A stretch of 63,486 nucleotides of DNA, counting the filler, from Reticulomyxa filosa (Eukaryota > Protista > Foraminifera): the NCBI GenBank assembly GCA_000512085.1. It is 23 parts of 23 records of this genome, joined end to end, with 100 filler letters (N's around TTAATTAATTAA, not from the genome) between each part and the next. Parts side by side here need not be neighbours in the genome. Positions count along the whole stretch, not along the records: positions 28,925 to 30,387 come from ASPP01015245.1; 22 more parts are not named here. One strand, written 5' to 3'. This document shows, piece after piece, positions 1-63,486 of the stretch. The notes beneath the pieces were generated by a model. It saw only the letters and a program-made list of their open reading frames with translations, was not told where the DNA came from and ran no database searches. The translations under genes and the position numbers were made by a program. Within the stretch, counting starts at the first letter, position 1; the number at the start of each line of letters is the position of its first letter.

Positions 1-38
<38 letters not shown>

Positions 39-62
39 TGTGATGTATGAACATAAATGAAC

Positions 63-870
63 CTGTCCCCCATGAATACACTTTGCCATCATAGGCCAGA
101 GCAAAGTTGGTAGCGGCACCGCACAAATACTTGGCGATAGGAACGGACTTCAAGTCGTTGACAAAGGTGGGCTCCAAGGTGCCGTTGTCAAACAACAGCC
201 ATCCGAGATGTGTGGCTTGTGCAAACGCTTGCATTCTGTACAGCAGATGCGATGCGTTCATTTTGAAACTTGCACAGCTGTAGGTGGTCTTCACGTCATC
301 GATCCAACCCCATCGATAGCAATTGCCTTCCATGTCTATCGCACACGCATGTGCCCATCCACTATTAATGTCCACAACTTGTTTGTCGTCCAATGTCTTT
401 ATCGCTCGTGGCGTCTTCTCGTCTTCGTAGCTGCCGTGTCCCAATGCCCCATGGCTGCCCCATCCCCAGGTCCATACTCGGCTACTTAGCATTTCATTTT
501 GCTTCTTACTTCTTTCCGTTGTCGGTGTCACTGTCATTTTTATATGCTTATGTGTGTGCGTCGACTGGGTCTTTGGCGCCTTCGATATCGATTCGTCATT
601 GTCTTCACTTTTCTTCCTACTAATGCTGTCATCTTGCTTTTTATCCATCGTCTCGCTTTTCGCTTCCTTCGTACCCGAAGTTTCGGGAAGATTGCTTCCC
701 GATTTTATCTCTTCTTTCTTCCAATCTACTGCGCTCCTTTTTTCTTGTTTAGACTTTCGCCCAAAATTACGGACGCTTGCTTTGTTTTTTGTGCTCGCCC
801 ACATCTTATGCGATTCATCACTGTACAGTAGACGGCCGAGGCTTTTGGAAACATGAAGCAGTCGAAACAT
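63..870 (-). CDS. RCC1-repeat protein, first exon (3'-partial)
   Basis: RCC1 motifs VWTWGWGSHGALGHG, INSGWAHACAIDMEGNCYRWG and LCGAATNFALAYDGKVYSWG. First ATG at 870 gives MFRLLHVSKSLGRLL, a basic presequence-like N-terminus. Probable GT donor at 62-61, then a T/A-run intron to the window edge. Confidence 0.8.
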
Positions 871-1627
871 CAGCCAAGGAAGGATAAATACAATTATAAA
901 AATAGACACCAAACAAAAATTTGAGCAAAAAACAAGAGATGTATATGCTTTTCCTGGAAATATATCAACCTAAAAAAATTCAATTTCTACTCTCCCCTTC
1001 TTGTCTGCCTTTCTTTTGTTTCTCGTGTTTATATTTTCTTCTTCCTAAGTAGCTGTATTTCTTTAAAGTTAAACATCTTTGCTTGTGTCTTTTGAGTAGT
1101 TGCCGCCTTTTTCGTTTCCAAAAGATAAATTGTTGTATTTGTTTTTCTGTATATTAATAATTTAACAGATATATTATACACAAATATATATTGTGGAAGT
1201 TTTTTAAAATTTGTTTATTACTTAAAATATAGTTGAATTTTTATGCAAAATTGAAAACATTTTATTTTGAATTGTATCAAATCGTTTATATGATAATGAA
1301 TTTACGAAATTTTGAAATTATTGTACTGTGATATAATTAATGTTTTCCATTTTTAATTTTGCGTTTTTATTATTCTTTATTGATTCGTATTTATAGAACT
1401 GTTTTTTTTATGTATTATATAATTTTTTATTTTTATTCACCGGTTTTGATAATGATGGTTTTTGCAGATAATGTCACCGAAAAATTTTTTTCTTTCGTCT
1501 AAAAAAAAAGAAAATTCTTTCCGTAATTTCTGTCCAAAAAAAAAGGTATAAATAAAGCGTTTTTAAAAAGCAAAAACGCAATTAAATCGTGTGTCTTGCT
1601 GATTTTTTTCTTTAAGCATTGTATGAA

Positions 1628-3701
1628 TCATGACACGAAAAGCCAAGATATAAGGAATGCAAACGCGTACAGTGCCACCAAAACCAGAGTGTATGCAAGA
1701 GTTCTTTTAAGTACAAGTGCGTTGGATGGATTGTTGGCTGTTGGATAGAACCAATCTCTCAAGACATCAGTACCGTCAAAAGTAACTTTGGACAGTAATA
1801 CATAAACCACAGAGACGACAAGAAAATTCATCAATGGATAACCTGGGAAGACAGTGAGCACTGATTTGGCATCATCGATCATGAACACGTGATATTGAAA
1901 TATGTACGTTTCCAATGTGATCTTACCCATAGACTCCAAAAATCTACTCACATATTCGCGCGAAGCTTTACTAACAATATTGCGAAGTAAGATATAGCCA
2001 AATATGGGGATAAATGACGTATAAGGATGAATATAATTGTACTCCAGTTTGTCAAGTACGTATACGTATTTGTACCAAAAACAGATAATAATCAATGTCA
2101 CTGCAACTGTAACAATCCCATTCAATCAAATGTTTGATTATCATATATGTTTTAAATCAAAGTCATACGAGTATATGCATATATAAATAAATAAATATAT
2201 ACTTTTTTTTTTTTGTAAAAACAAAGCAAAACAAAACTGATCGCTCCTTTGACTTTTGCTTGGTACCAAATAGTTTGGGCTTCAAGTGCGACCAATGCTT
2301 TAGAAATACGATCAAAAAACAAGGCGAACAGCATACCACACCACGTCGCATAGTGATCCAAAGTAGATCGAAAGCGCCATTCATATAAGCTTCCGTGATA
2401 TTGTAACAACCAAGTCAAAGGTGACCAAATGATATCGAACATTCCTGGAATTTCGAACATGACCACCAAGAATAGCAAGCATCCCTGTGACAAATCAATA
2501 GGTTCATTTTTTTAATTAAACTTTACAATGTAAATTAAAATTTGGCAATGTATTTGTGAAATGCTTCCAAACACAACACAATTAGCATAGACAAACTCAA
2601 CAATCATTTTGATCGCCACAACCATTTTGTAATCATTTTTCGTGTAAAAAATCCCCCACGTAAGGTAGCACATGACAAAGAAAAAGGTGTGCATTGGACA
2701 GATATAATATAACATAAGAGGCTGATTCAACAATAAGCAAACCCAAAATACTAAGAAATTCAATCGGAACATCATCGATAAAAATCGCGTCGCATTAAAT
2801 ATTTTCTTGCCCAAAAAAATTGAGTGTTTCCAAATCCTGTCATCCACACATACGACGCGATGAATATTCGTATCATGTTATACACTTCTGCTGCGTCATA
2901 ATAATGGTACTATTTATATTTTACAAGGATTAAACACACATACATAAACATATACATATATGGTGTATATGTATATATACCCACCATGACAAATACAATT
3001 TGCATAATCCCTTTCCATTCCTCTGTTTGAGCTCTACTCAAAATGGCAGACTTGGTTTCAGCAGCATCCCTTTTTAGTGTCATTGCGGAGATAACCAAAA
3101 AGATGACGTGCAAGAACATGAAAAAGTCTCGATGGTATTGTTTAAGAGTGGGCGGAAACAAATGCGTAGGTCCGTCGGCCAAATAAACAATCATCAAACA
3201 AACAGCTATCCCAAACATTGCACGGAATACTTTGTGGTTGTCATCATAATATTCAATCAATTGTCGGATTATTGGTTTCTAATTTCAAGCATAGGCATAT
3301 TTTTTTTTTTTTTTAAAAAAAAGGGTAGGAGGAGAGAGAGAGAGAGAAGAAGTAAAAAAGAGATAAGTGCACAAAACATCAAGAGTTGGTGGCAACGATA
3401 AATATCTCACTTCACTAGGATTGTCTTTGGATAAAGGCTTGACACGACCTAATTTAAGTGATTCTTTATCGGAAGCGCTAGCAGTATTGTTGTTGTTGCT
3501 ACTGTTATTGTTGTTGATGTTACTCAAAGGCTTTGGGGAGACAGAGATGTGATCTTCCTTGGCTCCTTTTTGGTGGTCTGCCACGAGCACATTGACGTTG
3601 CTGCCATGAGGAGATCGATGTTCCAGTTTGTGCGGAGTCGCGGCAACGGTGTTTTTTATCTCATTGATTGCACTAATTTCCACGAGCGAAATACCGCCCA
3701 T
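1628..3701 (-). CDS. Cas1_AcylT-domain O-acetyltransferase (CASD1/Cas1p/RWA family), 5 exons
   Basis: Exons 3701-3411, 3278-2985, 2909-2602, 2484-2238 and 2106-1628, with phase-compatible GT-AG joins. Family motifs: [88 protein letters not shown]. One 1-nt frameshift near 2797-2820. Confidence 0.92.
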
Positions 3702-4002
3702 TGCAGTGTTTGGTTTTAAAAATTTCGATGATTTTTTTCGACATTACCTTCGTTTTCACTCTCGTCACCGCCGTCCTTCAATTTATTTTTTTTTTTTTTT
3801 TTTTTTTGTTTTAATCATCACCCGCCAATGGGTTAATTTAAGATAACATTCCATGCACAATGTAACAACACAAACATACAATAACAACAAACCAACCAGC
3901 AATCGTTTTGTCTCTTCAATTGCAATTTCATCATTTTTAGCGCCTTTATTTCATTTCAAAACAAAACTTTTTTTTTTTTTTTTAAAAAAAAAAAGAGTGT
4001 TT

Positions 4003-4102
4003 NNNNNNNNNNNNNNNNNNNNNNNNNNNNNNNNNNNNNNNNNNNNTTAATTAATTAANNNNNNNNNNNNNNNNNNNNNNNNNNNNNNNNNNNNNNNNNN
4101 NN
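4003..4102. other. Artificial contig linker (N-run, TTAATTAATTAA, N-run); first of 22
   Basis: The same ~100-nt spacer with a six-frame stop core recurs at ~4003, 6928, 8813, 14626, 19040, 26985, 28825, 30388, 31693, 32861, 34608, 36884, 38277, 39527, 42837, 47230, 49989, 55731, 58008, 59472, 61076 and 62347. Confidence 0.98.
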
Positions 4103-4154
4103 TCTCTCCCTCTTTTTGGAAAAAAAAAAAAGTTTGCAATGTGTGTAACGGGCA

Positions 4155-5655
4155 ATGGAGGGGGTTAGGATGTTATTTCCAAAGAAACAAAAGCAAACAA
4201 CGTCGGGTGGAGACATTGAGGCGTTGGAGGCGCAAATAAAGCAATGGGACTCAGTGAAGTCGAATCGCAAGCTGAAGCTGCGCATCCGAAAGGGGATCCC
4301 GCAGGCGATGCGCGGTCACGTGTGGCAAAACCTGTGCGGAGCACGTGAGCGCCAATTGGAAAAGTACAAAGAGAGCAAGTCAACTCGTTTCTATCACAAT
4401 TTGGTGGAAATGAGCGAGTCACCTTACCACGATCAAATTTGGAAAGACATTTATCGTACGTATCGCAAGCAAGTAAGGTTTGGAATGGTGGGATTGGCCA
4501 AGTCACAATCGCAGCCGTCGTCACAGTCACAGTCACAGTCGCGAGTCGACAGTCCAACTCAAACCAAAGGTTCCAAAAATGCAAATAGTAATAGCAATGG
4601 TAATGACAATAACAGCAATGACAGTAACTCGGAACACAAACAATCGGTGATGAGAGAGTCGTCAATCCAAAACGTGGCGACGCTGACCACCTCGAAAGCG
4701 TCCAAGTCGCAACCGTTGGCGAGTCCAAAGCAAGGGACTCCCAAAAAACAAGAAGAGGATGAAAAAACAGGGGAAACTACTTTTCATCGTGATGTCATTC
4801 AAGACAGCAATAAAATTGTCACTTTTTCGGATTTGGAAAAAAACCCTACTGATGCACAGAAACAATTGTATAATGTTTTAAAAGTGAGTTGGATTTTTTT
4901 TTTTTTTTCCCCCTTTTTTTTATTTTTTTTATTTTCAAGATCCCTCCCCACTAAAAAAGGAGAACTTAAAAAAAAAAAAAAAAAAAAAAATTCAATTTAA
5001 AATGACAAGAATAACATTACAACAGATAATAAATAAAAAATAAAAAATAAAAATAAAAAAGGCCTTTTCATTGCATCGTGCAGATATTGGGTATTGCCAA
5101 GGCATGCAATCGATAACAGCACTAATGCTTATGTATCTAACAGAAGAAGAGTCGTTTTGGGTGTTATGCTCGCTGGCAGACGACCCGAAATATGCCATGG
5201 ATCTTTTGTGGAGACCCGACATGCCCGCTATCGAATTGCGCTTTTATCAGATGGAAAGACTACTTCGCATGAAGATGCCAAAACTGGCAAAGCACTTCGA
5301 AATTGAAGGGGCACAACATCCGGCTACGTATCAAGGCACACAATGGTTTGTCACTTGCTTTTTAGCGACGTCGATGGGCTTTGAGTGTCTCATGCGCGTT
5401 TGGGACATTTATTTAAGTGAAGGCTTCAAATCTATTTTCCGCTTTGGACTGGGCTTGCTCAAATACTTTGAAAACCGATTGTTTCAAGCCGACTTTGAAG
5501 AAATGACCGACATTTTCCAAAATGGCCCGGCCCTTGTCGACGTTGAGGAATATATCGAGTTGTGTTTAACTAAAATCAAAATTACCCATGCCGAATTAAA
5601 TACTTTGGAAAGACAATTCCAGCATAACAAGAAAAAATCTACGTCCAAACAATAA
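4155..5655 (+). CDS. TBC-domain Rab GTPase-activating protein, 2 exons seen (5' end uncertain)
   Basis: RIRKGIPQAMRGHVW, R-finger IWKDIYRT, Q-finger GYCQGM, EEESFW, QWFVTCF and RVWDIYLSEG. Intron 4884-5061 (GTGAGT...AAAAAG) joins LYNVLK|AFSLHRADIGYCQG. Confidence 0.92.
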
Positions 5656-6176
5656 TCTTTTCATTAATCTTTTTAAGTTTGTTAGCATTACATAACCCCT
5701 TTGATTCGTTTGTTTGTTTATTTGTCTGTTTATCTGTTTGTCTGTTGTTTATGTTCAAAATATTCCACTTGGTGTTGTTCATTTGTCCTACGTAATTTTT
5801 GCTTGAGTTGTACAGAGAAGCTTGAAAGAGATACTATTGGTTCATTGTTAGTGTGTTATTTATGTTTTTCCTCCTTGTGTGTGTGTGTACCTGCTTTTTT
5901 TCTTGTCGTACCCATAATCCAGTTTCTCTTGGAACCTTTCAATACATCAATAGGTCTTTTTTTCTTGCTTTCTTCCATTTAAATTTTTCTCAAGCCATCT
6001 CTGCATGCTTTTTCTAATTTGCACGTGGATTTGCTGTTCTGCGTAACTGTTTGTATCTTCTTTATCGTTTTGCCTATCAAACGTAAAAACTGTTCATATC
6101 TCGTCTCAACGAAAACTTGTAACAAGCGGAACAAAGGAAACAGTCCAAAAAAAAAAAAAAAAACTAATAAAAAGAA

Positions 6177-6927
6177 ATGACCGACCTCAGCACTAAATTT
6201 TTGAAATATTTAAGCAAAGAAGAAATAACGTTATTCCAAGGTCGGATAGCGAAATTGCAAAATAATAGAGATGCCATTTGCCAAATAATCTATGAAGAAT
6301 TGAGTACGTACTTGCAAGTGTCGCAACGAAACGACACGTTTTACGAGCTAAGCACATATAAAATTCTGGCATTTTTAAGTGAATTTCGCAAAAACTATGA
6401 CATAAATTACCAATACCAAGGCGAAAAATTTCCTCTTGAAAAGAGCTACACACTACTGCATAAGTGTGTGTTATTGAACCATGTGATCTTAGTGAGATTT
6501 TTGCTGCTATTGTTCAAAGAGTGTCAGGTGGACATTGCAATATCCAATCCAGAGAACTCGTATTTGGACAAGAAAAACGCTCTCGATTTGGCGGTTTTTA
6601 ATTGCAACGCACAAATTATCAGTGCGATCCAAGCGTTTAAAGTTGAGCAAAGAAGAGCGAAGGGGTACACAACAACATGTATTTTGTGCTATTGGAAACA
6701 AAGAAAGATTCATATTAATTGGTGGGGGGGGGGGGGGAGGATAGAATACAAATGAAGGGAACCGAGATGCAAAAAATTTAATGGAAGAGTACGATTTAAT
6801 GAGTTCAAAATCGGAGCTATTCATCGAGGCATTGCACCAGGCCACCAAGGGTGACGAAAGCAAGGTCGACATGGTTTTGGAGACATTGCAAGAGACGATG
6901 AAAATTTTGATTCAAGTGATTATTTTT
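6177..6927 (+). CDS. Ankyrin-repeat-containing protein (3'-partial)
   Basis: YTLLHKCVLLNHVILVRFLL and KNALDLAVFNCNAQII resemble ankyrin repeats. Probable intron at ~6664-6744, then a further exon (MEEYDLMSSKSELFIEALHQA). Confidence 0.55.
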
Positions 6928-7027
6928 NNNNNNNNNNNNNNNNNNNNNNNNNNNNNNNNNNNNNNNNNNNNTTAATTAATTAANNNNNNNNNNNNNNNNN
7001 NNNNNNNNNNNNNNNNNNNNNNNNNNN

Positions 7028-7064
<37 letters not shown>

Positions 7065-7079
7065 AACAAGAGCTAAAGT

Positions 7080-8764
7080 CTTCGCTGCTACGAAGTCAAG
7101 ACAATTACGTCGTGAACTTTTTGCGTGGGGGCAACAACTCGCCATTGGAATTGAAACGCGAACTAGGGACGGAGTACTGCGCGAAGCACTCGGTGCTGCA
7201 GCTGTTCGTGGAGGCCGAGAGACAAGACTTTGAAGTGCTGACGCCCATGCTCATGTTCCAGTTCGAACATTTGTTCAGCTTTTACATTGAAAAGGCGATC
7301 GAGTCGCAAACGGACCCCAACGACCCCTTGTTTGGAGCCTCTCCATATTTCCTGCGTGCTATTGTCAGTGTCATGGAGGTGCACTCGAACGGCGATCGAC
7401 TCACAGTCGTTGAGTCCAGATACGGGTCCAATGACTGGCGCATCCAAAGGCCCATCGGAGATAGCTTTTTGACCCATGTGTTCCATTACGCACCGAGACT
7501 GTTGTTTTTGGGACTCACCAAAATCGTTGAGACGGATGCCGATACGCGCTTCAGTGGCTTCCTGTTGCTACGAGCATTGGCGTATTTCTTAGTTGGAAAG
7601 GCGTTGGTCGACCAACTCGATCAGTTCAGATTCGCTTTTGAGTCGTCCATGAGCTTGTGGGTTCGCAAAAACGGCACGCACATTTCCAAATTATTTGCCC
7701 AGTTTTATCCTTCCATCGGTAGCGCATTGTTCCGAGATGCCATCAAATACGTCGAAACCAGCACGCATCAAGAGTGGATCACCACGTTCTTGAAGCCTTG
7801 GACTGCTGTCATCCATTTGCATTACGCCAACAAAACTGACATGGAAGACCGCTTTCGAAAACATCTGCGTCGAATGCGCTCCCCATCCCTCTCCAGTGCT
7901 GCAGACTCGATCGACTCCATGCACGAACAAGAAGTGGGAGCCAGACCCTCGGTCGACAATACCGAACTGCAGCCTGGCGCTTCGCGTCGTCGCAAAGATG
8001 ACAAAGAGGATGACGAAGATGAATATGATGACGACGAGGATGATGACGACGAAGAAGACGAAGATGATGAAGACGAAGATGAAGATGAAGACGATGATAA
8101 CAATGAGGAAGAAGTCGTTGTTGTTATCAATGCGTCGTCATCCCCTGCTTTGGACGTACAGAAAGACAAAGACAAACAAGGATATATGGCTCCATTCAGT
8201 CCTTTGAGTAGCGATGACAGCGATGGTGGCTTCGCCGTTATCGTCAAAGACAATAAGACCGAGGAGATCATCCAAGTCATCGCGAGCAAAGCTGAGAACA
8301 AAGAAAGAGGTGCTGTCGTCGATAGTAGCGGCGGTAAGGGTGGCAGTGGTAGTAGTGGTGGCAATCGCAAAGTCAAAATACAGAACCAACAGCTGAAAGG
8401 ACATGAAACATTGCTGCTGCTAAGCAACTTATTTCATATCACCACCACGGCGACCGATCAATTCCAAACGAGCTTGCTGAAAGTGTGGAAGAAGTTGGCC
8501 AGCGCATTTCGCTATGAAAACCTCTTTGCCATTTTGGACTTTCTAATGGAAACTGTCGAAGCCGTCATGGCGCAAGCACAAAAACAGCAAACCAATTTGC
8601 ATTCGCAAATTATACCCGCTTGCAAAAATATTATTTTCGCAATTTACGGCGGACGATTGGATAAGGTCAATCTTAACAACAATAGTAATAACAGTAATAG
8701 CAATAATAATGATAATAATAACAATGATAGTAAGAATGATAACAATGATATTAATAATAATGAC

Positions 8765-8812
<48 letters not shown>
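7080..8812 (+). CDS. Furry/Tao3/MOR2-like large scaffold protein, internal fragment
   Basis: Ordered motifs resembling the MOR2-PAG1 middle region: LFSFYIEKA..FLRAIVSV; ISKLFAQFYPSIGSALF; WITTFLKPWTAVIHL; LLLSNLFHIT..VWKKLAS..NLFAILDFL. Contains an acidic insertion and ends in an AAT repeat at the contig break. Confidence 0.65.
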
Positions 8813-8912
8813 NNNNNNNNNNNNNNNNNNNNNNNNNNNNNNNNNNNNNNNNNNNNTTAATTAATTAANNNNNNNNNNNNNNNNNNNNNNNNNNNNNNNN
8901 NNNNNNNNNNNN

Positions 8913-9860
8913 CAGCTTTCGAAACGTCGACGACTTTAAGTTTACTATTCGCTGTTGTGCGACATTGCGGACAAGTGACAACTAGACAACACATACAACA
9001 TAATCCATAATATACAAAAATATATACGCCGTATATGTGAATAAAGTAAAGATATGTATGCGTGTGTGTGTGTGTGTGTGTATATACCACAAAAACAAAA
9101 AAAAACACCTGTTGGACGTCGCGAATGACGAAGCAAATGTCCCAAGTGCAGACATTGATTTGAATGATATGTTGTCCATTGGCAATGCAATACAAGTACT
9201 CACGCATGTCATCTCGATCAGACGAATCTACATCTTCATCGTCGTTGTCGTCCTCAATGAATAAGATCTTTATCAAACACCTCCAAGGCACACAAACTGA
9301 CTAGAAAAGTCTCAAAGTCGGGATCGCAATTATTGCTCTTCACTGAGATGTGCCTTTTGCTGATCGGACACGACAATGGACACATACGAACTGCTTTCTT
9401 CCAAACGGCGTGCTTCCACATATTCCAAGTACAACTGCATCTCATTTTCGCAGCTTTTGTTGTCTTGATTGCTGATTCAGACTTGTAAATCAGATTTAAT
9501 CGATTGTTTCTGTTTCTCGACGGATATTTACAACTCAGATTTCACTTGGGTGCCTGCTATCGACAATGAAAACGAACTCCTGTTTCAAGACATACTACAG
9601 AGATAGTTTACTTATCTTTTTTTTTCTACATCAAAGATTCAATATGCATTGTATATTTACAAATCGATTGCTAGATTGAAAAAAAGCAAAGATAAAACTG
9701 TATAGAATTTCCATTTGCATCGTTCATAAACTGAGCTGGGACAATCTTTTGTCATCATTCGAATTCAATGCCAACATCAATCATTCTTTCATTCTTGTTG
9801 CCTATATTGTGGCATAGAGCAAATACAAATCCGTTATGTGTACCATTCAATGACAGAAAA
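8913..9860 (+). pseudogene. Decayed coding-like sequence of unknown family
   Basis: GC-richer, codon-like segments (KHLLDVANDEANVPSADIDLNDMLSIG; DFTWVPAIDNENELLFQDILQ) broken by stops and frame changes. Confidence 0.35.
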
Positions 9861-11046
9861 TATGTTTTTATTTGATCCAAAAAAAAAATTAATCACTGAC
9901 CTAATCATTTGATCCAACGACGGCTGTCCAAAATTATATTGCGACTTTTTCTTTTTTTCCTTCAACTTCTTATTTTTCTTTTTTTCATTTTTGGCCTCTT
10001 TTTCTATCTTCCCAACGAGATTGAGGCAATTGCGATAAAATTATTCTATACATTATTCACACGTTTTTAATATTTTAAATAAATGACAAAATAAAAAAAT
10101 ACTTAACTAGCAGCAACGTTTTTTTTTATATTTTTCTTTTTTTTTCATTTTTATTTCATTTTATCTTTTTTTTCTTATTTTTCCTTTTTTTTCTTCATTT
10201 TATTTTTAATTTCTTTTTCCCTACCCTTTTTTCCATTATTTTCACAATATTTCCACACTTTTTTTCTAATTATTTTTTCCCATTCTTTTCCCAATTTATT
10301 ATCCCCCCCCCTTCATATACAATTATTTTTTCCACTTTATCTTGAGTCTTGAGCGTCTGTAAAACAACAAATAGCTTTTTTATTTTTAAAGAAAAAAACA
10401 AACAAAAACATACTTTTGTAGAACGGGACCTGGTTCTATTTTACAATCCAATTCCTATTTTCTTCAAAAAAAAAATATTTTGTGTATAAAAGGGTTGGGG
10501 CAAATAAATACATTTTTTCATTGATGAGGGAAAACATATATGTTTTTTCATTGACGGAGGCATGCCTATTGATAAAGACAAACAAAAGCATATTTTTATA
10601 TAAATAAAAACATAGACATAAATATACAAACCCTTTTTTTTTTCAAATGCGGAGTGGACTTCAACTCCTTATCTTTTCTTCATAGATGAGGTGAGGTTAA
10701 CACTTTTCTTTTTTTCTTTGGATACTTGTTACTGCTGTTCTAAAACAAATCACAATTTAATATATTAAAAATAAATAAATAAATAAATTGAAAACCTTTT
10801 TAACTCCTTTCGGAGACTGGTGATTTGCACCATTTACTAATTTCTTTCCTTTGCTGGACAGGCGCCATTGGTGGAGGAACATTTGCTTTAAGTGATGCCA
10901 GTCGTCCAATACTTTAATCGTATGTATTTGTGTAAAAAGCAGACAATTCAATAACAATATTACACACTATATAAATATATATGCATTTGTATATGTACAG
11001 ATACAAATATATGAATATTCATATACATATAAATATATTAGTTATA

Positions 11047-12216
11047 CCCAATTGTTGTTGCTATTTCTGCCATTCATAGAAATACGGAATCTGAAAAGGC
11101 ATTGTGACGTTTCAACAGGCCATTGTATGACAATTCCGGCTTTGCTAACGCTTTGTCGTCCGCATGTTGTCGCAAGGGGGATCCATGCCATTCCATAGTC
11201 ACTTCCTTTCAATACCAAAAAACGCAATGCTTCTTTGTCCCAAGAGTTGTAATGTCGCAACGTGTAATAAGATAAGTGCATTTTGATGTCTTTCAAGTCG
11301 ATGATAATCCATGACTTCTGGTAATGCTTGGTCACACATCTCACCGAAGCGCCCCCACACAAAGCAGATAATGGCGCAGAATCACTCATTAAAGACGACA
11401 CATCCAAATTGACCAATCGCAAATCGACAGTATTGGTCCATTGTTGCTTTCCTCCATTTGTGCCAAAAAAGTAGAATAAGATATTAAAGTTCATGTCTTG
11501 TGAGTACTTGAATATGCGTTTGCTGCCTTTGGGACCGTTCTCTTCGCTCGGTGCGTCAGCTCCAGATACAAATGTACCATAAATTTCGAATCTAGAACAG
11601 TGTAAGTAGTGATGTGAGTTCGAATTGGGACCAAATTGGGACAATCGAAATTTGCTAAAATGTTGATTCTTCACAATGTGAGATGGGATTGTCCATATAT
11701 GCGTCACACCCTTTCGATTTAACGGCTGGTCGTTGTTGTGAGTAATAATCGTCATATATTGTCCATTCACACCATTCGTGCTATCGTCACTTGCTTCAAA
11801 TTTCCAATTTCGCAAGCATTCGTTATCAAATGTAATGCAGTATCTTTTTTTATTAAAATTATTTAATTAAGTTATTCATTGACGACATAAAAAAAAAACA
11901 AATAAAAGTAGTCGAAACTTCAATGTGTAATGAGTGGGAATAATATTGATGTTTTTAAAGTGAATAACAAACCACGACAACTTCTTTGGCTCTGTAACGC
12001 AACGAACAAGCTCACGACCGACCACACAATGAGCAGGTTTGCTGTCTGCGGCGATAGACGAGTACAACACATGAATGTATCCACACAATGCTGGATTTTG
12101 CCACGTGTCCGCCCCTTTGTTCGTGCCCAGCCAATGGCAAACACCATTGGTATCATATGAATAAATAAATGACAGCGATCCTTTTGTGTGGTGTTCCAGT
12201 GTTTGCATTTCAGCAC
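11047..12216 (-). CDS. Tandem HECTD1/BTB-POZ-type discoidin-like (F5/8 type C-like) domains, probably decaying
   Basis: Two copies of the pattern DxNG..(W/F)xGTN.G...W.N....V.....CVT.....W....K.....YTL(K/R)....E.LR...W...FR....G.NS. Intron 11918-11844 joins HYTLK|YCITFDNECLRNW. The second copy has aberrant residues and the flanking exons contain stops. Confidence 0.75.
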
Positions 12217-12769
12217 AATTGAAAATACAACAATGAATAACTATTGTGTTATTGTATATGTGTTAATTGTTATTGATTTATTTATTTTATTGAATTGAAA
12301 CAAAAAAAGATTTTATACAAACCGTTGCTTTTTTGTTGTAACACTGGTTCTTGAGGCTCACCATATATCACAAATTCTGGTATTGCCAAAAACTATTTTA
12401 TTATTATTATTTTAATTTGTCATTACAACACACACAAATATGTTATACACGAACAATGAAACAATGAAACAATTCAAAAACATCAAAGCAATCTTTTTTT
12501 AAAAAAGTGCCGATCCATAGCAAACACAAAAACGAAAAAAGTAAAACGTTAACATAATGTTGGTTGCAGTTGAAATCGATCTGCCTAACTTGAAATAATG
12601 AACAATTTTCATCACATTTGACTTTCCCATTTAAATCGCGATCATTTACATGACTGCGAATGCACGCAAAACTTTTGCGATTGTTGGATCCCTATTTTAT
12701 TCAATTCAAATTTGTTTGTTTATGCAAAAGCAATCAATAAAGAAAAAAAAAAGGGACAGTAACCTCAAA

Positions 12770-13535
12770 CTCACACGAGCTGCAATACCGAACTTTGTAA
12801 TACGTATTTGCGATTTTTCGTGTGGCAAAATCGAACAAAAGCCAAACATTTGTTTTTTCGTTTGGTGACACAATGCACCATTTCGAGACTTAAGGCTGCT
12901 GATGCTGTAACTCGCACATCTCCAGCTACCGCTTTCTCGTCATACACACAACAAAGTACAACATTGGTTAAGTGTACAGACAAACACATCATTTATTTTA
13001 TAACACATATGTACATCAAATAGCCCTGTCATACCCGGATTTGCCCAATCTCGCGCTTTGTCATGGATGGTAAAGTTGTAAATAAATTGTTCTAACGAAT
13101 CTAGTTTTTATACATACAAAAAAAAACACAATGCTTTGTATACGTGCGGCTGTGTTTTAAACGATAACCCTCTTCTCAAAAATTGGAGTTACAAACTGCT
13201 GTTCGTATGTAAATGCAACTCCAATAACAGAACATTTAACTTATATCTCGTCCTATATTTTCATCTGCAAACTGTTTACTGCACTCACTCGCAAACCATT
13301 GGATAACTGCGCCTGCTATTGTTCGTACTTTTCCCAAACTTCCTTCTTTATGCAACAATCGCAAATTTATCATGTCTTCCATCCAATTTTGTCTCACGAT
13401 TCTTGTGCATGTCTCCACATCAACTACCGCGTTCAACAACTTTTTTGCTGCTTCCATCAATTGATCCACATTTGTATTATTTGAGAAGTGATTACTTGGA
13501 TTCTCTTGGATGCGACATTTGGAAATGTCTGCCAT
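12770..13535 (-). pseudogene. Upstream exon fragments, probably from the same gene as 11047-12216
   Basis: Same-strand coding-like blocks (13236-13535, 13030-13080, 12770-12990) separated by AT-rich intron-like DNA, with stops and frameshifts. Confidence 0.35.
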
Positions 13536-14329
13536 CGGCTGCCTATTTCAGTTTTATTTTTCAAACATTGTTATAGTTTTGAACAAAATTTGTTTTCAAT
13601 GTGCTCGTGATTTAAAAGGTACAAAAGTTTTTTCCACTAAAAAAGTTGTACTTACTGCTGAGTTCTTTTTTGTCGGCAAAAAAGAAAGTATACAGCTGCA
13701 GGGGTTGGCATATTCTAATATCACCCCCAAATACAGGTTAGATAAGGAAGACGGCGAAAAGAAAAAGAAAAAGGAAAAAAAACCCTTTTTTTTTGTTCAG
13801 TAAAACGTAACGTGCTTACTAAAAAGATGCAATTTTTGAAATAATTTGATATTTTGGATGAAGTAAAGAATTGTTCTTTTTTCTTTTTTTTTCTATGAAA
13901 GTGAAAAAGTCTTCCTTTTCTTCAAAAAAAATTATGCTTCTGAAGATGTGGTCTTCAAATTTACACAACATGGAGCTCACTCTCAAATAACTCCTTCTTC
14001 AATGTATTCCTCTGCAAAAGTGCAAAAGAATATCAGATTTTTGTATACGTAATGAACATTGCAAAGTATAGTGACCTTCTTTAGCACAAATGCATCCATT
14101 CATATATCTTGTCACTGTATCCCGTTTTGTTTTTTATCTTCTTTAATTAACACACAACATGTTTTTACAATTGAATTTCTAAAAGGCAAATCAGACTTCT
14201 AAATTTAGACAGATAATCTTTTTGTAGATCGAATTTGAATTTTTAATTAAGTTTTGTGTGGCATAACTTTTGGCTGGATTGAAAAGGGAGTCAAATACAA
14301 ATTTTTACTGAACTCTTTGCTTGAAAGTA

Positions 14330-14625
14330 ATGGATGTTGGTGATAATACTCGTTTCTTTGTCTTTGCTCTCCCTCCTGTGCTTACTGAAGCAGAAGTAAA
14401 AGAACATTTTGAAGCGATTAGACCTGTTTCAGACATATTTTTTCCTAGAAACAAGTTATATATTTTGTAAAATCAATACACAACATTTACAAACATTGTA
14501 AATATGAAAAAATAGAAAACGTTGCGCATTTGTAGGCTATCACAACAACAGAGATGCAAAAATTGCAATACAAAAATTGAATGGATCATATCGAATTTTT
14601 GTAAAGTTTGCAAATGAGATTATAT
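14330..14625 (+). CDS. RRM-domain RNA-binding protein, 2 exons (3'-partial; absent from the ORF track)
   Basis: Exon 14330-14454 plus exon 14516-14625 (intron GTTATA...AAATAG, phase 2) translate to MDVGDNTRFFVFALPPVLTEAEVKEHFEAIRPVSDIFFPRNKKRCAFVGYHNNRDAKIAIQKLNGSYRIFVKFANEII. RNP2 is FFVFAL and RNP1 is KRCAFVGY. Confidence 0.85.
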
Positions 14626-14725
14626 NNNNNNNNNNNNNNNNNNNNNNNNNNNNNNNNNNNNNNNNNNNNTTAATTAATTAANNNNNNNNNNNNNNNNNNN
14701 NNNNNNNNNNNNNNNNNNNNNNNNN

Positions 14726-16265
14726 AAACACATACTTGTATCCTCATCATCTTCTAATGAAATGGATGGGATATTTGTTTCTGGTTCACAGACATAAACA
14801 CGCAGTTTCCTTTCTGGTAGTCTACTTCTGTTGTCGTCTTTGTTTGCAATTTGTTGATACTCTTTCAGTAGAGTGCTAATGTCTGCATCTTCGGTTAACT
14901 CTTGAAATTCTTTCACAATTTTCCAACGCTTTTGCATTCCTTTGGATGAATTTTTTTCCAACATTTGTACAATCTCTGATGGAACACCACACCGAGTTCG
15001 TATGCACGCCTCAATCACTTTCTTCACACAAGTAAATACGTTTTCAATTGAATTGCTCGTAAATCGTGCAAAGCCTACGATTACAAGGAGTGAAAAAAAA
15101 AAAAAAGATTCTATTTTTTCAAAAAAAACAAACGTGCTTTACACAAACAAAAAAATAAAATATATGCAACAACTTCTCTTATTCGAGGCTTGATTGGCAT
15201 CATTAAAAGCTTTCAGTGCTTGCATTGCACTTCCCGAAAGTGGGATTGCTCGCATTTTCCGTCTGTTCAAATCCAAATAAAACAAAGCAAAGCAAAAGTG
15301 TGCAAATTGTCTGTTACAATTTACAAAAATAAAAAACCAAACGGCGGAGTGTGTGACATCAGTTTCACGTGTGTTGGGTGCCACTTATCATTTATCAATC
15401 GCAAACGAAATTGTACAATATCATCTCCTCTTGGCTCCACTTTCGGTATTGGAGTTACTCCAGCTTTCCAAAAGACCACCTTTATTGCCATTTTTAAATT
15501 TGGACATGTAAGCAAATACCTTTGTGAATAATACATACATATGTACATATATACATATATATATATATATTGCACACTTTTTGCTCCTGTCCTCTTGAAT
15601 GCATTGAAAGTGGTACAATTTGAGTTGTTGACTCTTCACTAGATACTGAAATGCCTTTAGAATACATTTCTGGAAACTGTATATCATGTATTGTCACAGT
15701 GCTTGATTCATTGATAGAATAATAACACTCAATTTCATCTCCTTCTTCTATTTCCAAATGTTTCCATTTTTCATCACTCAAGTGGATCATTACTTGTATA
15801 TTGTTCTATTGCATCGGGATATATATATAATTTTTTTTTTTAAAAGTCGATTTTTTTTGTAATATACGTAGTAATTGTACCTTTAATGTCACATAGGCGC
15901 TGTTAGTTGTTTTTGTTACTTTGGAAACCAGCACAACTTCTTTGCTTCTGTTTTTTTTTTTAAAATATTGCTTGTTTAACTATCCAGTAGTACATAATTC
16001 ATAAGACATACTTCTCAGGAATTGGAATGTTTGATTTTTTGGATATGTTCTTGATTGCATTGAACAGCCTCTTTTTTGTTGCTGTTTGTAATTTCACTTT
16101 TTTTAACACATCTTCCCAGTCTGTTTCTGTTTGTTCGGCAACGTCCTCTACAGATTTACAGTCTTGATCATCACGAAGCACTTTGCACAATGCCTCTGCA
16201 TGTTCCTGTTTCATTTCAACAGGTGGATTTTTCAAGAAGGACAATATTTCGTCTTCCATGTCCAC
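14726..16265 (-). CDS. Multi-exon hypothetical protein with a SAM-like N-terminus and possible cold-shock-like OB folds (3'-partial, at least one frameshift)
   Basis: Six coding blocks on the minus strand separated by AT-rich introns. EHAEALCKVLRDDQDCKSVEDVAEQTETDWEDVLKKVKLQTATKKRLFNAI is SAM-like. Confidence 0.5.
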
Positions 16266-17570
16266 CAGATATGGAATAAATAAAAATCTTTTTGCAGAAC
16301 TTTTCCTTTACCCAAATAATCTTTTCTAATTGTTTCAATCTTTTATTGGTTTTTGTAAATTTTTGAACAGTTTTGCTTGTATTGTAACCATTAAATTTGA
16401 AAAATTCTTTTAAAGCGTTTAAAGATATTTCTTGGTATACATTTATTTCAAAAAAAGAATAATTAAATCAAAAGAGAATATAAATGACAAAACAACAGTA
16501 AACGAAAAAACTGGCTAAAGAGTGAAAGTAACTAAGGTTAAGATAAAAGGGGTCTTCAGTGAGCTTTGCTCTACAACCCAATAGTACAAGAAATCGAATG
16601 TGGAAACTATAAATCTTTATTGAATTCTTTTTTAAAGCACAATTGAATTGCTTGTATCCTACAAGAACATTGATTTTAAAAGCAATATTAAATAATATTT
16701 TCATCAAATATTTGGATGTATTTTGATTCAAAAAGAAATATTTAACAAAAAGAATAATAAATATTGATGTTGTTCTCTTGATATAAACGACAATGTTGAA
16801 ATTGTATAAATCTTTTGAACACGTACAATACCAAAAACTAGCAAACAATAGTAAATGTGATATTATATTTATTTCAAGAACAATGTTAATTGACATGATC
16901 TGGTACCACAGCTTCCAAACTTTACAGTTTTTTTTAAAATCTGGTTACAAATCAAACCTGTATTACCAAGATGAAATTTTTAAATCTTTTTGTTTTTTTT
17001 TAGGAATCTTTAAGCCATGTAGATACTTTTTAAAAAAATTGGCATTGTATCTTTAGTAGTTTTTAAAAAACTCAACAATTAAAAACTTAGTTTTAAAAAT
17101 TTTTTGTAAAATGTAAATTTTAACTTTGAAGTTTTATTTGATGTAAATTTTTTTGCATTTTTATTTATTTTTGAGCTTTGTTTTTTTATAATCTAAACAA
17201 TAAAACATAATGTTTAGCATATCATTTTTAATATTTTTTATCAATTTTATAACTGATTTCATTCATAACTCCTTTTGAGTCAAGCAAATTCAAATCGTGA
17301 TATTGTTTTTATTAAACATAGTCTTTTTAATTTTGACTTAGATAAATAAATTCTTATTTTATCAAAAAATATACTTTTCAAAATAATCTACAATCCGACA
17401 TTTAAACATATTTATTAATTCAAAACGCATGATAATAGAAATATCTTCCATCTATTGTCACTTTGATGTTGTCAATAATAACAGCTCTGTTTTGTGCATA
17501 TAACATTGATTGGAGTATATCAACGACGAACTTCAAACTTCTATTACAATTATATCAATCAAATATTATA

Positions 17571-17606
17571 CATTAGGATAAAAAAGAAAGTTGACACCTT
17601 ATAGAG
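17571..17606 (+). mobile_element. Truncated Tc1 TIR fragment (subtype II)
   Basis: TA-CATTAGGATAAAAAAGAAAGTTGAC-ACCTTATAGA matches the element end at 29978 (CCGTAGGATAAAAAAGAAAGTTGAAC...ACCTTATA) with an internal deletion. Confidence 0.6.
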
Positions 17607-19139
17607 ACTATTGTGTTTCTACATATCACTCACAAATTAATGTAATGTTATAACGTTTTCACATGTACCTAAAAGATAGATTAGTTGCTATTGAAGCATG
17701 TCGTGATTTAGATTTCACAAAAGGCGATTCTTGTGATTTCTTGCAACCTTGCAAAAGCAGATGCAAATATTGCGAAGTAGTGAGTTGCGAGAACAAAATG
17801 TTTATAATATAAAACGAATAAAAGCATGAATATAATTTCGAAATTGGAAATTGTATTATTTTTTGTGGGAGATCAAAGAATTAGTAATAAAGCAAGTTAA
17901 TGCCAAAATGTCGGACATTATGTTGTCATTCAGCGCAATAGTCCAGTAAATTTTAAAATAAAAAGTAACAACGGAATTGAAAAATTTTGCATATATCAAA
18001 GCTGAAGAAAATAAATTCTCAACAGGAGCAAAAAGAACAACAACCATTTTTATTGGATTACTGGACAAAATGCCACCTTCATTAGAACCATCTGGTAAAT
18101 CACCACCTTAATTGAAGCCGATAAACACTTCCGAAGATATTGAAATCTTTGAACTGCAAGTGTCGAAAGCCAAGTAGGGACACAATCAAAGAAAAGATCT
18201 CAAATAACAATTAAGTTATTTATTAAATATATTTTTAAGATATACATTTAGATATGTACTTGTTATTTTGTATCCTTTCTTTGAAAAAAAGCAAATCATT
18301 TTGTTTGAGTTCACAAGGAAAGGCCTATTGAGTGTTTTGATTGTTCCACTTCAGTTTTTTTTTGTTTTTTGTCTAACTATTAACTACAAAAAAACTGCGT
18401 GAACTTAACAAGTGTAGGACAAGTCCCTATTATGAGTATCTGAACGTCAAGGGAACAGAGGAATCCCCAGTAGGTTAAACTTCCTCAATAAACTGCTTCT
18501 TACTTTATTGCTTTTCTTTACTTTTCTTTAGTTATCTTGTTTTATTAATTAAATTTCTTTCGTTTTACGAAATCCTTATTCTCTTCTTAGTAAACACCTC
18601 TCGTATTACAGTTAGTGTACCCACACAAGACTAAAAAAAAATCTGGTAAAGACAATTAATATTGCAACCCTTTTAAAATGTTTGGTAATACTGCTCAAGG
18701 TATTGTCTATCATCAACAATGAAAAACCACTTTTAGAACTCAATCAGTCTCATTTTTATTTGATTTATTCATTGTTTGTTTTTGTTATTCTATACAGTTA
18801 TTTATTTAAAATAAAAAAATAAAATCACTAAATCAGGATGAATTGCAAAATATAAAAACAAAAACTATTTATATGGAGTAAAAATTGGTTTAATGATAAT
18901 TCAAAAATTATTTTAAAAATCATGTTTAGTTGGATATTTTTCATTATTATTTATTTCAAATACATTCTTGATCAATTAACAGCATTCCGCTTTACACTAA
19001 GAATACATTGTTACCTTTGATGAGATTATTCTAAAATAANNNNNNNNNNNNNNNNNNNNNNNNNNNNNNNNNNNNNNNNNNNNTTAATTAATTAANNNNN
19101 NNNNNNNNNNNNNNNNNNNNNNNNNNNNNNNNNNNNNNN

Positions 19140-19298
19140 AAAAAAAAGTTATTAAAAAACTAATTTCATATTTAAAAACTACAAGATTTATAGATATTTA
19201 AAAAAAAAAATTAGATCTAAATGTTGATTTTTCATGAGAAAATCAATTATCATCATATGATATCGTTTTAGGCGTTCAGTTTTCTTTGCAACCTACTG
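19140..19298 (-). mobile_element. Tc1-family element end (TIR subtype I plus subterminal region), inserted at a TA
   Basis: Ends ...GATATCGTTTTAGGCGTTCAGTTTTCTTTGCAACCTACTG-TA. Closely similar to 42937-43067 and to both arms of the 30024-30134 MITE. Confidence 0.85.
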
Positions 19299-19300
19299 TA

Positions 19301-19889
19301 TTTGCTTCAACGATCAAATTTTGTTATTTTTATTATTGCATTTTCGGTAAGTGGTGCTACTCGTTTTTTATAAGCATGAACCCTTTTATCATCACCTTTT
19401 AAATTAATTTTGCTTTCATTATATAAAAGCTCTTTTTCCCAATTATCGAATGTTAATCACTTGTACTTCTTTGCAAAATCAAGTCTTATTATTTTTAAAA
19501 TAGTCTTTTCTTCAAAGTATCTGTTTTTCCGAAGCATCCTGGTTATTGCTGCACATGAAATGAAAAGACTAATCGAATAAGGTTTTGCTTTTACTTCTTC
19601 AGCTGTAACATATTTGCCAGTAACAATCAACAGTCTAACAAGACGTTGAATTTGTTCTAGTACTTAAATGATTTCAAATATCGAACTATACTGAATTTAA
19701 AAAAAATGGACAAAATATTGAAATAATTAGTAAATATTTAATAAAAAACCAAATTCAAAATTATATTTAAAAACTACATGATTCGTAGATATTTTTAAAA
19801 ATAGTTCTTGACGTTGTCTTTTATGAAGAAAATCAATTATCCATATAAGGTACAGTTTTATGTTTCAACTTTACTTATTTGTAGTACTG
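19301..19889 (-). mobile_element. Decayed Tc1 transposon, 5' part (TIR subtype II plus transposase fragment)
   Basis: Minus-strand translation of ~19660-19301: LEQIQRLVRLLIVTGKYVTAEEVKAK..ISCAAITRMLRKNRYF..IRLDFAKKYK*LTFDNWEKELLYNESKINLKGDDKRVHAYKKR..IIKITKFDR*S. This matches the Tc1 second HTH and the SDESK first-aspartate region. TIR ends in ACTG at 19886-19889. Confidence 0.88.
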
Positions 19890-21630
19890 TCATATCAGAT
19901 AATTGTCTTAATTATGAAATTGTATAATACTTAGAATAGTAAAAAAATTTTATTGAACTTTGTTTTAGTTTGTCATTTTTGTACATAAAAAGTTTCTAAT
20001 CAATACAATTATTACCTTTGTCCAATTAATTAAATTACACAGTGCTTAAAGACATTCTACATATTGTACAGTTGTTTTTTTCGACGAAAGTTGCTGTCTT
20101 ACTGTCATGTTTGTTTGAAAGAGGTAGCACACTTGTAATTCTGAGTTTAATATGATTTACTTGTAACACAAACTTGACTAAGTAAACCAACGACGAAAAC
20201 AAATTGTTTGACAAAGTACAAGTTTTAGTCAAAAGGAGCCTCGTGTCTGAGTAGCACTTTGTTCTTACACAATATTACTTTTTGTGTTATTTTTTGTTAA
20301 TTATGCCTTTGGAGATTTTTTAAAAACAATCTTGTAGTTTCTTTTTTGTGCTGATATATTGTTGCATGGTTCACCTATCTAAAAAGAATATATTCTCAGA
20401 AAAGTATTGAAATTTTGTAAAAATTCGACACAATGCAATATTTTTTGCACGGAGTATATTCTTTTAAATCTTACTGCTGTTAGTTCGTTTTACTGCAAAA
20501 GGCTTAATTTGTACACGGAAGAACCCGACCCAGTTCTTTTTTGTGTCGATATTGCTCAATCTATTGTCAACATCTCTCATTTGTGATTGGAAGAATCATT
20601 GGAAAGAAAATGGCTTGGTATCCAATCAATACTTTCTATCGCATCTTGCCGTGCGCTGTTCTATTTACGGGCAATGCCGCGTGGCAGAGTGTGACGGTAC
20701 GCATTAAAAAATGTTTGAAAACTGATTGCCATTTTGCCACACGTTGAATAATACATCATACACTAACAGCCAGAATACGTTCGCTTGAGACAGAGATTAA
20801 AACAGAACGCGTACACATACGTTCATCCCAAAGAATTAGAAGCAATCAAACTTAAGAAAGAAAAGGAAGCAACACCTGCCATTGATGAAAACTGATGGCG
20901 TTGCTTGTTTCAAATAACCTTGTGTTTATTTTTGTGGTTTCAATTGAGGGCGGGATCACGTGACAGTTGATTATTTGGAATGTTTCGATTTTTCCTCCTT
21001 TTTCAAACAAAAATAAAAGGGGGTTTTTGTGGTTTAACATTTCTGTCATTCCACACAAAAATCACATCACTTTGCCCTTTTTGAAATTATTGCAATTTCG
21101 TTTAAGTTTCAAATCTTTTGAAGTGCAAAGGACATCTTAACTTTCAAAAGGCTATTTTGTGAAACTAATTAAATTTGGGCTGTGCTATTGACCTATTAGG
21201 TAAATTAATATTTGAGGATACAACTGCATCAAAAATTTTAAAAATGTCGTGCTGAAAAAGTAAGAGCTTCGACAATGCAAGCATAAAATAAAGAACAATA
21301 AATCTAATATACGCAAACAATGTTATTTGTCAAAACATAACAAAATTACCACATAGAAAAGCAGTAATAGAGAAACAAATTTGCTTTTGGCATGGTATTG
21401 TTTGTTTTTGCTGCAGAGACAGCCAAGTTAGTTATTGATTGGTAAAGAGAAACAATGATAACCAATTACGCAATGATAGGGACAAAATAATAAAAACAAA
21501 AACAGGAACCAAAAATAGGTGATCCTTCGCAAATTTTTCCATAAACAGAACAATAGTGATAAAAAAAAGAAATAAATAAACAGTTTGGAAGATTAATTAT
21601 CGCCCGGCTTTGAAACACTCCAGAAAGTAT

Positions 21631-23833
21631 TTAGCTCAAAATTTCGCTTCTGCTCCTGCTTCTAGTTCTACTTCTGGTTCTGCTTCGACTTCTACTTTGG
21701 CTTCGATTTCTGCTCCTGCTTCTACTTCTGCTCCTACTTCGACTTAAGCTTTTGGTTCTAGCTCTGTTCCGATTTGAAATTTGGAAGTGATCGATTGTAC
21801 CTTTTTCAGAGGGACCCTCTTTGTATCTTTTGTTAAAGTGATTGGAAAAATAGTTTCTTTTGAGGCAATGACGAAAGTTTTTGGCACAGCAAAGAGAGTT
21901 GGACGTGGTTTTATGTTCGAAGTAGGAACTTCCCAAAGTGACAGCGTCAATTGCTTGTTTGGCAAACCATTGTTTGAAAGTGAAGGTATGATTTTTGTCG
22001 TCGGTACATTGGTTTGCAATCTTTTGAGTGCGATCCTCTCCGTAAACGAATTTGAAGTACGAGTACCAGTCTTGGCAATGTCGAAGCAAAAAGACAGACT
22101 GCTGTTGCAACCAAAGAATAATTTTGTTCAAAGCGTATTTGCAAGTGAAATCCAAGGTATTATCATGTTGAAGGGTCCATTCCAAAATGTGACAGTCGTG
22201 AAATGGAAATGGCAACTGTGAAAACGACCAAGAGAACGAAAAGCAAGAGTCAGAGCTGTGCAATACATATTCCAAACAAAGCAATTGCATCAGCAAATCG
22301 CGTCTCGAGTTTAATGTCAATGCTGAAATTTTTTGTAAATCGATGACATGTTCAAGGCTATCTAAGCAGTCTGCGTTATTTTCCTTGTTCGCAGGGCCAT
22401 TGTCATCGCTGTCATTTTTATTCTTTTGTAGTTGTTCGCAGGACTTCCAATTAGCATGTATCCAATGCGATATCAGTGGATACCATTGTTTTACGCTGCG
22501 CAAATGGAACTCGTCCTGTCCTCACACATACGCACACACACATAAGGTAATAGTGATGATATGAGTATTGGAAACAGGGAAGATAGAAACACAAAACACA
22601 AAACAAACAGCAAGTGCGGTGACAAAATCACTGCTGGTAATGTTAATGACATCATGCAAAATGGAATACAATGGCAACAGAATGCCAATGTCGGGGACTA
22701 AGTGCACGTGACGATAGGTCGGGCAAGTGGTGAATCTATAAATGTGCGAAATGCATTTTGTTTTGAGTGAATCGTTGTGGCAATGCAAATACCAATACAA
22801 ACTTCTCCATATGTGAACCACAGCCTCGAAATACGAAAACGCAATTACATTCGCTTGTGTTTCTTTCACGCATTCATGCATCATTTCTTGTTCTTTGTCT
22901 TTTGTCTTCGTGTCATTTTCATTTAACACGTTGTTCACTTCGTCATTTTCGTCTTCGTCCATATCCCCTTCTTCCTCTTCATCTTCCTCCTCCTCGTCCT
23001 TCTTCACATCGACGTCGTAATCGTTATGCTTTTGCAGCACTTGCTGCATCAGCGAATTCAGTAACGTCGTATGCGTCCAAATTATCAGCTCTTCTTTTTT
23101 ATCAAAGTATCTGTTTTTTATTTTATTTTTTAAAAAGGAGATATAACAATTGTATTTAAAAAAAATAAAGTTTAGAATGAAGAAACTTGAGTTTCGGATA
23201 AATTGACAATCGCTCACCGATTTTTTGGCATGTGTCATTTAAAATGTTTGTCCATGCATCGATCACAACATCCTTGGAACTTGTCAATAGTGGCAAAAAC
23301 CATAACTGTTTTCAAAACATACATATATTTGAAGAAAGCAGTTATATCTCGTTTTTCCAAAGTGTAATTTTTTTGGAAATATTTTGGGTCCCTCAATCTC
23401 TCAGAAATTTCTGAGACAAAAAAAAAACTTGGTCTGCTAGATCTGGCATTTCTTGCTGCATTTGTTGGAAGAGTTGAAAGTGAATCAAGCCTCCAGAGAT
23501 GCTGATCGCATTGGTACCTCTTGCATTGGCCGCGTTACAAATGATTTTGTATCCTCTTATACTTTGGTTCCGAGTTTCTTGATCTTTCGTTTCGACTAAG
23601 CCTTCATTCGGCACGGATTGAAATGGCAGTGGTTCCATGGATTTGGATTTGTCATCATTGTCATTGCTCGAAAGACTTACTACGGAGTCACTTGAATGTG
23701 TTGTTGCCGCCGTTGTTGATAGTGGCATTTCGTCTGAATCCAAACTCCAATCCAATAAATCGTGAAGAGACGCATCGTCGTTAGTATCACACGGCCAACC
23801 AAACACAAATGGGGTCGTTGCACTGTTTGACAA
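21631..23833 (-). CDS. Multi-exon hypothetical protein with a C-terminal RS-dipeptide tail
   Basis: Consecutive same-strand ORFs (23833-23393, 23238-22522, 22503-21631) with intron-like gaps and an acidic tract. C-terminus SRSRSRSRSRSRNRSQSRSRSRTRSRTRSRSRS. Frame breaks around 23230-23400. Confidence 0.55.
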
Positions 23834-26800
23834 GCCAGAGCCCTATCATGACATACGTATTTGTAGTTTTTTTGTTATTCGTACAAGACTGCGTCTTTTG
23901 TTTTACCTGCCCATTCTTTTGAGGGGCGCAACAACTATGCAAATTCATTCCTTATTTTTTTTAAAAGGCTTACAGTGGGGCGTGTCAAGTATTTTGGAGT
24001 ACTCCTTTTTTTTGTCCTCAACTTCCACTACTTTTTGCCTGCAAAAAAAATTATCTTCGAACTAACGGACGCTTCATTCTGTTATTGGAAAGATAGCGTG
24101 TTCAAAATGCTAAATTAGTCAATTTAAAAACGACACTTAACTTTGTAAATCTAAATATATTTGATTATTTCTGTTTGTTTTGGTGAATCCGCATAATAAT
24201 TGATCATTTAAACACAGTTAATTTGTATGATTTGCTGTCGATCATAGTTATTTGATTTCCAGTGACAATGCTTATTTCAAGCCAAATTTTCCTAATTGTG
24301 AATTTCTGGCTGTGGGTGTTAACTATCACTCTGACCGGCAGAGTGTAATACGAAAATACTCTCTAAGCGACTTCTCAGAAAAACGAGTTAGTTAAATCAA
24401 AGAAGAATAGGAATGACAACAAACAACAAAACAAGAAGAAGCGAGAAAAGTAAGCAGTAAGTTAGTAGAGAAGTTTTGGAAAAAGAGATTTCAAGATTCA
24501 CTTGAACCTTGACATCAAATGTGGTCTTGTTTAGCGCCTTTTTGTTTGAATCTTTCGATTTTGTCTGCACACAAAAACGACAAAAAAAGTAAATACGGAA
24601 GTTTGAGAAAGCAGAACACTGGTCCAGACAGATATTTCTTAACATGCAGAATCTATAACGAAAAAGTAAATATTATCGGAAAGGAGAAGCAAGTTTTTAA
24701 ATTAATAAAAAAAAGAAAGAAGAAACATCGGAGTCACTGTGACTCCATTGCGTGTAGGAGATCAATACAAATGTTTATTAGGACATTATCAATTGTTATC
24801 AGTTTAGTCATAGCTATTTGAGAACACGTGCAAAATAAATTTTTTTTTCAATCTATCTAAAAATGTGTGATAAAGCTAAAAATCGAATAATATTAAAAAA
24901 TTTAGCTTTCTTTAATTTTTTTAAACTCTTGCACTAGATCGCTGTTAAACAACTATACGCTAAAATACGAACAAAAGCAAATTAAATTTTTTTTGGAGTA
25001 AGCGAGCATGAAGAAAGAACATTACCAATTGATTGAAAATGAAATTACAGCAGTTATTGATATGAAAAGAGAAATGAATTGTTACCATTGTGTGATGAAT
25101 ATCATCACTCAAGATTGTGGAAACGTGCAAATATTGTTACGATACCAAGATAAGATTGAACAAGTGGTATTACAACAAGTATTGAACATTGATGAAAAAA
25201 CAAGAATCAAATGATAAGAAGAAACAAAATATTACATATCGTTCGATATTTACAAAGTTATATATCGAACAATTGGAAAGACACAAATAAGAAATCCAAA
25301 ATCCAGAAATAAATCGTTATATTTTATTGAAGAAAATCACTACAAGAAGTCGTTGATACATTGGAAGAACTTGGATATGAAGTAGAGTTAAAGGTGATAT
25401 TTGCAAAATTAGTCAGGCAAAAGTCAAGATCATTTACCGCGTGAAAAAGTCCAGCTGCAAAAAAAATGCAAAACTAAAAAAACGAACATTGAGCGGAGAC
25501 CGAATGCATCCGCGCCAGCAATACACGAGAGCGGCGAACACCCAAGACTAAAAAATATTTGTATGTTTTTGCTACAGCACCTGGCGACCCCTGGGAACAC
25601 TGGAACATGGAAAACAAGACACAGAACATGGAAACTTCAAGATTTGTAAGGTCTTGATGAATTAATAACTAGTCATTAGGACTTGTAAAGACCAAAGAGT
25701 ATCAATTCACAAAAGTAATTTGATTGTTTTTATTTCATTGATTTATTTTGAATTGAAGTATTAGTTTCAATTCTCATTAAGCACATTTTAAAATACTGCC
25801 AGTTGGAACAAAATACAAGCTGTATTTCCTTTCTTAGAATTGTGAGCTACTGGTTTCTGTAGGGAATCTGGAAGCTTTGTGATATTAACCGGCCTGATCA
25901 AAATCTACGTTAGTGTTCTAAAATTATATGAAAGAAATATTAAAATATTTTTGGTTGTTTATGTTCATTTTTTTCATTACAATTCTTTGCTATTAAACCT
26001 TCATTTTGTTTTTGTTATTTGAAAGAGAGTGTGCTTGGAAGTGTCAAGATACTTCGAGATATCTTAAGTTTTGAAGAAGATTTTGAAAATTTACTAAAGT
26101 CGTTCGTCCAAGAAAGTTCATCAAGATTTTTCGGACCAAATCTTTTAACTAGCAAAAATTTTTTTATAGTAGTTGGATTGTGATATTGTGAATGGAGTGT
26201 GACTTTAAACTATTTTTTTACCATTTGGCAACATTTTTTGTTACAGTTCATTTTTGGATAGTATCGTCGGTCCAGTATCTAGTGTGTGACTTTGAAAGTG
26301 GAAGCGCTTTTAAACTTAAAGCGTATCTTGTCATCAGTTGCTCAATTGTACCGAGGTGCAAACTCCTGGTAAATGAGATAGTAACTCTTTTACTGGCAAC
26401 GGGAGGCTTGTGTGAGAGAGTATCGATCCTTGTTTAGCATTAAGATTGTTCGACGCTTTCGGGAAATTAGCAATCTCAAGACAAATACAAGTCTTTTGTA
26501 TTTGGCAGAACTCCGAGAGTCGGGTAATTTCTATTGAACATCGGGCAAAACCGAACACACTCGATGATAACAAGGCTTGTGAAGGCGATCCAGACGCCGA
26601 GGCAAGGTGTTTTTGCCATAACAGGCTCTACTGCAAGCCATATTGGGACAAAATACCCCACATTGAATTGGTTCAAGAATCCAATATAATGGTAAGGCAG
26701 ACATGTTAACTAAACGTCCGATCATGTCTGCAACTATTGAACTATCAAATGCCAGCATGCATGGTGGCCAGAAACAAACAACAACAATCAAAAATGACGT

Positions 26801-27084
26801 CGAATAATGATATGATATGGACGTCGACACAAATGGTACAAGGCAAATAGCCATAAAATGAAAGACACCAGATGATGGATTAACGGATGACATTACGAAG
26901 AAAGCAAAGCATCAATATTCGACGTTTCATGTTGTATTATACAGCTCAAGTATGCAACAAAACGAAGAAAAGAAGATTGATGAANNNNNNNNNNNNNNNN
27001 NNNNNNNNNNNNNNNNNNNNNNNNNNNNTTAATTAATTAANNNNNNNNNNNNNNNNNNNNNNNNNNNNNNNNNNNNNNNNNNNN

Positions 27085-27122
<38 letters not shown>

Positions 27123-27194
27123 AAAAAGAGGATGTATACGTAGTATTACACACAGACCCACTTTCTTTCAAAACTTTCTTTCAAAAAAAAAAAG

Positions 27195-28725
27195 GATCGG
27201 TGGTGGCAAGCATGGGCAACAGTATAGTAATGGCAAATGTGGTCGGACAAATGAGTAGCTTGTCGTGGAATTGTGAGGAGGGACTGGATTTGAAAGTCGA
27301 GTCTCGCGAAAAATCGTGGTCCAAAGGATACATCCCAGCGAACAATCAACGCACTGACACGGGGATATCCGATGCAGAGGTGCTGTTGTCCCGAATGGTC
27401 GATCGTTCCATTCGTCCACTCCTTGGAAACAGCAGCAATTCGAAAGTAGCCAGATTCTACAATGTCCAAATTAGCACCACCTTGTTGTCTAATGACAATC
27501 AATATGAAGCTTCTGTTTTGGCGTTACGTACGACTATCTTTTGGTACTTTTTATTTTAGGATGGAAGCGAGTTGTATTATTTACATAAATAAATAAATAA
27601 ATAAATGTATATATATATATACATATATATATATACATGTATATGTGTATATATGTGCATGTGTATATTTGTGTGTTGGTCTGAAGAATTAATGCAGCTA
27701 GCGCAGCAATGCACATGTCAGGCGTCCCTTGGGATGGGCCAATTGGAGCTGTTCGTATTGGATATTGTGATAATGCCTTACTTGTCAATCCTAGCGACAC
27801 TGAGCTTCGCAATGTTAACATATACATATATACATATATACATATATACATATATACATATATACATATATACATATATATATATATGTGAACAAATTGT
27901 GTTGATATAAATCTCTCCTATTAAAACAAATAAAATTTAAAAAAAAAAGTCATCGTTGAATTTGCTGTATGTCGGAAACGCGGAGAACACGGTAATGATA
28001 GAAACAGACGGAAAAGAGGTGCCCGACGAAACGTATTGCGAGGCATTGCGATTGGCGCAAAAGTCGATAAAGCCTTTAATCGACGCGCAGCAGATGTTGT
28101 ACAAGGAACATTGCAAGTCATTTACGCAGTTTGGCTTGCAGATGCCGTCGTATACTAAATTCGAAAAGGAAATGAAAGAAGTGGAGGCCATCCAAAACTC
28201 CATTCGAAGTTCCACACTCGTTAACTCCATCCAATCCACCTTTCAATCTATTTATACCAATTATGAGTTGACCAAAGTTTCAAACTTTATTTATCTATTT
28301 ATATTGCTATATTCTCTTCTCTTTTTTTTTTTTTTTTTTTTTTTTCTTCTTCTTTGTTGGATAGAAAAAAGAAAAAAACACTCCAAACTAACTGGAACAG
28401 GCAAGTCGAGGAAAAATGGCGGAAGAGGCAAGAAAGAATGGAATTACATCGATCAATGAATACCTAACGACGATATCGGAATCAAACCCTTTAATCAAAA
28501 CATTGCTTGAAGATGAGAAAATGGCGTGGGTAGTCAATGAGCTGGTCTACGACATTGAAAAAGAGACATTCCGAAACCTGTTATTTTTTGGAGACCAAAG
28601 ATGCGACGGTCGCAAGTTCGATCAAATCAGACCTTTGAGTTGTCACGTTGATGTTTTGCCTTCGTCCCATGGCTCTTCTTTGTTCCGAAGAGGCAACACA
28701 CAAGTTAAAACTTTACAATATATAC

Positions 28726-28767
<42 letters not shown>

Positions 28768-28824
28768 GTGTGTGTATATGTATATAATGATATGCTGTTT
28801 GTTTTAGTAGTCTTGTGCACGACG
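27195..28824 (+). CDS. PNPT1: Polyribonucleotide nucleotidyltransferase (PNPase, probably organellar), internal fragment
   Basis: Exons 27195-27522, 27687-27813, 27950-28276, 28401-28703 and ~28811-28824. Motifs [51 protein letters not shown] and [35 protein letters not shown]. Confidence 0.93.
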
Positions 28825-28959
28825 NNNNNNNNNNNNNNNNNNNNNNNNNNNNNNNNNNNNNNNNNNNNTTAATTAATTAANNNNNNNNNNNNNNNNNNNN
28901 NNNNNNNNNNNNNNNNNNNNNNNNTTTTTTTTTTTTCAAACCAATCAAAAAAAAAGTAC

Positions 28960-29439
28960 CTTTATTGCAGGAACCCAGCCATATCCCTGTTGTGGTCTGC
29001 GTCTTGCCTTTCATTGGATCCATCACTGCAAAGCGACATCCAAAGCACAAATTCAGCAGTGTTGACTTGCCAGACGACTGTGGACCCATAATTGATATCA
29101 TTGCGTATTGCCCAAATTCATCTTTGTTGTCATTCTCCATTTGTCTTTTTACAAGTGTTGCTAACTCATAACTCTTTCGCTTTTCATTCTTCAACGTTGG
29201 TTGATTACATAAATTACATGCTTTCAACAACTCGATAAACTTGTCCTCGGTTGCACTTTTTATTTTTGTTCGTTATTTTTATTTTTATTTTTTGCTGATT
29301 TTTCAAATGTTTAAAAAAAACAATTTTCGGGCTGTTCCAATTTTCAGAAACACTCGACACACCAAAATGCCAATGTGCCAGCATTCTTTGGATCTGACTG
29401 CACAATTTGCAGATGAGAAGACTGAATTTCTCTTGGCAT
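28960..29439 (-). CDS. SEY1: Sey1/RHD3 ER-fusion GTPase, first two exons (3'-partial)
   Basis: [27 protein letters not shown]...QTTTGIWL is the RHD3/Sey1 G1/G2 signature. ATG at 29439, exon 29439-29363, intron 29362-29256, exon 29255-28960. Confidence 0.88.
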
Positions 29440-29977
29440 TATTGATCACTAACAATAACACGTTATGAAGAGGGAAACAATTGGCTCTGTGCTTTCCGTT
29501 TTAAAATCTGTTTGCTCACTTGAGAAAAAAGAAACAATTTCATCTGTTCAAAAGAAATCGTTTCTGTCATGATTGACAGAAAATAGAACAGCATTTGAAA
29601 AACTACGTTGTTTGTGGACGCAATATAATCAGTAGCAGTAAACATAATTTGTAATATGTGTGTATTTGCTTGTAGGAATCAAAGTGATAATATGCTACAA
29701 TTGTGTATTTTATTGCTGATACAAAAATGCAAGAATTACACAAATTATGTAATTCAACAAAAATATTCCAAAAGATTTAGATAAATTGTAACAAATGGCA
29801 CAATCTTATAAAATACTTATGCAGAATAAGTGAATGAAAAACTCAATATGAATAAAAATAATAATAAATTAATTTGTATTTATGAAAAATGTTGATTGTG
29901 TAATGCTGAAAAAGTTTATCGTTTCAAATGTTTACCAGTATTGAAATTGATATATCTTACTTATAAATATGTTTATA

Positions 29978-30290
29978 CCGTAGGATAAAAAAGAAAGTTG
30001 AACACATAAAATGCCACCTTATACAGTTAGATTGAAAAGAAAACTGAAGCATAAAACGATATCTTAATTGATTTTTCATGGAGAAAATCAATTAAGATAT
30101 CGTTTTAGGCTTCAGTTTTCTTTGTAACCTACTGTAGATATGATTATGTTTCTCCATGAAAAAACAACATTTAATCAAAATTTTTTTATTTTAAAAAATA
30201 TCTAAGAATCTTGTAGTTTTTAAATATCATTTTGGTTTTTTATTAAGTCTTTCCAATTTTTTCCAAAATTTTAATCTTTCATTTGATTTG
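29978..30290 (+). mobile_element. Tc1-family element left end (TIR subtype II) hosting a nested MITE
   Basis: TA-CCGTAGGATAAAAAAGAAAGTTGAACACATAAAATGCCACCTTA[insertion]GATATGATT...AATCTTGTAGTTTTTAAATATCAT aligns with the reverse complement of ~63290-63486 and ~19720-19889. Confidence 0.85.
30024..30134. mobile_element. 111-bp palindromic Tc1-derived MITE with TA target-site duplication
   Basis: CAGT...ACTG termini, 52/51-nt inverted arms around an 8-nt spacer (TCATGGAG), flanked by TA at 30022-30023 and TA at 30135-30136. Confidence 0.92.
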
Positions 30291-30496
30291 ATAAAATTCC
30301 TTAAAAAAAGTTGACAATCGTATTTTTCTCGTATTCATGATTTGCCAATCTTTTTTAATAATTTTTAAGATTTACCTTTTTTTTTTTNNNNNNNNNNNNN
30401 NNNNNNNNNNNNNNNNNNNNNNNNNNNNNNNTTAATTAATTAANNNNNNNNNNNNNNNNNNNNNNNNNNNNNNNNNNNNNNNNNNNNGAACGCAGC

Positions 30497-30629
30497 AAAC
30501 AAAAAAATAACGAAAAAATAAAAGGAAAAAAAGAAAAGTTAAACTATGGGCCATGCGGCACTCCGTGCCGCCTGGTCCATAGTTTAACTTTTTTTTTTTT
30601 CCTTTTATTTTTTCGTTATTTTTTTGTTT
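30497..30629. repeat. 133-bp near-perfect inverted repeat (65-bp arms, 3-nt loop)
   Basis: Arms 30497-30561 and 30565-30629 are reverse complements with 3 mismatches. GC-rich core GCGGCAC-TCC-GTGCCGC. Confidence 0.95.
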
Positions 30630-31078
30630 TATAATAATAATCAATCGAAATTTCAAAAAATTTTTGTAAACTGAATTTTCGATCTAACAAAATTTTTTTT
30701 TTTAGTTTCCACTGTTTTTTGAAAAAGTATATAGCATGTTAGACGAATGAAAGTATTGTATTTTGGGAAAAAACTCTGTTTTTGATGAACGGATGGTCAA
30801 TTTGAGAAATCACCTTAATTTTTGTTAATCAGCGTGAGCACATAATTCAGTAATTTTTTTTTGTTTCGTAGAATCATAACATATGAATTTAAAATCATTG
30901 CCGAGCGCAAAGAAAAAAAATTTGATTCGCTTGAAATTTAAAGAAGTGTGTTGCGCGATTTATGAAAAAGGAAGAAAAAAATTGTATCTCAAAAAAAAAT
31001 TTCAGCACGTGAACACCAAAAAAACTTGTGCACTTTAGAAAAATTATGTATCATTTTCCCTCTTCACTACAACGATGC

Positions 31079-31660
31079 TCAGTCGGTTGGGGGGGATCCA
31101 GTAACCACAAATGGCAGAGTATCAAACAGAGCATCTCCACGTTTAACAGCAGGCCACACAAAATAACTTACATGTGGAACATTTTCAGAACCATAGTATC
31201 GAATGTGCAGTTTGTCGTCAAAGATAACTGTTTCTTTTGGTTGAAATTCTGTTGGTGTCAACGACATTGTGACATCTTGAAGTATCATCAACCAACACAC
31301 TTCACAAGCATACTTCAAATAATCTTCTGTCAATTCTTTCAGTTGTTCTTTTTCTTGGCTTTTTGTTTATTTATTTATGTGTATTTGCATCGCATCAATA
31401 ACAAAAATAATACAAACAAAAAAACTAACTCATTCAAACAATCCAAAAATGTCATCTTTTCATTGTACTTTTGAGCAACTTTGTCAACAGTGAGAGTTAA
31501 TTTGGATTTGGAGTGGTCTGTGGACGAAGGAGCGTGTAGTAAAGATTCATAGTTTTGCTGCAAATAATGACCAATTGTAAACTTCAAAACCTCTTTTTTT
31601 TTCAGAGTTAATTTTTGTGGATGTGATTTGGTTGTCGTCAATTCTTCCCGTTCATAAATT
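31079..31660 (-). CDS. MIEAP C-terminal-domain-like protein, last two exons (5'-partial)
   Basis: YLKYACEVCWLMILQDVTMSL...FDDKLHIRYYGS...VSYFVWPAV follows the MIEAP C-domain pattern (C..LCW.M..QDP.....FD...Y......Y.VWPAL). Confidence 0.65.
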
Positions 31661-32257
31661 CCATTTTCTCTCTTTTTTTGGTCCCCCCCCCCNNNNNNNN
31701 NNNNNNNNNNNNNNNNNNNNNNNNNNNNNNNNNNNNTTAATTAATTAANNNNNNNNNNNNNNNNNNNNNNNNNNNNNNNNNNNNNNNNNNNNGTCAAAAA
31801 GAAAAAATGAAAGCTAAACAATAAGTAAATTTGTTGTAAGTGCAATGGCTTTTATTGATTTTTTTTTGTTGCTGTTGGAAAACCATTGTGTTTTTGTCAC
31901 TGTCAGTTGAACATTTCAAAATGTTTAAAAAAAAAACTCGTAAAAAAAAAAAAGTTCCAATTATGAGAAGACTCTGTTTGCTGTCTTTACTTTTGAAGGG
32001 TCACTTTTTTTTAACAAAAATATTGCAGTCCAATTTTGAGGAAATAAATAAAGAGCAAAAGTTTTTTCTTTTGATGTGCCCCGACGACCATGCATCCAAA
32101 AAAAAGTGATTGGTTTATCAGTCCTTGTTTCAAGCTTTTTCACGTTCCGTAATTTCTTGACGACATTGGTCGTGATTACATTTTGTAACACTTTGAATTT
32201 AAAAAGAATGAAAAGAAAAAATGAAATATTAATGAATTTTCCAAATAACAACTAGTT

Positions 32258-32860
32258 CTACATCAGAAAATTCAATACATTTCTATCCTTTTCAACAAAC
32301 GGCAGACCGTCACTGACGGTAACACTCTTTGCAAAATCAACAGCATTCAAAATTGGTTTCTTTTCAGAAAGAAACATACAAAATAAATTGATATTGTAAT
32401 TACAACAACGCTCCTCCACAAATTCCTTCATTCTCTCTTTGTATTTTTTGTCATTACCATTCCTTCTCCATTTTTCAAATGCATGCAACATTAAACGTGT
32501 ATGTATGATGTTCTTTTTATTACATTTTAACACGAAATAAATAAGATTGAAATCAATTGAATAATTAAACATTTCATTAACACGTACAATTTGTTGGATA
32601 TGTTCGTCATATTCTGTCCATGTCAATAATATCATTTGTGTATATTCATCTTCATTTTCTACGTTTGCATTCCATGCCATTGTTTTTTTATGTGTATTCT
32701 CATCATTGATAAAATTTAGCAAAGATTTTGCGAACAAAATTTCGCGTTCGTGTTTGAATGGAGATATCCATGATACATCGCAACTAAATATTCCAAGTGC
32801 TCGCCTCATAGAAGGATGAAAATGTAAAATACATCCTTGATCACCTCTGAACATCTTTGC
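32258..32860 (-). CDS. ADP-ribosyltransferase-like protein, C-terminal fragment
   Basis: AKMF..GCILHF...CDVSWISPFKHEREILF matches the C-terminal half of R-S-ExE ARTs (A..F...g.if.i....dis.iS.f..E.EvLf). The N-terminal part is lost at the contig break. Confidence 0.65.
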   Translation of the reverse strand, partial: AKMFRGDQGCILHFHPSMRRALGIFSCDVSWISPFKHEREILFAKSLLNFINDENTHKKTMAWNANVENEDEYTQMILLTWTEYDEHIQQIVRVNEMFNYSIDFNLIYFVLKCNKKNIIHTRLMLHAFEKWRRNGNDKKYKERMKEFVEERCCNYNINLFCMFLSEKKPILNAVDFAKSVTVSDGLPFVEKDRNVLNFLM

Positions 32861-33032
32861 NNNNNNNNNNNNNNNNNNNNNNNNNNNNNNNNNNNNNNNN
32901 NNNNTTAATTAATTAANNNNNNNNNNNNNNNNNNNNNNNNNNNNNNNNNNNNNNNNNNNNCTTCCACTTTCAAATATATGACCAAATGATCAACAACATA
33001 TAAGGTATAATTTAGAACTATTAACATATAAC

Positions 33033-33234
33033 TTTGTGAAGACCTTGACTGGCAAGACCATTGTCTTAGACGTTGAGTCCGATGACACGATCTAAAACGT
33101 CAATGCAAAGTCCAAGACAAGAAAGGCATTCCAACGGCAATTAACCCTTGCTGGAAAGCAATAGAAAAACTTTAAGTGATTACAATATTCAAAAAGAAAG
33201 CACGTTATACTTGGTGTTATATTTGCGTTATGGC
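33033..33234 (+). pseudogene. Ubiquitin pseudogene
   Basis: FVKTLTGKTIVLDVESDDTI*NVNAK/QDKKGIP/..LAGKQ*/TLSDYNIQKESTLYLVLYLRYG, with stops, frameshifts, small deletions and no C-terminal GG. Confidence 0.92.
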
Positions 33235-34707
33235 TTTATTCTTGCTTTTTTGAATTTGAATATATCCAGCCTCTAAAAAAAACGATTGAATTCGTAACTT
33301 ATTCACCCTGACAATAACACCTTTCAAAATAGGCCCAGACTTGCTACCATTCATTGTTCCTCCCGCCCAAAAAGACGAAAAATAAATCCAGTATAGGGAC
33401 CTGCATACAAATTATTCATTAAATTTTTGGAGGATTCAATCATATTATATTGTAAATTGTGTAAAATGTTCATTTGTTCTTCGTCACAAGGTAAAATGAT
33501 TCGTTTTGGGAATTTCAAATTTTATTAACAATTGCAATCATTCAATAAACACGCAAAAAGTATGTGGCATATGAATATACTTCATTTGCTCGAATATGCT
33601 CCACTATGTGAGCAAATAACAGTACCAGCATTCAGCAAACACACGTATTGAAATCAATTATGTTTTTTTTTCATACATTCGTGCAATGCTAACAAATATC
33701 ATTCGTTTAACTTATTTACAGAGTGGTATTATCAAATCAAGTCAATTACATCTCATTGTGCAATAACAAAAATGGAACAAATTGATAAATAGTTCAAAGC
33801 AAAATGTTAAAAAAATTGAAATACAATTGCAAAATTCTATTTGGAGATATTCAATTGAGATTTGATACGAAAAAAATAGAAGTAAATACATTGGATGACG
33901 AAATTATTGATAAATATATTGGAGGCACATGATATATTTACAAGAATTCATAAAAATCTAAAAAAGGTGTTTGAACAAAGAAAGTCTACATACTTTACGT
34001 GCGAAGGAAATTATAGAATATTTTTACTTGTGAGAAATCTGGTCGTTGACACATTGAAATGTTTAAATGTATTGGCAGATATATAGATTAATCATATGAA
34101 AATATTGATGGAGCAATCACTTCAAAAAGTAAAACTATCTTCAAAGAAATATTTGATCTGATTAAGGAGTAAATGAATGGAAAAGATTTAATTACACCTT
34201 GAAGATAAGGATTACTTTATGTCATTAAATAAATCACAAAACCAGGTTTGGTTGATCAAGTCATATATTTAGAAATGATAAAGCAAATTGTCAAGATAAA
34301 TTCTTTTTTTAAATAATATGCATCCTTGAGAATTCAAAAATGCATTTAATTTTCTACACTTTATTAAAAACTAAGTATATTCGGTAATTTGGATGGCGAA
34401 AAAAAACATTTACACTTTTTGATTGTAATTACCAACTTAATAAATGTAAAATATTTTCTTCAGAGATTGCAAAAATATTTAAAAGTTAAGATAAAACATT
34501 CTGAATATTTAACAATTAGTGACGTTTAGCCAATTCTAATTTTTGATTGTCTTAAAATTATACTGTAATTTATTTGGATAATCATTATTTTGATTACCTA
34601 AAACATCNNNNNNNNNNNNNNNNNNNNNNNNNNNNNNNNNNNNNNNNNNNNTTAATTAATTAANNNNNNNNNNNNNNNNNNNNNNNNNNNNNNNNNNNNN
34701 NNNNNNN

Positions 34708-36240
34708 AATCAAACAATTATTTTTTATCACTTCATGTAGCAGTTTCTGTAATTGTTTGCTTATTTTTACCTTTGTATTTACTATGTCTTGAATATGTTT
34801 GAGTTTGTGCAAGTCAGATTCATACAATAATGGATTGAAGTTAGTTTTTCGATTTAATGAAATAGAAATATCTTGAATTGGAACACTTTTTGGTATATTT
34901 CTTTTAATTTCAATTGTGCGTTTGTACGGTACCATGAAATAGTAATCTATTTTCCAATAAACTTGAATAATTGGATAATGGGGAAGATGTTTGTAAATAT
35001 CGTGTAATAATACATCTTCATTACCCATTTTTGATAATAGCTCTGGTTTACATCCGTTAAATTTACATTTAAAATATACTAGCTCATCGCATCCATCTCT
35101 AAAACGATTTCTCACTTGCAATTTATCCTTTAAATGTTGTATTCCATATTCAAAAGTCACTGAATATGGGTTCAATGGCTCTTTGAGTGTTTCTTCATAG
35201 TCCCCTTTCCAAATAACACGGAAAGAGTTGAATTCCTGTGTATTTTTATATAAGTGTACAATTAACAATTGACAAAAAAGTTAGTATTTTTTTTGCTTTC
35301 ATTAACTGATAGACAACTTGATAAATTTTCTCTATCACCCCAATTAATTGTACGGAAGTGCCAAGTATGATTGAGGATGAGACAGGCCCATTTGGTATGT
35401 GTTTGATTAGTATCAAAATGATTATACCATTGAATATGTACATTGAATTCCAATGATAATTTGTTTGGATTTCCGACTTGTAATGATTTGATTTTTAATT
35501 TATTTTGATCAAATAACATTATTGTTCGCGATGTTCATAATCAAATACACTTTGATAATCTTTCCATTTTCCATTCCATAACATACACAATCTTCCTGGA
35601 ATAAGATATCTTGTTTTATATCTATTTAAAATGATTGGTTATATCATTTGTTTTATTTATACAGCAAAACAAACACATATATATATATATATAACCAATA
35701 CATGATTTGTTCGTTGATAAGTTCTCGATAGCTTTCCCATAGATATAATACTTGAATGCAATCATACTGATAATACCAATTATCATCATTTCCTTTTTTT
35801 GAATCCAAGTTGTTGCAAATATACTTTCATCTCTTCAATCATTTGCTCGAGGTCTAGATGGCATTTTAAAAGTAATTTGTTATATAAAGCTTGTTTGTTA
35901 ATTTGCTGATATTTGATATATTTAGGATATTTCAAAATATTCCATAAAATATGCAAACGCATTCTTCTCAATACTTTTAATTCTTTCAATCTATCATTTA
36001 CAAATTTTATTTTACACTTATGTTTCATATTTGTTGTATGCTTCATTCGTATTAACTCATTCAAATTGGAAGTTGCACAAATTTCTTGTAATTGTATTCG
36101 TGTATCAATAAAAATTTGATTGTGATTTTTCCATGTTTTCAAAATAGTCGTTTTATCAATTTTATTACCAAAACTTTCTAATAAAATCATTAAATTTTGT
36201 TGCTGTTCGGAGGTTATGCTATATTAATGTTGCTGACATT
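34708..36240 (-). CDS. PUB-like-domain protein of an expanded family, N-terminal part (frameshifted, possibly a pseudogene)
   Basis: LHILWNILKYPKYIKYQQINKQAL..MKVYLQQLGFKK is PUB-like. Continues through ORFs 35519-35262 and 35268-34708. Frameshifts near 35795 and 35525. Confidence 0.6.
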
Positions 36241-36983
36241 AGTTTTAAAAAAAGGATATTTGAACAATTTGTCGTAAGTAAACTTAAGATTATGCGATTT
36301 TTTTTTAATTGAGTGAACTTTGTTGACTAAAAAAGACAAAAAATTTTTCAATCAAATAAGAGATTTTTTGCAGATAGACACAAAACAATGAAATTGTTTC
36401 AAATAAAAATTGATTATAAAAGTCCTTTTCATTTATTTCATGTTTTACAGTAGAAAAAACTTGTTAAATAAAATTATCATTTTTTGGCAGTTATTAATAT
36501 TTCAGAAAAAACGCAAATTAAAAAAAGCGAGAAAAAAAATTTCGCATTGCCAATGTTGTACTTTGGCTACTTTAGCAATGGTATATTTCAAAACACAAAG
36601 AAGTATCTTTTTTCATATTTCTAAATTCTGATTAATTACAATATATTCCTTAATTTTGTTCGTGTTGCAAAAAAAGCTCTGAGGGACTTTCCCTCTCCCA
36701 TTTAAAATTGAAAAAAGCTTTTTTGTGTTCACATAATTCGAGCAAATAATTGCCCATTAAGGAATAATGGCGACATGTGTTATGAAAGCGAGCTCACGAA
36801 CAAATTCAGCCGTCAATGAAAATCTAATAAGGCCAGTGAATAAAAAGAATGCTAAGAAAAAACGAAAAAAACAAAAATATCCTNNNNNNNNNNNNNNNNN
36901 NNNNNNNNNNNNNNNNNNNNNNNNNNNTTAATTAATTAANNNNNNNNNNNNNNNNNNNNNNNNNNNNNNNNNNNNNNNNNNNN

Positions 36984-37018
<35 letters not shown>

Positions 37019-37072
37019 AATTGTCTATTACAATCCAAAAAAATAAAAAATGGGACATGAACAGAAAATTCT

Positions 37073-38276
37073 GTGACAATGGAAGCAACAATGAGTTTGG
37101 GGAATATGCAAGCACAACAAGTAGGAATCCGAACGAGTGGAACGCCATCGCAGATGACATTGCCATCATCGATCCAAGCAAGACCGTTGTCCTCTCCGTC
37201 GTTGACAGCGTCGTCATCGTTGGCATTATCGTCGCAAGCGACGCCAGTGGTATCGATGATGCCGCGGAGCAGTACCATCACGCCCACCACGGCGACGACG
37301 ACAGCGAGCATGGGCGACCTGGGCACATCAGCAGCCACACAAATGTCGGGCGTGACACATACACATATGGATTGGAAGAGCTTGAAGCATTTGACTTGGC
37401 CTGGCATCCATGACACGAGCAGTTTCCCGGCGCTCCTTCCCTCGTTTTCGTCGGCTTCTGTTGCGGTCGTCCATGGAAGCACGCCCAACACATATCCGCA
37501 ATACCCACCTTATGGCGCTTACTCAATGCCCACCGCTTCAACTATTGGTATCGTCCCAAGCACAAGTACAGGCATGAGCACAAATGTAAATACAACTGGC
37601 ATTAATACAGGTATAGTCATGACAGGGAGACCAACGACCTCAAATCCAAGTCATGTGTACACTGGTAATTCCAGCGTTCCGCAATCGTTTTACACTTGTC
37701 CCGACCTGTCTCATCCCAACCACTATTACTACTCTTCCACTGCGCATGTCAGTTATCCGAGTCATCCCTTTCCGGTTTATTCTACCACTACGACTACGTA
37801 TACTCCTCCCATCAATGTCAACCTCGCTTCTTTTACTGGAAGCACTTGTTCCTCCACAAGTTTTTATCTATCTCTGAATATATGTGTATCAGTTTTATTT
37901 GTGTGTACATTTCATTTGCACGCTTTCAACAAACAACAACCAAATAAAACTCAAACACACAAACACAAGTTGAGATATGCTATAATAGTAAAATGTGCTT
38001 GCTTTATATGTGCTAAATATGGTATAATGTGTATGTATATAAAAAAAAAAAAAAGTGCACCCATTGACATTATCTCAACTGCCTGGAAATATCGAAATAC
38101 GCAACCAAGAGATGACAATGGACAACAGCAAAAAGAGCGGGTCAATTATAGGGAGCCACAACAGTGGCTTGACAATGTCATTGGGGATGTCGGGCTTGGG
38201 TGGACTCCCATCGTCTGTCAGTAATACATCCTATGCTTCCTATGGAAATGCACAACAACAACAACAACAACAACAN
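37073..38276 (+). CDS. Low-complexity Ser/Thr/Pro/Gln-rich protein fragment
   Basis: GC-rich coding block ~37073-37859, AT-rich intron ~37860-38055, then exon HPLTLSQLPGNIE...QQQQQQQ up to the contig break. Confidence 0.55.
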
Positions 38277-38375
38277 NNNNNNNNNNNNNNNNNNNNNNNN
38301 NNNNNNNNNNNNNNNNNNNTTAATTAATTAANNNNNNNNNNNNNNNNNNNNNNNNNNNNNNNNNNNNNNNNNNNN

Positions 38376-39526
38376 GACAAAAATCATACAACTGTGATGT
38401 GTTATTCAAATTCAAATACTTAAGCTTAAACAAACAAAAGATAATTATCCTTCCAAATGGATGTTCAATAATTTACAATACAATTGAAAGTAGGTTTCCT
38501 GTTTGAATGATATGTATATTTGCTTTTACATCTTCATATGGAACTTTCAATTGTTTCGAGAGTAAGTTTATCAATTCTGCATTTTTAATATATCCTTTTA
38601 ACTGTTCTTTATTTTTATCAATATTTAAACCATTCCATTGAAAATATGCAACTAAATATGGTTATACAAATCACTTTCATCTTTCACCACATTGCAACTC
38701 AAATCTTCAATCAAATCTGGACATTTATGTTTAAATTCGTCAGTGATAAAATAATACCAATAAGTTGTCAATTGCACTTACAATTCTTTCATTCCTTTTT
38801 CATATACTCGTTCAAATGTTGTATCTCTTGGCAATCTAATAAAATTTCTTTTTCCTTTCAATCGGATACATATTTCAAATAAAAATATTCGAGTGATTAG
38901 AAATGGTAATGAATACCATCCTTCATCAAATATACTATAATCATTACATTTCTACTTGATATCCAATACAACAAATTACTTTTGATTACTGTCTCTTTCA
39001 AATCATTCTGACTTAAGAAAGTCGCACCTTCTCTCTTCATCAATGAATTTGATGATACCATTTTCATCAACCAATTTATCTTTCATATAATCCATTGCAT
39101 ATTTAATTCTCTTCGTTAGATATATGGCTCGTTGTTTTAATCATATCCTTCATTATTTTTGTCATTTTTGCGTTTCATAATCAATTCCATGATATTTTCA
39201 AAAGGAGTTCTCAAAATAGAAGCATTGACAACACACTCTCTGACATCAATCCATGCTCCTTTTTCAATACAATACTGTGCAACATCCCAATGTTTGTTGT
39301 TGATTGCCAAATGCAATGAAGTTTGTCGATATTCATTGCATGAATCATTTATGTCAATGTGAGGATTATTCTGCAATATAAGTTTCAATTCTTGATCGTG
39401 TTGCTTTATCAAGAACAGTGTAATGGCCATTGTCGACTTGTGTGTTCATTTAATTTCATTGCAATTGTTTCAAGTGAGCGTGCTAACTCATTTTCATTTT
39501 CATCACTTAACCTATCCATTAAAGAA
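38376..39526 (-). pseudogene. Ankyrin-repeat-containing gene fragment, disrupted
   Basis: DINDSCNEYRQTSLHLAINNKHWDVAQYCIEKGAWIDVRE is a clear ankyrin repeat. Flanking coding-like DNA has stops and frameshifts. Confidence 0.6.
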
Positions 39527-39648
39527 NNNNNNNNNNNNNNNNNNNNNNNNNNNNNNNNNNNNNNNNNNNNTTAATTAATTAANNNNNNNNNNNNNNNNNN
39601 NNNNNNNNNNNNNNNNNNNNNNNNNNTTTTTTTTTTTTTTTTTTGAAC

Positions 39649-40014
39649 TTGGTGAGCATCGGCTAATGTATAGATACCATATTGGTTGGCATTGCTTATC
39701 AGCTGCGCAACGGCGGTGATGTAGTCGTAGTCGTATTCGCCTCGTGCAGACGGCTCCACGCCTGGCCACATCGTGCCCAGACGGATCACGTTCTGACCCA
39801 GACTTTGCAGCAACTCCATGTCTTGCGTGCTGAACGACAGGTTCGCGTTAAAGCTGCCGGTGACTGGAATGTACGGAGGCGACTTGTACACCACATTCAC
39901 ACCATGGAAATAACATTGTCGGCCATACTCGTCCACTATCTGATTATCTTGCACTGAAAATTTTGTTCCACTTACCCCAAGGGCCCATACCAATAATAAT
40001 AATGATGAAAACAT
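39649..40014 (-). CDS. Glycoside hydrolase family 5, endoglycoceramidase-like, secreted; first exon
   Basis: Signal peptide MFSSLLLLVWALGVSG, followed by IVDEYGRQCYFHGVNVVYKSPPY, LGQNVIRLGTMWPGVEP and YGIYTLADAHQ, then a GT donor. Confidence 0.88.
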
Positions 40015-41043
40015 TTCTATAGGAAATCTCCTTAATTAAAAGGGGGGAAGAAAAATGTGAACTTTAACTGTGCAACTTGACATATCTTTTGAACGTTTTG
40101 CAATATGATTTTTTTTTGTTCGGTGAATCAAAAGAAAGAATCAATAAGAAATAGACTATCTAACAAGTGGCTCCAAGAAGTTATAAAGTACTTAAAATGA
40201 TGTTAGAAATGTCTTTGGAATAGAAAACAGGCAAGTAAAAATTTTAAAATTTTTTTAAGAACTAGGCAAATAAAAAGATTAAAGTAATCGAATATTGGCG
40301 ATATCTGATTGGCGCAACAATGCATAAGGATAGACTCCAATTGATGTTTTAAGATCTTTCACTAGCAGTTCAGATTGATCAGCTCTTATGCTTAGAAATG
40401 TTGCTGTTACAACAGTGCTATATATTCAAGAGGTCAAAAAAATGCTGTTACCAATAAAAATACAATTTAGCTTCCAAAATATAAAACAAATACTTGATCA
40501 CACACCCTTCGACCAGCTGAATTTTGGCTTGTCGATTTTTGAGACAATCCCAAAAAGCTATTATCCGAGCTCTATTTATTGCATTATGTTCTTGTTGTAG
40601 TTGAATTGCTTCTGTGCTTTTCGGTGCTGATGTAGTCATTTGAGATATCCTACAAAGGGGCCACACGGAACCGCAATCAGTACACGTTTATCTTTTTATT
40701 AAAAAGTTAGAACGCAAAGGTTGTGAAATGAAGATATATTACCTCAAATTTTACACATACACTTAACGACAAGCATTAAATCATTTCCATGCAAAAAACT
40801 TTTTATAAACTTAATTTATGTGCCTAAATAAAATTGAAGAGGCTTACCATTAAAAAAATGTAAACTTAACACAATAAAAAGTACTGTTGAGTTACAAGAA
40901 TCATAGATATGTTTATTCTAGTCGTTTTATTGTTTTTTGAGATATTTATTGCAATACGGAGTTTCGGTGAGGGGGGAACACAAACAAAAAAATTTAGTAA
41001 TTTTGTAATTTCAGAGACTTTGCGACGTCAAAATAGGCAATAC

Positions 41044-41898
41044 ATGGCATATGCTCTTGATACATTATTTTCTGAAAAGATTCCGGATAAAACTCATATA
41101 TCTTTGCTCCCCTTCCAAGAGAAGCTCAACAATTGTCTGGAATTTTCGGTGTCAAATGTTTCGAGTCTGTCACGTCACCATATAGCACTAATATGCGGAA
41201 TAGGTCTAACAGCGGCCAGTTTTTTTATATCTGGTGGGACCATTCCTTTATTGTGCAGTGGTGTCGTTGGTGGTGTTGGTCTGAACCTGTCATATTATTC
41301 CTACGCGGCCATTTCTGAAGAGAGCAGTGATACAGCTACGGAAAAGCTGTTTGGTTATTTGGCGATTGGAGCAGCAAATGGTGTTGTCAGTACATTGGGA
41401 AATATGCTTTTGTTTTCGGAAGGAGAAAATTTATCCAAATGTAATAACTGCTTGGATGTATCCAATTTGATGGTAACATCAGCAATGACCGGGTTTGTCA
41501 CGGGAGGTGTTAATGGTATAATGAATCGATGGTACGAAAAACAACAAAACAGTGGCAAAAATATTTCCATATTAACAAGTGCTTCGAAAGAATCGAGTAC
41601 TAATATAGCCACAACACTGTGCAAGATTGCTATGACAGAGTCTATTCGAAAAGCAAAAAGAGACCCTTTTCCAAAGCGTCGTGCCAGTACTAATGGCAAT
41701 GACAATAGCCATCTTCAGTCCTTAACATTTTCTTCTTCTCCGCCACAAGTTTTTGCTAAACTTACTAAAAAAACTTTTTTTCAAAATTTACCAACGAATA
41801 GCAAGTCATCCACTTGTCTTCAATTTACAACCCAAAACAAACCAATGTTATCAACACTTAGTGGAAATAAAATAACTTTTTCAAAAATAATATCTTAG
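41044..41898 (+). CDS. Hypothetical protein with glycine-rich hydrophobic helices
   Basis: Open frame of about 285 codons from MAYALDT (the ORF extends up to 40909 through intron-like DNA). Several GxxxG-type hydrophobic segments. Confidence 0.5.
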   Translation: MAYALDTLFSEKIPDKTHISLLPFQEKLNNCLEFSVSNVSSLSRHHIALICGIGLTAASFFISGGTIPLLCSGVVGGVGLNLSYYSYAAISEESSDTATEKLFGYLAIGAANGVVSTLGNMLLFSEGENLSKCNNCLDVSNLMVTSAMTGFVTGGVNGIMNRWYEKQQNSGKNISILTSASKESSTNIATTLCKIAMTESIRKAKRDPFPKRRASTNGNDNSHLQSLTFSSSPPQVFAKLTKKTFFQNLPTNSKSSTCLQFTTQNKPMLSTLSGNKITFSKIIS

Positions 41899-42936
41899 AG
41901 TTTGTTTTTTTTTTATAGGAAAAAATAAATAAAAAAAATAACGAAGTTAATAAAGTCTTTTTTTTAACAATTCGTTTTGGGGGGGGCAGTATATGAAAAA
42001 AAAAGGTGCATTTGCTATTTTTTTAAAAATACACAGTGACGCAGATTACGCAGTCGTTTTCAATAAAAAAATTCAAGTTTATGAGTTTAAGTTAGTGAAA
42101 CATGAACAAGTTCTTCAGTAAAGTGTTTTCAATGTACACTCCAATATTTTTATTTTTTCCAGACGCAAACTTACGATTATGTAGGACGAGGCACTTGCGC
42201 AGTAACAGCCAACAGCAAAGGACTTTGCAATATCTTTCTCTCAACAATTGCTTTGAACAAATAAACTTATTAAAACGTCAATAGTAGCTCACAAAATTCA
42301 TTACTGAGCGATTGTGTTGTTTTCTCGTAGAATATTTTCTTTTTTATTGGGCAACACTATGCCCCTTTCATTTAAATTTTCAATGAGATTATGGCCATGA
42401 AAAAACCGTGTTTTGAGTGAAGCAGAAATAATTTCTAAAATACAATTTGAAAATATATGTATTGACAAAATGGACATCACTAAAATGCTTACATTTAAAC
42501 TGTTTCTTTACAAGTGGTATCTTTTGCATATAAAAAAAGAAAACATGAACAGATAGAATTGCCCTGGAGGGATTTTTCAACAAGAAAACGAGAAATTATT
42601 AAAACAAAATCACAAGAAAAATATAAAAAAACATCACTTTTGCAATTGCATACAAAAAAAGGAATTTTTTTAACCGTATATTATTCTCTCTTGACGTGAA
42701 CACGCACAACAACACTAAAGTAAACGGGGGTTGGATTAACAAAAAAAAAAGACGAGGTTATTTATCCACTTTTGCAAAGGGAGGAAAGAAAAAAAAAAGA
42801 ATAAACAAACACAACAAAATAAAAAAAAGAAAGTTGNNNNNNNNNNNNNNNNNNNNNNNNNNNNNNNNNNNNNNNNNNNNTTAATTAATTAANNNNNNNN
42901 NNNNNNNNNNNNNNNNNNNNNNNNNNNNNNNNNNNN

Positions 42937-43067
42937 ATTTAAAAACTACAAGATTTGTAGATATTTAAAAAAAAAAAAATAGGTCTAAATGTTGACTTTT
43001 CATGTAGAAAATCAATTATCATCATAAGATATCGTTTTATGCGTTCAGTTTTCTTTTCAACATAATG
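42937..43067 (-). mobile_element. Tc1-family element end (TIR subtype I)
   Basis: ATTTAAAAACTACAAGATTTGTAGATATTT...GAAAATCAATTATCATCATAAGATATCGTTTTATGCGTTCAGTTTTCTTTTCAACATAATG-TA closely matches 19170-19300. Confidence 0.85.
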
Positions 43068-43399
43068 TACTATACATAAATACTTATTTCTTTTCATAAT
43101 CATTATATAACTTTATTATATATTTGCACTATATTAATACATTTATGTCTATTATAGTCTTAGTCAATATATATTAAAACTTATCAAATATATTAACAAC
43201 TTTTGATATTGTTCTAAAATTGTAATTCGTAAATCTATTTAAATTAATATTTGTGTTTAAGTTTAAATCTAATTTGCATTCAGTTACAAATTGGAATAAT
43301 ATTGTTTGTGATTAATTTTTTACAAACACTTATTAACTCTTCGTCAAGATTATGTGAAAACTTTTTCTTATGAAATAAAAATGAAAAACACAAGTTTTG

Positions 43400-45556
43400 T
43401 CAATCATAAATATAATAGTCAGAATCACAAACACCAGCCGCACAGAAATGTAACATCACGTTCGCGAAGATTCCTCCTCTTGTCCATGCTGGAGCTTTTT
43501 TGTAATCGTTCCAACAAACATAAAGCAAAATCCTTCGCGTCTCAAATTCACAAACAAAGAAGCCATACAACATCAAAAGCAAGAAAAAAGTAGCTCGAAT
43601 TTCAGGGCTAGCATCAGCAGGCATCAAAAAGACGAGCAAAAAGGCGAACATTTGGAATGTAGCCATAAGAACGGGGATAACACAAGCTATCAAAAAGACG
43701 ATAAGAGTTATGCCCAAAGTAATTAAAAAATCAGGACTCCAGCTGAGCATAATGTGAAAATATGTGACGTGGAGAATGAGACCCCACATGATTTGATTTC
43801 TCATTTTTCGAAAAAAGTACGCTGGACAATTGCGCTTTAAGATAAGGAAATAGACAAGATGTACCCAGAAAATAAAGAAGGCCAGAACAGCGACAAAAAG
43901 GTATTTCAGCCAATCCCATTGAGAAGTGTAGTACATGCCCCTAGAGACAACAACAGGCCGCAATCGATGGCAATACAAAAAGATCATGCAAATCATTTTG
44001 GCCGAGTTTAATAACAATACATGAGTCATGACCGCAAAATAGAACCACATATCGGATGGAGTTTCTTGAGTGTATACATTGAGTGCTGACAAGCGCAATT
44101 GGGTATTATGTACATTAATCGGAGGGATACCCAACCAGATAATATCTTCGATAAACAATGCATTGACCCAAGACGTTTTTATGGTAGCAGTTGCATTTGA
44201 GGCGATCGATCGACGCAGAGTTGTGTTATACTGGGCAAGTTTCTTGTAGTAAATGATCCACCAATGCACAAAGTTGGTCATGATAATTTCAAAGCAGCAC
44301 AAAAATATTCCTACGTATACAAAGATGTCATACCACGTTAACCATATTTTCGAGCGAGTATGCGTAGTTGTTGGATAGAATTGGTCTGGAACAACGATAA
44401 GATAAAAGCAGCAATACCAAATGTAAAAAATAATGACCAGATGAAAGGCCCGTAGCCACAAATGGACACGTGACCAACATAAAGACCCAGACAGCCAAAA
44501 TTCGATATTCGCCCAAAGGCAAGCGCAATCCGAGAATATTTTACAGCAGTCTAAACACATGCAACAAGGCTTTAAGCATTTTTCCCAAACACTGTGTTTG
44601 AGACTCCATTCAAATCGATGTGTCCCTACACGTGATCGAAGTTCCGTCCAACAAGTCATGGAATAGACCTGCAATATAAAATCGCGTTGTTTGTTGGCAT
44701 CAGCATATAGATCCACACCATCCATTTCATAAGTAACCACACATCCACAAATTTGTCTCAGTAATTCATTAAAATCAGACAACTCAGGAAAAATGCATTC
44801 AAATGCATCCGAGAGCTCCACTTGCCGAGCTTGAAATAGCTGTCTGCTGACGTGTACCATTGATCCGGGTGCAACTGCTTGTGCCTCGTTCTCTTGTCCG
44901 TACAGTGGCACATTATTCAACTCCAAGATTTGGTGCAAAAAAGTGAACAAATGTGTCGTCGACTCAAACTCTTTTGTCCATTGACAACTCAACATTTGAG
45001 ACACACAACATCTTGGACACAAATAAAAACCATTCCAATGTGGATAACTTTGTTTGGAGGGACAACACCACAAATATTCATTTTCATTCATCTCATTTTT
45101 GGTGTTGCCATGGACGAATAATTCTGCAAACTTGCTCCACACTTGCGACCTGCTTTGTACATGCGCTTCTTGTCCTGCTTTTGTATTCATCTGCTGACTC
45201 TTTCTGCGCTCATCATCCTTTCCATTCACATTACCATATGCGGCTCTATTCGTATGCTGACCACACTCTGCGCATGGTGGCAATATATTGCTTTCTGCCA
45301 CAATCTTCCAATAGTATTTCATATGCTCGTATTTTATTGGTTCCAATTGTCGTCCGCATACGCATATCGGTCTTTTGCCGAGGCGCAGTAACTCCTCAAA
45401 TATTTCCTTCTCCAAATGACTCCAATTGTCATCCTTCCTTATTTTGCCATTTGTCACGTCGTGTTTTGTCTCGCTGTGCCTTGTCTCCGTTTCAACACTG
45501 TCCACATCCTCTGTTTGGCCTATTACCAAGGATAAATCTTCTAAGTTAGGTTGCAT
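43400..45556 (-). CDS. Intronless multi-pass membrane protein with a Cys-rich N-terminal region
   Basis: 718-codon ORF. CVCG, CAECG, WCCP..H..FYLCPRC in the N-terminal half, and about 8 hydrophobic segments in the C-terminal half. Confidence 0.7.
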   Translation of the reverse strand: MQPNLEDLSLVIGQTEDVDSVETETRHSETKHDVTNGKIRKDDNWSHLEKEIFEELLRLGKRPICVCGRQLEPIKYEHMKYYWKIVAESNILPPCAECGQHTNRAAYGNVNGKDDERRKSQQMNTKAGQEAHVQSRSQVWSKFAELFVHGNTKNEMNENEYLWCCPSKQSYPHWNGFYLCPRCCVSQMLSCQWTKEFESTTHLFTFLHQILELNNVPLYGQENEAQAVAPGSMVHVSRQLFQARQVELSDAFECIFPELSDFNELLRQICGCVVTYEMDGVDLYADANKQRDFILQVYSMTCWTELRSRVGTHRFEWSLKHSVWEKCLKPCCMCLDCCKIFSDCACLWANIEFWLSGSLCWSRVHLWLRAFHLVIIFYIWYCCFYLIVVPDQFYPTTTHTRSKIWLTWYDIFVYVGIFLCCFEIIMTNFVHWWIIYYKKLAQYNTTLRRSIASNATATIKTSWVNALFIEDIIWLGIPPINVHNTQLRLSALNVYTQETPSDMWFYFAVMTHVLLLNSAKMICMIFLYCHRLRPVVVSRGMYYTSQWDWLKYLFVAVLAFFIFWVHLVYFLILKRNCPAYFFRKMRNQIMWGLILHVTYFHIMLSWSPDFLITLGITLIVFLIACVIPVLMATFQMFAFLLVFLMPADASPEIRATFFLLLMLYGFFVCEFETRRILLYVCWNDYKKAPAWTRGGIFANVMLHFCAAGVCDSDYYIYD

Positions 45557-46198
45557 CCTCGAATGTCTAAACTACAATTACGACAGAACCACGTTCTTTT
45601 TTTACTGTTGATTTTACTCTCCAAAAAAAAAAAAAGAACAATTTTTCACGTTAAAAAAAAACTTGTTGAATTTTTTTAAAAGGAAACAGGGAGTCGCTTA
45701 TATGTTGTTAAGACGTTTACAAGTTCAAGTTTACAAATCTCTGTAATAAAAATCAAAAATATGATTGTAATAGGTTTTAATTGAATCGGGAGAAAAAAAA
45801 ACATATAGACACAATAAAATAAACAAGACGTTTAGAGAGGTAATATTGGGAAAAGTATAAAAAAATAATAAAAAAAAAAAAAGCAATAAAATTGTAATTT
45901 GGAAGGCGAGAGTACTCTCCTTCGACAACTCATACATATATTTTTGAAGGAAAAAAATAACAAAGAACACATAAGCTAAACAAGAAAAGCAAACACCACT
46001 ATTAAAAACCAAAGAAATAAGCATATAATACCTTTGTCACATATACACACGCATTCTAAAGTGTTTGTCCATTTTTGCCTATCAAGCTTACTAAATTGGA
46101 GGAGTTATAGTTAATTTTTTTTCTTTCTTTTTTTTGGTACTATTTTACACAACAAAAAAAAAAAAAAAAAGTTTGTCGCATGAGCCGGAGACTTTTTT

Positions 46199-47215
46199 TT
46201 AGAAGAGTGAAAATCTCCTGTGACGCTTATTAAAATCAGCAGTGTTGGTATTTGTGTCATCATTTTGGTCTGGAACGAGTTGATTGTGATTTGTTGGGAA
46301 AGGGTAATCGGAAGACCTTCTGTCGGGATGGTGTGACCAAATCTGAAGAGAAGACGGTGAGGTCGTGGGTGGTTCCAATTTGTCTGTTGACAGACTGGGT
46401 TCTTCTTTTTTTGTTCGAGAAGACTTTTCAATGAAATAGTTTTGATAATACTTGGATTCACTGAATCGAGTCAACAAGTTACCATTTATTAGTGATGACA
46501 CTTCACGAGACGCCGAAGCCAAATACAATTCAAACAACGTGACGTCTTTCTCTTTATTCATAAAAACACACATATGACATAGAGAATATAGTGTACAGTA
46601 TGAAGTTCAATTTGGATCCGAATGTGTCCACCTCTTGTAAAAATAAACAACAAAAAAAAAAAGTGCTTTGAACTGTCAGTAAAGTATCGAATCGAATTTG
46701 GTGAGTTTTTGTAATTGTTATCACTGTGTCTGCGTTGATAATGTGAAGCTTCAGTATTCGCAGGATTGATGACAATGTGTTGCGAGTTTGAATTGTTGCG
46801 AGAAGCAAAAGGATCAACTGACATGGGCTCAGGAAAGGCAGACAAGATTTCGCTGATAATCAAGTTTGTTTTTGGTTTCGTCGCTGTCTTTTCTTTTAAC
46901 TCTGGTGCCTCATTGGCCGACGATGCAATTGCCCCTCGTTCATTAGCGTCGACGTCCATTCGTTGACCATATTCATTTTGTAGTGAGCTGTGTTTATGTG
47001 GAAATAAAAACTGTTGAATCGCTTGGTAATTGCCATGGCTAATGTTCACTTGTTGACGAGCATTCAGCGATATGAAGCGATACCAAAGCATTTGAATATG
47101 GGCATTGATTTCTTCCCATGTTTTTTTATTTTCAATTCTCGACATTCTACACACAATTGTAATACCGTGTTGTTTTAAAAGTAGAATCAAAAAGCATGCA
47201 CTATTGCAATGTTTT
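46199..47215 (-). CDS. RGS-domain protein, C-terminal exons (5'-partial)
   Basis: IQMLWYRFISLNARQQVNISHGNYQAI matches RGS helices 5-6 and YLASASREVSSLINGNLLTRFSESKYYQNY matches helices 7-9. The two parts are separated by a long insertion and an intron at ~46680-46555. Confidence 0.7.
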
Positions 47216-47329
47216 TTTTTTTTTTTTTTNNNNNNNNNNNNNNNNNNNNNNNNNNNNNNNNNNNNNNNNNNNNTTAATTAATTAANNNNNNNNNNNNNNN
47301 NNNNNNNNNNNNNNNNNNNNNNNNNNNNN

Positions 47330-47367
<38 letters not shown>

Positions 47368-47659
47368 AAATGAAGGAAGAAGAAGAAGAAGAAGTTTGTT
47401 CGGATGCAAAAAACGCAACAAAAGAAGAGGAGAAGATATTAACACATCAAAACGAAAGCAATGACGAAAAGGAAAAAAAGCCATTTCTTGAAGAATGCAT
47501 AAAAAAAGAGGAATTAGTCAGTACATCATGTCAAGTTGATTAATTACAAAACGTACATGCATATATATATGTATATATATATATACATATATATATAAAA
47601 ACATTGGTCAATATTTAATACCTTATATGTGTATGTATGTAATGTGGATAAAATTAGAA

Positions 47660-49166
47660 AATTGAAAGTTTGATAAAAGAGTTGGTTGCACAAACTACAC
47701 CTCCACGCCGTGCGATATGTGTATTGCGACGGTTGAAAAAAGTGACGGAGAATGTGGTGGACCCCGAGTTCCGTACATTGAATATCCGCAAAAACAAAGA
47801 CAATTTTTTGGATGTGGGCAATGTGGAAGAGTACCTGCGCGAGCTCGGGTTTGACCATGCATCGGCAGGAGCGGGGAATATGGCGTATCTATGTTGCAAA
47901 GCACCCCCTTCGGAAGCTATCGTCCAACAGTGTACCGTTATAATCGATGGTTACATTGCAATATGTCAAGCGCAAGAGCAGCAAGAGAGCCAACCCACTG
48001 TGCTTTGTTCAAAGGCAGATATAAATGTTTATGCAAATGACAATGGCAATAATAATAATAATAATAATAATCGATTACAAGTAATTGCAACGACGACGAC
48101 AGATATGACAAGTACCCCTTCGCCACCTCTTTGCATAACAGCGTCGCCCAGCCCGGAACCACTCTTGCCGATGACGAGTATTGGCAAACGACGTCGAGGA
48201 CAGCCGAGTCCACAGAAGAGGAAGAACAGACCCGTGTGTGTGATCCGACGTGTGTCGGACAGCAAGACGGCGGACCAGTCCAAGGCCACGTCCAAGTGCG
48301 CGACAAGTGAGCAGCCGTGTGCGCACTCGTACAAGACAGAGTCGTTTGCAACCGAAGCGAGCGTCACCACCACCACCACCACTCCGTCCAGTCTTGTCCT
48401 GTCGACCGAGTCGGGGCAGTCGTCGTCGTCATCGTCGTCGTTAGCCTATATTATCCAACTCATTACGTCACATGAAAAAGTGAACGCCTCGCCATCGGGA
48501 AAGGCGTTATTGCTGTGTCACAAATGCTTTTCTACTTCTTCGTTATCATATACATATATACATATATGTATATATATATACATATATATATATATATACC
48601 TATATTTGCAATGGACATACAGAGAATTACTGCATGCGATTCAACAACGCTTTTTCATTGAGCCCAACGACGACCGACTAACAAGTGATGCGAAACAGAT
48701 GGAAGAGTGGGTGACCAGAGTGCAAAGGCCGATCCAGAAAAAGTGCATATTGCTGTTGTGCGACTGGCTTCGCCATTACTTTTCCGAGGATTTTGCCGGC
48801 CAACCCCACGTGTACAAACAATTGTTCGCATTTTTGAATGAGATCCACAAGCGCTTGGACCACGCCCACGACGACGGGTGGCATCACCAACTGGCTCTGT
48901 TGCTGCAGTCCAGCATTCGCTATGGATACCAGCAGCATCAGCAGCTGTCTGTCGCGCGCGGCCACAAGCAGGCCAAAACAGATTCGACGGGCGGGCATTT
49001 GACCAAAGTCGAGCATGTCACAGAAGCGGATATGGAGGCCAAAGTTGAAGTGGAAGCTGGGGCTGATGTGTCAATGTCTGAGATGAAGAAAAATAAAAAG
49101 AATAAGAATAAGAATAAGAATAAAAATAAGAATAAAAATAAAAATAAGAACAAGAATAACAATAAC

Positions 49167-49211
<45 letters not shown>

Positions 49212-49455
49212 TTTAAAGACAAACAAAAACACAAAGAAAAAGAGATAATACAACAACAGTTTGAATCTGAACATTCGTATTCTGATCGTAGCTCTTCATG
49301 TTCTCTCAGCAGTGACAATGACAATGATAATAATAAACGACACAGTACCAAATCTGGAGGGCTGATTCGATTGATTGCTTGTTCTGGATGTGCCAGTGAA
49401 CACAACTCCGATCGTTCGCTAGTGTCCACGTACTCCAAAGTACCCATTGAAACTG

Positions 49456-49487
<32 letters not shown>

Positions 49488-49988
49488 ACGACAAACAAAA
49501 TGAAGCAAGGCGCGAAAGCGAAAAAAAAATCATGGCTGATCAAACCCCCTCTGTCCAATCGACGCCGCGCCAGTGTGCTGGACAACAACAATGGTGCGTG
49601 CAACTTGGCTTCGCAACACTCGCACATGCACGCACATGCGCACACCAATCGCTTGGTGATTGACCCCCACAACAACACCAACAAGACTCTATTAACGCAA
49701 TATCCACCCAAAAAAATTTGCGAGCAAATCACTTGGATGGATTTCACCTACTTTCTGCGCATCTCTTCTCGAGAGTTTTTGCATTATGTGTATGTCGCAG
49801 ATCCAACACAAACCAATGTCAATGTCAATGTTAATGCTAATGCTAATGCTAATGCTGATGTCATGGTGTCTTTTCCCAACTTGCAAGCTATGATCGACCG
49901 CTTCCAAGCTGTCAAGCTCTATGTCACTTTGTCTGTGCTGCGACCCAGTTCCTTGCCTATTCGAGCTGTCATTTTGTCCCACTTTTAT
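47660..49988 (+). CDS. RasGEF (REM + CDC25) with an N-terminal PUB-like domain (partial)
   Basis: PUB-like: LRRLKKVTENVVDPEFRTLNIRK..VEEYLRELGF. REM: ELLHAIQQRF..IQKKCILLLCDWLRHYFSEDF. CDC25: YPPKKICEQITWMDFTYFLRISSREF..PNLQAMIDRF..IRAVILSHF. Poly-KN and poly-N tracts. Confidence 0.82.
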
Positions 49989-50189
49989 NNNNNNNNNNNN
50001 NNNNNNNNNNNNNNNNNNNNNNNNNNNNNNNNTTAATTAATTAANNNNNNNNNNNNNNNNNNNNNNNNNNNNNNNNNNNNNNNNNNNNAAAAAAAAAAAA
50101 AAAAAAATTTATTATTTATTTTTATTTTTACGTATACATATTTGATAATGCAAAAGGGTGGATGTTTTTTCCATATGTCAAAAAAAAAA

Positions 50190-50432
50190 CTTGGTTGCCA
50201 GTGGTGACAGCAGTGGTAGTGGGGATAGCCGGGAGATCGAATAAACTATTGGAATATTCGAGGAGTCGAGTGTCGCTGCCGCCCAAGACGAAGAGATAAG
50301 TATGATAATCAATGGCAGTGGTAAGCATGGTATTGTGACGATACCGCGGATAGTTGAGATGTACGCTGCAAATATTCAACGACATGGTTTCCAAGTTAAA
50401 CATTTGAACAAGAGTAGTCGGGAAAGCATTAC

Positions 50433-50487
<55 letters not shown>

Positions 50488-51340
50488 GTTTGGAAGCACG
50501 AGACCCCCTGTAATGTAGACAACATTTTGGACCATAATGGAGCTATGCAAAATGGTTCGATTTGCCAAGTGCACATCCAAGACGACGCTGGATTGGTTTT
50601 TGGAAATGGGTCCCCCGACGGAGACGATTTCGATGTCATCGGTCCACAGCTCTTGTTCCACGACAACAGAGGTGTCGTTGGTAACGACCAGCAACCCCCC
50701 TCCAAACACAAAGATGCTATTCCAGAGTGCAGAGTATTCGCAAGCGAATGAATATCGGTACTGTGTGAGCGACACGTCGGTACGTACCTGCCATTTGTAC
50801 TTTGCGATTTCGTATACCTGCAGCCACTTGGTTGCTTTGGTGGGCTTGTTGTGATTCAAAGGATCGCGCACGTTGCCGCCGACGAAAAAAATGTGACTGT
50901 TGTTGTGGGTGATGCAGCCATATGGTGATCGGTAGTACGGGTCCGGCAGATTCGATAACGTGTGGTCCAATAGATTGTACTGGTAGAAACTATAAGGGTA
51001 ATTGTCATTGATAAAGTACAGACGGTTTTGCACAGTCACCGATTTGCTTGTTGTCACGTTCAGCAACAAAGTCCTTCCACATTTTCACTGACGAGTTCCT
51101 CACGTCCCATTGCAAGTGCAGTCGCTGGTTCGGACTACCTCCTAACTGGTATGCCATCCTCTCTTTCGTACTCCAGTCGTTGTCGTCGTACCCAAACCCA
51201 CTGCCCCCTTGGACCAAGTGCGACGGAATCGCGTCCGACAAGGTCCAAGAATACAATGGGGTGCATGTTGATTGTCGCAATAATGACAAACAAGACAGTA
51301 AGAATGTTGACAGGTGAAACACACAACGAGAACACATTTT
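50190..51340 (-). CDS. Secreted Kelch-repeat-like beta-propeller protein (one frameshift, 3'-partial)
   Basis: Signal-like MCSRCVFHLSTFLLSCLSLLRQSTC. Kelch-like GG blades IFFVGG, IFVFGG, VYITGG, LFVLGG and LNYPRYRH. Frame switches at ~51070-51010. Confidence 0.7.
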
Positions 51341-52791
51341 GGATCCTATTATCTTTGAAACTTTTTTTGGAGGCCACAAGAAGGCTAACGCAGCAACGTT
51401 CAAAACATATATTATATATGCGTATATGCATATGCATTGTTGTTGTTATTTGTACTGCTTTAAATTAAACAATCCTTTTTTTTTAAGAGCATCATTTTTA
51501 TGCTTGCTTTTGCTAATTTACCGTTTTTGACCATTTGCATTATCATTTATCTTTTCTTTTTGTGTCAGTTCCACAAATGATTTTGGTCATGTTTATGATA
51601 ACAAATAGATATTTTCATGTGCTTTTATATTCAATCAAAGTGAAATTTGTGCTAACAATACTACATACACAATAACATTTAGATACGTATAATACGCAGT
51701 CAGTATCGATACATGTACGTAATAGACACAAAAAAAAAAAAGAGAAATTTCCGGCATTATCTCGATACTAGCAAGTGATTAGCAAAAAAGTATATATAAT
51801 GTTTAACTTTAATTTTTACTAAGATGTTTGCTAGTATAACGTATGTAATGTATGTATTAACTTATGTCTTTGTTGTATTAGTCAATGTTAACATTGTAAA
51901 ATTAGTTCTTGCAGCTTGTAAATAAGAAAAACTTGTTCTAATATTCGCGTATTACTATTATCCCTTTTGCGCAAAATCGTGTACAATATAATTTCAATAA
52001 ATATTTTGTTTGAAATATGAATACACATCAAAGTAATATTAGTATACATTATATCGAGTGACAATATAAAAGAAATAGAAGTCTAGTGGCCGGTTATTAT
52101 TTACATAACCAACTCATATTAAATGTGTCTACAATGTAGAAAATAAAAAATGAATCTTTATTCAAAAAATTTATAGCAACGATGCTGCCGCTTTGATAGA
52201 ATTTTTTGTGAAAATTTGTTTTTTTTTAGTTAGCTTTTTGATCAACAGTTGACTGCCTAAAGGGGAAGAAGTTCTTTCGTTTACATTTTTTTTACCTGAC
52301 AATATGTAATCACCTAATAAAAAGAATATTGTGGATGCTACATATAGTGGCTTCAATGGAACATGACTCACTTAAGAAGAATGCGCTAGTGTGTCAATCC
52401 CAGCATTTCACAAAAATTGGACAACTGACAGAGAAACAATAGGTTGCACGTGATCAAATGAAAGTATTACGAAGATTGGAGTCAAAAGGTTTACATTTTG
52501 ACCTCGCAAATATATTAAAAATTTTTAAAAACGTAATCCAACTGCCTTCAAATGTTTAAAAACAGTACGTTCTGCATAAAAATGACGAGCAAGGAGACAC
52601 AAAAGTTCAGGGTCTGTTTTTGCATCATCTGATAGTAATCTACATCCTTTGATAAAAATAAATACAAGTGGGAAAATGGATATTAATATCAAAGAAACTA
52701 CTATTACACCACAGTTGGTAAACTTTTGTTTAATATTTCGAAAATATTTGTCTTGACACTTAAACACAAACATATTTACTTGCGAAAGTAG

Positions 52792-53848
52792 TCAGAAAGA
52801 GATATTAAGGAAATTATTAATCACTGGATTCGAATTTTAAACATTAAATTAGGATGGATTAATGATTTTGATAAAATTGTTGTCAGATATGTTATGTTTT
52901 TGTTTTCCTTTTATATATTAATTAACAATATTTATTAATGACAAATAATTAATATTGAACATACAGACAAGACATTTTAAATTATTAAAAGTCTTTCATG
53001 GACATGGCAGTAAAATAAATAGCGTGCGATTTTCAAAAGACAGTCGAATGATTGTTTCAGCATCACATGATAACACTGTTAGAATATGGGATGTTAAATC
53101 AGGAAAACAGATTCAAATATTCAAAGGGCATTCTTCTTGGGCCCACTGTGCAGAATTTTCACCAGACGGAAACACAGTTGTGTCTGGTTCAATGGACAAA
53201 ACAATTCGATTATGGGATGTAAAATCAGGAAGAGAATTGATGAAATTGGAAGGGCATTCGCAGTGGGTATTAGGTGTAAACTTTTCTCCAGATGGTAAAA
53301 ATATTGCATCATGTTCAACTGATAAAACAATCCAATTATGGGATGTGAATACTGGGAAAAAATATCAGGAACTAATAAGTCAATCAAGTGTATTGGATAT
53401 ACAATATTCACCAGACAGTCAAATGATTGTATCACGATCTGACAGTAAAAACGTTGGTTTATGGAACATAAAATCAGGTGGAAAACTGAAAGAATTAATA
53501 GGACATTCAGATACTGTAATGCGTGCAAAATTTTCTCCAGACGGTCGGTTCATAGTATCTTGTTCAGTGGACAATACAATAAGGATATGGGACGCAGAAT
53601 CAGGAAGACAATTGAAAATTTTGAAAGGACATGCAGATATTGTAAGACATGTGAAATATTTTCCAGATGGTCAAATTCTTGTATCATGTTCAAAGGATAC
53701 TACAATTCGTTTGTGGGATGTAAAAACAGGAAAAGAAATACAAAAATTAGAAGGACATTCAGGTGTGGTTTTATGTGTCGATGTTTCAACAGATGGAAAT
53801 ATAATTGTGTCCGGTTCTGAGGATTGCACAATTCAAATTTGGAGATGA
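52792..53848 (+). CDS. WD40-repeat protein (7 blades) with a conserved leader exon
   Basis: Seven GH..FSPDG..IVS.S.D.TIRLWD-type repeats. Exon 52792-52890 (IINHWIRILNIKLGWINDFDKIVVRY) joins 52967-53848 via a phase-0 GT-AG intron. Confidence 0.95.
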
Positions 53849-55691
53849 CACAAACTTACAAATCTTTTGCAAAAAAAGCATTGTAAAATATCATATTATA
53901 GAGATAATTGATTTTTTCCCACGAAAAATCAAGCTTTAAGCAAAATCTTTTTAAAAATATCTCAAGTAGCTTTGATTTTTCATTTTATCTTTTAGAAATA
54001 TTCAAAATGTAAATCTTTAATCAAAGTGTTGATAAGTTTTGCTTTGTATCTACAGTATATATACGCATTTTCAAATACAGAGTTTACAAAAAAATTTAAA
54101 TCAGTTATAAATATTTTCAATGATTTTAATAATAAAATTGATGTTTACGTATTTGTTTTTCAATGTTTTTTATAAATTTAATTTGAATTTTTTGTGTGTT
54201 TCAAATTTGTTTTATTTATTTGCATATATAAAACATAATACTTATACTATTTTAAATGTACAAAATTTCTTTTAAAAGGCATTTTTCACAGTTTTTTGGG
54301 GCTTTTTTGCTAGATTTATCATATAATATTGCAAATACAATTTTTGTTTAAATTAAACAAATGATCTAAAAAACAAATTTAATAAATAAATAAGATAGTG
54401 TTTAAAAAATTAGGACGAAATGTTTGCTTTTCATATAGAAAGTTGATTATCTTCATAAAGTAGTATAATAGGTGCATCATTTTTTTTTTTTGCAAACTAC
54501 TGCACTTGAAAATGCGTATACATATATGTTTTTCTAATTGTGAATGATAATAAATCACTTGTGTTTTCAGAATACACTGAATTGTAAACATATTGATCAG
54601 TGTATCGTCTTCTGTTGTGTTTTGAGCAAATTGCAATAGAGGTAACAATATATTAAACACAAGACAAAAAGTTACATTGTAAAGAAACAAGACTATCAAA
54701 TCCAACAAATGAAAACCAAAGAAAGTTTTTTATTACGCACTGGATGCATTCACGTCTTAAGATAACAAGACGTATACTCAAAAAATGACCAGCTCAGAAA
54801 ATAACACAAAAAAAAATATCGCTTGAAGCACAAATAAAAGTAATAGCGTGTTTCATCATTTACACGTTAAAGCTGCATCTGACGTTGGAAGTGTCAAAAA
54901 AACAATAACTTTTAACAACTTTGGTCAGCAAACTGTTGTTTGGTAAAAGAGTAGATGGCCAAAGTTAACTGTAGATAAACAAAATCTCCCAATATCACTA
55001 CGATGAGCAGCATTCTATTGGGCCTACTTACTATTCCTAAATGGAACTGACGATTTATCTGTCCCCTTTTTTACACTTAAAAAAAAGAAAAGGCAGAAAT
55101 GGTAGAAAAAATGTACGACAATGAAGGAAATTAAACGAAAAATTTGAGCAGTGGAAAAAAAAATTAAATCATAGCCACTAGAATTGTAGGATCACGAGCC
55201 GCCGGCCTGTCAATTGGACATTGTACTAAAAAATGGACAATTCAGACTGTCCATTGTTTTATTTATTTGTTTTTGTTTTTTTTTGGGCTCAAAGCGTCTT
55301 TAAAAGAGCAAGGAAATGAAAGAAGGAGAAAAAAGGACAGAGGGGGTGAATTGTTCTTTTCGCTTTTTTTTTTAGCCAGCAACGTAGTGATCACATGTAT
55401 TTTTGTTATTTATTTTTTAAAAAAAAAGAGGAAAAAAAAACGCATAATAAATTGTGTAGGCTTGACATCTGCCTTTTTTTTTTCCTCAAGAATGTTTAGC
55501 GATGTTACGCAATTACGAGTGGTTCAATTATGACATTAAAAAAAAAAAGGGGAGATGCCCCTGAAATTATTTTGGGGATACATTAGGAACAATAAAGTCT
55601 TCCCAAACCAACCACAAAAAAAAAAAAAGGACAAATAAAAAAAAAAACAAATAAAAAAAAAATGCACAAAATGTCAAACCATTTTTTTAAC

Positions 55692-55730
<39 letters not shown>

Positions 55731-55830
55731 NNNNNNNNNNNNNNNNNNNNNNNNNNNNNNNNNNNNNNNNNNNNTTAATTAATTAANNNNNNNNNNNNNN
55801 NNNNNNNNNNNNNNNNNNNNNNNNNNNNNN

Positions 55831-55912
55831 TCAAACTCATGAATCCATCCTAATTTGATTTTCAATGTCCGAATCCAATGATGAATAATTTGAATCTCTT
55901 CTTCTTCTTCTT
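55831..55912 (-). CDS. Leader exon of a second member of the HWIRxLxIKLGW family, truncated by the contig end
   Basis: Reverse strand reads EEEEEIQIIHHWIRTLKIKLGWIHEF, homologous to 52800-52872. Confidence 0.75.
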
Positions 55913-58114
55913 TTTCTTTTGACTATTTCAATTACACGTAATAACGTTAAATAAAAGAAATAATAAAAACGTAAAGACAACTTAGGCTTAACTTTAATTG
56001 ATAAATTTAAGTTCATTCTTGAGCTTTTTTTAGTTATTCTTGATATGTTTTTTGATGATGCAAGATAAAAAAAATGCTTGAACTTTTGTTTAAAAAAGGA
56101 AAAACTGAACTAATGTGCACATAAGAAACATTTTGAAATGAAAGATAAATGTTACATTTTGTAAAATATCTTAACAACAATTTTATAATGCAAAAATTTT
56201 GAAATTTAAAAATAGAGGTTACTTATATTTGTGAATGAAATAAATAAGTGTTTATATTTAAACAACAAAAGTCTCAAATGAATCATTTGGACCCGCAATT
56301 TGATGTTCTTGTGTAACTGACCAAATGGTTAAAAAATGCATTGTCATTATGTCCATATAATCACATATTTTTATTTAATTGTTACTATCGTTGTTATTTG
56401 ATGAGAAGTTGGAATATTTTTACCAAATATTTTTGGAAAATCTTTGAAAGGGTGTATTTCATGGTAATTAAATATGATATGCATTTGGTCAATTGATAAA
56501 GAGTTTTTATCGCTTGCCGTTAACATGTTTCTATCCTTTCTATGTCCATATTTTTTAGTATTTTCGTGAAGCTCATGCTTTGCCCAATTATTTTGTCATT
56601 TGTGGAAATTGTATTCAAACTAATTCAATTCTCTTTAAAACAATTGTTTAATATTTTCTACAATTTGAAATAATCTCAAATTACTTATTTTTAAATTTAA
56701 AAGCTGTTAAGGTAATTTTGTTTTTCAAGTCTCTTAAGGTGATGCGTCATTAATATGAACTTTTTTCTCTCAATGTTTATTTAATTAAGAAAAAATTACA
56801 TAGAGTAAAGTCCATTTTTACAATGTTTTTTGAATTGTAATTATATTCTATTGTCATTACAATTTGCATACATTTTATCAATTGCTTTGTTAGCGCAGAT
56901 ACAAAAAAGTACGGTGATTGTCACTTCTTTTTCAGAAATCCTGTTTTTTTAAATTATGTGATATGCATTGTTTCTTCGTCTTACAATAACGTTTTGACTT
57001 AGTAATTGGGGAAATCAACAAGTCTGTGTTTTATCACAATTATAAATAGGATAAAATAAAGAAATTTTAAAAATGAATTATTACAACACAAATACAATTC
57101 ATTGAATTAGTACAGTTCAATTCTGAACATATCTAAACATAAACTATCCCTGAGATATTCAATCATTACAATTTTTTGAATTATTGATTATTTATATCTT
57201 GTCTCAGAAGGAGATATTTCTCTTGATAATACGCCCTGTTATTACTTTAACATTTTCCAGTTTTGAGTATTTTGATGCTGTTCATGCAATGCGGTTTTGA
57301 TATGTCTTGTGTTGACAAAATTGTCTAATGAGGACATAAGAAATGAGATTCCAAATTGGTTTCTCGTTCATTGCTTTCTATCTAAAATTAGTTGTAATAA
57401 TCAACTGGAATTATTCTAAACAGTCAATGTCTTTGCACAAAAACATAATACAAACATTGAGTAAAATTACACTCGACAAAGTGTACAAGATTTTTGAGAG
57501 TTAACTTGATGTTTTACGCAATTTATACTTTGCTTATTTTATGGTTGTAGAATCAAAAAAAAAAATTTGTCTTGTCATCATAGTGTTTTCCAATACACTC
57601 GATGCGGCAAACACTTCTATTTTATATTTGTGATTACTTTTATAATAGTCCATCTATAATGCTTTTCTTGATAGCCACAATTGATCCATGATCATATTTC
57701 CTTCTCTTATTATGTTTTGATTGATGCACCATCTAAAATGACTTCATTTTCTTTTATTATTCACCAAATTGCAACAAAATTATTGATACCTTTTTCTTGA
57801 ATGTATTTATGAACTAATTACATATTTGCAAAAAAAGTAATGTAACAAAGAATGATTCTAAATTCAATGATCCAGTCTGTTTAAAATGAGCTTAAAAAAA
57901 AAAATTCATATTCAATTGTATGCTCTTATGCGTTCAAATTACTCATTTCCTATAATTTTGAGTAAACTAGAAATTAATACCAAAAAAATCTTATTAAACA
58001 AAACTTTNNNNNNNNNNNNNNNNNNNNNNNNNNNNNNNNNNNNNNNNNNNNTTAATTAATTAANNNNNNNNNNNNNNNNNNNNNNNNNNNNNNNNNNNNN
58101 NNNNNNNTATATAC

Positions 58115-58148
<34 letters not shown>

Positions 58149-58177
58149 GTAGATATATATACATATATATATAAAAG

Positions 58178-59471
58178 CTCGTCGTCATTGCGAGTATATA
58201 ATCGTAAGCGCACCGCCAGAGTACTTTGGAACGTACCAATTAACAGAATACAACTCGACTCACCGTGGACAATGGGTGAAAGTGGACGACGCGTATAAGA
58301 ACATCACATACGTGAACGGGTCGTGGGTCATGTTCGATTCGAACGCGAACAAAGGAGCCAATTTCAGATATGTGACGTTGCCGTCAATCGATTGGAAGCC
58401 TCCGGACTTGGGTATATGGTATCTGCGACATATCGGATCGACGTCGAACGTGTCAGTGACAATCGAGTGCGAAACAACTCGACCGCCCACGTCATCGCCC
58501 ACTCGACATCCGACTATGGCGCCGACGCGATCGCATTGCAACGGCATCCAAGTGTGGAACATGACACGACTGTTACCAAAGGATTTCCCGCTCAACATCG
58601 TAGGTTGGTATCGCAAGCAGCCGTATTTGATAAATGGCAAGCGATGGTGGCAAAGCGAAGACGGACGTGAAGCAATAAAATTCTTTGACGGATTGTGGTA
58701 TTTCTTGCGAGTGGACAATCCGCAATTGGACACGGAAACCATGGCCAATCGTCTGCTGACCAACTCGTCGCGATGGGACGATCGACCTCCATATCGAGCC
58801 AATTGGACGTATCCCAAATACTCGTCATTCGCCGTCGAGCTGATTGTTATGTGTCATGCGACCATGCAGCCATCCAAATCACCCACACGTGCGCCCACTC
58901 TCCCTCCTACCGTCAATCAGCCTCCCAAATGGACCTTATGTCCGAATAAACCTTTGTTTTCGTTTTCCAAAAACGAGTCCAACCAAACGGTGTTTTGGCC
59001 GATTCCGCAGGCAACCGACAGTCAAGCTATCACTGTCGAATTGTGGCAACAAGTGTACACAGGCATTGATCTCAAAGACACTCTTCACAAAGTTAGCATG
59101 AATAAAGTAAAGCCCGGTATAGTGCTCGCGTCCGGATTCCGCTACGATCTTGTATACAAGGCGACCGACTCGAGCGACCTGACCAGCAACTGCACCATCA
59201 CCATTTACGTGATCAATGGCACAGTCTACAACGACTCCTTGGACTACTGCATACACAGCTCCTTCTCCATCAACGTCGTAATCAACGAGGACGACTACAC
59301 GCTTGTCAACACCGACCAACAGCAGTACGCGGTCGACAATGGCATCACCATTTCCAAAGTCTATCTCCCCGACTTGGTCGCAAAGAGACAAAACTGCTAC
59401 GTGCGCGCTCAGTTTGTGCGACAGGTGTCTCCCAAGACGGCGCAGACAGCTACCTCCACTTATCTGGGCAT
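58178..59471 (+). CDS. Extracellular modular protein with PT-rich linkers and a HYR domain (internal exon)
   Basis: Open from an AAG acceptor at 58177 to the contig end. Linkers PPTSSPTRHPTMAPT and PSKSPTRAPTLPPT. HYR-like NQPPKWTLCP..VFWPIPQATDS..YDLVYKATDSSDLTSNCTITIYV. Many NxS/T sequons. Confidence 0.75.
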
Positions 59472-61058
59472 NNNNNNNNNNNNNNNNNNNNNNNNNNNNN
59501 NNNNNNNNNNNNNNNTTAATTAATTAANNNNNNNNNNNNNNNNNNNNNNNNNNNNNNNNNNNNNNNNNNNNTGGTAACGAAAAAGACGATGAAAATGGAA
59601 AGCATTGAAATATATGAAGTGTATACTTACATCATCAGCAACAGATATAGAGACAGTGACATGAACAAGGGAAGACTGAACTAAATGAGTTTGTGTTGGC
59701 AAATCGTTTATAAAAATCAAAAAAGGATATCAATGGATTGAACGCAGAGATACCAATGAGAGAGATTGCAGCATAATAGTACGAGGGACACGTTGCAGCG
59801 CAAAGTGCGTGATTGAACGAGACATTGCATTTGCAAAGCTTGGATGAGAACATTTCAATAAACAGCAAAAAGGCGAATATACTTCAGAGTGAATACAAGC
59901 AGATGCTTGGAAACTATCCGCGATCTGAAGGCCGAGATCCAATACGTGCAGCGAGAAATGGGCATCGAATACAAAGTTTAACGAATCTACATAGACTCAT
60001 TAAGAACAAAGTGGAATGCAAGCCTCAATGCAGATCAACCTATTTGGATGCAAATGCAAAATTAAATATAGCCAAGCAATCACCATCATTTCTGCAACAC
60101 TCGTCGTCCTTGACCAATCCCATAGGTTTGACTAAAAAGCATGTTCTATCACAGTCAAATTTGTTGTCGAAGTTAGCAGCACGAGGAAACGCAAAACGAT
60201 AGCACTTGCAAGACCACTATTCTTTGATCGTCAGAACGGAGCTACGTGATGACCATTATCAATGTTCAATCCATCACTGTACAGGTATTTCTTTGATACT
60301 CCATATAATACTAACAAAAAAAAAAACATATCAATTAAATAGCAGTCAAGAAACGAAGAAGACAATAATACTGTCAAAATAGAGACAGGTGAAGCTGTGA
60401 GTGAAATAACAATGCTGAATTTGCTTACGAATACAAGTACGAGCACAAGTGCGAATATATGCGGATGATAGTGAAGTTGGCGACACAAAGGCCCAAGACA
60501 GTGTCAACTCCACTCTAGCCTCCCGGAAACCAGTCCTTTGATCCATTTCTTATATCAGCTCTTGCATCACTTACAAATTGGATATTTATCGTCGTTGTGT
60601 TACATATTCCATATAATATATTGAATATATAAGTTTTATTTTTGTAGCATTTTGATGGAGAACATGTGCAATTGTGGTTGTTGATGAAACAGTGCCCTTT
60701 ATGTGGTCAAGATATTGACAATGATGGAGCCAGTGATTGCTTTGCTGCGTGTGTTTTGGTCGTATTCATATCATTGGGTATGAAATTTTTTATTTTTAGT
60801 TTGTGTAATGATATATAATACTTTACTTAAAGAAATGAGAAAACTAACCGCACAGGTATTCATAAAGGTTTTAAATTAAAAAAAGCAATATCAATGTTTA
60901 CAAAAACGTGTCGAATATATTAAGGGATTAAGTATATATGACGATGAAAATGTAACTGTAACAACGAATACAAATATAAAATTGGCCAATAAAAAAACCC
61001 TTTTGTAGAAATTCTTCAACATTGAAAATGATTAATCAAACGCAGAAACTTAGCAAAA

Positions 61059-61095
<37 letters not shown>

Positions 61096-62626
61096 NNNNN
61101 NNNNNNNNNNNNNNNNNNNNNNNNNNNNNNNNNNNNNNNTTAATTAATTAANNNNNNNNNNNNNNNNNNNNNNNNNNNNNNNNNNNNNNNNNNNNCAATC
61201 TGTTGCAACTACTCTCAAAGCGAATGGAGCATTGGCTTGCCGAATTTCAATGTTTCACGAACTTGCAAGTTTGCCCGCACTTTCAAATCTTTCAGTGTTT
61301 GCAGAAATTGAGTAGTGAACAGTGACTTTTGCAGTCGATGGCCAATAATTCTGTTTTCACAACCATATCGTTCGTCTGCTTCGTCGTTTTTTTTTCACTG
61401 CTTTTGGTATTTGATTTAGTCACCAATGTATATACACATATCAAACACACAACACATAAACATGTTGGTATTTGTCCACGATTTGATCAAAGATACTCTC
61501 CAATTAGGTCGTTATCAATCCACGTTGTTTAATCCATGCGCTAGATTCGTGAAAACCATTATTTGCTGTGGGTTCAGTTGGCTTTTTTTTTTGACAAACA
61601 AATCAACAGAGTTTTCATATCCATGTTCACGTCATTGATTTTCTTCAAACAAATATATATATTATATATATTTATATAAGGTAAGATATTTGCGACACTA
61701 AGGAATGCATACAAACATTGGATAAGACAAAGAATGTCAGTGAATTAAACGACAAATAATGTCCTACACTTTGCTTCATTCAAGGACGACAAAAGCATTC
61801 GAACGAGTTTTGCGATTTTTTCTTCGGACTTGCTGTTGAATTAAGTCTTTGGTGTTACAATCGAGCAAGCGATACTGTCCTACTCAATGTGCATATAATG
61901 CACATGATAAAGTGAAGGGGATCAACATTACTTCGATGCAGAATGACGGATCGTGTTCGTATTTACATTGGCAGAGTTGTTCATGCATTGCGAGATCGAG
62001 TGATCCTTGGAAATACAGGCTATCATCCATTAGTTATTACTGCAAGGATGATACGTGTATTGAGAGTTTGCACACATTGTTGAATTGATTGGAGATTATC
62101 ATCATTCTTCATTTGCAGTTCCACCACCTTCACTGCTCGTCGATTTAACATATTCCAGTTGTTGTAAAAACAAAAACAACAAACAGCAAATTAATTCAAA
62201 TTGTTTAAAAAGAAAGACAAAAATAATAAATATTTTTTTTAACTTTAATCTTCTTTCAAGTGCATTCGGATCAATAAAGCCTTCCAATCTTACTTAACAA
62301 CTACAAATTTAAAATAAAAAATATAAACTATAATTTCAAATTTAATNNNNNNNNNNNNNNNNNNNNNNNNNNNNNNNNNNNNNNNNNNNNTTAATTAATT
62401 AANNNNNNNNNNNNNNNNNNNNNNNNNNNNNNNNNNNNNNNNNNNNGCAGAATTTAATGTTATTTTTAAAATTTTTGCATTGTGAAGTCACAATGGTTTT
62501 TGACTAATGTTTGCTTTATCTGTACTATCATTCTTTTTTCTTTTTTTTTTTGTCCAATGCCAAACAAGTCAAGCTAATTCAAAAGCATAAAAACTAAATT
62601 TTATTTTGTGGTAAAATTGAACATTA

Positions 62627-63229
62627 TCATTTGGTTAAATCACTTTTTGCCTTGTGTACTGCTTGTATTCTATCTGGCATTGAACTTTGTTAAGTTTGTG
62701 CATGTATATTTGTCAATTTTTTCTAATTCTAATTCAAATTATTTCTAAAGTTCTTCTTTTGATCTAAATGGTTCATTTTTGAATATTTTTGTTTTCACTA
62801 TCCACTACATATTTTCGATTTGGTTCAGGTCCGGAGAATTTAGATTGAAATTCGATATGTTGATAGCATTTTGTTCAAACTATTCTTTTGCTGTAATTGC
62901 TGTGTGGCTAGTTGCATTATCTTGCTGAAATATCCAATCTTTATTGTCTTCTAAGCATCAATTAATGCTTTTTGAGCATTTCATCACCTAGGACTTCTTT
63001 GTAAATATTTTCATTGACACATCAATTAATGTTATATTCATAACCAGGTCCTAACACTACAAAGCAAGACCACACGATTATGCTTCCACCACTAATTTTT
63101 GATGTTTTTATGATTGAACGTCAGCTTCCATTTACGCACATATTCATGACTTACACGAAATTTTTTTGCAATTTTGAGCGAACTCCAGTGATAACGCAAC
63201 AGTTCAACAGCACGTCTTTTTAAAATTCT
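62627..63229 (-). pseudogene. Tc1 (DD34E) transposase pseudogene, internally deleted
   Basis: RRAVELLRYHWSSLKIAKKFRVSHEYVRKWK (HTH) // KTSKISGGSIIVWSCFVVLGPG..NENIYKEVL..DWIFQQDNATSHTAITAKE*F..NSPDLNQIENM*WIVK..SKEEL*..SMPDRIQAVHKAK. There are 34 residues between the D of QDN and the E of IEN. Confidence 0.95.
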
Positions 63230-63486
63230 CAATAATTAAAAAACTCAAATATCGAACTACGTTGAGCTAAAAAAAAAAGAAAAGAAAAATGAAAGATAAA
63301 ATATTGAAATAATTAGTAAAGATGTAATAAAAAACTAAATTCAAAATGATATTTAAAAAGTACACGATTTGTATATATTTTTTAAAATAAAAAAAAAATT
63401 AGGTCTGAATGTTGTTTTTTCATGTAGAAAATCAATCATATCTATAAGGTACCGTTTTATGTGTCAACTTTACTTTGCATTCTACT
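62627..63486 (-). mobile_element. Decayed Tc1 transposon with its 5' TIR (subtype II) at the window end
   Basis: The transposase remnant is preceded by a subterminal region and TIR (63245-63486) homologous to 19675-19889 and to the reverse complement of 29978-30290. Confidence 0.9.

Follow-up and report, generated by a model that had tools for sequence, protein, structure and literature searches.

The locus analysed here raises the question of how a short, nearly perfect palindrome with Tc1-type termini came to lie inside the end of another Tc1 transposon, and whether it represents a mobile miniature element (MITE) or the collapsed remains of a longer one. We use the term window for the whole stretch of DNA that was analysed, 63,486 nucleotides of AT-rich eukaryotic DNA from the foraminifer Reticulomyxa filosa, interrupted by 22 gaps of 100 letters (e.g. 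30388-30487), each with the same 12-base linker, with stops in all frames. The palindrome was delimited by its ends, its fold and the alignment of its arms:

30024-30134 (111 bp, no strand assigned): near-palindromic Tc1-derived miniature element
30022-30023 (no strand assigned): left TA of the target-site duplication; the empty sites have only one TA
30135-30136 (no strand assigned): right TA of the target-site duplication

The terminal inverted repeats of this element begin with CAGT and have a TA on either side, and between its two arms there are 4 differences over 51 aligned sites and one 1-base indel. Its predicted fold has an energy of -39.3 kcal/mol, against a mean of -7.4 for shuffled versions (z -15.3), none of the 200 shuffles folding as stably. 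The TA-to-TA boundaries, the arm alignment and this fold bear out the claim of an earlier note on this DNA, which had described a 111-bp palindromic Tc1 element, and its reading of the TA duplication and the CAGT ends as those of a Tc1-type insertion also holds, a single TA being found at the empty sites. For comparison, TACAGT is present near the start of 13 of the 36 inverted-repeat pairs that were viewed by eye from a set of 80 metagenome Tc1-like loci. No ORF of at least 90 aa is listed over 30024-30134, and the arms of this non-coding element align to the ends of transposase remnants, which is the relationship that characterizes a MITE. The description of two TIRs fused head to head has to be narrowed: the element is indeed a near-palindrome, but its arms are the outer portion of much longer common ends, not complete TIRs, and its centre, previously taken for a spacer, is not new but a hairpin that the parent end already contains. 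We consider 30024-30134 to be a real, decayed Tc1-derived miniature and a candidate Made1-like MITE. This copy is decayed by now and likely inactive, and nothing points to a function in the host cell.

A hairpin scan of the whole window returned six matches: four (AT)n repeats, the 111-bp element, and a second, unrelated palindrome of 133 bp at 30497-30629. The latter, which begins 9 nt past a gap, has low-complexity A/T arms matching at 93% and a GC-rich hairpin core that is not repeated elsewhere in the window; it may be a further miniature element or an artefact of the contig edge. With regard to the surrounding genes, a fragment of an RHD3/atlastin-like GTPase gene (28925-29272, minus strand; Pfam E 6e-13) lies ~750 bp from the 111-bp element, and the spliced-looking ORFs at 27041-28787 (plus strand) may resemble polynucleotide phosphorylase, going by a sequence motif. 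Further away, a member of a lineage-specific multigene family is found at 34705-35280 (minus strand; 42 relatives, 41 of them labelled Reticulomyxa filosa, the best at 98%), and a repeat protein with 126-bp repeats, WD40-looking by eye, at 52949-53848 (minus strand).

The element is placed ~45 bp inside an older Tc1-type end, which it divides into two parts, and the uninterrupted version of the insertion site is preserved elsewhere in the window:

29978-30021 (plus strand): outer part of the host type A Tc1 end
30137-30294 (plus strand): inner part of the host type A end
63434-63450 (minus strand): paralogous empty site, exact 17-mer

Excising the 111-bp element together with one TA recreates a 17-mer that occurs once in the window, 6e-5 occurrences of it being expected by chance. 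The flanks share 80% identity over ~200 bp with the copy at 63434-63450, which lies on another contig, so that the empty site is paralogous and not allelic. An insert at the same alignment column is absent from all 7 other ends compared. The nesting in a relative's end, as formerly proposed, is thereby confirmed, with a type A Tc1 end as the host; regarding the empty site, the exact restoration of the 17-mer stands, but its position had been given off by one.

At least 8 related ends, not counting the two arms of the 111-bp element, are carried by the window, and they split into two subtypes, A and B. A profile built from 5 of these ends recovered those 5 plus 2 more, and the end at 17571 came from blastn. 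Besides the host end, they include:

63284-63486 (minus strand): type A end upstream of a transposase remnant, tip cut by the window edge
19699-19886 (minus strand): type A end of the 19301 transposase remnant
17571-17624 (plus strand): short type A end, the nearest to the host tip, also an empty site
19140-19298 (minus strand): type B end, with its TA at 19299-19300, inside the type A transposase remnant and running into a gap
42937-43067 (minus strand): type B end, with its TA at 43068-43069, running into a gap
53884-53973 (plus strand): decayed older end of the same family
54404-54491 (minus strand): decayed older end of the same family

Type A includes the host end (29978) as well as those at 63486 and 19886, both upstream of transposase remnants, and type B those at 19298 and 43067, each flanked by a TA and each entering a gap, so that their visible lengths are at least 159 and at least 131 nt. 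The ends are alike over ~180-200 nt, the distance from the tip at which the likeness of the host end to the other A ends runs out, and no copy displays both ends. The TIRs of IR/DR Tc1s measure about 200-250 bp. No inner direct repeat of the IR/DR kind was detected in 10 direct tests on 5 ends (lowest p 0.12), of low power given that the ends are decayed and both B ends cut by gaps, and since there is also no element with both ends, we do not claim IR/DR membership. The 19301 remnant is interrupted by the B end at 19298, whose inward direction points away from it. Nesting of B in A is thus seen two times (at 30022 and 19299), as expected if B is the younger. Type B would likely represent a younger wave than type A, which points to two waves of Tc1 activity in this lineage.

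Once the two subtypes are distinguished, the arms of the palindrome can be assigned to one of them:

30024-30075 (plus strand): left arm, the terminal 52 nt of a type B end; closest to the 43067 end (3 of 51 sites differ)
30066-30134 (minus strand): right arm, the terminal ~69 nt of a type B end, loop included; closest to the 19298 end (2 of 51)

The arms show 2-5 differences over 51 sites from the type B ends at 19298 and 43067, whereas 14 of 51 sites differ from the host end and 9-14 over 48-50 sites from the other type A ends. In the tree, the arms and the B ends form one clade (support 96/97), within which the four B-type rows are not separated. With type B arms in a type A host, the element must have come from elsewhere and is no local copy of its host. 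Each arm is moreover nearer to a different B end (2-3/51) than to its partner arm (4/51), which speaks against a fold-back artefact of the assembly. At arm sites 11 and 29, an A is common to the left arm and the 43067 end, and a C to the right arm and the 19298 end; this in-phase sharing at 2 of the 4 arm differences has a rough, post-hoc p of 0.002-0.03, depending on the mutation model, and favours two separate ends, while speaking against a chimera. The 19886 end aligns ambiguously at site 11, where a left/right dimorphism common to A and B was considered. Both arms carry a 1-nt and an 8-nt deletion, and both long B ends are without them. The 8-nt stretch lost from both arms is homologous to the insertion spot in the host end (30012-30150), which may be chance or reflect a TA-rich hot spot.

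Two decayed transposases are visible in the window, both of them behind type A ends:

62630-63135 (minus strand): decayed Tc1 transposase, catalytic part, with D-34-E spacing
19301-19657 (minus strand): decayed Tc1 transposase, DNA-binding part plus first catalytic motif, from tblastn

The first of these remnants matches Pfam DDE_3 (E 2.7e-7) and, as its only match of solved structure, Sleeping Beauty (E 7.6e-7), and is itself matched by 29 of 29 full-length Tc1-like relatives. Its 34-residue D-to-E spacing was read by eye in one frame, and that of the relatives P0045 and P0047 was computed. A possible HTH remnant, matched only weakly, extends up to ~63240. With a word-based protein search, the decayed DDE piece gave none of 35 candidates, whereas HMMER did recover relatives. 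The second remnant is matched over 19340-19657 (minus strand) by 6 of 29 full-length Tc1-like proteins in tblastn (best E 2.7e-9); it gave no match of its own against Pfam and PDB, and no continuation of it was found left of the gap at 19040. Four of the 8 top relatives are labelled R. filosa, and 2 of those 4 are auto-named Tc1-like DDE proteins, so Tc1 remnants in this organism are, at that level, already on record. The two type A remnants (62447-63486 and 19301-19886) look complementary, different 5' coding parts having seemingly been lost, and there is a weak match (E 0.026) between the stretch at 62464-62547 and the tail of P0046; the element may extend into the gap at 62446.

These remnants, at 19301 and 62627, had been put forward as belonging to the Tc1 that mobilised the palindrome. 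Both are indeed Tc1-type, but their ends are type A, with 9-14 differences from the arms, and mobilisation by that Tc1 is not supported in the form proposed: the arms group with B, and the 19301 remnant is itself cut by a B end. No type B transposase is visible in the window, where both long B ends enter gaps. The mobiliser would likely be a younger, B-type transposase encoded outside the visible sequence, and cross-mobilisation by a type A enzyme is possible.

How two such ends became one palindrome is recorded at its centre:

30068-30075 (plus strand): 8-bp microhomology TTGATTTT holding the join, one stem of the parent-end hairpin
30076-30083 (plus strand): 8-nt loop inherited from the internal hairpin of the parent end

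The hairpin of the parent end consists of TTGATTTT, 7-8 nt, and AAAATCAA, ~53-75 nt from the tip, with TTGATTTT at position 53 and its complement at 68. As the hairpin is self-complementary, a left and a right end share the same 8-mer in direct orientation. The unbroken match to the parent end covers ~69 nt in the right arm, through the loop, and 52 nt in the left one, and the arms overlap in exactly the 8 bases of 30068-30075, with the base of the left parent before them and that of the right parent after them. Joining the 43067 end to the 19298 end yields one microhomology of at least 8, which accounts for 9 of 8281 junctions (0.1%) and gives a 127-bp product. With the 19298 end on both sides, 40 of 8281 junctions qualify, and with the 43067 end on both sides none does, because that copy has changed within the hairpin. 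The length of the element follows from 127 - 2 x (1+8 nt) + two 1-nt insertions = 111. The possibility that the internal hairpin is unusual in itself was considered and rejected, since an 8-bp self-complementary word is found in 424 of 500 shuffles; the informative point is that the join falls inside the hairpin, not the hairpin as such.

We regard the junction mechanism of this Tc1-derived miniature as well supported. As for its complete history, a deletion between the two ends of a younger type B Tc1 at the 8-bp microhomology, followed by transposition as a miniature element, has in our judgement about an even chance of being correct. According to this reading, the excision of a B-type Tc1 would have been followed by an aborted gap repair, and the gap would have been closed by microhomology-mediated end joining, with the complete loss of the interior, to give the 127-bp product. 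The two short deletions of the arms may have already been present in the parent subfamily or may correspond to later events. A type B DD34E transposase from elsewhere would then have bound both outer ends, excised the unit and inserted it at the TA.

A single copy with its TA duplication fits both a MITE and a collapse in place, and therefore cannot separate them. In the latter case, a long type B element residing at this TA would have lost its interior at the same microhomology, with the 111-bp form never having moved and no MITE family being formed. We hold this to be unlikely, even though such a collapse would give the identical junction and TA duplication and agrees with the one 111-bp copy in the window, with the greater lengths of the other two B ends (at least 131 and at least 159 nt), and with the absence of MITE amplification reported for IR/DR-type long-ended Tc1s in the available portion of PMC5224488. 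The two deletions common to the arms and absent from the long B ends suggest instead a separate lineage, and a copy met at random would more probably be a member of a family that had amplified than the product of a unique event. Those same deletions would be accounted for at once, in both arms, if synthesis from a single B end had turned back at the internal hairpin to copy its own arm, and the palindrome so made had then transposed as a MITE. This fold-back predicts the same junction and loop, and template switching, to which the lengthened inverted arms of Goblin are ascribed in the accessible text of PMC3814204, offers a precedent. By our own count, the two-end and the fold-back histories tie at 6 steps each over 4 characters. 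We nevertheless consider the fold-back doubtful, as it needs two parallel changes, in phase, at the sites separating the 43067 and 19298 ends (post-hoc p 0.002-0.03), and as each arm lies farther from its partner arm (4/51) than from another end (2-3/51).

Far less probable than any of these is an origin by a chimera of assembly or amplification, or by a local inverted duplication of the host end, to which we give very little credence. The assembly is fragmented, with the same linker in each of the 22 gaps of 100 letters, and the second palindrome lies 360 bp off, beside a gap. The nearest gap is, however, ~250 bp from the element, whose ends and TA duplication are exact; the arms are non-identical and match other copies at the diagnostic sites, and they are type B in a type A host, against both a chimera and a local duplication. 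The earlier note had itself named a chimeric assembly as what might undo its reading, and this now appears unlikely.

Turning back to the joining of two type B ends with subsequent transposition, its further implications depend on whether the 111-bp element, present once in the window, belongs to a family. The exact type B pattern had no matches in metagenome, viral and prokaryote collections, which are not expected to include the R. filosa genome, and the profile of the ends gave no hit at E 1 against 161 transposase loci. Three short blastn matches among those loci (E 0.017-0.03) were taken as chance. A search of the open literature, going by titles and the opening lines of abstracts, found no described MITE or Tc1 family in foraminifera: in the portions available, the only transposon treated for this group in PMC8101967 is Merlin, and PMC13746701 mentions neither mariner nor MITE. 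Each feature taken by itself, be it a palindromic Tc1/mariner MITE, a microhomology join or nesting in a relative, is already described. What would be new is a foraminiferan long-ended DD34E Tc1 in which a hairpin in the ends programs the collapse to a Made1-sized MITE, which then amplified while retaining no more than 50-70 nt from the outside of each end, an idea that we put forward tentatively and consider unlikely. If true, it would run counter to the reported absence of MITE amplification among long-ended Tc1s like Sleeping Beauty, would show in nature how little end sequence suffices, and would give foraminifera, for which the search found none described, a MITE family. An abundant family would establish which minimal ends a long-ended Tc1 requires, and would be a repeat to mask when annotating the R. 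filosa genome. The locus in any case provides a clean single-locus record of miniature formation, since the same window contains ends of the parental type as well as empty sites; the transposons of this lineage have received little curation.

Among known systems, here taken from the available portions of the cited papers, the nesting resembles that of Stowaway-like MITEs in carrot, rice and maize, where TA insertion into the same or a related family is common (PMC3695323), a likeness drawn by description; those are plant families of known high copy number. The ends recall Minos, Sleeping Beauty and Tdr1 in the DD34E spacing (seen in the type A remnant), the TA target, the CAGT start, and a conservation over ~200 nt, long TIRs being known in the DD34E transposon Minos (PMC7325037). 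Contrary to the IR/DR elements Sleeping Beauty and Tdr1, no inner direct repeat was detected in the R. filosa ends, with low power. Sleeping Beauty moved MITE-like substrates at ~10% efficiency, and Tdr1 is described as being without MITEs, both in the consulted part of PMC5224488.

Closer in their formation are Gnome, Elf and Goblin, which derive from Ozma of Aedes aegypti and are likewise Tc1/mariner miniatures with microhomology joins; in the excerpts of PMC3814204, these joins, together with that of Made1, occur at 6-8 bp of microhomology and are ascribed to aborted gap repair plus end joining. These three elements keep internal sequence of an identified autonomous parent, whereas the 111-bp element keeps none, and its microhomology stems from the own hairpin of the end. 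The closest counterpart is Made1 (MiHsmar1), a human 80-bp MITE from Hsmar1 that, as far as the cited portion of PMC1784062 goes, is a near-pure palindrome with few central bases, having two 37-bp arms around 6 bp, and is reportedly preferred by its mariner transposase; its copy number is put at ~8000 in the accessible text of PMC5224488. Both are made of two end segments totalling ~100 bp, with a Tc1/mariner parent and a microhomology join (PMC3814204, in part). The differences are that the parent of the 111-bp element is Tc1-type (DD34E) and that of Made1 a mariner, that the arms of the former cover no more than the outer portion of ends whose conservation extends over 131-200 nt, and that its loop is inherited from the hairpin of those ends.
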